A stretch of 64,000 nucleotides of DNA from Octopus vulgaris (Eukaryota): contig OX597837.1 of NCBI GenBank assembly GCA_951406725.2, positions 2,046,001 through 2,110,000 of the forward strand. Reading direction: 5' to 3'. Positions within the stretch are counted from its first letter, which is position 1. Each line of letters begins with the position of its first letter. The notes beneath the pieces are model-generated. The model searched no databases. It was not told where the DNA came from and saw nothing but the letters and a program-made list of their open reading frames with translations. Positions 1 to 64,000 of this stretch are shown piece after piece. The position numbers and the translations under genes are program-made.

Positions 1-471
1 ACTGGGTTCAATTCATTCGACTAAAATTCTTCAAGGTGGTGCTCCAGTATGTCCGCAGTCTATTGACAAGATATCTAAGACTGTAAGGTATAATTTGATG
101 GAGGTATAGTTGCCTTTCCTGGTAGGTCGAACGACCGAGCGTAAGGCCTCTCCTATAAATAGAATATTTAACAGTTTACACAGAAATCTTTATTTCTGTT
201 GTTTTATCAATAAAACGGGAAATTAATAAGATAACAAGAACGGTAGAAAACCTCGTGGTATTGTCTGAAATCCCTTTATAGTCGAATTTATCGCTTCTCA
301 ATATTTTTAAATGCATGAAACACTGGAGATCAACTGGATAATTATTGTTCTTCTTCACATAAGGAATTTGTCTAAAAATAAGATTGTTTGAAGTGAAAGA
401 ATTAGAAAAAAATATGCACAAAACATTATTATCTCTTTTTTTGTTTTTTATTCATTATTTTTGTATAAAAA

Positions 472-825
472 GGCGGCGAGTTGGCAGAATCATTAGCACG
501 CCGGGCGAAATGCTTAGCAGTATTTCGTCTGCTGCTACGTTCTGAGTTCAAATTCCACCGAGGTCGACATTGCCTTTCATCCTTTCGGGGTCGATTAAAT
601 AAGTACCAGTTACGCACTGGGGTCGATATAATCGACTTAATCCATTTGTCTATCCTTGTTTGTCCTCTCTGTGTTTAACCATTTGTGGTAGTAAAGAAAT
701 AGGTATTTCGTCTGTCTTTACATTCTGAGTCGACTTTGCTTTTTATCTTTCGGTGGGTACTGGGGTCGATCTAATCGACTGGTCACCTCCCCCAAAATTT
801 CGGGCCTTGTGCCTAGAGGAGTATA
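472..825 (+). mobile_element. tRNA-derived SINE family A, composite/dimeric copy
   Basis: Head GGCGGCGAGTTGGCAGAATC...GAGTTCAAATTCC (A/B-box-like), then core GCCTTTCATCCTTTCGGGGTCGATTAAATAAGTACCAG, which resembles the Meta/MESC SINE domain (from memory). A second partial monomer follows. More than 15 related copies occur in the window. Confidence 0.85.
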
Positions 826-1500
826 GATTAAAGACTCTGGTTTCAAGACTAAGAAAACAAGATTGCAAGAAACCAATTCTACACAAAAGTGAATCGGTAA
901 AATGAATTCGCGTGTTGAAACAGCGTTATAAACTGCAGCAGTAAGGAATGTAGCACCACCAGCAGCAGCTGCAGCAGCAGTGCACTGTAGTTAAGTCACA
1001 TGATTCATAAATTTGAAGAAACGAGTTCTCGGTAGAGCTTTGAGAAAACTGTTTTTCTTTTTTACTACGTTAATTTTTCGAAATTATATACATGAAATTG
1101 GGTAGACTTTGGGGAACAAAAATATAGAATTCGAGATATTTATATTTGCTGGCGTAAAAATATTTTATTTGAGGAAAACGAGAAAAAAAAAACAGCTAAG
1201 AGATAAATCGTTAAATACAGATAGTACACCGGTTTTCGGGACACTGATAGTTCGGAAGTTCTTATAATCCGCACAGATGTATGCTATCCTTTTATTTATT
1301 TTAGCCGTTAGAGTGTGGTCATAGTGGGGCACTACCTTGAAGCGTTTCAGCGGAACTAATCGATCCCAATAGGTATTTTTACGAATGTTACTTATTCTAT
1401 CGGCCTCTTTTCTCCAACCGCTTAGTTACGGGAATGTGAAGTAGTAGTGATATAGTGGTGGGTGACAAACACACCAATACTTACATGTGTGTGTGTGAGT

Positions 1501-1546
<46 letters not shown>

Positions 1547-1828
1547 CTCCGCAAAATCCCAAATTTTATTTAATTTGCTTTGCAAGAGCAACTATTTCAT
1601 CGAAAGCGTATATTGTTGTTAAATGCTCGAAATATGAGATTAGAAAACAGCCAACAACTGATGAAAGGTCGTTCTTTATGTTTGTTTGTTTTGTTTTCCA
1701 TTTGTGTCTTTCATTGTTCGAAAGAGTAATTCATGTTCTATGTACTCATGCTTCTTACTCTTTTGTTCTACACGTTTCGTGACGCCCTGTGCCCACATAT
1801 GATGATATATATACGTATGTATATATGC

Positions 1829-1862
<34 letters not shown>

Positions 1863-3015
1863 AACGGGTTTCTTTCTGTTTCCGTCTACCAAATAAACTC
1901 ATATGACCTTGATCAGCTCGCGTTATAGCAGAAGACATTTGTCCAAGATACCATACAGCCTGGTTTCAACTGTAACTTTTTTCACTGTCGAATTAACTCT
2001 TTAATTTGTTTAAAAAAGATGCTTGTTTGTGCTGTTGCTGTTTAGCATCTGTGTCAGCAGAGGTATTGTCAAATGCACTCTAGCCATGACCATCCCATTT
2101 GTTTGCTGACTATACTGCATCTAGAATTACGTTGTGTAAACTTTTCTAAGACGGTGAGATTTATTGAGGAACAGGTTCAAATACATTCTCTTTTCCTTTT
2201 TTTTTTTTATTAATTGCTATTTTATTTATCTATTTTGTCTTCTGTCTGCCACGAAGTAAAGAAAGATCTACAGGTGAAGAAATTAACGAAAATTAAAATA
2301 AAAAACTATCAGCAAAAATGAAGGTGCATTCGGAGTTGTAATTTCTTTGATAATGTGCGGTGACTCTGCAAGGATAAGGATGATCTGGGATTTAAGGCTT
2401 AATAACATCAAACAGACAAGGCACATTAGCTAATGATGTTCTAAATATGCACTCAGGTTCAAAAATATATCATTTAGTAATTTAGATGGAAAGAGTTTAG
2501 ATGGATCAAGCTCTGACAAGTGAAAAACTTGACGTTTCGGACAAAGTTCTTTCTTCAGCAAAAAATTGAGAGGAAGAAAAATTAGGGAGACGCAGTAGAG
2601 TTTTTAATTCCTCCAGCTTCAAAACTATATAGGCTTGTTAGTAACATTTCTCCGTCTGCCTTTTCCAACAGGGGTGACTTGGGGCGAAAAGATGGTAAGG
2701 AGAAACTCTAACGATCTTGGCATTATCAAAATATGAACCATTAATAAAATTTATTTCCATTTTATTGCTCATTCTTAGTGGAACTGGTAATGTTTATAAT
2801 TACTTTCTCACAAGAACTTTCCCGATTTGAAGAAGAATAAGTAAAACATGTCTCTGACGAGAAATTTATTGCAACGAATTTCACGGCAATGAAATTTCAT
2901 TGCCGTGGAATTCTGTTGTAATGAAGTTATAATGGTAATTCCTATAGATACCGTGGCAATGGTGGTGGAACAGTCATACGTTATCACACTCACACACAGT
3001 GTATACATACATTGC

Positions 3016-3086
<71 letters not shown>

Positions 3087-3933
3087 CATACATACATACT
3101 TGGATACGCACACGCACAGACGTGCACACGTAAACAGATATACGTATAGCTACATACATACTCATATAAATGTGTATATATGTGCGTGTTTATGTGTGTG
3201 TGTATGTATACAGGCATCTATCAATGCACACACACACACACACACACGCATATATATACACACAGATACGCATGCATACAGTTAGGTGTATCTAAGTGTG
3301 TTCCGTAATACATCATAACCTCAAAAACGAAAGATGCTAACGCGAGCGTCTATCGGCAGCTAGCTGTCAAAATGCGTTATTTAGGCTCATCGGTATATTC
3401 ATCTTAACAAATCCACAACAGAGATGCAACAGAGAAAGCATCAAAATGTTTCTTTACTCAGAAGTGAGGAATGAATGGTATCAGTACAATATCTTTTGGT
3501 AATAGGCTGAGACTTCATCACTTGCACTTTATCACCAAGATAAAGATCTTTGTTACAAGAGTCGGAACTCCCAGGGATTTCAGACTACAACAATGATATA
3601 TCGGAGCATAATATCGATAATAACGCCACGTAAATCCAAGCATGACCAACTTCCAATCAAATATTTAACTCCAATATTCGTTTGCTGTTATATATTTGAA
3701 CAGATTACAGAATCTGTTCAGGAGGATCAGAATCGAATCGGAGATTCGCTTAAGAACTAGTCTATAACATCGTAAATTATATACGCTTTACACATGTTTC
3801 ACTAGACCACACTAAGATGTTACGCAACATGTATGCATAGAAACAAAATCACACACACATACACATATATATCAGTATACAAACACATATGTCATTAGTG
3901 AGTTAATCCTTGACGACAAATATAACTAAAACT

Positions 3934-3985
<52 letters not shown>

Positions 3986-4275
3986 CAAAATTTAAAGGAC
4001 TGACCACTAAAAGTGGACGGTCAATATACTAGATATAGACGTCAAAATCGCTATTTTCCACGAAGAATGTGTTCTCAAATAAAAACTCAGCACAAACCAA
4101 AGTGTAAAAAAAATAAGCAAGACAAATGAAAATATACGAAATAATAACGAGAAAGAGAGTGTTATTAAAAAAAATCTTTATTTTTTTTAATGCCAGATTC
4201 ATTTAATGCCTAATTCATTCATTAAGTACAACAAAAATATATCGAAACACACCACATGTAACAATCGATGGCATA

Positions 4276-4625
4276 TGAAACAGTCTACGTTCCACAACCA
4301 AATAGATATGAAGGACGCAAAGTGCAATAACGAACAGATTATGAAACATGCCAATATCAACAATAAAATATATTAAACTCACAACGTCCACCGATCAAAA
4401 ACTGTATGAAACACGCTAAGTGCAATAACCTAAAGAATATGAAACACACTAAGGCTAACAACAGAAGTATTTTTAACAGGACGTTCAATAACCAAAAGTG
4501 TATGAAACTATGATTAAAACAGCGAAAAAATATGTGAAACACTTAACATATGAAAGGTTCTACGTTCAACAAAATAGAAAATATGAAACGGCATAAGTAC
4601 AAAGTTTAAAAAATGGATATGATCA
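4276..4625. repeat. Degenerate ~33-bp minisatellite (ATGAAAC anchor) with higher-order structure
   Basis: ATGAAAC or a variant recurs at ~4276, 4308, 4341, 4373, 4406, 4439, 4502, 4550 and 4583. Confidence 0.7.
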
Positions 4626-4897
4626 CAACTTGCATTATCGTTGTATAAAATAACCACCATTAAACACCAAAAACAAAGACAAAAACGAGGGAAACAATTT
4701 ACTTGCTAGCAATCGCAAGTACAGTGACCTTACCAGAACATGTGTGTGTGTGGGGGGGGGAGGCGTACGTATCTATACGTGTGTGTCTGTGAGTGTGACT
4801 ATATATTTATATACATATGTGTGTGTGTGTGTGTGTGCGTGTGTACATTCCAAAAATATTTTCAGTCATCAGTTTTGATATGCAATTTATATGTAAT

Positions 4898-4937
<40 letters not shown>

Positions 4938-4940
4938 GTG

Positions 4941-5048
<108 letters not shown>

Positions 5049-5109
5049 GTTCTATACTTAAGAGAAGAGGAATTATGTACATAAGTTACATTTGACGGAT
5101 GAAGACAAA

Positions 5110-5755
5110 TATCCGTTTCATGTAAATAATGTCCCCCTCTATGTTCTATGTTCTGAGTTCAATTTCCGCCAAGGTTGACTTCGCCTTTCATTTTTTTCAG
5201 GGTCGAAAAATTAAGTAACAGCGAAATGCTGGGGGTCGATGTAATCAACTTGTGTCCCCCACACACACACTACCACCACCATAATTCTAAGCCTTGTTTT
5301 TAGTAGAAAGGACCATTGACCTCTAGAAGGCAGCGAGTTGGCCAAATCGTTAACATGCCGGATAAAATGCTTTGCCGTATTTCGTCCGCCTTAACGTTCC
5401 GCGTTGAAATGACACCGAAGTCGACTTTGCATTTCATTCTTTCGGGATTAATAAAACGTGGAGCAGATAAGCAAGGAGTTCGATGTCATCGATTAACCGC
5501 TCCGCCTAAATATTTCAGTCCTTGTGCTTGAAAGTAGTGATAAGGATGATAAAGCTGCGCGCTGGCAGAACCGTTAGCACGCCGGACAAAATGCTTTGCG
5601 GCATTTCTTCCAGAATTTTGTTCTAAGTTCAAATCCCACTCCGGTCATCTTTGCCTTTCATCCTTTCGGGATGCTGAGTATTTCGATCGAAGTAATTATC
5701 TTACCCCTTCAACATAAAATTTCAAGCTTTGTACCTTTTGTAGAAAGCATTATAA
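5110..5755 (+). mobile_element. Cluster of three decayed SINE family A copies
   Basis: GAGTTCAA/GCCTTTCATCCTTTCGGG/AGCCTTGT...GTAGAAAG modules repeat at ~5110-5312, 5329-5530 and 5553-5755. Confidence 0.75.
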
Positions 5756-6435
5756 TTTAGCCCTTGGTCACCAATGATCCACATGGGGGGAAGGTCGTGA
5801 TATTTATTCAAACCCTGTCTCTGCGTTATTTAGGTTTTAATTCCAAGAAGCGACAGAAACTTGTGTAATTATTTTCTCCTATAGCCCCGATTCGACCAAT
5901 ACCTTTCTAACTCAATTTCAGCAGACGGATACTGTGTGGAAGCCTGCCTTAGAAAACATTCCTAATTTATGATGGAAGACTGATGCCTTGCTCATATTTC
6001 ACAACACTAAATCTTCATAACCCTTTCTTTCATAGAGAAAGAAATTTATCTACATATGTGTGTGTGTCTGTCGTTGTGACTTTGGATATGCATATCCACC
6101 ACGGGGTCTTTCAATTTCCCTCTGCCAAATACACTCTCAAAGCTTTGGAGGATCTGGGGCTATAGTAAAAGATAGCTAGCAAAGGTACCACGCAGTGAGA
6201 CTGAACTGGGAACCATGTGGTTATGAGTCAAACCAGCCACGCCTGACGCCCTCATTCACTCATATTCCGGTTGTTGTTGTTTCTTCAACTGGTCTTCTGC
6301 GTACCAGATCGTGTGTAAGTGTGTATGGAGGAACGTGTGTGCGGGCGAATGTGTACGCTTTAGAGTTTTATCAGTGTGTACGTCTATGTGCGTCTACGCA
6401 GTGCTTATGTCTGCGTGAATGTAGGTGAGCATCGG

Positions 6436-6477
<42 letters not shown>

Positions 6478-6679
6478 TTATGTGTGTGTATGTGTGCACG
6501 CGAACATGGGCTTATTAGAATGTGTATGTATGCAAATGTTTTTGTGTGTATGTATATGTTAGTGAATACGTAAATATGTTTGAGCACCTGCGCTTACATA
6601 TTTATGTAAATGTGAGAATGTGTGCGCACGTGTGAGAGAAAATATACACTCGAATGCGTATGTGTGTGTAAATATATAT

Positions 6680-9496
6680 ATGCAATATGCAGTCATACGC
6701 ACAGATAGAAAAGGGAGGAGCCATGGTGGAGTTGCAATGTACATCCGAGATGACCTCACGCCCCAGGTCCTGCTGTCATATTCAAACTCAGTATGTGAAA
6801 CTCAAATTGTACACATAAGACAACTGAATATCGTCATATGCACTACATATCGCCCACCAGACGCCCCAAAACACTCAGGCATGTTTGAAGACTGCCTAAC
6901 AAAAATAGGAGAAGTCCTCACCAACCTTGAACAGCACAACAGTGTATTCTTCATGGGTGACTTTAACCTCCCCAATGTGGAATGGCCTGGGGGGCAGATG
7001 CTCCCAGGGATGACACACCATCAGCAGGCACAGGTGGAGTCCCTGCTCCATCTCACAAATACCTCTTTCATGGAGCAAATAGTTCTGCAACCAACAAGGG
7101 CAGATAATATACTGGATCTCTGCTTTACAAACAATATGGATATTATCCATAATGTTAATGTGATGCCGACAATGATCTCGGATCACAACATAATAGAGCT
7201 GTCTACGTATGGAACAAAAGCCCCCGCAGACACACAGCCTATACGAAGCACCCACCATCTCTCCAACTTAAACTTTCATAAAGCCAACTGGAAGTCGATT
7301 GAGAAAGAGATCCTCAAACAGGATTGGCCTGAATGTCTCTCCACACCGGACATAAACATGAAACACAAACACTTCATGTCCATAATACAAGCCATATGTG
7401 ACAAATATGTCCCAATGTGCAGGGCCAGCACACACAAGAATAAAAACAGGATCCCTAGAGAAAGGAGGATTCTTATGAGACGACGGACAAGGATTGCAAA
7501 CCGCCTGAGCAAGCACACCAAAAGTGGTGAGAAGTCTCGGCTCGAAAGAATGCTAATGGAAACTGAGAAAAGTCTACATCAGTCCCATGAAAAGGAGAGA
7601 GCAGATAAAGAAGCTTGGGTAATAGAAAATATAAAATCAAACCCTAAAGCTTTCTTTAAGTTTGCCAAAGAGACAGCCACAGTGCACCAGAGAATAGGAC
7701 CTCTCTTCCAAAAAGATGGCTCTCTCACAGGAAATCCCACGAGGATAAGTGAAATACTGAACGAACAGTTCCAAAGTGTATTCACTACACCTCTAGGACA
7801 CAGGCAAGTAAACAACCCAGAAGAATTCTTTGCCACTTTACCAGCGGCCAAAGAGACAAAAATTGAGTACATCAACATCGAAGAAGATGATATCACACTA
7901 GCCATTGATGAGATTGACACAAACTCAGCTGCTGGACCTGATGGATTCCCAGCGATCCTTCTCAAATCGTGCAAACGAGCCCTTGCAAAACCGCTACAGC
8001 TTCTTTTTCAGAGCTTTCTTGCAAGTGGTAAGCTCCCAGTCAAACTGAAAGAGGGGGTAATATGCCCTATCCATAAGGGAGGTAGCAGAGCAGATGCTAA
8101 AAATTATAGGCCTATCTCTCTGACCTCACACATCAGCAAAGTCATGGAACGAATAGTCCGTAAGAAACTAATCATGTTCCTTGAAGAAAATGACTTACTG
8201 TCTGACACCCAGCATGGATTTCGACCAGGTAGAGGCTGCCTAACACAGCTCCTGCAACACTATGACTGGGTGTTGAAACAGCTACTAAATGGCTCAAATG
8301 TGGATGTAATATATCTTGACTTTGCAAAAGCCTTTGATAAAGTCGACCATGGTATGATCTGTCACAAACTGCGTGGTCTCGGCATAGGCGGGAAACTTGG
8401 AGAGTGGCTGCACAACTTCCTAAAAGACAGAAAACAGGCAGTTGTGAGCAATGGAGCCACCTCCAGGGAAACGCAAATAACAAGCGGTGTCCCACAGGGC
8501 ACTGTCTTGGGGCCACTGATGTTCATAGTGGCCCTTTCAGACATGCCTTCAGTTGCTACGATGACCACCCTTGCTAGCTATGCAGATGACACAAAGGTCT
8601 CCCACGCAATACAGAACCCTGAAAATATTGCGCATCTGCAACATGAGCTGGACACAATATACAGGTGGGCTGAGGACAACAACATGCAGTTTAATGCAGG
8701 TAAGTTCCAGGCCCTGCGCTACTGGCACACAAAGGTAAATGACGTGAAGACTGGATACACTGGCCCAGGAAGAATTGCAATCCCTGAGTCAAAATCAGTG
8801 CGTGACCTGGGCATTGACATGAGCAATGATGCATCTTTCCAAATGCATATTGCTAATCTGGTGATAAAATGCAGACGGCTAGCTGGATGGATTCTCCGAA
8901 CTTTCAGAACAAGAGAGAAGGAGACACTGATGGTCCTATGGAAAACATTTGTCCTCAGCCGCTTGGACTACTGCTCCCAACTTTGGTCACCACACAATAT
9001 AAAACAAACAGCAGAACTCGAAGCAACTCAGAGAAGCTACACAAAGAAAATCGTCTCAATGCAAAATGTCAGCTACTGGGAAAGACTGAAGGTATTAAAC
9101 CTCTTCTCCCTGGAGCGGAGGCGGGAGAGATATGCAGTAATATACATCTGGAAAATCCTGGAGGGTCTTGTCCCAAACTTTGGCATTCAAAGTTACTCCA
9201 ACCGCAGAACGGGGCGCCGCTGCGTGGTGCCAAGGATTCCAACATCACCATCAAAATACAGGTCCAGATACTGCAACAGCTTGGGTTTCAGAGGACCACA
9301 GCTTTTCAACATCCTCCCTAAATGCCTGAGAGACTTACATGGTGTGGATGTGGGTTTCTTTAAAACTAAACTGGATCTCTTCTTGTTGGGAGTCCCAGAT
9401 GAACCTACCTCACGACAGGAGACACGGATGCGGGCAGCAGCATCGAACTCCCTTGTTGATCAAGTGCCACGTATCAGAGGTGGATTCACAAACTAG
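6680..9496 (+). CDS. LINE ORF2: apurinic-like endonuclease (N-terminally truncated) plus reverse transcriptase
   Basis: APE motifs YRPP, GDFNLP, PTRADNILDLCFTN, SDHN. RT motifs YRPISLTS, QHGFRPGR, YLDFAKAFDKVDH, GVPQGTVLGP, YADDTK. CR1-type C-terminus LDYCSQLWSP...SYWERLKVLNLFSLERRR. The first ~20 aa of the listed ORF (from 6620) come from flanking microsatellite. Confidence 0.95.
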   Translation: MQYAVIRTDRKGRSHGGVAMYIRDDLTPQVLLSYSNSVCETQIVHIRQLNIVICTTYRPPDAPKHSGMFEDCLTKIGEVLTNLEQHNSVFFMGDFNLPNVEWPGGQMLPGMTHHQQAQVESLLHLTNTSFMEQIVLQPTRADNILDLCFTNNMDIIHNVNVMPTMISDHNIIELSTYGTKAPADTQPIRSTHHLSNLNFHKANWKSIEKEILKQDWPECLSTPDINMKHKHFMSIIQAICDKYVPMCRASTHKNKNRIPRERRILMRRRTRIANRLSKHTKSGEKSRLERMLMETEKSLHQSHEKERADKEAWVIENIKSNPKAFFKFAKETATVHQRIGPLFQKDGSLTGNPTRISEILNEQFQSVFTTPLGHRQVNNPEEFFATLPAAKETKIEYINIEEDDITLAIDEIDTNSAAGPDGFPAILLKSCKRALAKPLQLLFQSFLASGKLPVKLKEGVICPIHKGGSRADAKNYRPISLTSHISKVMERIVRKKLIMFLEENDLLSDTQHGFRPGRGCLTQLLQHYDWVLKQLLNGSNVDVIYLDFAKAFDKVDHGMICHKLRGLGIGGKLGEWLHNFLKDRKQAVVSNGATSRETQITSGVPQGTVLGPLMFIVALSDMPSVATMTTLASYADDTKVSHAIQNPENIAHLQHELDTIYRWAEDNNMQFNAGKFQALRYWHTKVNDVKTGYTGPGRIAIPESKSVRDLGIDMSNDASFQMHIANLVIKCRRLAGWILRTFRTREKETLMVLWKTFVLSRLDYCSQLWSPHNIKQTAELEATQRSYTKKIVSMQNVSYWERLKVLNLFSLERRRERYAVIYIWKILEGLVPNFGIQSYSNRRTGRRCVVPRIPTSPSKYRSRYCNSLGFRGPQLFNILPKCLRDLHGVDVGFFKTKLDLFLLGVPDEPTSRQETRMRAAASNSLVDQVPRIRGGFTN

Positions 9497-9576
9497 TGTG
9501 GCTCATTCAGCGGTGGTGCCCCAGCATGGCCGCGGCCTTCGGGCTAAAACATTTTTAAGGATTTAAGGATTTAAGG

Positions 9577-9578
<2 letters not shown>
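6680..9578 (+). mobile_element. CR1-clade LINE, 5'-truncated, young
   Basis: Uninterrupted ORF2, a short 3' UTR with a hairpin, and an 8-bp tandem tail (TTTAAGGA)3 at 9554-9577 of the kind typical for CR1. Inserted in TA-rich microsatellite. Confidence 0.95.
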
Positions 9579-9607
<29 letters not shown>

Positions 9608-9710
9608 CCGGAGTAAACACATAAATGTGAAACAAGGTGGAAAAAGAGTACTCAAATACCAGTGGTAGAGTAATATGCTTTATTTAAAGCAGCAGAAAAT
9701 TCAACAAAAC

Positions 9711-9803
9711 CTGCTACTCTGAGGTTCACGTTGCCGTTCGTCGGACAGTTTTTTTGCTAGGAAAACTGCAAAAACTGTCTGACGAACGGAAACGTGAAAC
9801 TCA
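9711..9803. ncRNA. Pair of inverted type I hammerhead ribozyme motifs (Penelope-like terminal remnant)
   Basis: Minus 9711-9748: CUGU-CCGACGA-ACG(GCAA)CGU-GAAC-CUCAGAG-UA-GCAG. Plus 9775-9803: CUGU-CUGACGA-ACG(GAAA)CGU-GAAA-CUCA, cut off by (TA)n. The consensus of the two is a complete hammerhead. Confidence 0.65.
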
Positions 9804-10152
9804 TATATATATATATCATTGTATGTGATAAATGGGTGTATATAGGTCTATCAGTGTATGTATGAGAGAGTCAGTGAGTGTATGTACGTAAGAGCGTGAC
9901 GCCTAACTTTATTGTAAATATATTTTTCTTTTCTTTTCTTTTCTCTCTTCCATTATACCTTTTCTCGATAATGAAACTGTTATTAACACAAATATCGATA
10001 TTTGATGAACAGAAAGAAATATTGATTGAACAACCTGGTTGACGCTGGGGTTTTTTTTTGTGTGTTTTGTGTTCTGTGGTTTTTGTAATTTTTAAATCAA
10101 ATTCATATATATATATATATATATATATACATGCATAATATATGTGTATATA

Positions 10153-10206
<54 letters not shown>

Positions 10207-10373
10207 TACATACATACATGTACATACATATGCATGCATGTGTGTGTATATTCATCCATATATCTATAAATATGTGTATGCTTATATAGATATCTTTATA
10301 TATATGCATTTATATCTGTGCATCTGTCTCTCCTTGTCTCTCTCACTCTCTCTCTCCCTGTATGTATGTGTGT

Positions 10374-10424
<51 letters not shown>

Positions 10425-10426
10425 CA

Positions 10427-10462
<36 letters not shown>

Positions 10463-10484
10463 TATATATGTATGTATATATCAC

Positions 10485-10735
10485 GTGATCACGTTACCGA
10501 CTAGATTATCAGATGTTGCTGCACATCGCTGATCACAATGCGTTCAGCATCGTTTTAACCTTCGAATGATGCCACTCCGCTGATTAGGCCACCACCACCA
10601 CCGATCGAAAGGGGGATTGTAACAACGAGAAATGAAGTGCACTGCTTGTGAACATAACACGCCGCCCGCTCTGGAAATCGAACCCACAATCTAGCGATCG
10701 TTGCGCAGCAACCTGACCACGAGGCCACGCACCTT
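10485..10735 (-). mobile_element. tRNA-derived SINE family C copy
   Basis: Reverse complement reads GCGTGGCCTCGTGGTCAGGTTG...GGTTCGATTTCC (A/B boxes). The head is related to copies at 33310 and 50490. Confidence 0.6.
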
Positions 10736-10748
10736 CAGGAACACACAT

Positions 10749-10790
<42 letters not shown>

Positions 10791-11494
10791 GCACATATAT
10801 ACATGCATACACGCGCGCGCACATGCACACACACACATTTGTATATACACACATCTGCAATTCGCTTTGATCTGGAGTCTATTAAGTGCACTCATTTGGA
10901 GTGCAGTGTTTGTAGCCATGCGCAACACTGAGACTCGCTGCATATTCAGTCGGTTACGTGTGATTGTACGCAAAACCGGAGTACAAATTCATGCTTACTT
11001 TATTAAGTACTTTTTTGCCTTCAAATATTGTCTGTATACGCCTAGCGATTTCCTCTAACCCGAACTTAGTGCTTTGCTATTTAAGGACCTAATTCACCTG
11101 AATCCTGGATTTTATATGAACCAAATGATGATGATAATTTATATTAAATTGCCTATAATAATTCATAACGATTTCTTTTATTGGCCCCATGTGCATCAGT
11201 TGAGGAGGACATTACATGAACAGTTTTATAGTTCGTGGAGGAAATGTGGATTACTAAAAGACAAGGGGAAGAAATGGAGAGGATGATAGAATGGGATAAA
11301 AATAGTCATAGAATACAAAACCTTTGAACATCTCCGTGATGCAGTTCTCAAGGAATGGGGGGAAATCCAAATCGGGCCAATCGAAGAACCACGCAATCTA
11401 TGATCACCCTGAATACTAAGAGCACAAGCGTTCATTCAACCATTGTTTTCCAATGTACAGATGTACGTGCTTAGGGCAGGTTCGCTCAGCTTAA

Positions 11495-12030
11495 CAACTA
11501 TTTTTGCCCGTCATCCATCTTTCGCCAAATTCACTGGGATTGAACACTGGCCTCACTTTTGTTTCTAGGCAGAACTTTAAGAAGTTGATGAGGGCTTCAC
11601 TGAATAGGAAGGTGTCTTTCCTCAATCGTTTTAGCTACGTCCACCACAAAGCCTCTTTTGCCATAGCCACTAAACTGAGGATTAACGCCTGCTCTACCAT
11701 GTTAAAGATGGGGTGGTCCTCACGACAGATACTAGCTGATAGACAGATTCGCCCTTCACACGACAAGAACTGTTCGGTGACAATTCTTGGACATTACAGG
11801 AGAGCATGTTAAACTGCTTCAATGCTTTCTGTGCACCTTGCGCAGTCCTACCTGGCGGCACTTCTGGCCTGTTACGTTTATCTCGAAACCAACAGTAGCC
11901 CTCGATAGCATGGCTTGAGATTTTGGTAAGTTATTCATGGCAGTTGATAGAGTGAAAGTCCTCCAAAAGAGAGCAGCTAATTTGTCCTCGTCCATGCTCA
12001 GAGTTTCTACAAGAAAGCCGTCGTTCTTAC
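11495..12030 (-). pseudogene. Decayed Tx1/L1-clade ORF2 C-terminal fragment
   Basis: Broken frames give a zinc-knuckle-like C..C...E...HALL.C, then LVAMAKEALWWT...LINFLKF...EFGERW, a pattern typical of Tx1/L1 C-termini. Confidence 0.6.
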
Positions 12031-12063
12031 TCACCTCTAGATCTCCATATTGATTTCAAATTT

Positions 12064-12665
12064 TGGCACAAAGCCAGCAATATTTGGGGAGTGGGTAAGT
12101 CGATTACTTCAACCTCACTGTTCAAAGGGTACATATTTTATCGATTCCGAAGGGATGCAAGACAAAGTCAAGCCCAATGACATTTGAACTCAGAACGAAA
12201 AGCCGGACGAAGTGCCGCTAAGCATTTGGTCCAGCGTGCTAACGAACTAGATTACTATTTCTTTTTTATTTCTTTATTGCCCACAGGGAGCTAAACATAA
12301 AGGGGACAAATAAGGGGATTAAGTCGATTACATCGACCCCAGTGCATAACTGGTACTTATTTAATCGATTCCGAAAGGATGAAAGGCAAAGTCGACCTAG
12401 GCGTAATTTGAACTCAGAACGTGACACCAGACGAAATACCTATTTCTTTACTACCCACAAGGGGATACACACAGAGAGGACAAACAAGGACAGACAAACG
12501 GATTAAGTCGATTATATCGACCCCAGTGCGTAACTGGTACTTATTTAATCGACCCCGAAAGGATGAAAGGCAAAGTCGACCTCGGCGGAATTTGAACTCA
12601 GAACGTAGCGGCAGACGAAATACCGCTAAGCATTTCGCCCGGTGTGCTAATGATTCTGCCAGCTC
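12064..12665 (-). mobile_element. SINE family A copies (one decayed monomer plus a composite/dimeric copy at 12270-12665)
   Basis: Reverse complement of the family A head and core. Shares the internal junction GTAAAGAAATAGGTATTTCGTCTG with the 472-825 copy. Confidence 0.85.
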
Positions 12666-13339
12666 CCCAACGTAGTACTTCCTGTGACTGCCCTGCAGGA
12701 TTTTTTGAGGACGGTGAGCGCCAGGCGTTACGCCAGGTGTCTAGGCGTACAAGGAAAGATATAAACGTGCTTACAGATGTTTGACCTGGTGAATATTGTA
12801 GCCAAATCGCTGTCAACAAAAGCTCACCTCATCTAAAAAGCGATGATCACAGTTAAACAGAGTTTTGACTTACGCAATCCTAACAACAACAGCAGCAAAA
12901 TTCAAATCTCTTCCACAAGCAAACGAAGCATCTGTTTATGCAGTCAACATGCACAATAGTGTAACCCAACCATTATTAAGAAAATAACATTAAAAATAAA
13001 ATAAAAAACATTCGTTACTGCTCTACAAATGTTAAACAACTTTATATAATGGTGGAATCGTAATTAAAGACAGAGTTTGAAAATTGAGATAGTATCTTCA
13101 GTAAAACTATTTGAGTTTTATTCTAACATTTTCCGTCATTAATGAAGGTATTGTCTTTTGACATCTGAGAATCGCATGTTTGTTTGAGATGTTAAAACAA
13201 TAAAAATGGAGGCGGAGAACCTATTATTTCCAAGCTGTAGACAACACAGCAACAGCATTTCAATAAACTCATTGAAACATATATACATATGTGTCTGGGT
13301 GTGTATGTGTGTGTGTGCATGTTTGTGTATCTCTCTCTC

Positions 13340-13371
<32 letters not shown>

Positions 13372-13546
13372 AAATATTAGGGAATAAATCCAAATTTACA
13401 GGGAAAAAAATCAGATTTAGGATTAAATCCAATTTTATAGTAAAATATTATATAATATTAATTAGAGACAAAACCACTATTTTGCAAAACAAACAAGGAA
13501 ATACTTAATCAATACATAAAATTTTAATAAAAAGTAAAAAAAACCG

Positions 13547-13589
13547 CCACTACAATTGTTTCATGTCCTGATCGACAATCTTCAGGTGG
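13547..13589 (-). ncRNA. Type I hammerhead ribozyme motif
   Basis: CCAC-CUGAAGA-UUGUC(GAUCAG)GACAU-GAAA-CAAUUG-UA-GUGG. The core is intact, stem I is 4 bp (CCAC/GUGG), helix III is the palindrome ACAAUUGU, and the site is GUA. Confidence 0.8.
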
Positions 13590-13629
13590 ATTCAGTTTCA
13601 AATTTGAAACTGACTTGAAAATTGGAAAT

Positions 13630-13672
13630 CCACCTGAAGATTGTCGATCAGGACATGAAACAATTGTAGGGG
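13630..13672 (+). ncRNA. Type I hammerhead ribozyme motif (mirror copy, one stem I mismatch)
   Basis: CCAC-CUGAAGA-UUGUCGAUCAGGACAU-GAAA-CAAUUG-UA-GGGG. Confidence 0.7.
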
Positions 13673-13973
13673 CGGTTTTTTTACTTTTTATTAAAATTTT
13701 ATGTATTGATTAAGTCTTTCCTTGTTTGTTTTGCAAAATAGTGGTTTTGTCTCTAATTAATATTATATAAATATATATATATATATATATATAGTCTGCT
13801 GAAATGAATTGATAAGCCCACATATAACATCCAAAGTTTCATCTTTTTTTCTTCCTATGAAATGATACTCATGTTACATAAACGTAAATTTGATGTACAA
13901 ATTTGTAATCAAATTATTGAGAATTATTTGAAACGGCTGTAAGAAGTGAAGATGACCAATTTGTTAATAAGAA

Positions 13974-14071
13974 ACAATTATTAAACTTCCTTATTTCCAT
14001 TTTCTGTTCTACTCTTATATATAGATATAACAGAAGAACAGAAAATGGAGATAAGGAAGTTTAATAATTGT
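13974..14071. repeat. Inverted repeat, 37-bp arms
   Basis: 13974-14010 versus 14035-14071 with one mismatch. TA-rich spacer and right flank. Confidence 0.85.
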
Positions 14072-14089
14072 ATATATATATATATATAC

Positions 14090-14340
14090 ACAAAAGATGA
14101 AGACGGGTGTGTAAACAACAAACAGATGTAATAGTTTAACGCTAAGGAAGTGAGAAATTCTTTTACGTTTCGAGCCTACACTCTTCAACAGAAAGGAACA
14201 CAGAAATAAGCAGAGAGAGGAAATAAGAAAGGTTTAGTGTCTAGCGATCAATCCTGGTGAAGGCCAAACAGAAGTTGTGAGACAGGAGAGCTAAGAAAAA
14301 GGAGAGATCAAATAATAGTAGTGATGATCCCAAAATGAAG
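14090..14340 (-). mobile_element. Penelope-like terminal remnant with variant minimal hammerhead (14160-14195)
   Basis: Homologous to 27007-27190 and 57875-58055. Reverse complement reads CUUU-CUGUUGA-AGAGUGUAGGCUC-GAAACGUA-AAAG. Abuts (TA)n. Confidence 0.6.
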
Positions 14341-14373
14341 CTGCGCGTGCGTGTGTTACATATATATATATAT

Positions 14374-14409
14374 CGGCATGGTGGTATCTCTCAGATATTC
14401 TTATTTATA

Positions 14410-14448
<39 letters not shown>

Positions 14449-14702
14449 CTATAAATAAGGATATCTGAGAGATACCACCATACCGAAATAGCAGTCAAGG
14501 CCCCGACTCCAAAAACCACCTTAAATGTTCATATCGCGACATGAGATAAGACAGAGAGACGAAATGAAATATTTTTTGTTAGTTTATTTTGTCTCTGTCT
14601 TATCTCATGGCGCGATATGAACATTTAAGGTGGTTTTTGGAGTCAGGGCCTTGACTGCTATTTCGGTATGGTGGTATCTCTCAGATACCCTTATTTATAG
14701 TT
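14374..14702. repeat. Three-armed foldback: inverted arms 14447-14557 / 14592-14702, plus a partial arm 14374-14412 across (TA)n
   Basis: Direct reverse-complement match over ~110 bp. Confidence 0.9.
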
Positions 14703-15471
14703 TTAAATAATTATTACCTTTGTATGGTATTTATTCCCATGCTGGCCATTTGATAATATCGATATTTAAATATCGATATTATCCTTATTTATAAATTTAT
14801 ATATATATATGTAAATCAGAAATATTAAATGTCTAAATATCTCATAGAGATATGTGCGGTGGTGGAGCGATAGAGTGGTTGTATACTGTCAACTTAACGT
14901 GACAGTCCCGTAAGGGAATTACAACACCGCTATTTAGCCCTAGGAAATATCGACGCTTTCTGTCGGCCTTGACACATTTCCTGTGTCCTTATATATATGT
15001 AATTAGAATACATATGCATGTCGAGGCTATATATCTACAGAAAGGTGCCACCTCTAATAAATAAGGAAGGATTACTTCTGTGAAATAGCTAAAACGAAAA
15101 TCGAAACCCGAAAGAAGACATTGAAAATGACACTTTACTTTCTACATTCTAAGTTTCTTCGGTAAGGTTGATCTCTATTTCTAAGAGGGCAACTTTGCAT
15201 TGGCGATATAATAAAAAGTACCTGACGACAACTGGGTAGAGGGGAAGTAATGAAATTAATTGATCCCATTCTAAGTAAATATAAGCTCTTTGCGCTCTGA
15301 GTTCAAACTCAGGTGAGGTCAGCTTTCCTTAACTTGGTCTTCCATACTTTCGAGTAAGACACCAATAATCAGTTAAACGCAGAGGTTTGCGGAATTACTT
15401 TCATGCCCTACATCCTCACCACCAGGCTCAGTTCCTGGCACTGTAAGCTGTAAATGGCATTACCAGTATAA

Positions 15472-15685
15472 GGCGGCGAGCTGGCAGAATCGTTAGCATG
15501 CTGGACGAAATAGCGGTATGTCGTCCGTCTTCACATCCTGAGTTCACATTCCAGCTACGTCGACTTTGCTTTCCATCATTTCGAGGTCAATGAATTGAGT
15601 ACTAGTTGAGTACTGGGGGTCGATGTAATCCACTTAACCTCTCCTACCAAATTTCAGGCCTTGTGCCTTTGGTAGAAAGGATTAT
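15472..15685 (+). mobile_element. SINE family A copy
   Basis: GGCGGCGAGCTGGCAGAATCGTTAGC head, core, and AAATTTCAGGCCTTGTGCC...GTAGAAAGGATTATT tail. Confidence 0.8.
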
Positions 15686-15774
15686 TCGAGATGGCTGAAT
15701 CGTTAGCACGCCGGGCAAAATGCTTAGCGTCATTTTGACCGTCACTATGTTCTGAGTTCAAATTCCGCAGAGGA

Positions 15775-15897
15775 AAACAAATCTCTTGTATTGTGCAGAA
15801 TATTTGCTGTAGCCCAAGACAAAACATATACATGATAATACTTCCAATCTGTTAAGATCAAAGGCATGAGAGCCGCCACCTTGTACTGCATCAGGGC

Positions 15898-15899
<2 letters not shown>
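15775..15899 (-). mobile_element. Partial copy of the ~550-bp (TAA)n-associated element
   Basis: Reverse complement begins ATGCCCTGATGCAGTAC directly after (TAA)n, as at 23068. Confidence 0.75.
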
Positions 15900-15957
<58 letters not shown>

Positions 15958-15974
15958 CATCATCATTATCATCA

Positions 15975-16051
<77 letters not shown>

Positions 16052-16055
<4 letters not shown>

Positions 16056-16398
16056 GTTTGCCTTTTGCTTTGTATTTATACAAGTTGGCTCCAAGTCTCA
16101 GCTAGAGACCTCAAGAGACAACGATTTAGAAGTTCATATTGGTGTTATGTCTATGGTGTAATATATTTGGCTTTGCCCATTTTTGCACATTACCGAGTGA
16201 ATATACTATGCAGCTCTATCATGCCTGTTGAGATATTCTGTAGGCGCAAGAAGACTGCACATGAAGGCAACAAGATCAATGGTTTCATTTTGTTGTTGAC
16301 ATACACGACATGTTGGGCAGCTGCCATTCTTTAATATATTGACCTGGTACCTCCTTGTAGGTAGGCAGTGATCTTGGACTGCTATGATAAACCCTTTA
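16052..16398 (-). pseudogene. R4/Dong-type RLE retrotransposon fragment, internally deleted
   Basis: GFIIAVQDHCLPTRRYQ...CRVCQQQNETIDLV...YLNRHDRAA*YIH is joined to a 3' UTR ending in (TAA)n. Confidence 0.75.
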
Positions 16399-16468
16399 AT
16401 TTCTGATTATCACTATTATTATCATTATCATCATTAAAGTTTTTTTTTGTTGTTATCGTTATTACTAA

Positions 16469-16679
16469 AGCAGTGAGCTAGCAGAATCGTTAGCATGCTG
16501 GACGAACTACCTTGCAGTTTTAGTCCTTCGCACCGTTCTGAGTTCAAATTCCGCCGAGGTCAACTTTGCCTTTCATCCTTTCGGGCTCGATAAATCGAAT
16601 ACCAGTTGAGTACTTGGGTTGATTTAATCGACTTAACCCCTCCTCCAAAATTCCAAGCCTTGTGCCTTACGTAGAAAGG

Positions 16680-16759
<80 letters not shown>

Positions 16760-16945
16760 GGCGGTGAGCTGGCAGAATCGTTAGCACGCCGGACAAAATG
16801 CTTTGAAGCATTTTGTTCGTCATTACCCTCTGAATTGAAATTGACTTTATCTCCCTTCTCTTCGGGGTCGACGAAGTAAGTACCTGTCAAGTGCTAGTGT
16901 CGATTCAAACAAGTTGCCCCTCCATCCAACTTTGTGCCTTTATGA
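16469..16945 (+). mobile_element. Two head-to-tail SINE family A copies separated by an (ATT)n tail
   Basis: The first copy ends GTAGAAAGGA(TTA)n. The second head, GGCGGTGAGCTGGCAGAATCG, starts at ~16760. Confidence 0.85.
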
Positions 16946-19817
16946 GAAAAAGAATTGCTTAGCGACATATCTTTTCCTTGTTTTCCATCTGAGTTCAAAT
17001 GCCACCGAAATCGTGTTTGCCCTTCATCCTTGGAGATGGATAAAATAGGGATCCGTTAAATACTGGACCCAATGTATTCGACTAACCTCCTCCTTATGCC
17101 AAAAGTTTAAACAATTTTATTAGCATTGTAGTGTTACCGAAAACTGGGTCTTCAGATTCACTTATAACAACATTCTTGTTAAAAAAACCTGCTGCTTCCG
17201 ATCAATTTATTTTCACTGATTAGTAAAAGATGCTGTTAAAAATATTAAAAATGTTTTTAAAAGGGAAAGGGTGGGGGAAACATGGTTTTATTTTTTGATT
17301 TTGATGTTTGACTATAAAGCAGCTTCTGCAAATGTGAGGTTTCAACCGTCTTCAGGCAAACACGGAAGAAATCGGCTGATAATAAAAGAGCAGATCAAAA
17401 ACATTTAATAAACCAATTTTGGAATATTGGAATAACATTCTGGCCTTGAGTCATAAACTAGCAGTCTTTTGATGCATGGATTTGGTGGAGAGGCGGGGGT
17501 GGCCTGTTTGGGTGGGTCCGTATGTGTAGGCGTGTGTAGGCGTGTGTGCGTGTATGCGTTTGAGTTTCTGTTTGTGTATGTGTATGTTTGTGTGTGCTTC
17601 TTGAGGATGTTCTTCTGTTTGCATATGGGTCTGTGTGTGCGTGCATTTGTGTGTGTTTCAGTGTATTGCGTATATGTGTGAGCATTTATGTGCGTACGTG
17701 TAAGTTGATGGTGGTGGCGGTGTTCGAGTGTGTTTGCGTGTGTGTTTCGGTGTATGTGTATACGTGTGAGTGTTTGTGCATGTCTGTGTAAGTTGATGGT
17801 GTGTGTGTGTGTGCTCACGTTTTTGTGGGTGTGTGTGCGTGTGGTGTGTAAACGTTAAGGTGCGTGCTACGTTCGTCTGTGTGTGTGTGTGTGTGTGAGA
17901 GAGATATGTTTATACGAGTATCTTTGCGTGTGTTTGCGTGTGTAGGAGGGTGTACGTGTGTCATGTGTGTGTGTGTGCGTGTGATTATGTATATGCGCAT
18001 GCTTGGATGTATGTGTGTGTGCGTGTGTTACGAAAGAAGTGTGTGTTACGGTAAATTTGCTTGTGTGTATGTGTTAGAATGTGTGTTTTGATGTGACTGT
18101 TTAGATGTGTGTTTGTGTGTGCGCGCGTATGTGTGAGTGTGCATGTGTGTATATGTGAGCGCCCGTATGTGCGTATGTGTATAAATGTGTGTGCGTGTGT
18201 GTGTATGTGAGCGCGCGTGTGTGCGTATGTGTATAAGTGTGTGTGTGTGTGTATGTGTATACGTGTGTGTGTGCACTTCCTTCTTCTGCCTTTGAAATTG
18301 TTCACAATTGATTGATTTTCCAAACCGTGAAATATATTATTAGAAATAAATCAAACATTCATATCGCACTAACATGCACTTCACAACATGCACAACACAC
18401 TTCCTGCACATTTCACTGCACACTATGCAATAGAACACTACACCAACCTGCACTACCTCACACTACAATGAGAAGTCACTAGAATTTCTCAAGAGCCTTT
18501 GAAAGAGCCTCAGAGAGAGCGGTTCTCGACTACAGCTCCCAGGGCCGCATGTTGCCCTCAAGCTTTCTCCCATTGACCCCCGACGGTCTTCCCTTTAAAA
18601 ATAGAATTATTTCTGCAATTGATTTCTCTTTGACTTGATGCAACCAAATAATCTTGGTGCGGTTCCCTAAAAGAAGTTTAGGGTTTCGATGTGGCCCGGA
18701 TATTAAAATTGTTGACAACCACTGATCTAGGTAGTCATTATATTTGCTAGAAATAGCAGCCGAATCTTCATAACATGCAACGATACCGCATTTGAAAAGA
18801 GGAATCACATGCGGCATGATGTATTCGTAGATGATGGTTTTTCCGTCGGAATCGACGATGAGCAGTCAATTGCTCAATCAAGTAAACGTTGTACTGCGCG
18901 TAAGTGGCTGAGTATATCGAAAGAGTGTGTACTTATAATGTAACTCAGCATGATACATGAAACGACGCTGGTCTTTTGAATAACTGATGCAGTCCCTACA
19001 ACAAGCTTCCGTCTAGTTTCCGTCCCTCTAATTTCGCTTATTAGCATCAGGGCGACTTGAACTCACGGTAAAAGATATTGTGAAGTGAAGTTCTGAAGCA
19101 CTGAGGTATGCCTGCTTCTGTATGTATATTTCGTGCTTTGAGATAATCTTAGAGAGACAGGATTGTCGTGGGTGGAAAGCCTTTGATCACGTTTGCTCGA
19201 TCGAGGACGAAGCGAGGCTAAACAGCAAAATCCATAACAGCTACTGTATGTACGTGTGTGTGTTTGCGTTCATGCTTGACAACCGGAGTTGGTTTGCTTA
19301 CATCCCCAGTGACTTAGCTTCAGCAACGTAGACCAATCGAAATAGCGCCAGAGATTTTATTTAAAAAATGAAATACTGGAATTGATCGGTTCGACAAAAA
19401 CCATTCAAGGCGTTGCCCCAGCATGGCCGGAATCATCTTGACTAAGACGACGGTTACATTTTTTTCAATTCAACAGCGATGTCGGAATAAATCATTTTTT
19501 TAGCTTTTCAAGTAACGTCTACCCAACATAATAACATATATCATTATATCGATTAATGAGAGTGTTTGTCATGTTTGTCACACAAAGCGATGTCAGGCCT
19601 ATAATATAATAACTATTGGCCTGTCTAGGCTCTAGAGCTCTACACAGTATCTTCACATTGTCATTTTCTAAGACAGGGTGGAGGTTTATAGCAAGACTAC
19701 CAAGCTTTGGTAGCTAAAACGGTAAATTCGATTAATTGAGCGTATGAAGAGTACTTGCTGTAATGTTTCCTCGTCCTCCTTTTTCTTCTTCTTCTACTTC
19801 TCATATTGTGTGTGTGT

Positions 19818-20106
19818 GGAGGCACAATGGCCCAGTGGTTAGAGCAGCGGACTCGCGAGCGGGATCGCGGTTTCGATTCCCAGACCGGGCGCTGTGTGAA
19901 AACACCTAAAAGCTCCACAAGGCTTCGGCAGTGGGGGCAACCGCTGCTGTATTCTTTCGCCCCAACTTTCTCTCTCTTTCTTCCTGTTTCTTGAGTAACG
20001 CTGCGATGGACTGGCGTCCCGTCCAGCTGGTGGGGGCGGGGCACATACGCCATAGAAACCGGGAAACTGGGCCCATGAGCCTGGCTAGGCTTGAAAAGGG
20101 CGCATA
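19818..20106 (+). mobile_element. tRNA-derived SINE with V-SINE-like 3' body
   Basis: GGAGGCACAATGGCCCAGTGGTTAGAGC...GGTTTCGATTCCC head, followed by a GCGATGGACTGGCGTCCCGTCCAG segment. Confidence 0.65.
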
Positions 20107-20318
20107 ATATATATATATTGCTCTAAATAAGGAGTAGAAGGACAGCCGACAACTGATGAAGGGTAGTTTTTATGTAACTTGTCTTGTTTTCTCTCGTTCT
20201 TTGAGTACCCAACTTTATTTTCGTATTGCATGTTGTTTACGTTTTGTGACGTCCTATACCCATATATGCATACCTTTCTACATACATATGTATATAGGTA
20301 TATATATGTATGTATATA

Positions 20319-20360
<42 letters not shown>

Positions 20361-21052
20361 TATATATATATAAATATATATACACATATATTATTTATAT
20401 ATGTGTGGCTGTGTGTGTGTGTGAGTGTGTGTGTATGACACCCCCGGAAAGTTGTGCTGCAGAACTACCGCTTCCAGTGAATGAAATCGTAAAAGGTATA
20501 TAAATATTATTACTATTATTTAATGCGAAATAACAAAACCAAAAATACAATATTAATAATAAGAATAAAAATAATTAATAATCTCTTCTTTATTGGCCAC
20601 GGAGGCCGATAAAAAATAACAAAAGATCAATACAAAAACAGGGGTCAAGTGGGACTTAACGCAAAAATACGTGTAAACAATGTCACAAAAACAATTAACA
20701 AGACTTAAACAATATTCATGTTGTGGTTAACGCAGCCACCGTTACCGATCTCTTCTTGCTGTTTATTGTAATTTAGTGAAGTGAGTAACAGAAGAGGAGA
20801 AAAGATTTCATTTGTGGGGGGGAGGCAAAGGCGATTCTCCTCACACGATACTCCCATAATGGGAATTGTTAATACAGAGCGTTTTTCTAGAAGGCAAACT
20901 ATTTCCTCCTTGTGTGCCCTGACCACTGAGTACCAGTCAGAAGATTCCTGGTGTTCTTAATAACACATTGTAAACAAAATTTTTATGCAGAACAAGACAC
21001 GAGACGTGTGAAAACAATGAATATGAACAAGACTTACACAATGTCTGCAGCA

Positions 21053-21110
<58 letters not shown>

Positions 21111-21112
<2 letters not shown>

Positions 21113-21661
21113 GATGCAGTACCAGGCAGTGGCTCTCATGGCTTCTGATCTTAACTGATTGGAAGTGTTATCATGTACATTGTTTTGTCTTGGTATAAAA
21201 GATGGGCTACAGCAAATATTCTGCTCAATACCACAGATTTGCTTGTCAGTTGTTTGACCTTAACCAGTTGAGCATGTCCCTTAGTGGCTGACAATACGTG
21301 CATCTCTGATCACGAGCAGAAGTAGTGGGGGAGCATCATAGCCATGTGTTGAGAAGGATTCTTTGGGGTTTGAATAATTCACCTCTGGAAACATGGGTGT
21401 TTCGTTCAACGTCCTTAAACAACCCTTATTCAGGGACCTTTTGAGCGGGATGGGTTACTCGATCTGAAGAAAATTCTAACTGGGCTCCACCTGCAAGGTC
21501 ATGTGCTGTTTATCTTGATATGAGATCACCATGTCGCGCACATATGGTTGTGATGCATGTGCCTGGTGTACCCTTATCAGACGGGTAGTCATGATGGGTA
21601 TACTGTGCTTCGTATATTTTACCCCAGTGTCACTTTGATGGCATGCTCTGCTCGCTCACTC
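21111..21661 (+). mobile_element. ~550-bp non-coding element embedded in (TAA)n (copy 1)
   Basis: Highly similar to 23068-23623, 63694-64000 and 15775-15899. (TAA)n on both sides. Confidence 0.85.
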
Positions 21662-21697
<36 letters not shown>

Positions 21698-21698
<1 letters not shown>

Positions 21699-23005
21699 GT
21701 GATATGATGAAGGCAATTCAACCTCAATGAAACTGTAAATACCTGGAAATACTCGAGGCAGATGGAATTAAACACAATGACATGAAGGAAAAGAGAGTAT
21801 CTGCAACGAATGAGAAAAATATTGGCTTCAAAGAAAAATGACTCGCGCCCAGTCGCAGTTGTTTGGTATGGCGCAGGAATCCTGAAGTAGACTGAGGAGG
21901 AACTGAAGGAGATGGACAGGAAAACAGGAGAGCTTCTAAAGATGCATGGAGACCATCATCCACGTAGGGACACTGATCGCTTAAACATGAAGAGAGCAAA
22001 TGGAGGAAGGGGACTGATAAGTGTGGAAGACTGCGTGCGTATCGGACACGAGAGCTTAATGGGTTAATGAGACACCTAGCCCAAAGTAAGGAAACCTTGC
22101 TACTGACAGTTAGGAACGGAGGAGCTTTGAGAGCGGAGAGAAAAGGAAAAACGAAGGAAGAAGTACAAAAGGGGACATGAAGAAGAATTACGCAAGAACC
22201 ACATCAGAAGTTTCTGGAAAAATGTGGGTGGGATTGGATGATGAAGGGAACTCTAAAAAAAAGTGACCGAGAGCACTATAGCGGCAGTACAAGACCAAGC
22301 TTTGGACCTGAATTGGAAGGCTAGCCTTAGGAATGAGCAAGTGTCTCCGCTGTGCCGCATGATTGGATGAAACAATTGCCCACATCAAGAACGAATACAC
22401 TAGACTTGCGCCAAACCACTACAAGTTGTGGCGACACGATCAAGTAGCGAAAGTGCTACACTGGAAACTGTGCGGAAAGTTGGGGCTAAGAGGCAAGACG
22501 TGGTATGAGCATGACTCCGAAGAGAGTGGCGGAGTCAGGGACTAGCAAATTCCTCTGGGATTTTCCAGTCCAAACAGATCAGGTTGTAATGCATAACAGA
22601 CCAGACCTAGTGGTAGTGGACAAGGTGAACCACATATGCTATGTACTTGATGTTGCATGCCCCTTTGACCTATGAATAGTCAAGAAGGCAAGCGAAAAAA
22701 TAGATAGATACGAAATAAGTACGGAATAGCCCGGCTCTGGAAAATAAAGGTGAAAATAATGCCTATCATTGTTGGGGTTTGAGAACAGTATCAGAAGACA
22801 TCAAAGGGAATAAATATAAAGAAAATTGGAATAGAGTGCCCAGTAGAACTGTTACAAAAGGTTTGTCTCCTTGGCACGGCCAGAATAATCTGGAAAGTAT
22901 TAGGTAGGTGAAAAGAACAAATAGCATGGTACCGTAAGCTGCAGGTACCAAGCCCCCTACGCATGTATGACTCCAGGGGCTCCAACAAAACTTGTGATAA
23001 AGAGA
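21698..23005 (+). pseudogene. R4/Dong-type RLE non-LTR retrotransposon, 5'-truncated and decayed
   Basis: KYLEILE, RANGGRGLISVEDC, AVQDQAL, ETIAHI...RHDQVAKVLHWKLC, LWDFPVQTD..HNRPDLVVVDK (PD..D nuclease), LQKVCLLGTARII. Contains stops and frameshifts. Flanked by (TAA)n, the target known for Dong. Confidence 0.85.
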
Positions 23006-23067
<62 letters not shown>

Positions 23068-23069
<2 letters not shown>

Positions 23070-23623
23070 GCCCTGATGCAGTACCAGGCAGTGGCTCTCA
23101 TGGCTTCTGATCTTAACTGATTGGAAGTGTCATCATGTACATTGTTTTGTCTTGGTATATAAGATGGGCTACAGCAAATATTCTGCTCAATACCACAGAT
23201 TTGCTTGTCACTTGTTTGACCGTAACCAGTTGAGCATGTCCCTTAGTGGCTGACGATATGTGCATCTCTGATCACGAGCAGAAGTAGTACGGGAGCATCA
23301 TAGCCATGTGTTGAGAGGGATTCTTTGGGGTTTGAATAATTCACCTCTGGAAACATAGGTGGTTCTTTCAACATCCTTAAACAACCCTTATTCAGGGACC
23401 TTTTGAGCGGGATGGGCTACTCGACCTGAAGAAAATTCTAACTGGGCCCCACCTGCAAGTTCATGCGCTGTTTACCTTGATATGAGATCACCATGTCACG
23501 CACATATGGTTGTGATGCATGTGCCTGGTGTACCCTTATCAGACGGGTAGTCATGATGGATATACTGGGCTTCGTATATTTTACCCCAGTGTCACTTTGA
23601 TGGCATGAACTGCTCTCTCACTC
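23068..23623 (+). mobile_element. ~550-bp non-coding element embedded in (TAA)n (copy 2)
   Basis: Direct repeat of 21111-21661 with scattered substitutions. Confidence 0.85.
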
Positions 23624-23636
23624 AATAATAATAATA

Positions 23637-23852
23637 GAAGAAGAAGAAGAAGAAGAAGAAGAAGAAGAAGAAGAAGAAGAAGAAGAAGAAGAAGAAGAAG
23701 AAGAAGAAGAAGAAGAAGAAGAAGAAGAAGAAGAAGAAGAAGAAGAAGAAGAAGAAGAAGAAGAAGAAGAAGAAGAAGAAGAAGAAGAAGAAGAAGAAGA
23801 AGAAGAAGAAGAAGAAGAAGAAGAAGAAGAAGAAGAAGAAGAAGAAGAAGAA
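23637..23852. repeat. (GAA)n microsatellite, ~72 units
   Basis: Uninterrupted GAA run. Confidence 0.95.
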
Positions 23853-24201
23853 TGAGCACTTGAAATGACCCAAAAAAGGAACTGAAAATTATTTCAGGAT
23901 GATGCCATGCTTGCCATCCATGCAAGAAGCAGAAAAAAGATTGTTTTATGTGGTACGTGTCACGTGTTGAGAAGAGCGTTGTCGTTTTGAATTTTCTCTC
24001 CTTTTTTCCCTTTTATTTTGTCTTTGTTTTTTATATTTTTTCCCATTTTTCCTTTCCTTTTTCTTTCTCTCCCTCTTTTTTCTACCACATGACTTTGTAA
24101 ATGGTGTTTTTATTTTAATGGTCTACTCATGTATACAAGGAGTTTTTGCCCTAGGTGTCTGGAAGACACACCGCAAGAAATGGAAATAAACTTGAAAGAA
24201 C

Positions 24202-24202
<1 letters not shown>
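23853..24202 (+). pseudogene. Short 3' fragment of a second R4/Dong subfamily
   Basis: ALEM...ENYFRMMPCLPSMQEA..IVLCGTCHVLRRALSF*, then a T-rich UTR and a (TAA)n tail. Confidence 0.7.
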
Positions 24203-24259
<57 letters not shown>

Positions 24260-24479
24260 TAGTTTGAAATTTAGGTACAGATCTAGAAGTTATTGCAGGA
24301 AGGCTACTAGTCGATTATATTGACATCAGTGCTCAGGTAGCATTTATTTTATCGACCCCTAAAAGATAAAATTTTAAATCAACTACGTCAGACTTTGAGC
24401 CCAGACGGTAAAGGCAGATGAAATGCCGCTCAGCATTCTACTAGGTGTGCTAACGATTGTCAGCTGCCAGAACAACCAT

Positions 24480-25165
24480 TGAGGACAATCTAGGTGAAAT
24501 GCAGAATTGATAAAACAAGTGAGAGCGACAAACACAGAATTTGAGGTGAAATGGAGTGAAAGTGTGTGGTGCGTTCTTAATGAATTCCCGAAGTGGGCAC
24601 CATGCAAACACAAAAGACGGCATCACAATGTGGAAAAAATGACCCATTGAGAGCTTTGTGGCCTAAAGAGATCAAATATGTGGAATAACCAAATCCCAGA
24701 AGGGGTTACTGAGAATGAGGATTGCAAAATCCTGTGGGATGCAATGATTCAGTGTGACCATCCGATTAGAGGCTGAAAACCTGATATTGTTGTGGTGAAC
24801 AGAAAAGTAAAAAAAAAAAAAAAACATGCTTGATAATTGACATTGCATGTCCCTGTGACTACAGGATCGCAGAAAGAATGAACTGAAGTGGGAAATACGA
24901 AGGTTGTGAGCAATGAAGAGAGTAGACATGGTACCAATAGTGATTGGTGCACTTGGAAGTATCAGCACGCAACTACCAACATGGCTGAAAAAGATTGGTA
25001 CAAATGTGGAGGTAGAACACCTATAAAAATCATCATTGCATGGAACTGCATGAGTTGTCTGCAGGGTTCTTGAAGCATGACCAGTAAACAAGTGTTATCT
25101 TAGTCTGCTGTCTGTGGACAGCTGACACCTTCCATTATATCCAGCAATATAGGCTGTGAGTTTTA

Positions 25166-25167
<2 letters not shown>
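24480..25167 (+). pseudogene. 3' fragment of a third R4/Dong subfamily
   Basis: ENEDCKILWDAMIQCDHPIRG*KPDIVVVN...CLIIDIACP...DMVPIVIGALGSIS...HGTA, ending in (TAA)n. Confidence 0.8.
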
Positions 25168-25255
<88 letters not shown>

Positions 25256-25448
25256 CAACAATAATAATAATCTTTTCTACTATAGCCACAAGTGCCGAAA
25301 TTTGGAGGAGAGGGATAATCGATTACATCGACACCAGTGTTTTACTGGTACTTAATTTATCGACCACGAAAGGATGAAAGGCAAAGTCAACTTCGGAGAA
25401 ATCTGAACTCAGAACAGCTCATCGTCTTAATAATAATAACAATAACAC

Positions 25449-25501
<53 letters not shown>

Positions 25502-26207
25502 CCATTCTACAACTACTAATGATGATGATGATGATGGTGGGGGTAATGAAGATGAGGATAATGGTGAAATAATGATGATGATGATGGTTAAAGTGTCGAT
25601 ACACACATAAGAAGCTAAACAAAAAAAAATTCGTCGAATTTTATCGTTGTTCCTTTCATATATAATTTTTATGCTTTTATTTATGTTTTTTTTTTTCCTC
25701 AGGTAAATTTTTTTTTAAATGTAATCTCGCAGACAAAAGACATCGATTGTTGCGAAATTCTTGCTGAAATAGTTTCAAAGTTATTTTTTTCTATTCATTG
25801 TTTAATTATTCAACATACAACTTGGTTAATTCGACTAAATATATGCAAATCACACTGCTAATGAGCTTTTTACTAATTAGAATATCTGAGAAGGTTAAAA
25901 AGACAAGGAATTTATTTTCAAAACTAAATATTCACAATTTCAATTCCATAAAATAAATTTAGGAGAGTTATTATTCTGGCGCGGTGAGTTATTATCTTAT
26001 TATGCTTCTGGGCTTCCATACGTAAATCATCGAAGCGTTCGATCCTCTTACGCCCCCTCAAGCCATCTGTCCTCTTCCCAGACTTTCTTTCTTTTTATCC
26101 TTCCATTTTTATTTTCAACATACACACACATACACACTAATATACACAAACGTACAGTATATATAACATATATATGTATACATGTGTGTGTGAGTGTATG
26201 TATATAC

Positions 26208-26287
<80 letters not shown>

Positions 26288-26288
26288 C

Positions 26289-26970
26289 AGGCGTGGCTGT
26301 GTGGTAAGAAGCCTGCTTCCTAATCACATGGTTCTAGCTTCAGTCCCACTGCGGAGCACCTCGGGCAAGTGTCTTCTACTATAGCCTCACACTAGCCAAA
26401 GCCTCGTGAGCGGATTTCGCAGACGGAAACTGGAAGAAGCCCGTCGTATATATATATATATATATATATACATACACACACACACACATATATATTTTTT
26501 TTTCTTTACTGCCCACAAGGGGCTAAGCATAGAGGGGACAAACAAGGACAGACAAACGGATTAAGTCGATTACATCGACTCCAGTGCGAAACTGGTACTT
26601 TATTTATCGACCCCGAAAGGATGAAAGGCAAAGTCGACCTCGGCGGAATTTGAACTCAGAACGTAACGATAGACGAAATACCGCTAAGCCTTCCACCCGG
26701 TGTGCTAACGTTTCTGCCAGCTCGCCGCCCTACACATACGCACACATATATATATGTAGGTGTGTATGTGTTTGTGTGTGTTTGTCCTCCCACCATCACT
26801 AGACAACCGATGCTGTTGTTTTTACGTCCCTGTAACCTAGCGGTTCTGCAAACGAGACCGATAAAATATGTACTAGGCTTACAAAGAATAAGTCCTAGAG
26901 TTGATTTGTTCGACTAAAGGCGGTGCTCCAGCATGCCCACAGTCAAATGACTGAAACAAATAAAAGAACA
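26289..26970 (+). mobile_element. SINE family B (tRNA head, CORE-like CCTYGGGCAAGT, internal microsatellite, CR1-like tail) with a nested antisense family A copy at 26503-26729
   Basis: Head GGCGTGGCTGTGTGGTAAGAAG. 3' end GGCGGTGCTCCAGCATG...CAGTCAAATGACTGAAAC. Confidence 0.85.
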
Positions 26971-27006
26971 AAATATATGCATATATATATATATATATAT
27001 ATATAT

Positions 27007-27190
27007 AACGAGAAGCTTTATGAAAATAAGCAAAAGACGAAGGCAGGTGGAGTACAAACAAACAATTGTATTAGTATGGCGCTCAGGAATATAAATAAAA
27101 CAAGTCTTTTACGTTTCGAGCCTACGCTCTTCAACAGAAAGATACACAGAAAAGAAACACGGAGAGAAACAAGAAGAGAAAAAAATGTGT
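27007..27190 (-). mobile_element. Penelope-like terminal remnant with variant minimal hammerhead (27105-27142)
   Basis: UCUUU-CUGUUGA-A-GAGC(GUAG)GCUC-GAAACGUA-AAAGA. Abuts (TA)n. Confidence 0.65.
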
Positions 27191-27249
27191 GCAGAAACAT
27201 ATATATGCATATGTACATACACACACGCTCACATATATGTATATCTATG

Positions 27250-27435
27250 TCATTCAGTTTATTTCAAGATTTCTTGTCAATGAAGAACCGGTTTCTTACC
27301 TACATCCAAGGCTCCTTCATTGGAATTTCAACAACAGGGTATGTATGTATGCATGTGCAGATCCGTATATTTCTTGTATGCATTCTCATGCATATAGTGA
27401 CATACCTAGACATGCTCACATATTTTAAAATTTAG
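27250..27435 (-). mobile_element. 3' UTR fragment of the RLE element seen at 53903-54420
   Basis: Shares TTCAAGAT.TCTTGTCAATG...GAACCGGTTTCT.ACCTA.ATCCAAGG.TCCTTCATT.GAATTTCAAC. Confidence 0.75.
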
Positions 27436-28169
27436 TTTGCGAAACAAGGCCTGATATTTGGCGTGAGGGGGCTTGTCGATTACATCGACCCCAGTGTTTC
27501 ACTGGTACTTAATTTATCGAACCCGAAAGGATGGCAGGCAAAGTCGACCTCGCCGGAAGTTGAACTCAAAATGTAATGACCAATTAAATCCCGTCAAGTA
27601 TTTTGTCTGGTATGCTAACAATTCTGCCAGCTCGCCGGCCATATTAGTGATTTCAAATCTTGGCTCAAGGCCAGCAATTTCGAGTGCTTGACTGTTAATT
27701 ATTTAGTCGACCGTGAAAGGATGAAAGACAAAGTTGGTGGCATTTGAATTCAGAACGCGAAGAAGGACGACATGCTGCTAAGGATTTTTATCAGACGTAT
27801 TAACGATTCTGCCAGTTCGCCCGCCTCACAGTCATAATAACCATAACGGATCGTGTCAAATGGCTAAACCATATGATAAGAATAACAACTACTGCAGAGA
27901 AAACTCGTTCTGCTCCATAGCCGATCAACACTGTAATATAAAATCTGAACTAATCTCCATTAGCCTACACAGGCACAAATACGTTCTGATATGATGTAAA
28001 GATTGCTTCACAATCCCAGCTGGTATCCCGTACATCTTTATTCTATAAGCAACGGCTATGGTTCGAGCCCTAGAATCTATTTTAAAATACCATCTGCAAT
28101 TTTCATACCTCATGTCTTCATTTAAATGTTTTTGTTATAAATTCTGACAACTAAAAGATATTTTAGCCT

Positions 28170-28578
28170 CCGTTGCTTGGTAGGGGCTTGTTTCCGTAGC
28201 ACATGGTACTGGGTTCAGTCCCACTTTGTGGCACCTTGGGCAAGTGTCTCCTACTATAACCTTGGGCCAACCAAACCCTCCTGAGTGGATTGGCAGATGG
28301 AAACTAATAGAAGCGTCTCGTATACATATATATAGATAGATACACACACACATACACACACACACATATATATATATTATATGTATTTGTATGTGTGTGT
28401 GTATGTGTGTGTATTTGTCCCAGCATGGCTTGGAAACCAGTATTATAGTGTGTACGTCCATATGACATAGCGTTTCGGCAAAGTGTTCGATAGAATAACT
28501 ACTGCTGTTGATTTGTGCGAGGTGCTACCACAGCATGGCCACAGTCTAATGACTAAAACAAGTAAAACGTAAAAAGAA
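28170..28578 (+). mobile_element. SINE family B copy
   Basis: GGGTTCAGTCCCAC...CCTTGGGCAAGTGTC, internal microsatellite, and CAGCATGGCCACAGTCTAATGACTAAAAC tail. Confidence 0.8.
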
Positions 28579-28719
28579 TTTGTATGTGTGCGTGTGAGAG
28601 CGAGTGTGTGCGTGCGCGCGAGTGTGTATGTGTATGTGTGTGCGAGCGTGTTTGTATTTATAAGTACACTTACGATTGAGCAGGAGTTATCTTTATATAT
28701 GTATGTAGATAGATAGAAG

Positions 28720-28782
<63 letters not shown>

Positions 28783-29218
28783 GGAAAGATAGATATACCT
28801 GCCTACATGAATGTATATATGTGTGAGATGGAGTATATTTAAAAGCCGGCGTTATGGAACTCGGAGTACCGACATCCATGAGATGTTTAATTAAAATTGA
28901 TTAAAGAATGTTTTTTAGTTAATGACTACCGTAAGTTATCTCTTCTTGTCCAGTCGACAGAAATTAATTTAAGTGTTTGGGTGTGCGTGAGTGTCTGTAT
29001 CTCACTGTGTGTGTATGTGTGTGTGTGTGTGTGTGTGTCTCTGTGTGTGCGTGTTACATGTGTATATGAAAGTGCGTATAAAATGGCTGAGCACACCATC
29101 GTTTAAGCTTGTGTTTTTGTGTGAATTATATATATGAATTAATGTGTATGTATATATATATATATGTATGTATACATATATATATATACATACAAATGTA
29201 TATGCATATATAAATATG

Positions 29219-29282
<64 letters not shown>

Positions 29283-29417
29283 TATAAATATGTGTGCGTG
29301 TATAAAAATGTATATACATATATATATGTGTGTGTGTGTCTGTGTGTGTGTTTGTTTACTCACACATGTAAATGCAAGCATATCATGGATACTTGCATGA
29401 GTACTATATATGGCCGC

Positions 29418-29474
<57 letters not shown>

Positions 29475-30079
29475 GTGTGTGCGTATATATATATGTGCGA
29501 ATCTATGTGCGGCTAAGCAGAGGTGTAGCCCTCATTCTCTATTCGCGCTCCCAAATGAATGCACACTAAGATATGCATGTTTGCAAAACCATATCTACAT
29601 TTTTTTTTGATAATGCCAAATGCGTGTTCCCATGTTCCTTTGTTCTTTTATTCTATTGTTCTTCAAATTCAACATCTTTTCAATCATTATTTCTGATCAC
29701 GCAACCAAAGCACGCAATTATACAAATTTAATATTTGAAAATATTTACGTATTTTTGGAACTTTCGAAAACATAGATATATATATTTTTCATCAATTTTT
29801 AACCAACTTACGAATAACTGTTAAATAATTCCCTTCTCATTTTTACATTTATGCAAATTTGTGTATTTCTGATGTACTGAAAGAGAGGGAGAGAGAGAGA
29901 GAGGGGGAGAGAGAAAGGAGGGATTAAGCACTGAAGTGATTTAAAATTCCTATAAAAATGTTTCGTGTATTCAAGTGTTTGTATCTTGGTGATTGGCAAA
30001 TTCCTATGATTGTATATCGGTAGTTCATGCACGAGTGAACACAGGATATACCCATACATCGATCTCCCCCTTTCTTGCA

Positions 30080-30244
<165 letters not shown>

Positions 30245-30699
30245 TATATATAGATATATATATATGTGTGCGTGTGTGTATGTATATATACATGTATATT
30301 TTCATACATACATAACGATATATTTGCATAAATAGTTGTGGGGTAAGAAGTTTCCTTCTCAATCACATGGTTCCAGGTTCAGGCCATGACGTGGGACCTT
30401 GGACAAGTGTTTCCTACTAGAAACTCGGGCCGACCAAACCCTTGTAAGAGGACATGGTGAACGGTAACAAACCTGTCGAATATACGTGCGGGTGTATGTG
30501 TGTGCGCGTGCGCGTGTGTGTGTGTTTGTCCCATATCATCGCTTGACAACTAGTGGTTGTGTGTTTACGTCTTCGCAAGTTCTGCCACTTCGTGTCTGCA
30601 CGGCGCCAGGTTCCGATAGATGCCGACTCAGCGGGCTGTGACACCAATTGCGCCATCGGTTATCGCCGCTGTGGGCTCCACAGACGGTCCTCTCGCGGC

Positions 30700-31100
30700 A
30701 TGCCCTTGCTTGTGTGCCAAGCAAGTCTCACACTTTCTGCATGAAACGTGACCCGTATTCACTTAAACACAGCATCTTAGTAAAATCCTTCCGTACAAAG
30801 CTGAGATGTACAAATATCCGGCACACCCACTCAGGTTTCAGTTGAGATCATTAAATGTCACGCCAAGGGGAGGGAGACATCTTTCTTTGCTTCTTTCTTA
30901 AAGAATCGGATTGTTGCAATGCTTCGAAGCAAAAAAGACGTTGAAATCCAAGAGGCTTAACGAGGAATTATCGGCTGGGTTTTCAATGTCGAACTGGATG
31001 TTGTGGTGGAAGCTGTGGAAGAGGTGGATTCTAGTGGCCTAGTCCCTGGAACGGGTTAAGACAAAGCCGTCCTGTATAGAGGGCCTTGCACTCCAGTTTA
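30700..31100 (-). pseudogene. Decayed Penelope-like reverse transcriptase C-terminal fragment
   Basis: Minus strand gives LFHSFHHNIQFDIENPADNSSLSLLDFNV..., then FFKKEAKKD, then DFTKMLCLSEYGSRFMQK. This matches the PLE pattern H..I.F..E.....L.FLD...YRK and L..NGY...FI. Confidence 0.55.
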
Positions 31101-31671
31101 TGCAAGGTAAGAATGAGAGTCCAGGATCTTACTGAGTCTAGATCCCCTTAGGAGATGGATGGGTAGTTCGGAATTGGTGTTTTTGTACTAGAAGTAGATA
31201 TTGACGTTGCAACAGGGCTCTCAGCGGGTCACACGCCACGTATAAAGTAAGATCTCTATATATCTATCTGTCTGTCTGTCTATCCATCCATCCATCCATC
31301 TAACTAATTAATCTAGCTATCTAGGTATCTATCTTATCTATCTTTCTATTTATCTATCGATACGAATCGATGGATCTATCTGTCTATCTATCTATATTTA
31401 TCTATTTATCGATCTGCTTAGCCCTCTGTCTATTTATCTCCTTATCTATTTTCGTATCGATTTCCATATCCATAGACCTTTTATATAATCTTTAATCTTT
31501 TCCATTCATGATTCTTTAAAACGATTACATCCTTAAACTTATTACAGAAAATCAAACCTCCTCCTACCCCTCTTTGTAGTCTACTACCACGCTTCACAAC
31601 CGCTAATGTGCCCTTCCGTCCCCGGAACCTAGCGGGTCGGCATAAGATCCGAACTATTAAGTACCAGGCTT

Positions 31672-31742
<71 letters not shown>

Positions 31743-31782
31743 ATAGAGAGAGAGATTAACCGGACTTTATATATATATGTGC

Positions 31783-31857
<75 letters not shown>

Positions 31858-32209
31858 CATAGATAAAGTTTTAATCCATCGATATGGCTAAATCCAGGTT
31901 TATTGATCCAGATGTTTATATATGAACAGCCAACCACATACATATAAACATGCACACACACAAGCATGCAAACGCACACATACACACCTACTCGCATATA
32001 TAGCGGTTATTACTTGCAGTGTGTTTGCAATTGTTTCTGTGTGTGTGTGTGTGTGTGTGTTATAATTATATGTATATTTATGTAAGTTTATATCGAGAGA
32101 GAGAGAGAGAGAAGGTTGTTGCGAAATGAAGAGATAGCTTCCTTTCCCGTTAGGGAAATACATCAAACTGTTATTCAAGCGTTACATATTCATCAACATT
32201 CGTACCCTT

Positions 32210-32256
<47 letters not shown>

Positions 32257-32373
32257 TACACACACACACACATACCCTCATGCACGCCCATAATATACAA
32301 ACACATGCACACACACATATACAGAGAGACAAACACATACACGACCCATACACGCGCAACTTTGAACTATATA

Positions 32374-32443
<70 letters not shown>

Positions 32444-32565
32444 TATATAAATATATGAGAGAGAGAGGTTTATACATATTTACATACAGGGATTTACAAA
32501 CGTCTCAGTACAAACGTCTTTATATACACACACACACGCACATATTGCATAAATATATATATATA

Positions 32566-32653
<88 letters not shown>

Positions 32654-33309
32654 TAAGTTTGTGTATATATATGTAATATATATGGATATCTATTCGTAAA
32701 TAGTCACACATATGTAATTATATATACATGTGTATATATTCAAAGCGTATACATATATGTATGCACGTGGTTATGTATCTATGTATGTGTGCATATACAT
32801 ATATCATTGAAAGTATAAATGAAATAATTCAAACATTAATGTATATACTCCATGTTTTATATATATATATATATATATACTCAGCTGGGTATTTGATAGA
32901 TGTGTTTTTTTTCTCTTAATGCACAAACCCATGACTAAATTCAGAATTGTATATTTATTTATAAATATAGAAGTAACGGATCTCAGTCGCAGTCGGCGAT
33001 GAGTTTACAGTTGTTAAATCAACTGAACGAAATATATATATATATTGAACTAGCGTGTAAATGACTGAGTATTCCGATCACGCATTTCATAATATGGCAT
33101 CTCTAGACTTTTGAATTACGGGTAAACAATGTCTGACATGCTTCCGAACAATTTCCATTTGCCCAGGTTCCCGTCACAAGGTTTTCATTAACCGAGAGGC
33201 ATTAGCAAAAGTCACGTTGGACCGAGTGCTTACGAAGTGAACCTCTTATTGACTTGGTTAACCATGCTGAGTTCTTGCACATTTTTAGGCTCAGGCACAG
33301 GAGAAGAGG

Positions 33310-33615
33310 AACTCCGTCGGTTACGACGACGACGAGAGTTCCAGTTGATCCGATCAACGAAACGGCTTGTTCGTGAAAATAACGTGCAAGTGGCTGAGTA
33401 CTCCACAGACACGTGTACCCTTAACAGAGTTCTCAGGAATATTCAGCATTACGCGGTATGTGACAAGGCTGGCCCTTTGAAATACAGGTACAACTCTTTT
33501 TTATCAGCTGAGTGAACTGGAGCAACATGAAATAAAGTGTCTTGCCCAAGGGCACAACACGTCACCGCCAGGAATCGAACTCCATGACCTTGCGATCATA
33601 AGCCGAATATCCTAC
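33310..33615 (-). mobile_element. SINE family C copy
   Basis: Reverse complement has a GAGTTCGATTCC B-box and CCTTGGGCAAGACACTTTATTTCA.GTTGCTCCAG. Confidence 0.7.
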
Positions 33616-34237
33616 GCATCAAGATGCAGGCGGGCACATGTACAACGTGAACTTGTTTTACACTTGGGTATACATTCTAAACGAGGAAACCCCGAATGCA
33701 ACTAGCTACAGGCAAATAACGAAATACATTACAATCGAACCGAGTTTATTGAGAGAGGGACCTTTCGAAAAGTCACCTGTCGAGACACATCTGCACCAAA
33801 CGATGCACCTCAACCTGCTGTACGTTATCTCACTCATGTAGGACCCATTAACGTTGGGTCGAAGCGATCGTTGTGATTAACAAAGAATCTCATGAGTTCC
33901 ATTTTCGCTTTTCTCACATTTTTTCATATATATCGTGTATCACTATAGCCACTAAATGTTGTAACGCTACGCTGACAACTATGCGCTTCTTCTTACCGCT
34001 GTATCATTCAAACGATGCCACTGCACCGGTCAGGTAGGCAGGCCTGCGGCGTAAAAGTGACCTAAATCACGACCGACCTTTCCATTGAAAGTGACGCCGG
34101 TTTATCCCCGGGTAACCAGCTTAGAGCAGAGGAACATGAAATGAGGTGTTTTGCTCAAAGGAATCTAAACCGCAAAGTGTAAGCGCGTTTTGCTTACCTA
34201 TTAGGCGTCTCTTAAAACTATTCTTACACTTTGTGTG

Positions 34238-34280
<43 letters not shown>

Positions 34281-34330
34281 GCAAAAACAGCTCTAGTATA
34301 ATAAATATTGTTAAATGTATATACTAATGT

Positions 34331-34578
34331 ATATGTTTTGCGTGTTTTCCGGTGGCTGCAATGGCGTAGCGGAGTATATAACTCTTATGTCGCCGGTGTT
34401 AAAAGACCTTAGAGCCATGGACAGGCGAGATAACTCACGCTCAATCCCATTTGGGAGTGAGGGACATCGATGCTTCGCCATTTTTGTGGCTTATCAACAC
34501 CCCTTACCCGTCTCGGTGACATGAGAGTTATATACTCCGCTATGCCATTGCAGCCACCGGAAAACACATAAAGCATAT
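34331..34578. mobile_element. MITE-like foldback, 65-bp inverted arms
   Basis: 34331-34395 versus 34514-34578 with six mismatches. About 118 bp of interior. TA-rich ends. Confidence 0.75.
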
Positions 34579-35167
34579 GTGTGTTGGCCATTATTCCTTG
34601 GCCAGCTGGGTATTGCCTTGAAGAAGATTTAGTCGAATGTATCAACCCTAGAACTTTTTTTAAAAGCCTGGTAATCTCTATGTTATGGGGTTGTAAACAC
34701 ACCTACACCGGTTGTCAAGCAGTGACTGCTGACAAGCACAAACACGCGCATATATATACATATACGACGGGCTTTTTTCAGTTTTCGTCTACCAAATTCA
34801 CTCACATGTGTCTTGTTCGCCCGAGGAGACAGTAGAAGTGTTGCCGTGCAGTGGGACTGAACACAGAACCATTTGATTGGGAAGCAAATCTCTTACCACA
34901 CAGCCGCATCTTATGACGTAGCTAAGTCTGTTATGTATGAACCTCTGTACGTGCGTGTGTGTGTTGTTCTTCTTCTTCATGTCATGTGTCATCACAGGTA
35001 TTATTTTCTGTAGAGAAATCTCCGATGAGTTGGTTCTAGACGCAGTTCAAGTTCTCGCCATGTTACAATGGAACACGTTTATACCTCTTGCTTTGTTACA
35101 CATGGATGCACATACTCACACACATATACACAAACGAATATATAGATACATAGAGAAAAAGAGAGAT

Positions 35168-35231
<64 letters not shown>

Positions 35232-35467
35232 GTAGGTAGGTAGGTAGGTAGGTAGGTAGGTAGGTAGGTAGGTAGGTAGGTAAGTAGGTAGTTGAGTGTT
35301 TATGAAATTATGAAATACGTGATTGTGCTGTATGAGTAATGAGTAATGATGAGTGGGTTGTTCGTTGCTCTTCTCTCTCACTTCCTAACTCACTTTTGAT
35401 ATATACATATAAAATGTGTACATATGTATATATATGATATATATGTAAAATGTAGATATACACACAC

Positions 35468-35550
<83 letters not shown>

Positions 35551-35628
35551 AATAAAACATGTGTACACATGTATATATATATGTGTGTGTGTCTCTGTAT
35601 GTAAAATGTATAAACGTGTATATGTGTG

Positions 35629-35721
<93 letters not shown>

Positions 35722-36087
35722 ATGCCGAATACATACTTGGCAATGGAATATTCAAGTACAATGTATTAAAATGAGTCACGCATACATACAATAACCTACA
35801 CAGGTATGCGAATATATTAAAATAAATATTCTTAAATATAGAGGTACACATACACGTGTATATACATATGTATGTCTGTGTGTGTACGGTTCTATGCGTA
35901 TATGTAAAACCATAAATCTACTTAAGTTTCTATGTATGCATATATATGCGTGCGTATGAATGTTTGAACATATACACACACACAGAAGCATACCTGTAGA
36001 TCTATATGTATGTGAATTTGTGGTTTATATCGGTATACATACAGCTACAGACAGATACACGCACACACACACACACACACACATATG

Positions 36088-36146
<59 letters not shown>

Positions 36147-36431
36147 GTGTATACATATGCGTATATGCATATACTGCACACGTTCATGTCCACATAAATA
36201 TTCATGTACATCCTAATACACACACTCACACCGAAACACACACATCCGTCCCAGCGATGCTTATTGATTTCACAAGCGTATAGCTGACACCGGCTCATCA
36301 TATTAATCCTATTTCCTGCTGACGTGATCAACTCTTGAACACCAAATTTCTGCTAAATTCTTGCCATCTGGAGACTTCATTGAGCGTTTCTTGAACCATT
36401 ATCCACTCACACAGCCACTCCCTCCATCATT

Positions 36432-36486
<55 letters not shown>

Positions 36487-36614
36487 TTCTCTTGCTGTTA
36501 TTTGAGATATGGTCGTCACATCATATTTTGGCAACAAATGTTCCTCGATGAAGTATAATGCTGTAAACATATTGCCAAAATGTCTGCAGAACGTGTGGTT
36601 CTTGCATGAGAAGT

Positions 36615-37265
36615 AATGATGTTGTTGTTGTTGCTGCTGATGCTGGTGTTGGTGGTGGCGATGGCGGTGATGCCAGTAGTGTCGTTGGTGGTAGTAGTGT
36701 TATTGGTGATCGAGCATATATTGGTTGTGGAGCTGGTGGTGGTGTTAATTGTGCCGGTGGCAGCAAATGGTGGTGGAGGTGTTGTTGGTTGTGGTGGGGG
36801 TTGATGGTAGTGGTGGGAGGCGGAGGTGATGGTGGTGGATAGTAGTGGTCGGAGGTGGAGGTGGTAGTGGTGGATGGTAGTGGTAGGAGGTGGAGGTGAT
36901 GGTGGTGGTGGTAGATGGTAGTGGTGGGAGGTGGAGGTGATGGTGGTGGTGGATGGTAGAGGTGGATGGTAGTGGTAGGAGGTGAAGGTGATGGTGGCGG
37001 TGGTGGTGATGGTAGTGGTGGGCGGTGGAGGTGTTGGTGGTGGTGGTGATGGATGCTAGTGATGGGAGGTGGAGGTGATGGAGATGTGGCGGTGGCAACA
37101 AGTGTTGGTGGAGGTGGATGTTGTGGAGGTGGTGATGTATGGGCGTGGTTGTAATGGCGGCGTTGGTGGCGGCATTGGTGGCGGCATTGGTGGCGGCGGT
37201 GGTGACGGTAGTTGTGGTGGCAGTGATGGTGGTGACGGTGGGCGCGGTGCTGTTGATAGTGGTAT
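36615..37265. repeat. GGT-derived low-complexity tract
   Basis: Degenerate (GGT)n/(GGA)n triplets. Confidence 0.85.
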
Positions 37266-37627
37266 CTTTGGTATCACTGCAAGTTGATAGACGGAGATGC
37301 GCGATTAAGCTTTTGGACGAGCGATCATATAATCGCGGGTTTGTTTCCGGAACAGAGCAGCAGCGGTGGAGCATTGTACCGTTGGGCAAGACACTTCATT
37401 TCCCTCAATTGCATAATGACATTTTGTAGACTACAAAAGGGTCTCTGTCGAACAGAGTTGATCTTGCATCTTCACATCTTTGTACAGACCTGGCCAAGGC
37501 TTTTTGCGGAACGTTGGCCGTTGCCAATACAGTTGTACCACGGTATTACGCTGCGAATATAGGCCGTGGTCCATAAAAATGCCTATAAATGTCAAAATAT
37601 AACGTAAAATATTATATTATATTATAT

Positions 37628-37698
<71 letters not shown>

Positions 37699-37761
37699 GT
37701 GTGTTAGATGGTATAAAGACTACAAAAGAATATAATAGACTTTACAAGACTTTAAAAACCT

Positions 37762-37936
37762 TTATAAGAGGCGTTGAAAGTGTCGTCCTTCATTTTCAAT
37801 ACTTAAGCTGACTCTTCTACACATGTTTTGAACTACATCTTGGGGGGTCTGACGCGGTGTGGACCATGTGAAGGTCATGATTGCGTCTTTTAGCTCATTA
37901 ATAGTTTTCGGAGAGACTTTTTGAACACCTTGTATA
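37762..37936 (-). mobile_element. Internally deleted Tc1/mariner-superfamily remnant
   Basis: TIR-like TACAAGGTGTTCAAAAAGTC is fused to a transposase C-terminus, PKTINELKDAI...VVQNMCRRVSLSIENEGRHFQRLL*. Confidence 0.65.
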
Positions 37937-38436
37937 ATATTTAATAATATTTTAACAAGAATCAAAGCAAATGCTGAATACGAGTGTGGAGTGAATGGAA
38001 GCGTGGGTAGTTGGTCTTCAGATGGTGGTGGTGGTGCTTGTGTAGCTGGTGGCGTTTCTGTGGGTGGTAGCGTTGATGTCGCTGGTGGTGTTGGTATGTT
38101 TGGGTGGTGGCGTTCGTGTGGGCGGTGGTGTTTGGGTGTGAGGTGAGATTTGTGTGGGTGGTGGCGTTGGTATGGGTGGTAGGGTTGGTGAAAGTGCTGG
38201 CATTGCTGTTTCTAGTGGGGTTCGTGTGGGTGATGGCGTTGGTATGGGTGGTGAGGTTGATGTGGGTGATGGCATTAGTGTGGGTGGTTGTGATGGTATT
38301 GTTATTATGGTGCTAGTGATGATGATAATGGTGATGATGGCGATGATCATTGCGGCCTCTACTTTAAGAGGAGTAATAGTGGTAGTGGCGATGGTGGTGG
38401 TAGTAGTTGTTATATTAGTAGTTGTAGTAGCAGCAA

Positions 38437-38490
<54 letters not shown>

Positions 38491-39250
38491 AAGAAGAATT
38501 AGTAAGTTGTCGTTTTATCTCAAAGCATCTTTGATTGAGCTGAGTGATGATCAAAAGATTTCGAACTTTTCTATTTTCTTTGCCTTACTTTTCCATAGGG
38601 TACCTTCTGGGATCTGAGGGTGGTTTGTCTGCTATTTCTATCAATACTAACAAGCACGAACAGGCATACTATTATTTTTTCTTATTATTATTTTTGTTCA
38701 TCATTAAACCTTTGAGGAAACAATTTAGATAGATTACACAAGCTATTGACTTCTCTCTGCTTCATTCACAATTTTTAACGTTTGAATTTTCTAAAGTATA
38801 CATACATATGTGTATGTATATGCCTATATATATATACGTATATGTGAGTGGGTGTGTGTGTGTGCATATGTGAGTGTATGGAGATGTACATATATATGTA
38901 TACATTGACTCATATACGTGTACACACAGACATGTATATATATGCCTATATGCGTGTGCTTATGTGTGTACACATACATGAATGAATTTACTGTATACAT
39001 ACACATTTAAATCTTTATGTATACATACAATGCATTCACACAAATACACACACACATATGTATATATAATATATACAGATAAGTGTACATATACATAATT
39101 TGCATCTATATATGTGTGTATGGATGATTGTATGCATGTATGTAGAGAAGAACTTGCACATCATATAATAATAACCATATAACCATATTATTACATCTAG
39201 ACCTATGGTTTACATATTTTACTCCAGCAAATAACTTATTTTTTGTGAGA

Positions 39251-39289
<39 letters not shown>

Positions 39290-39466
39290 TATAGACATAT
39301 ATATACACGCCCTCACAAATAAAGAGCATATGTATCTATTTAATTGTTAAATGTTTCCGTTTAGAGAAAAAAATATCCTAATAAAGCACAATTTATGGCA
39401 AAACAATCAACGAATAAGTAACCTGGAGATGTTATAGCTACAAAAAACTTACATAATACATATACG

Positions 39467-39531
<65 letters not shown>

Positions 39532-39964
39532 AAACGAACCTTACCTTTGTCAATTATAATTTAACAGAGTTCTGTCGGAACTCTTTAATATACTGCGGGG
39601 GAAAAAAGCGAGTGTAACACCCACAACAATAATAAAATGAGATTATTACATCTACAAAAAGGGAGAAAAAAATGGCTCTTCCTAATCTACTTCTCAACAG
39701 TATATCCTGTCAGTTTACTCTTATTTATAAGGGGAAGCCGGGAGTTCGTTCAGGGAGTAACTCCTATCAAAACATCTTCTTCCTTTCTAACATATGTCCT
39801 TTATCTACGGTATTATCACAGTTTCTGGACAAGGTTATTGAATTAGTTGGCGGTGGTGTGATTCTCACTAAACAGTCTATTTTTTGCGTAATTATGCAGA
39901 ATTTAATATATAAAGCAACAAGGTTACACCCTAAAATTAAAAGTATGTCTATGTGTGTATATCC

Positions 39965-40300
39965 ATGTGTGGTAAGAAATCTCATTTGCAGTTACATGGT
40001 TCCGAGTTCAGTCCCACTGCGTTGCACCTCGGGCAGGTGACTTCTAGTATAACCTCAGGCCGACTAAAGCATTGAGAGTGGATTTGGTAGACGGCAACTG
40101 AAATAAGCTTATTTTATATATGAGCTTGTGTCTATGTGTGCGCGTGTGTGTTTGTGTCTGATCGTCCCTCGACACAGCGTGACAGTCGGTGTTGGTGTCT
40201 TTACGTTGCCATAACAAAGCGATTCAGTAAAATAGACTGACAGAATAAGTGCCAGTCTTATCGGAGCATGATGACCGAAACAAGTAAATGATAAAAGATA
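39965..40300 (+). mobile_element. SINE family B copy (3' part deleted)
   Basis: TGTGTGGTAAGAA...GAGTTCAGTCCCACTGCG...CCTCGGGCAGGTG...GGATTTGGTAGACGG. Confidence 0.8.
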
Positions 40301-40345
40301 AAATATATGCATGATTGTGCTTGTGTGTGTGTGTGTAAAAAGTAA

Positions 40346-40793
40346 AGTCAATCGCCACATCAAAGTGGCTGTTCCATGTTACCACTAGTTTAATTCCAGG
40401 CAGATCTTCTACCAGCTGGTTATCGGTGCGGCGCTGCACCCTTTTATACAATGTATATTGCTAGCAGAGGTTGCGAACCCCTAGCATCCTCTAGCAGACA
40501 ACAGGATCACGAGACTTACAAGTTTCTAGCTGCTTGGCTCATCTTCAGTCGCGAGTAACCGGTCGTCAGAGCGATTCACAGAGTCCACTCCAGCCAGCAC
40601 CATATTGTAAACAAAGCGACCATTGGTCACTGATTCGCATCATGCAAAATAGCTAGTTGCAAAATCTCAAGAAGAGATCAGATTTGTAACTATACTAACA
40701 AGCGCAGTTAATCCACATCCAAGTGGCTGTTCCGTGTTACTATTAGTTTAACCCCAAGCAGATCTTCTGCCAGCTGGTTATGGGTGCGGCGCT
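40346..40793 (-). mobile_element. Candidate retrozyme or Penelope-like pLTR unit: ~358-nt monomer with ~88-bp terminal redundancy
   Basis: Direct repeats at 40346-40435 and 40706-40793 enclose a complete hammerhead. No ORF of note. Confidence 0.6.
40508..40553 (-). ncRNA. Complete type I hammerhead ribozyme motif (GUC site)
   Basis: CGCGA-CUGAAGA-U(G)AGC(CAAGCA)GCUA-GAAA-CUUGUAAG-UC-UCGUG. All core bases are present. Stem I is 5 bp with one G-U. Helix III is ACUU/AAGU with a 2-nt loop. Confidence 0.85.
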
Positions 40794-40804
40794 AGCTAAC
40801 CAGC

Positions 40805-41557
40805 TCGAAAGAGATTATCTTTTCATAGACGAAGATCAGTTGCAATAGGAGGAATTGAATCTCATAAGAGTGGAAAAACAAACAACAAGAAATGGGTTGT
40901 TCTTTATAATGACACTCTTTTAAGAGCATTCAAATGCTACTGCAATGTTGAGATCGTTGCCTCAGGTAAATTATGTAGGTCATGAAGCACATTCAGAAAG
41001 GAAATGACCAAGCTGCTGGTCAAGTAAACAAAGGTAAAGAAATTAATCAATATCTAATGGATGGGTATATTGGACCATCCGATCGAGTTGCAACCATTTT
41101 AGGATTTTCAGCCCATGAAAGAGCACCTGCGATAGCGAGACTGCAAGTTCATCTTCCAGATGAACAAAGAATAAAGCTCATAAATTATGAGGCTATATAT
41201 GGCTTTCAATGAACGACATATGAGAACAACATTGACAGAACTGTTTTCACTGTGCATCAATGATGACTTTGCAAAGACATTGCTTTATGCTGAAGAACCC
41301 GTGTATTTCACTTGGAACAGTAATAAGAAAGAATGCCAAAGAAGAAAGCAAGTGAAACAAGTTGAAGTTCATTTGAATATTTTCAGAGAAGAAACACTTG
41401 GTAGTGTTTATGTTGTCACACCAGAGGCAGGAGAACTGCATTGTTTAAAAATTTTATTGCATGAAATTCGAAGTAGTATTATTTCCTTTCCCGCAGCGCA
41501 TCGACATTTCCAACTTGGAGTGGTTGTGACCCATCGGGTCACGGCCGGTACATCTAG
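40805..41557 (+). mobile_element. Internally deleted Helitron: RepHel fragment plus canonical 3' terminus
   Basis: NKWVVLYN...NVEI, KGNDQA...EINQY...HERAPAIARLQVHLP, TTLTELFSLCINDDFAKTLLYAE.PVYFTWN...LKILL. A GTGACCC-ATC-GGGTCAC hairpin (41526-41542) lies 11 nt before CTAG|T (41554-41557). Confidence 0.9.
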
Positions 41558-41619
<62 letters not shown>

Positions 41620-41920
41620 AGAGTTAAGGAATGGAATAGTTAAGGAATTCGGGCTACATATGTTTCATTGTGAGCGGAACTTCGGAAGTGGTAAATATTC
41701 AGGTTCATCGTCAGACCAATGTTTGATTCTTCTGATCGATTCTTCCATGTGTTAACAAGTATCTCCTTGCGTCAGTGCAAACTTTCATTCAACCTACATA
41801 CCCTTGGCCTGACGAGCAGCCTGCAGTATACACCTCGCTTGGATATTTACCACTTCCGAAGTTCCTCTCGCTAAGGAACATATGTAACTCGGATCTTATC
41901 TACTCCATTCCTTAAATTTT
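41620..41920. repeat. Diverged inverted repeat with hammerhead-like motifs carrying an expanded domain II
   Basis: Minus 41652-41717: GGU-CUGACGA-[41 nt]-GAAA-CAUAUG-UA-GCC. Plus 41806-41890: GGC-CUGACGA-[~59 nt]-GGAA-CAUAUG-UA. Abuts (TA)n. Confidence 0.6.
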
Positions 41921-43095
41921 GTATTCTTATTCGCGTACCTGCCAACCATGGTCGTCTACCGTGAAATAGAAAAATAACTTTTTTCCAGTTTATCTTTCTT
42001 CGATACGAACAAATCTACAACCTTCCATCTCAGTAAACCACAATTGTCCCTGAAAGTTGTTTTTTATATTTACTACGGATCGGTTGACGCTAACTTTCTT
42101 CCTACACTTCGATCCTTGGATCTTAAATATATACACACACATATATATGTATATGTGTGTGTGTGTGTGTGTATATACGACGGGCTTCTTTCAGTTTTCA
42201 TCTACCAAATCCACTCACAATGGTTAGGTCGACCCGAGGCTATAATAGAAGAAACTTCGCCAAGGTGTCATGCAGTGGGACTGAACCCGGAACCATGTGG
42301 CTGGGAAGAAAGCTTCTTACCATACAGCCACGTTATCACCTATATGGTGAATGTGTTTGCAAATATGTGGGGGGGGGGGGTGTAATTAAACCATAAAACT
42401 ATAAATACAGGATTTTTCAGAAATAAAAGTTATTCCTATTTTGCTGCTTCTTCTGCAGCTGGTGTCACTGTTTTTTGTCTTTAAGCTGCACAGTTGCCAC
42501 CGCTTCAGTTGTTGTTCGTGTTCTTGTTGTTTGTTTTATTGCTGTTATTATTTTTATTGTTGTTACTGTTGCTGACTAAATTCAATACGTAAAGTATCCA
42601 TAAGTTCTTAGTTGGAGATTGTCTCCTTCTTTATGGGAAAATAAGCAAGAGAATAAAACCAGGAAGGCATGTAAAACAGACGTTTCTCCAAGATGAGATT
42701 TTAATGTCGCAACGGCCAGTAATATATTCAAAATTTCAGGAACATAAAAACGAAATAAAGAAAACACAAATGTTTTAAAAAATTTAAGAGAAGGAAAAAA
42801 ATCGGAGAAAATATATATTTTTTATTTTAAATAAAATGGTATTGTGTTCAATTGTTTCAGTTTGAGGAAAAAAATTATTCATTTATTGACAAGATGTTCT
42901 ATGGAGCGTACCACGTGATTGATCAATAGGCGCCATGATGTCCAAGCTAGACTAAAGGACGCAAGTGGATGTATGTATATGTATATAAATATGTATATAT
43001 ATATATGTATCTACGTATGTATATATATATATGTATCTATGTATATAAATAGATGTATATATATATATTTGTATCAATATATATATATATAAATA

Positions 43096-43142
<47 letters not shown>

Positions 43143-43234
43143 GTATAAATATATGTATGCATATATATATATGCGTATGCATGAAAATATATACATATAC
43201 ATGTAGTGATATTACATATGTCTAAATATGTGTG

Positions 43235-43275
<41 letters not shown>

Positions 43276-44249
43276 ATAGTTATTCATATGATATAAATCT
43301 TGGCGATATACACTTGCGTATACATAAATATGTAAATATGTATATTTATATGTTTGGATATATATGTGTGTGTGAACGTGCCTAAAAAGTACGTGTTTAT
43401 TTGTACATAGAGATATATATGAATATACATTTATACACATGGACAGACACAAATACACACACCCGCACATTCACATATATATATCTACACATATGTGTGT
43501 GTATGTATACGCACGCATAAATCTTTTATACATACACTAGTATACACGTAAATGCGTGAGTGATGGTATGTGTGTGTTTAGAAAGAATTTATTAAAACTT
43601 GGAAAACAAAAATAATATTCGGACCAATATTTAGGAAAGCAAAAGAAACCAAAAATAACGGCCATAGTGACATTCTGCAGAATTAGATTTTCCTGGGAAT
43701 ATATAAGTATTTTTGGATATGTATCTAATATATATACATACATACAGATATACATACATACATACATAGTAATGTGTGTATGTATGCATTTACATAAAAA
43801 TTACATGTCTATACATACGTTTAAATTATATATATATATACATATACGTATATACGTGTGAGTAAATATGCATCTTCATAAGTTTAAATTATATATCGAT
43901 ACATACAAAGTCACACATACATACATACATATATATATATAAGTATGTATGTATGTATGTTTGAGTATATATGTATATATATATGCAACTATGCATCTAC
44001 ATAAAAATTAGATTTTTATATGTACGTTTCAATTATGCGTATGTATTTATTTTTCTCTATATAATCCGTTTATTATACATACATTTTGCATGCACACATA
44101 CAGACATATATGCATACAAACGCACAAACATACAGGTATGTATATATGTGTGTGTATATATAAATATATATATATATATATAAATATATGCATATATATA
44201 TATGCCTATATATATATATGCGTATATATATATATATGCATATATATAA

Positions 44250-44588
44250 ATGTATCTATGCATATATATACATATATAGACACGTGTGTGTGTGGACATA
44301 TATATATATATATACATATAAATATATATATATACATATATATACATATATATATACATGTGTGGACATATATATATATATATACACATATACATATATA
44401 TATACATATATATATACATACATATATATATATCTGTATATACATGTGTGTGTACATATATATAAATGTGTGTACATATATATATACATGTGCGTGTACA
44501 TATATATATATAGATACATATACATATATATATATCTGTATATACATGTGTGTGTGTGTGTGTAAATATATATATATATATAAACACG

Positions 44589-44636
<48 letters not shown>

Positions 44637-45042
44637 ATTACATACATATATAGATATACTTAGAAAGAGAGCAATGTTAATAGGTACTAGCTATAGATAT
44701 TTATGTATATAGACACACATATATAAAGATACATAGACGGAAATATACGAGCATAGAAATACGTATGTACATTTAAAAAATACAGACGTATGTATATACT
44801 ATATAAATGTGTGTATGTATATATTTATACACATTTATTTTTGCATTTGTCTGTTTATGCTGGCCAGTATATTTATATAGTATATACATACGTCTGTATT
44901 TTTTAAATGTACATACGTATTTCTATGCTCGTATATTTTCGTCTATGTATCTTTATATACGTGTGTCTATATACATAAATATTTATAGCTAGTACCTATT
45001 AACATTGCTCTCTTTCTAAGTATATCTATATATGTATGTAAT

Positions 45043-45107
<65 letters not shown>

Positions 45108-45266
45108 TTATATATATATATATATTTACACACACACACACACCCATGTATATACAGATATATATATATGTATATGTATGTATGTATATATATATATATA
45201 TGTACACGCACACACATGTATATACAGATATATATGTATATATATATATGTATGTATATATGTCTG

Positions 45267-45317
<51 letters not shown>

Positions 45318-45408
45318 GTATATGTATGTATATATATATATCCACACACACACATGTATATACAGATATATATATATGTATGTATATACATATATGTATA
45401 TATAAATA

Positions 45409-45410
<2 letters not shown>
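44250..45410. repeat. Large inverted duplication in a TA/CA microsatellite field
   Basis: Unique arms 44633-44808 and 44871-45046 are near-perfect reverse complements around a 62-bp spacer. The mirrored pattern continues into the flanking microsatellites. Confidence 0.9.
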
Positions 45411-45448
<38 letters not shown>

Positions 45449-46622
45449 GTATGCATATATATATATATATATATATATATAGGGAGAGAAGAAGAGTGAG
45501 TCAACATTTCGATATTATGTACATGAAATCATGAAATCTTTTTTAATAACGTTTACATCGTTTAACGATTTTGATTTTCCGTTTTGTCTTCATAAAATTT
45601 AATGCTAAACCGAGGAAAAGTGATGGAACAGTGAATTAGATTTGGAGAAAAAAAGTAAATGCTAAAGCATCTATGACATTCATAACGATATAAGCAACGA
45701 TCACGCTTTTCGTCCGTATTTGTAAGTTCAAATCCCGCCGAAAACAACGGTGCCTTTCAGCCTTTCGAGGGTGAAGGAAATAACGTAGCCTTTAGGTAAT
45801 GGTGTCAATGAAAAAAACTAACTTCCTCTTCATGGAATAACTGACCTTATTCCTAAATCACAAACTTTTGATTCTTTTGGGGGTCGATAAAATAATTACT
45901 AGATGAGTAGTTGGGTCCATGTAATCGAATAATCCCTTGTCCGTAAGATTGCTGGTCATATACCAAAACTTTCAAAGAAGGCCTATATCGATTTTTGCCT
46001 GACGTCCTTTCGGAATTCATAATACTTTTGGGATCGACTTGCCCCTTCTTCAAAATTTCAGTTCTTACACCTATAATAGAAAGGTTATCTATTATGAGCT
46101 GACGGAAACGTTAGCACGCCGGACAAAATGTGTAGCGGCATTTCGTCCATCTTTATATTCTGAGTTCAAATTCTGCCGAAGTCCACTTTGCCTGTCATCC
46201 TTTCGGGGCTTGTGCCTATTGTAGAAACCCTGGCATGAACAGTACCTGTTTCGAGGGCCTTCACGTTACACAATATATTTGCTACCTAAACGACAAGAAT
46301 AGCAATATTTATTTCCAAATGCAGTGAATAGTGTCTTCTCGAAGTTTCTGACCACACAGTTTGCTGGAAATACCAGGGGTTTGGTATTCATTTCCGGACA
46401 TACGCTTATGTATACTTATATGTATACATACATATATATAAGTAAACAATAATATTACATAGTAATAATGTGTTTTGAATGGCACAACAGCGCACTGTAA
46501 TAACAACAATGGACTATAATAACTGGTGTAATTTGATCATCCCAGTATCTGATATAATATTTCGGAATACAAAAAATCCTTCAGTTATCCTTAGGGATTG
46601 ATCGAATCACTGCTACAATTTC

Positions 46623-46664
<42 letters not shown>

Positions 46665-49487
46665 ATGTACAGAGAGAGATGATGAAATAGCGGCATATGC
46701 TGACGGAGTTCTATCTGCCCTACTCTCAATTAATTAAGTCTCTGACTTTGGCTTTAATTTGCAGTCTTCATCTCCCCATCATCACATCATACAACACTTA
46801 TACTGAAGCAGATGACAAGCCACTTCATCCTTTGCTATTTTTCCTTGAATACGGACCGTCAAATGCTACCTACACACCACCCACTCACCCACGCAGCCCA
46901 GATTTGATAGGATAAACGAAGACCGCAAAAATCTTACCCTCTTTTAGGACTGTATAAGCCCTGTTTATTAAACTCAAGTATTACTTATATCAAGATAACA
47001 CCACCACAAGAGCCCTATGCACACAGAGCACTCAGTTGGGACACCCACAATGGTTCCAAAAGCTGGAGCTCATTCGAAATGAGGATCATTCTAAGTGAAA
47101 TGACATTTTTTTCCTAAGACCGCATCCTAAATCTAGCACTTCTCTTGAAGATCAGTAAAACCATTTCAGTCTCTGACATTCTACAATGTTTAAATCAAAC
47201 CCGCATTGAATTCAGAGTACTGCGATATACGGGACGGTGTTGCTGCTGGATAAATAGGGATCTCTGGACGCATCAACAGTGGGAACATTCGACTAATTGA
47301 TATGTTGCATTCTCTAGCCTAAATGTATGCTATTTCTCCTATTTCACTCTTTCCTTTCACTACTAAAATGGCTTTCTGCTCCTCGGAGCAAGCTGGCTTC
47401 GTATCTTCACGGTTAAGATAACAATTTCGTTCAACCTGCCCTTCCGCGGACCGACAAACCATGCCGAATCCTTCTTTTCCAGGTCATCCCGCCTCCCTGC
47501 TCATATCTGTCCTACTAGAGTTTAAACGGAGCAGCAATAGTATCAACTACACCGGTTACGGAGAGCCTGCACAGGTCGCTCGTATTATCACTTTCTCTGT
47601 ACTTAACAAGCAGAATATGAATGCATGTATGTAAACACACACGCATTCACACAAAGACATATACAAAGGCACGCACATAAACAACTACGAAAGGTTAAAG
47701 AAGACTACTTTATAAGTACTCTAAACCCGAAACTGAACCGGCAATAATCAACGTTACTATTAAAAAGAATGTCCTCATTACAAATTACCTCATAACACGT
47801 GTATTTGAAAAGAAGTAAAGAGTGAAAGCGCCTACATATTACGAAAGACGTCTTTCCAAAACATGTGTGCCATATTATACATATGTATGTACGCAACAAT
47901 TTTGAGACAGGAGATCAGTCGACCTAAGTATTTGGCTGGGTCTTTATATTATCGGGCATTAACGGGCGAAAAACCGTATTTGACCTCGGTGAGATTCGAA
48001 CAACTGGTAAATAGAGGGCAGAAATACCACGAGGAATTTTGTCCGACATTCAACCAATCCAGAAATTACTACGGCAACAATAATAATACTAATAACAACA
48101 ACAACAACAACAACAACAATGATAATAGTAACAATAATAATAAAAACAATAACAACAACAATAATAATAGTAACAGTAATAATAACAATAGTAGTAGTAG
48201 TAGTAGTAGAAGTACAAAAAATGAGGGAAACAACAAAGTTTTATATTTATAAAAAGGCTGAAATGGTTTGAAAGTAAAAGAGAAAAGCAGATGGAAGGGG
48301 GCTTGATGGCCGCCACCGCCAGCGGGTGTCTGTTTAAATTGCTCTGAAGAGATATACATATGATCCATATAAACGCTCACACAAGCATATAGATATATAT
48401 ACATACATACGTACATACATACATACGCACATATATATGTATGTATGCTTCTACACACATGCAAACATACATTTGTAAATACATATATGCGTTTGTGTAT
48501 ATATATATATATATATATATTTATACATACATACATACATATGTTTATGTGCGTGTATGTGTGAATGTATGCATTACGTATTAAACTGAATATATATACA
48601 TACATACACACACACACATATGTATACGTTCATATATTTATACATATAAATGTATAGCGCATCGAACCATACGTACACGCACACACACACACACATACAT
48701 AGTAACGGAGGTGGAAATTTTTAATGATGTTGAAATGGCTTCAGTCTGCGTCCAAAGAGGAAATGTAAACAATCGTCAAGAATATAAACAACAACAACAG
48801 CGACAACAACAACAACAACAACAACAACCCCACTGTGATCAAATGCGAATAATCACAGAAACACACATACACACACACACAAACACTCAAGACTAATTGT
48901 CTGCTGTTTTATTCTTTAGGCATTACTCAGTGTACCCTAACACCGTAACATACCCCCATTACAACCCAACACTCACTGACTGAATATCCATATCCAGCCA
49001 CCCACGGCAAGTACCCGAACTGCACACTTCAAATGTGTAGCCACTCTAATAAGCAAACCTTGTTTAAGCCGGTTTACATCTTAATTTGCCGGACGAAGTT
49101 CTTTGATGGCGATTAGATTTCTCACTTGTTTCTGAAACACAACTGACGTTTCGTCCCCTCTTCCCCTCGTCCTGTCTTTTACTCCTCCTCCTCCTCCTTT
49201 TCTCTCTATACATTTCTCCCTATTACTCCATCTCTCAAACACACACACACACACACACACGCACGCATACACACAGACGCACAGTCTCTCTTTCTTTCTT
49301 TCTTTCTTTCTCACTCTTCTTCTCTCTAATTTCTTTCTCTCTTCCTTTCGTTTCCTTTTTCTTTTATCTCTGTCTTTCTCTCTCACACACACACTATCGA
49401 TGTGTTAGTCACGGCTGTGTAGACTGGTCATCATTATCGTGGTTGTTGTGGAGGAACTAGTAGCAGTGGCTGTAGTAATAGTAGTAA

Positions 49488-49562
<75 letters not shown>

Positions 49563-49716
49563 CGGTGTTAGTAGTTGTTGATGTTGTGGCAGCAACAGTA
49601 GTTGCCGGTGGAGTGGTGGTGGTGGGGGGGTTGATAGAAGGAAATGGCTGCCATAGAAGACGAGTTAATTGGTATCATGAAAATACCATTATCGTTACTG
49701 AGTTTATATTTACATG

Positions 49717-49779
49717 TAACGGGTATGTGACGCGTATCTGACGCGTATCTGACGGGTACCTGACGGGTACCTGACGGGT
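49717..49779. repeat. 11-bp tandem repeat (TGACGSGTAYC), ~5.7 units
   Basis: TAACGGGTATG, TGACGCGTATC x2, TGACGGGTACC x2, TGACGGGT. Confidence 0.9.
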
Positions 49780-50489
49780 TTGTGCCGATATGGCGGGCAA
49801 TGGCTATTGAGCAGCTGATGTTGATAATGATGATGTTATTGCGGTTGCAACCTTTGATGTAACTGATTTTGTTGTTGTTGCTGTTGTTGTTTTTATTATT
49901 TTTGTTGTTGACTTTGTTGTTGTCGGCCATGAATGTGCAAGTCTAGGATCAAATGCAATCTATTCGTGACCATCCAAACTGTTACCCTTGCGAAAAGAAC
50001 TCAGGTCCACGTTACTTGATGTGTCGTCTCTAAAATGGCTGGAAAATGAAGTTTTTGGTTTCCTTGTTTCGCTTCTCACAATGAAAACTGAGCAGTTGTT
50101 TGGACGACCCGAGTGTTGTGCCTGTTGCTCCCTTAAAACTAGCAGCCTCCGGGATTTGTTCCCTTTGTTGCTGCTTTTAAACTTTTATTTCTCCTGACAG
50201 AAACCCTTTAAATAACTTGTACTTCCTCATGTGTAGCAACTAGGCCTTCTACCTTCAATATCGTGCTACAAGACTTTCTTCTTAAACCCTCTCAACATGA
50301 TACAATGCTGATAATGTTTTGTGATCTTGTGGATTCATGATAAAAGTGTATGTTCGTGCCGAACATATGTTGAACCATATATTGCCGAAAATTACGTCAT
50401 CACAAAATTACCCCAGAGATTGACGGTATCATCGAAGTCTTTGATGCTGACTTCTGTATTTTTTCCTTCCTTAATATTATGGAAGTGAA

Positions 50490-50820
50490 GGTGCATGGCT
50501 CAGTGGTTAGGGTGTCGGGAACACAATCATGAGGTAGTGAGTTCAATTCCCAAAGCGGACTATGTGTTGTGTTCTTGAGCAATACACTTTATTTCTCGTT
50601 GCTCCAGTTTGTGTAGCTGTAGAATTGAGTTGCGACGTCACTGATGCCAAGCTGTATCGATCTTTACCTTTCTCTTGGATAAAATCGGTGACATGGAGAG
50701 GGGAGGCTGCTATGCTCGGGCAACCGCTGGTCTTCCATAAACAAACTTGCTCGGAATTATGCCTTGGAGGCGAACTTTCTAGATGCAATCCCGTTGTCGT
50801 CCATGACCGAAGATGTTCTT
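50490..50820 (+). mobile_element. SINE family C copy
   Basis: GCATGGCTCAGTGGTTAGGGTG...GAGTTCAATTCCC...CTTGAGCAATACACTTTATTTCTCGTTGCTCCAG. Confidence 0.75.
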
Positions 50821-51938
50821 TAATATTGTGCCAGGTGAATCTCGTACAATTTCTGTTTGCCCTTTAGTCGCGTTCTCTCTTTTAAAATGCCGCATATGAT
50901 GCCCTACGCCGTCTCTGTCCCATTGAAGAAGTGTTCGCTTTATGTGTAAGCCAGAGCTATGTCCAGTTTTATGTGAGTTAGAATAAGAACAATCTCGTCC
51001 TGTGCAGAACAGACGTACGTTACACCATTTTTGCTTGCGGTAAACTTTGCAAGGCGTGGCACGCTGGCGCGCGGACAAAATGTTAGCGCGCTTTAAGTCT
51101 TTCAACAAAACGTCTCACAGTGAGCACCTGTATTGTTCTACTTGATGTTGTTGCAGTTGATGTTCATGTTGTTGTTCTTGTTCTTGTTTAGTTGTTCTTG
51201 CTTTCGTTAAACATCTTTCCTATAATGTCATGATTTTTTGATGAAATATTTTATTTATTGTTTTGAAATTTGTTTCTTAATAAGGATATTAATATTTTCC
51301 TTACATTTTTTGTAAGCGTTTATTTATTTATTTATTTATTTATTTATTTTTTACTGTAATTTCTTTAGGACACGTTTTTCATGTAATACGAAAGCAGTTT
51401 ATACCTGGAATTGCACGTTTTAATAGAATGGAAATATCTAAACAGAAAAAAAATTACGGACCTTCGCTGTTTGAAGTCCCTGCTTGAAATAATATCCAAA
51501 GTTAATAGGAATTTCTAGATACACTTCATTTTTCCATATCAGAATGAAGTCAGTTATAAATAATGATGATGATGATGATGATGATGACGACAACAACGAA
51601 AGACAATCATAATTAAAGTGTCTAAAAGAGGCACAAGGCCAAATGCATGTGGATAGGTGGGGAAGGGGGAAATCGATTGTATCGATATTAGGACTTGTCT
51701 GCTTCTATTTTTGAACAAACCAAAAGGAAAGAAGTGAACATTGGACGACGGTGGGATTTGATCTGAGAATGTAAAGGAAAGAAAGTGAATACGGCAAAGA
51801 TGAAGATGTTGACGATAGCGACAATGATGATGGAGATTCTTCCTCTTCAACTTTTCCTCCTCTCCTCTTCCCCTTCCTTTTTCTTCTCCTATTACTACCA
51901 CCACCACTACTACAAATACTACCACTTCAAAATCTACT

Positions 51939-52005
<67 letters not shown>

Positions 52006-52006
<1 letters not shown>

Positions 52007-53068
52007 TCCTTTCTACTATAGGCACAAGGCCTGAAATTTGGGGTAGGTGGATAGTCGACGTAAACGATCCCAGTGTATCACTGGTACTTATTTCATCGAC
52101 CCTCCGAAAGGATGAAAGGCAAAGTTGACTACAGAGGAATTCGAACCCAGAACGTGAAGATGGATAAAATACCGCTTATGCACTTCGCGCGGTAGTAATA
52201 ACAACAACAGCAGTATCAACAGTTATGACAATTCTTTCTGTTATAGGTACCAGCACTGAAATTTTGTTGTGGGTGAGGTTACTCGATTAAATCGACCCCA
52301 GTGTTTCACTGGTCCTTAATTTATCGATCCTAAGAAAATAAAAGGCAAAGTCAATCTCGGCGGAATTTGAACTCAGAACGTAAAGCCGGGCGAGATGCCG
52401 CTAAGCATTTTATGAAGTATGCTAAAGACTGCCAGCTCTTCACCTTTAAGATTTCAATTTTTAACCTCGGGGTAACAGATTTTCAGAGGACAGAGAGTCA
52501 AGTCGACTGCATCGACCGCAGTATATCACTGGTACTTACCTTACCAACCCTGAAAGGGTGCAAGGCAAAGCTGACCTCAGCGTTTCAGTCATATATTGGC
52601 GTAAGGCCAATGATTAGTCGATTACATCAACCCCAGTACACATCTGGTACTTATTTTATCGACCGCAAAAGAATGAAAGGTCTTCCGAATGGCAAAGTCC
52701 ACCACGGTGGAAATTGAACTCAGAACCTAAAAGACGTACCAAATGCCGTTCACCATTTATCTGGGATGTTAACGATTCTACCAGCTGGCCGCCCACAACA
52801 GTAGTAACAGCACAAGCGAAATTATTATTATTATTACTACTATTACTACTAAGGCAGTCAGCTGGCATAACCATTAGGATGCTGGACGAAATGCTTAGCG
52901 GTATTTCGCCCGTCGCTCCGTTCTGTGCTGAAATTCCGTAGAGGTCGACTTTGCTTTTCATTCTTTCGGAATGGATTAAATAAGTACCAGTTACGCACTG
53001 GGATCGATGTAATCGACTAGTCCCCTCCTCCAAAATTTCAGGCCTTGTGCCTAGAGTAGAAAGGATCA
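52006..53068. mobile_element. Cluster of SINE family A copies in both orientations among (AAT)/(ATT) tracts
   Basis: Minus copies at ~52006-52190, 52232-52440 and 52600-52795. Plus copy at 52853-53068. Confidence 0.8.
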
Positions 53069-53675
53069 TTATTATTATTATTATTATAATTATTATTATT
53101 ATCATTATTATTATTACTTAAAATAATGAGTGAAAAAAAAAACAAGTACACAACACACAAAGAAAGCAAAGAAATGCAATAAAACAGAAAAAAGGGTGGA
53201 TTAGAACCATTTAAAGACTAATTCTCTGCTCTTGTTGTCTGTTATAACAGTTTATTTTCTGGTGAGTAGCGAAATTACGTGAAAAGAGGGCGGTGAGTGG
53301 CGAGGGCGAAAAACTGGAGGTGAGGAAAAACATCTCTTGTAAAATGATTCAATGTACCATCTGATAAGGAAACAGATATATAAAAGAGAAAAGTAAAAAG
53401 AAAAGAAGAAAAAAGAAAGAAGTACAACAAGTAAAAAAGACTGAAAAAAAGTAATGGCGGTAAAATTGATGGCTTTTAAAGCCGATGTCTCTATTGGTTC
53501 CTCCATTAAAATCAGCACTACCACCAGAACTAACAACGTTTTCCTCTTCCTTTCTCTATGTCCTGCTGTAAACGTATATAGTTTTCTTATTATCTAATAT
53601 ATCATACAGACCCTCTTTCTTATTTTTACCCCCTTCATCCGCTCCGCCTATCAGTCTTAATCTAATCTTCTATCT

Positions 53676-53737
<62 letters not shown>

Positions 53738-53902
53738 TCTTTATCTTTCTCTATATCTACCTATGTATGTGTAACTAACTGTCCATATATCTCGTTAACT
53801 TTTCTATTGTATATGTAAATATATATGTGTGTGTAGTTATATTGATATATTTATATATCGTATACGTGTCTGTGTATGTATGTATGTATGTATGTATGTA
53901 TG

Positions 53903-54420
53903 CCATTATTCAGTTTTATTTCAAGATATCTTGTCAATGGAGAAAGAACCGGTTTCTAACCTAGATCCAAGGTTCCTTCATTAGAATTTCAACACCACCA
54001 ACAGAGTATTTTTGTATGTATGTATGCAAATTTACATGTTTTGTTTTGTATTTTGTATGTATTCTCAAGCATATAGTTGCATATCTAGACATGTTCATAT
54101 ATATTTAAATAATAAACTTCTGGAAAATTTTACAGTTATTTACAGTTCCAGTGATGGATTGGATCTGTAGTCTTCGAATCAGCTTCCTCTTTTATGGTTT
54201 TGAAAAGCCTAATTTCTTAAGACTGATATTTAGGCAGTGTGTTACACATCCCAGTGCCCCCATAATTACAGGTATAAACCTGAACTTGTAGTCTGGGTAG
54301 AGTAACTGTAGATTTCTCAATAGTTCGGCGAAGGTATTTACTTTTTCGTTGGGCAGCTGATTTCCACAACTGTACAGTTTCTCTTCTTTAACCTAAAGTA
54401 TTTTGTCAGATTTGTTATTG
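53903..54420 (-). pseudogene. 3' end of an R4-like RLE retrotransposon next to (TACA)n
   Basis: CTVVEISCP...FAELLRNLQLLYPDYKFRFIPVIMGALGCV...LQIQSITGT..CKIFQKFII*, then a UTR ending in ATAC repeats. Confidence 0.75.
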
Positions 54421-54689
54421 TACGTATATATGTATGCATGAATGTATGTTTAGGAAGGATTTCTGTCTTTTGAGGAGCGTGGGTCCGCTTAGTCCCAATA
54501 CATCCCTGATCTACTCTGTCCTAGAGTAAGCAACATCTGTCAGGGTCCCACTTATGGCTAAACTAGCATATTTGATGCCAATCCATCTGAGCGCGGTGAC
54601 GCAGAAATACTCTTGGTTGGGATCAGGGTACGCGGTAAAGCCAAAGGGAGTGAGTGTACCCTAACTGTTGCCACGGCATCCTTCTATGT

Positions 54690-54950
54690 AAAACCGGTTG
54701 TTTCGCGTGTTTACTAGTCCTTTCGCTCTGCTCTGTCTCTAGCTGCTAATCGCATAGATTCAGAGACTTGCCTTGTACAGGCGTTTATCACTATAATCCG
54801 ATGACGGATAAATATCTCTTTATGGTGCCCTCGTTTGTCATTCCATCAACTGAAAGTCCTTTGGCGATGGGAGAGAGATGAAGTCTGCAGACCTTAACCG
54901 GTTGGAAGCGCACAGTCTGGTGCAACATTCGTCTGTCCCCTAATCTTCAA
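54690..54950 (-). pseudogene. Possible RTE-clade LINE C-terminal remnant
   Basis: VDGMTNEG...ESMRLAARDRAE weakly resembles RTE C-termini. Heavily decayed. Confidence 0.35.
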
Positions 54951-55687
54951 ACCAAGCGGATCCGTTGCAGGACTGGATAATCATCTGAGATGTCATGTCA
55001 GAAATGACAACGGAAAAACACAAGGGGACTGCAATCATATAAGATGGAGCAATTGTATGCATTTCTGTGTCTTTGTCCCCCTGTCATCGCTTGACAACCG
55101 ATGTTGGTGTGTTTATTTTCCCGCAACATAGCGGTTAGGCGAAAGAGGCCGATAAAATAGGTACTCGGTTTCCAAAGGGGTTCAATTTCTTCAACCCAAA
55201 ACACTTTAAGGCGGTGCTCCTCTATGGCCGCAGTCAAATGATTAAAACAAGTAAAACAACAAAAGAATATTTAAAAAAATAAAAGAATGCGTGTGTGTGT
55301 GTGTGTGTGTTTGTGTCCCAATCCCAATGATCCGTCTTCTATGACCAATTGTTGCTGCTACTCGAGACGCGGTGATCTGCGATTCCAGTCTTTCCCTAAA
55401 CTCTTTGCAATGTATTGATATTTAACTGCACTTGAGATCTCACTGTCTTGATCACTACAGCCACCACACATTCCCTTTCATTATAATATAAACCTGTGAC
55501 CGCGTGACTGTTTTCTGGTGCCCTCCACCCTTATTGAATTAGAATCCCTCACCTTTGCATCCATCTTCATACGCAGAACTATTTATAATACTTAAAGGCA
55601 TTTAGTCTGCAACCCCCTAACGTTCGTAGCGTGACCTTTCCTAGTCCTTTAGTACACATACAAACGCACACAAATACATACATATAC

Positions 55688-55761
<74 letters not shown>

Positions 55762-55923
55762 GCATTATCTATTGTGTTCCGTCATTATTTGATTTCGATC
55801 TGATTCTCCGAATCCTTTGAAGAAGGAAATCATTCAAACGGTTTGGTAAATTGGCAGGTTTTCGCATTCCCACGATAATGAAAATATTTTTATCTGTGAG
55901 GCAGAATTTAAACTCAACCACGA

Positions 55924-55985
<62 letters not shown>

Positions 55986-56084
55986 TTCTCTCTCTCTCTC
56001 TTTATCTATCTATCTATCTATCTGTCTTAACCTTTTCTCCACCATCCTCCTCTCACTTTCTGCATCTCTCTCAACATGTCACTG

Positions 56085-56122
<38 letters not shown>

Positions 56123-56491
56123 ACTCTGTTTATATATAAGTGGCGATCTAATGAATGTATCGATCTATTCCTTTTCTTTTTCCTTTTTTCTTTCTTTTTT
56201 TTGTGTTTTTATCTTATCTCTGCTTGGGTTGTTCCTGCTACGAAAGTAGAATACCTCGAAAGGAAGAGGATTTAAGCAGGCGGTAATTCTGTCAGATAAC
56301 TTTCGTCAAATTTAAGCACATATGCCAGGCATACGTTTAAAAACACGGTTCTTGTCTCTCTTTATCTATCTATCTATCTGTCTGTCTATCTATCTAACCT
56401 CATATGTGTGTGCGCGTGTAACTGTGTGTATTTATATATGTATCTGTATGTATATATATATGTAGATAGATATTCACCAATCTATCCCTTC

Positions 56492-56574
<83 letters not shown>

Positions 56575-56745
56575 AACATATATACGCGTATATACACACT
56601 CACGTTTCTCTCTCCTCCGCTTAGATTTAAAAATCTACCTTTCTCACTCTTGTTTTTCGCCCTCTTTTCTCTACACTTTTGCATAGAGAGAAATAAAGGC
56701 AGAGAAAGAGAGAGAGTGGGAGACAGAGAAGCAAAACCACAGAAT

Positions 56746-56793
<48 letters not shown>

Positions 56794-57713
56794 ATGACTG
56801 CCTGACCTTAGATTTATTATTCATATATTTAACGTTCTTTTCCGTTTGGACGATGAAATATTCACATCACAGTTGCTATCCGTTCACACACGCACACACA
56901 CACACACACACATACGCACACACACACACACACACACACATTCACTCCCGTGCACACACTTTGACTAACACATTCATACGTGTATTCATGTACATACAGA
57001 CACAGGGTTATATACTCGGACAGACAGACAGACAAACCCATACACACGCAAACACACCTATATTTATAAACACGCACACACATACACAGAGCACAGACAC
57101 AAGAGGAGTGACACACACACACATACGTAGACTCATACACGCACCTACACACACATGGCAGAGACAAGATGTGTGTTGTCCTCTTCAAGCAAAAGTAATT
57201 ACATCGCATTGACCAGCGACTTTGATGGATCCATTAAACCATTCCCTGATAACACACACACATGCACACTCACATACACACACACATACACAATTACTTA
57301 CACACACACACACACACATACACACACACACGCACGCACACTCACGCACACACACTCACTCACACACTGACATACACACACACACGCACACACATTCCTG
57401 CATTCCGCAACATAGTCGAAGCATTGTCTTATTCAAATACGAGAGTATGGGATGTTCATGCCTTTCTCAAAGAACAACTGTTTCTAACATAGGTACAGCC
57501 TTGACTGGTTTCCTTTTTGTCTTAATTATTTCAGTCACTGGACTGCGACCATACTGGAGCTCCGCATTGAAGGGTTTTATACACTTTTTTTAAAGCCCAG
57601 TGTTTATTCTATCGTTCTCTTGGGCCGAACTGCTATGTTAGGAAGGCATAAACCCACTAACACCGGTTGTAAAATCATGTCGGGGAACAAACACAAACGC
57701 ACGCACACGTGTG

Positions 57714-57760
<47 letters not shown>

Positions 57761-57874
57761 TCCTGCTCGCCTAACGAGTGGAGTGACAATAGTCAAAAAC
57801 TAAAATGATGCAAAGCGCATGGTGGCCAGCGATGTATAACATCGTGTTAAATATGTCTGTATATGTATATATAT

Positions 57875-58055
57875 AGGGAGAGTTTACGAAAGACGAAGAT
57901 AGGTGGTGTACAAAATAAAGAGATGTATCAGTATAACGCTCAGGAATAGAAAAAGTATTTTACGTTTCGAGCCTACGCTCTTCTACATGAAGGGACACAG
58001 AAAAAACAAGGAGAGAAAAAAATGTGTGTAGTGGCTAACGATCTATCATGGCGAC
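57875..58055 (-). mobile_element. Third copy of the Penelope-like remnant family (decayed hammerhead core)
   Basis: TTTTACGTTTCGAGCCTACGCTCTTC is shared with the 27105 copy and nearly so with the 14160 copy. TA flanks. Confidence 0.6.
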
Positions 58056-58104
<49 letters not shown>

Positions 58105-59766
58105 GTTGGGCTTCTTTCAGTTTCTACTTACCAAATCCACTCACAAGTCTTCGATTGGCCCATCATTATCCACAATGTTACTTGGCCAAGCTGTCACGCG
58201 GCGGACTGAACCTAGAAACATGTGCTTGTGAAGTAAACTTATCAGAAATTTGAAAAAATTGGTTGTTTATTATATCGACCGCAGAAGTCGACTGGTACTG
58301 TATGTTATCGACCCTGAAAGGGAAGAAAGTCACTGCTGATCATGGTGGGATTTGAACTCAGATCGTAAACAGCCGAAATAAATATCACAATGCATTTTAT
58401 CTGGCGCTCTCTAACAGTTCTGCTGACCAGCTGTCCTCTCGTCTTGTACAAGTGATATGATCACATGACAGAGGAAGAAATTAAAGAGGGAGAAAAACAA
58501 GGAAAGGAAGAGAGGGAGTAGGGGAGATAAAGAGTGAAAGATCGCATTAAAGAGAGTGAAAGGGGAGGGGAGAGGAGGAAGGTGAAGACGATGCTGAATT
58601 TTCGTAGATTCATTGGTGAGATTGAGATATTAATAGTTTCCATAAAAGGTTTAGTCAATGCGGTGAAGAAATGACGTAGAGAGATAAGGAGACACTCACA
58701 AATATCTATCTATCTATATATATATATATATATACATACATACATTATATACGCACACAGACTAGTGTGTGGGGGTGGGGTGGAACAGCGGGCCTTTATG
58801 TGTTTGGTCTTGCATCAATGTATATTTTCGGTTCCATGAATATTTCTTCCTTCTTGGACTTTTCTTCTAAAGCTGGAGCGCAAAGATTATTTTATCGATA
58901 TGTCTGCGAAATTATCATATCTCTGTTTTCATATTATACATGTATATGTTTGTGTATATGTACGGGTATGTATGTGCATGCATATACATAGATATGTCTC
59001 TCTATCTACCTATCTTTCCACCTCACCCGTCTATCTATCTCTCTCTCTCCCTCTCTCTCTCTCTCTCTTCCTCTCTCTCCCTCTGTCGCTATATATATTA
59101 TATACATATATATGTGTGTATATATATACTTTTATACATACACACACGCAACCACACAGACAGACATATATGAATACATGTTCTCTGATGGCTTGCACAG
59201 TCCGGTGACTCTGAGAACGATGTCGAAAGTTCAGTACTACGACAAGAGATGTCCAAGAAGGAAAGGCCGAGGAAGGGAACCTAGATTGGACACAACGAAC
59301 CCCAGTCCAACAGCGGAGCAAGAGAATGCAAATACAGACCCCAACAATGTTTGGTGTTCATAAGTTTTGAACTTGCGAAGGCGTTGCACGCAAGATGGTC
59401 TGGCTAAAAAGAACCACCCGGGTTTCCAATTGGAACAGTGGCGGTCTGTCACAATTCCATGACGTAAAACTGTCCGTCTTGTTCGCATTTGGCATGGAGA
59501 ATAGTCCTAAAACCATAGATTGTTGGTCATTCCCTTGGCACATTTGGACTTCATTGTAAAAGCTTACAAGCCAATGGTGTATCTTTCTGTTGAGAATTCC
59601 CTCATCAGGTTGACATGGAAACTTTGAAATTCTAGGACACGAGAAAGAGCAGACAAACACGTTTAACCATCTGTTTATCTTTCAATAGCATTCAATCTTT
59701 CTATCTATTTATGTGTGTTTATCTATCTGTAAATCTATCTTTTTATAAATCTAAATCTAAAGAGAC

Positions 59767-59799
<33 letters not shown>

Positions 59800-59800
59800 T

Positions 59801-59890
<90 letters not shown>

Positions 59891-60507
59891 TGATGTGGAT
59901 GCGGATATGAGGGCGGGGACACAGATAGGTAGAAAGAGAAATGGTTATCGCCGGAAACATTGCAAGTTTGTATTCTAGGTTCAAGGAAAGAAATTAAAAC
60001 TCAGATCTCTTCCCAATCTGTAGCACACACAGTCCAGCAAACCGTAAGTAGGTACCACACGTTGACAGTGATATAAGCTAACTCAGAGTACTATGAAAGG
60101 CTTTATACTCCTATGAGAGTATGTGGTGGAGGTGTGGCTTCCTTCTGACTGATTTCCTTGTAGATTGAATCAGTGAATATTCCTTTAGGACTCCTTATAT
60201 TTGCTTCATCCACTGAGGAAGGAAACTAGCTTCAAGGATTTAAAATCGGTTATCTTTTATTTTTTATTTATTTCAGTCATTAGAGAGCGGCCATGCTGGG
60301 ATGCCGCCTTGACGGATTCCTTAATCGAATGAATCGATCCCGCTACGTTTTTAAAGACTCGTATTTATTCTATCGGTGTCTTTGTGCCGAATCAGTAAGT
60401 GACGAAGAGGCAAACAAACCAACACCGCTGATCAAGCAGTGGTGGGGATCAAACGCAAGCGCGCACACACGCACGCACTCACACACTCACACGTATGATT
60501 AGGCACA

Positions 60508-60895
60508 AGTGTGGCTGTGTGGTAAGAAATTTGCCTCCCACCCACATGGTCGCGGGTTCAGTCCCATTACAGGGAATCTTGGGCAGGTGTCTTCCACTAG
60601 AGCTTCGTGCCGACAGACAACTTGTCAGCAGATTTGGCAGACAGAAACTGAAAGAAGCCTGTCGTATACATATATCTTTATGTGTATGTCTTTATCTTTG
60701 CGCTTGTCCCCCGCCACCGCTTGGCAACCGGTGTTGATGTGTTTACGTCCCCGTAGTATAGCACTTCAGCAAAAGAGAACGGTAGCATACGTACCGGACT
60801 TTGAAAAATATAAATACTGGGGTTCATTCGAATAAGAATTCTTCAAGGATGTGCTCCAGCATGGCCGCAGTCTAATGCCTGAACTAAGTAAAAGA
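60508..60895 (+). mobile_element. SINE family B, near full length
   Basis: GTGGCTGTGTGGTAAGAA head through to GTGCTCCAGCATGGCCGCAGTCTAATG tail. Confidence 0.85.
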
Positions 60896-61575
60896 TATGT
60901 ATATACGTCGGGCTTCTTTCAGTTTCCATCTACCAAATCCACTCAGAAAGCTTTGATCGCCCCATGATTATAGCAGAAGACTCTTGTACAAGGTGTCATG
61001 CAGTGGAACTGAAACCGGAACCATGCGATTGGGAAACAAACTTCTTACCATACAATCTTACCGACACCAATGAAGAAAGAAGCAGAAATATAAAGATTAA
61101 GTCGCGGTTTTAAAGCTCATTAACTGATTAACCTCTCTACATCTGTCGCTGATGCACTGATTGCATGAAATAGTAACCTTTTCAAAGATCATTTAACTAA
61201 AATATCGCTTACTTCCGTTTACGGGGAAGGTTAATACATTAATCATATCTCAATCGCAGACAATCAGGATATCCTGGGGAACAGGGGTGTAGTGGGTGAG
61301 CAGGTGAAGGACTATTCTCCAGAGCGTATCGGCATCATGTCGACTCGGCTGCCTTAACTATCCCAATATTTATTTGAGTTATTCCGTGTGTGTGTATGTC
61401 TGTGTGTGTGTGTGTGTGAGTTTCACAGTTCCACCAGTTCAGATTTTCAGAAGTCAAGTGTACCTTTCATTCCTTCGGGATCAAGGAGATACAGTAGCAG
61501 GTATGTGCCGGGCGATGATGTATTTAACAAACCCTCTCTATTAAACTTTCCGCTTTATGCGTATTCTAGCAACAA

Positions 61576-61696
<121 letters not shown>

Positions 61697-63065
61697 CATT
61701 CAGTAGTTTTATTTTTTATAGCGTGTTTTCACTTCACTACCGAGCGCAGCTCTGTGTGCCTTGGGTATGTGCTGTGATTTGTTGTGATGCTCTGATGGTT
61801 ATTGTATGGAAAGTGTTCTGCGTAGGATGTGTGCAGTGCCTAGTAGTGCAATTTTCTGTATGTTATATGTGTTTGTAAGTCCTGGTGTTTTTGTTATGTA
61901 TTTGTCTGAATATTTTTTTATCATGCCTAATGCACCTACTATGATAGGAATTGTTTCTGTTTTTAGATTCCACATTCTGGTTACCTCCATTTCCAGGTCT
62001 TTGTATTTTGAAAGTTTCTCCATTTCTTTTAGAGACACGTTGTCATCTGCCGGTATTGATACATCAATTAGAAAGCATTTTTTTCTTCATGATCTCTGAC
62101 AACTATATCTTGTCTGTTGGCCTTAATTTCTCTATCTGTGTGTATCGGCATATCCCAAAGTATGATTGCTTTTTCGTTTTCTGTGACCTTTTCTGGTTTG
62201 TGTCTATACCATCTTTTTTCTGTTGTTATTCCATAATGTTGGCATAGCTTCCAGTGTATGTAGGTTCCAACTCTGTCATGTCTGTGAATATATTCCTTCT
62301 TAGCCAGAGATAATATGATTTATTGTTTCTTGTCCATCACATATTCTGCAGTTACTTGTTATATTTCTTTTCATAACATGTTTTTGGTAATTTCTGGTGG
62401 GGAGGCTTTGGTCTTGTGCTGCAATTAAAAATCCCTCTGTTTCTGCTTTGAGTCCTGAGCTTCTCAACCATTGCTGGGATTTTTCTTTGTCTATTTCTTT
62501 TGCATTTAGTTTAGTCCAGTATTTGCCGTGGAGGAGTTTTTCTTGCCATCGTTTTATCATGGTTCTTTGCTGTTCTAGTTTTAGTTTGGATTTCATTTGT
62601 TTTATAGCTTTTGTTGTTTCTTTCTTCTTCTTCTTCTTCTTCTTCTTCTTCTTCTTCTTCTTCTTCTTCTTCTTCTTCTTCTTCTTCTTCTTCTTCTTCT
62701 TCTTCTTCTCTTCTTCTTCTTCTTCTTCTTCTTCTTCTTTATATTTGTTAGGTGGTATGATTTCTTGTTTGTATTTGTCAGCTTCCTTAAATACTGAGAA
62801 CAGTTTTTTGTTTTGCTCGTGTTTTGCCGCTATTTGTATCAGTTTTCCTTCCTTCTGAAGTAGATATTTTTGCAGTCCTATGGTGGTTATTTTATAGTAG
62901 TTTTCCAGCTGTATAAAGCCTCTACCACCTTCTATACGTTGTATATATAGTCTTTCTATGTCAGATTTTGGGTGATGCATCATAGACTCTGTCATTATTT
63001 TTCTTGTTTTGCTGTCTATTTTCGTCAGTTCATTTAGTGTCCAGTTAAGGATATTGTAGCTGTAA
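61697..63065 (-). pseudogene. R4/Dong-type RLE retrotransposon, 5'-truncated
   Basis: HHPKSDIERLYI.R.EGGRG, ETEGFLIAAQDQSLPTRNY, CRICDGQETINHIISG, KEMEKLSKYKDL...IPIIVGALG...IQKIALLGTAHILRRTL. (TAA)n at both ends on the element strand. Confidence 0.9.
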
Positions 63066-63069
63066 TTTA

Positions 63070-63120
<51 letters not shown>

Positions 63121-63310
63121 CATTATTAACATTATTACCACGTTGTTATTACCACGTTGTTACCACGCTGGATGAAATGCTTAGCGGTATTTCGCCCGTC
63201 GCTACGTTCTGAGTTCAAATTCCGCTTAGGACGACTACCTTTCATTCTTTCTGGGTCCCTCCTCCACAATTTCAGGCCTTATGCCTATAGTAGAAATTAT
63301 TAATATTTGT

Positions 63311-63638
63311 TATTACCTCCGCCTTAGTGAAGGCGGAGGTATTGTTTTCAGTCGTGTTTGTTTGCCCGTGAACAAGAACCGCTGGATGGATTCGGATGAA
63401 ACTTTCAGGGATGTTTGGCCTCGTGACTGGCACGGACTGATTAGATTTTCGGATCGATCCGGTACCGGACAAGGATTCTGGATTATTTTTCTCCTTTTTT
63501 TTTTTACTTAATTCATGAGAGCGGTCGCGTTCATTTTTAGTATTCTCATTTGTGAGAGCAATTGAGTTTATTTCAGATAGTCTCATTTTAAAAAACATTT
63601 CCGGCTAATCATTGGCGATTCCTTGGTGGAGGTTTGCG

Positions 63639-63640
<2 letters not shown>
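63311..63640 (+). mobile_element. Non-autonomous Helentron-like element (HINE/DINE-1 type)
   Basis: 5' hairpin TACCTCCGCCTT-AGTG-AAGGCGGAGGTA, GTTT repeats, a GGATT..GATGAAACTTT core, and a distal subterminal repeat GGTGGAGGT. Confidence 0.7.
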
Positions 63641-63693
<53 letters not shown>

Positions 63694-64000
63694 GAGTGAG
63701 AGAGCAGTGCATGCCATCAAAGTGACACTGGGGTAAAATATACGAAGCCCAGTATACCCATCATGACTACCCGTCTGGTCGAGTAACCCATCCCACTCAA
63801 AAGGTCCTTGAATAAGGGTTATTTAAGGATGTTAAATGAAACACCCATGTTTCCAGTGGTGAATTATTTAAACCCCAAATAATCCCTCTCAACACATGGC
63901 TATGATGCTCCCCCATTACTTCTACTTGTGATTAGGGATGCACATATCATCAAGCATTAAGGGACATGCTCATCTGGTTATGGTCAAGTAACTAACAAGC
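63694..64000 (-). mobile_element. ~550-bp (TAA)n-associated element (further copy, runs off the window, internal deletion near 63777)
   Basis: Reverse complement of the end of 23068-23623 (...CTCTCTCACTC-AATAAT). Confidence 0.85.

Follow-up and report, generated by a model that had tools for sequence, protein, structure and literature searches.

The window, by which we mean the whole stretch of 64,000 nt of Octopus vulgaris DNA that was analysed, carries on its minus strand a copy of a 362-nt hammerhead element that runs from monomer position 79 (counted from the cleavage site) through position 362 to position 178 (Table 1). Its terminal direct repeat is 81 nt long without gaps (89% identity, spacing 358) and reaches ~100 nt once a 2-nt indel is allowed, so that the copy amounts to 1.27 monomers and ends at 40336. 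The preliminary description had given direct repeats of ~88 bp at a spacing of ~358 nt, ~1.25 monomers and a left edge at 40346; the repeat and its spacing stand, while repeat length, monomer count and edge had to be corrected. The (CA)n tract that abuts the 3′ end is the likely integration target, and the 5′ junction carries part of hammerhead stem II with GAAA in inverted orientation, which, from its match to the consensus, is a small 5′ inversion. Target-site duplications were not visible around the copy, the longest word common to both flanks being 5 nt, and no fragment of an open reading frame of a Penelope-like element (PLE) was found in the 64-kb window. The neighbouring coding relic lies outside the element and, from a motif in its translation, is what we take to be, probably, a Helitron Rep/helicase. 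Its nearest Pfam-bearing clusters contain Helitron_like_N at 0.85–0.86, which is a lead only, and a Pfam search with a 76-aa flank peptide gave no match. In contigs of other runs, the relic goes on beyond 40810 into a different sequence.

Table 1. Features of the hammerhead element copy and its immediate surroundings (positions within the window)
Feature	Position	Strand	Remark
(CA)n microsatellite abutting the 3′ end	40322..40335	(−)	
Copy of the 362-nt hammerhead element	40336..40793	(−)	1.27 monomers, 89% identity to subfamily A consensus
Downstream copy of terminal redundancy	40336..40435	(−)	terminates at site 1 of the preferred 3′ ends (position ~174–178)
TATA-like word	40440..40447	(−)	fairly conserved
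Long rod extending stem I	40453..40605	(−)	consensus positions 269–323 pair with 3–60; weakened in window copy
Type I hammerhead	40507..40554	(−)	stem I, core, stem II, GAAA, helix III, C17
Hammerhead stem I	40554–40549 with 40512–40507	(−)	6 bp
Hammerhead core CUGAAGA	40548–40542	(−)	then extra U
Hammerhead stem II	40540–40527	(−)	closing pair broken in window copy
Hammerhead GAAA	40526–40523	(−)	
Hammerhead helix III	40523–40514	(−)	
Hammerhead UC	40514–40513	(−)	C17 at 40513; predicted cut 40513/40512
Homologue of LINE insertion site (monomer position 298/299)	40570..40577 (~40575)	(−)	empty in window copy
Second preferred 3′ end of the family (site 2, position ~232)	40642..40648	(−)	read through in window copy
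Upstream copy of terminal redundancy (positions 79–178)	40696..40793	(−)	
17-nt inverted segment at the 5′ junction, from hammerhead stem II with GAAA	40794..40810	(+)	16/17 match to consensus positions 335–351
Broken coding relic, flank outside the element	40811..41209 (relic to 41500)	(+)	Helitron-like

The hammerhead core (CUGANGA, GAAA and UH, surrounded by three helices of which helix I is open) is intact in the window copy. Every core base previously reported for the minus strand was found again and the cleavage position predicted at that time agrees with the annotated core, whereas stem I, given earlier as 5 bp, has 6 bp. Judged from its sequence, the ribozyme of this copy is nonetheless damaged: position C11.1 is occupied by A as compared to C in 78 of 105 family segments, the G10.1–C11.1 pair that the family majority keeps is lost, and helix III is private. 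The quasi-palindromic helix III with a 2-nt loop that had been pointed out before is indeed present, but it occurs only once in the whole genome, and the commonest form in the family has 4 bp and a 3-nt loop (36/105 segments). The idea that helix III with its 2-nt loop works in dimers only was rejected, as it rests on private mutations of the window copy, which holds a single hammerhead. A covariance search against Rfam, which had been proposed as a check, returned HH9 at 40490–40568 with 24 bits (E 0.012), i.e., below the gathering score of 52.

Other signals noted on the same strand were assessed across the family. The TATA-like word held up as the most frequent form at its site (39/132 segments), and any promoter function is putative. 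ATTAAA (~40389–40394) is not a family feature and was rejected as a poly(A) signal, since this site reads GTTAAA in 129 and ATTAAA in only 9 of 175 segments. Likewise, the supposed second box CUGACGA (40562–40568) does not appear among the six commonest words at its site (90 segments); it belongs to the extension of stem I and was discarded as a second catalytic box. The hairpin seen at 40459–40497 gives way, in the consensus fold, to a different pairing, in which this region forms one arm of a long rod.

A genome search with the window element returned 1094 candidates, 40 of which were scored, and an alignment of 30 copies yielded a closed 362-nt monomer with a GC content of 0.47 and no stop-free sense frame longer than 58 codons. 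As had been predicted, the element belongs to a multi-copy family that is dispersed genome-wide and not to a single-copy sequence. Dividing exact-motif counts by match rates (101/(11 of 73) = ~670; 79/(9 of 92) = ~810) suggests ~700–800 copies of subfamily A as a lower bound, and roughly 700–1,000 copies make up the dispersed family. The set on which the following counts are based comprises 149 loci, sampled from perhaps a thousand or more, after removal of 7 duplicates from 130 loci and then of 4 from the 30 in the set for subfamily B. Copies have a mean identity of 88% to the consensus, and strictly intact hammerheads are present in only 3 of 67 hammerhead-spanning segments. Subfamily A therefore looks old and inactive and, as far as these sequences tell, extinct. 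More than one monomer is present in 52 of the 149 loci, 68 loci run unbroken across positions 225–330, where an open reading frame would have to lie, and the longest copies reach 1.8–1.9 units. Two hammerheads occur in only two to three loci (L003, L004, L024), all of which carry damaged motifs. A pattern for two consecutive hammerheads had 0 matches in the genome (match rate of the single-motif pattern 21/74), head-to-tail pairs were absent among the 100 of 101 exact matches listed, and neither the pattern search nor the exact-match positions revealed long tandem arrays.

Subfamily B is 87% identical to subfamily A and retains all core bases, the period and both 3′ end sites. With respect to the pairs predicted in A, the 39 differences between the two fall into 14 unpaired, 9 pair-keeping, 8 compensatory and 8 pair-breaking ones, with the compensatory group representing three pairs fixed on both sides and two more in part. 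More distant subfamilies keep the core and differ in the sequences of stem I and the palindromic helix III. Assembled contigs of eight runs (seven presumed to be RNA) likewise contain parts of the family, scattered and in some cases running into flanks; such contigs are uninformative on level, strand and circles.

The family-level data indicate that the hammerhead is genuine, in the sense that its core is kept and its stems covary across five or more divergent subfamilies. In copies that had not been selected on the hammerhead, variation concentrates at N7, loop II and the internal loop of stem I, and core bases outside CpG vary at or below approximately the background rate. Among 57 copies, we counted 20 doubly changed cells in the hammerhead as compared to 11.7 ± 2.9 after shuffling (2/500) and 51 in the rod as compared to 33.5 (1/500), although relatedness can inflate both counts. 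No core base differs between subfamilies A and B, and three doubly changed pairs still pair where ~0.4–0.7 would be expected (P 0.01–0.03); the A-U pair that closes stem I in A is G-C in B. Folded as a circle, consensus A has a minimum free energy (MFE) of −150.7 kcal/mol as compared to −99.2 ± 5.2 kcal/mol for shuffled sequences (z −9.9), and consensus B folds at −137.0 (z −6.7), while the window copy attains a z of only −1.6. The active hammerhead fold lies 3.3–6.1 kcal/mol above the local MFE, and the core is mispaired in the predicted rod folds. RNAalifold returned no consensus structure for the 57 decayed copies, and paired sites in the copies vary no less than unpaired ones (0.111 versus 0.100, not significant), which is expected for copies that decay after insertion. 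The family was not among the 6 matches of a genome search with RF00163, in which 73 of ~263,000 candidates were scored. Other hammerhead families of the genome exceed the RF00163 cut-off (L169; L170, L171 and L174; L172 and L173), and those of the L170 group have a long stem II insert and inverted structures.

The way in which copies begin and end proved informative. Sixty-eight loci were selected through a motif that lies outside the hammerhead; 57 of their 3′ ends fall at two sites that are ~58 nt apart (23 at site 1 and 34 at site 2, with 11 elsewhere), 5′ ends are scattered, and the median copy length is 170 nt. A microsatellite is located within 30 nt of the 3′ end in 42 of the 68 copies and an inverted segment adjoins 23 of them; when both ends of an inversion lie in the two sites, these are different sites in 11 of 13 cases. 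A hairpin is predicted at site 1, which ends at its U-rich loop, and site 2 resembles site 1 in sequence. PLEs are described as forming partial tandems and inverted, 5′-truncated copies with a tail of 30–40 bp (Craig et al. 2021, PMC8557442), and for Poseidon of Anolis the account is that AT-rich DNA is cut and that the tail lies between two internal start sites of reverse transcription (Frangieh et al. 2024, PMC11167929). Two alternative 3′ ends delimiting a tail, 5′ truncation, 5′ inversion and microsatellite neighbours are all present in the octopus family, and this anatomy makes it likely that the element was mobilised by the enzymes of a Penelope-type retrotransposon. The cut site does not accumulate 5′ ends: among 21 copies, 6 stop no more than 12 nt from it, with ~4 expected from the background rate, and 15 pass, so the templates were either uncut or re-ligated.

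The window element is thus quite probably a decayed copy of a non-autonomous 362-nt hammerhead element that was mobilised by PLE enzymes. An integrated hammerhead retrozyme moved by Penelope-like enzymes is also what the preliminary description had proposed, and at the level of the family this proposal gains support from the closed unit without an open reading frame, the covariation of the hammerhead, the self-pairing and the insertion anatomy. As part of the same reading, we lean slightly towards a model in which the monomer RNA is ligated into a circle. Head-to-tail transcripts would be cut by the hammerhead, and the rod would keep the two ends of the monomer side by side so that they can be ligated; otherwise, uncut multimers would serve as the template. 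An AT-rich microsatellite would be nicked by a PLE enzyme, which would initiate reverse transcription within the RNA, at the site 174 or 232 nt past the cut site, and continue through the cut site without stopping for up to 1.9 units. Use of the other start site on the opposite strand would give rise to tail-to-tail inversions.

It is possible, if somewhat doubtful, that we are instead dealing with a non-autonomous mini-PLE that is copied only from uncut linear transcripts. The hammerhead would then be a legacy of a pLTR, cutting seldom or only with the help of protein, no circle would form, and copies longer than one unit would arise via multimers or template jumps. The Poseidon hammerhead of Anolis is described as behaving in this manner: it depends on protein, the substrate is mainly unprocessed RNA, and cleavage is dispensable in vitro (PMC11167929). 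The architecture of the octopus ribozyme points both ways: it shares with the min-HHRs of PLEs an additional base between A9 and G10.1 as well as a palindromic helix III (PMC4209133), whereas its stems I and II, with 6 and 4 bp, are of canonical size, unlike those of min-HHRs. The passage of copies through the cut site fits uncut RNA equally well, and the lack of long arrays also agrees with a linear template, yet copies attain nearly two units while sources that long are rare. A strongly self-paired rod that joins the two cut ends and shows compensatory changes, as reported for retrozyme circles (PMC7229834), likewise argues against exclusive copying of linear RNA.

When the hammerhead element is placed next to described systems, it resembles metazoan non-LTR retrozymes (Cervera and de la Pena 2020, PMC7229834), with which it shares monomer size, a type I hammerhead, the lack of coding capacity, a GC content below 50%, self-pairing, head-to-tail junctions and the presence of PLEs in the genome. 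Retrozymes are non-coding units of ~150–450 nt with GC < 50%, a range that includes the octopus unit; they are expressed as monomer RNA in linear and circular form, and their target-site duplications, where present, exceed 4 bp. For comparison with the 362 nt found here, and monomers of 350–390 nt in mussel and 330/350 nt in axolotl are on record (PMC7229834). In contrast to the retrozymes described there, the octopus copies are almost all dispersed, 5′-truncated and shorter than two units, and the searches yielded no long arrays. Their ends and inversions are of the PLE type, subfamily A looks extinct, and, in a class that is defined by circular RNA, the element is known here from DNA. The dependence of retrozymes on PLEs has likewise been proposed by Li, Clavereau and Pollet (2026, bioRxiv 10.64898/2026.07.22.740005), whose evidence, as outlined in that preprint, consists of co-occurrence and pLTR homology, mostly in vertebrates, and whose sample as stated there includes no mollusc class. 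The case for the octopus element is built on insertion anatomy, and a pLTR homologous to it did not come to light; two consecutive complete hammerheads, by which that preprint recognises 'active' elements, were not seen either. The similarity to PLEs, as described for Poseidon of Anolis (PMC11167929) and for PLEs in general (PMC8557442), extends to a tail that results from two neighbouring internal start sites, both located downstream of the hammerhead, to AT-rich or microsatellite targets, to partial tandems and to 5′ inversions. Differences from the PLEs described are the absence of an open reading frame, a tail of ~58 nt instead of 30–40, and start sites that are U-rich hairpins instead of an AC-rich stem-loop. 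The two-site tail together with the inversions offers direct genomic evidence for PLE mobilisation, where the earlier work, by its own outline, relies on co-occurrence and pLTR homology, and the copy ends name two candidate RNA sites at which PLE reverse transcription may start.

Two element loci share an insert at monomer position 298/299 that is the 3′ end of a LINE. The inserting LINE encodes an APE endonuclease (PF03372) and a reverse transcriptase (PF00078), joined by zf-RVT (PF13966) in relatives, and the ORF1 relic of the LINE at locus L286 contains a CCHC knuckle. On the basis of domain order and motifs, we take it to be of the L1/Tx1 type. At L286, an apparently long LINE copy (~5.4 kb) sits between two element pieces. 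We compiled 59 unique LINE 3′ ends (6 duplicates were dropped from 65, and loci without a recognisable 3′ end were left out), bearing in mind that, according to a control, ~5 of 77 LINE-end pattern matches may be due to chance. The element superfamily houses 21 of the 59 ends overall and 12 of 30 when only chromosome-ordered ones are considered. Fifteen of the 21 are in the element family itself, mostly in the more distant subfamily C, and four and two, respectively, are in two distant relatives that share its downstream motif. Of the other ends, 29 of the 59 lie in unique targets and 5 in another repeat, so the LINE is not exclusive to the element superfamily. The five insertions in the other repeat (L236, L241, L244, L265, L296) are all at the same point, and L260/L271 form a further pair of insertions of the same LINE.

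The insertion site is located ~27 nt upstream of the hammerhead core and the LINE has the same orientation as the hammerhead, as in loci between L226 and L298 (e.g., L232, L233, L269, L274, L286). With a strict descriptor, a hammerhead core was detected 26–29 nt downstream of the LINE end in 12 of the 59 cases as compared to 0 of 1106 control windows. At L237, the LINE end is followed by a hammerhead-like motif outside the superfamily cluster, with a 19-bp duplication. Target-site duplications, mostly of 14–24 bp, accompany 9 of the 21 insertions in the superfamily and were undetected or out of range in the rest; the LINE pieces measure 360–1138 nt, and element sequence continues upstream of them. 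Different 5′ truncations, each with its own duplication, imply independent insertions into element copies that already existed. We conclude that an L1/Tx1-type LINE uses a fixed site near the hammerhead as a preferred target; here, we observe the position and infer the mechanism of specificity.

It appears unlikely that this association is merely a by-product, be it because the endonuclease likes a short motif that happens to be present in the element, or because composites of LINE and element were amplified from few events. Half of the LINE sample was collected with an element-borne LINE copy as the seed, nearly half of the targets are unique, and all 59 share a loose TAYYTY start, as would be expected in such a case. 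This loose motif scales to ~2e7 genomic sites against perhaps a few thousand element copies, and still the superfamily accounts for 12 of the 30 chromosome-ordered ends. The motif alone therefore fails to explain the enrichment. A longer recognition sequence could contribute; an 8-mer of the LINE site scales to only ~1e5 genomic sites (extrapolated from counts of 2 and 4). The constant distance of 26–29 nt to the core, although the target sequence differs between subfamilies, and the independence of the insertions both speak for preferred use of the site by the LINE.

Target-specific LINEs of the Tx1 clade are exemplified by Tx1L of Xenopus. The octopus LINE resembles them in its APE-type endonuclease and reverse transcriptase, the long target-site duplications and the fixed position in a multicopy repeat. 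It differs in that its target is a hammerhead retrozyme superfamily, entered on the same strand just upstream of the ribozyme, whereas the targets compiled for the clade are rRNA, tRNA and spliced-leader genes, transposons and microsatellites (PMC4640811). Our literature search on Tx1 elements in connection with hammerheads or octopus found no description of such targeting. If a LINE does land repeatedly beside the ribozyme of a different selfish RNA, site-specific retrotransposons would gain a new class of target, and one element using the ribozyme of another would become a testable case. Tentatively, and by analogy to R2, which is cut out of rRNA transcripts, a three-tier system might be envisaged: PLE enzymes would propagate the circular hammerhead retrozymes of a whole superfamily, and a LINE of the Tx1 type would have specialised on a site ~64 nt upstream of the cut site, with the host ribozyme forming the ends of the LINE RNA. 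Subfamilies A and B, which differ at the LINE target word and carry a LINE end in only 2 of their 149 loci, could then represent escape variants.

An autonomous partner was sought by flank comparison and tblastn with Neptune-type protein queries. None of the 149 loci has the element at the end of a PLE open reading frame, so that it is to be regarded as a non-autonomous element, i.e., a retrozyme, and not as an ordinary pLTR; constant attachment of the copies to such a frame had been named beforehand as the finding that would speak for a pLTR. Conversely, no element unit occupies the pLTR position in 30 GIY-YIG loci (taken from 148 matches) or in 19 further Neptune-like loci. The GIY-YIG loci mostly represent one young Neptune-like family, which was discarded as the partner since its 3′ end is unrelated to the element unit. 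This family (L091–L094, L037, L042) comprises many near-identical frames of 781 codons and, by eye, its 3′ region displays a hammerhead-like motif with a U3-A8 core variant and CCAAT-rich tandem repeats. In L097 (L165:2254-4100), the 3′ side of the element is fused directly to a 5′-truncated Neptune-like frame. The 19 other loci of that Neptune-like family share no sequence with the element, which leaves L097 as a single chimera, possibly created by template switching, or a nested insertion. The masked upstream flanks of 35 copies truncated at positions 233–300 have only a SINE-like repeat and the LINE in common (one pair each), and sharing of flanks among element loci turned out to be due to duplicate loci, abundant SINE-like repeats or the LINE in one comparison and mostly to the element's own inverted segments in another, and was dismissed as a trace of a partner. 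A Poseidon-type reading frame starting from the ATG in stem II was rejected as well.

That the copies are mere debris of ordinary pLTRs, i.e., the 5′-truncated ends of a Penelope/Poseidon element that is autonomous but has its ORF-bearing copies outside the sample, is very improbable: the PLE insertion anatomy, the shortness of most copies, an ATG at the start of stem II as described for Poseidon elements (PMC11167929) and the use of Neptune-type rather than Poseidon-clade queries would suit this explanation, but that ATG meets a stop after 7–8 codons, 68 loci close on themselves across the region in question, the 35 truncated copies lack a common upstream flank beyond the two pairs mentioned, and no PLE frame ends into the element on the same strand.

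The octopus element is thus probably of a known kind, a non-LTR retrozyme, in a new lineage, with a LINE as a parasite-on-parasite twist. A literature search for retrozymes or hammerheads of octopus and other cephalopods retrieved no description, though supplements, Repbase and Dfam may list some, and the main text of a 2026 octopus repeat annotation mentions no ribozyme, hammerhead or retrozyme. As retrozymes are already known, a further family is modest news; the value lies in the PLE end signature and the LINE targeting.

Several other repeats are present in the window. An uninterrupted frame of 970 codons with endonuclease and reverse transcriptase domains (LINE ORF2) occupies positions 6584–9496 on the plus strand, and a C-terminal fragment similar to reverse transcriptases, interrupted by a simple repeat, lies at 62300–63145 on the minus strand and presumably resembles LINEs of the R4/Dong type. 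An abundant SINE-like repeat forms an inverted pair at 39966–40120 and 42172–42326, and a 55-nt inverted repeat is found at 41647–41701 and 41840–41894, with 138 nt between its arms.
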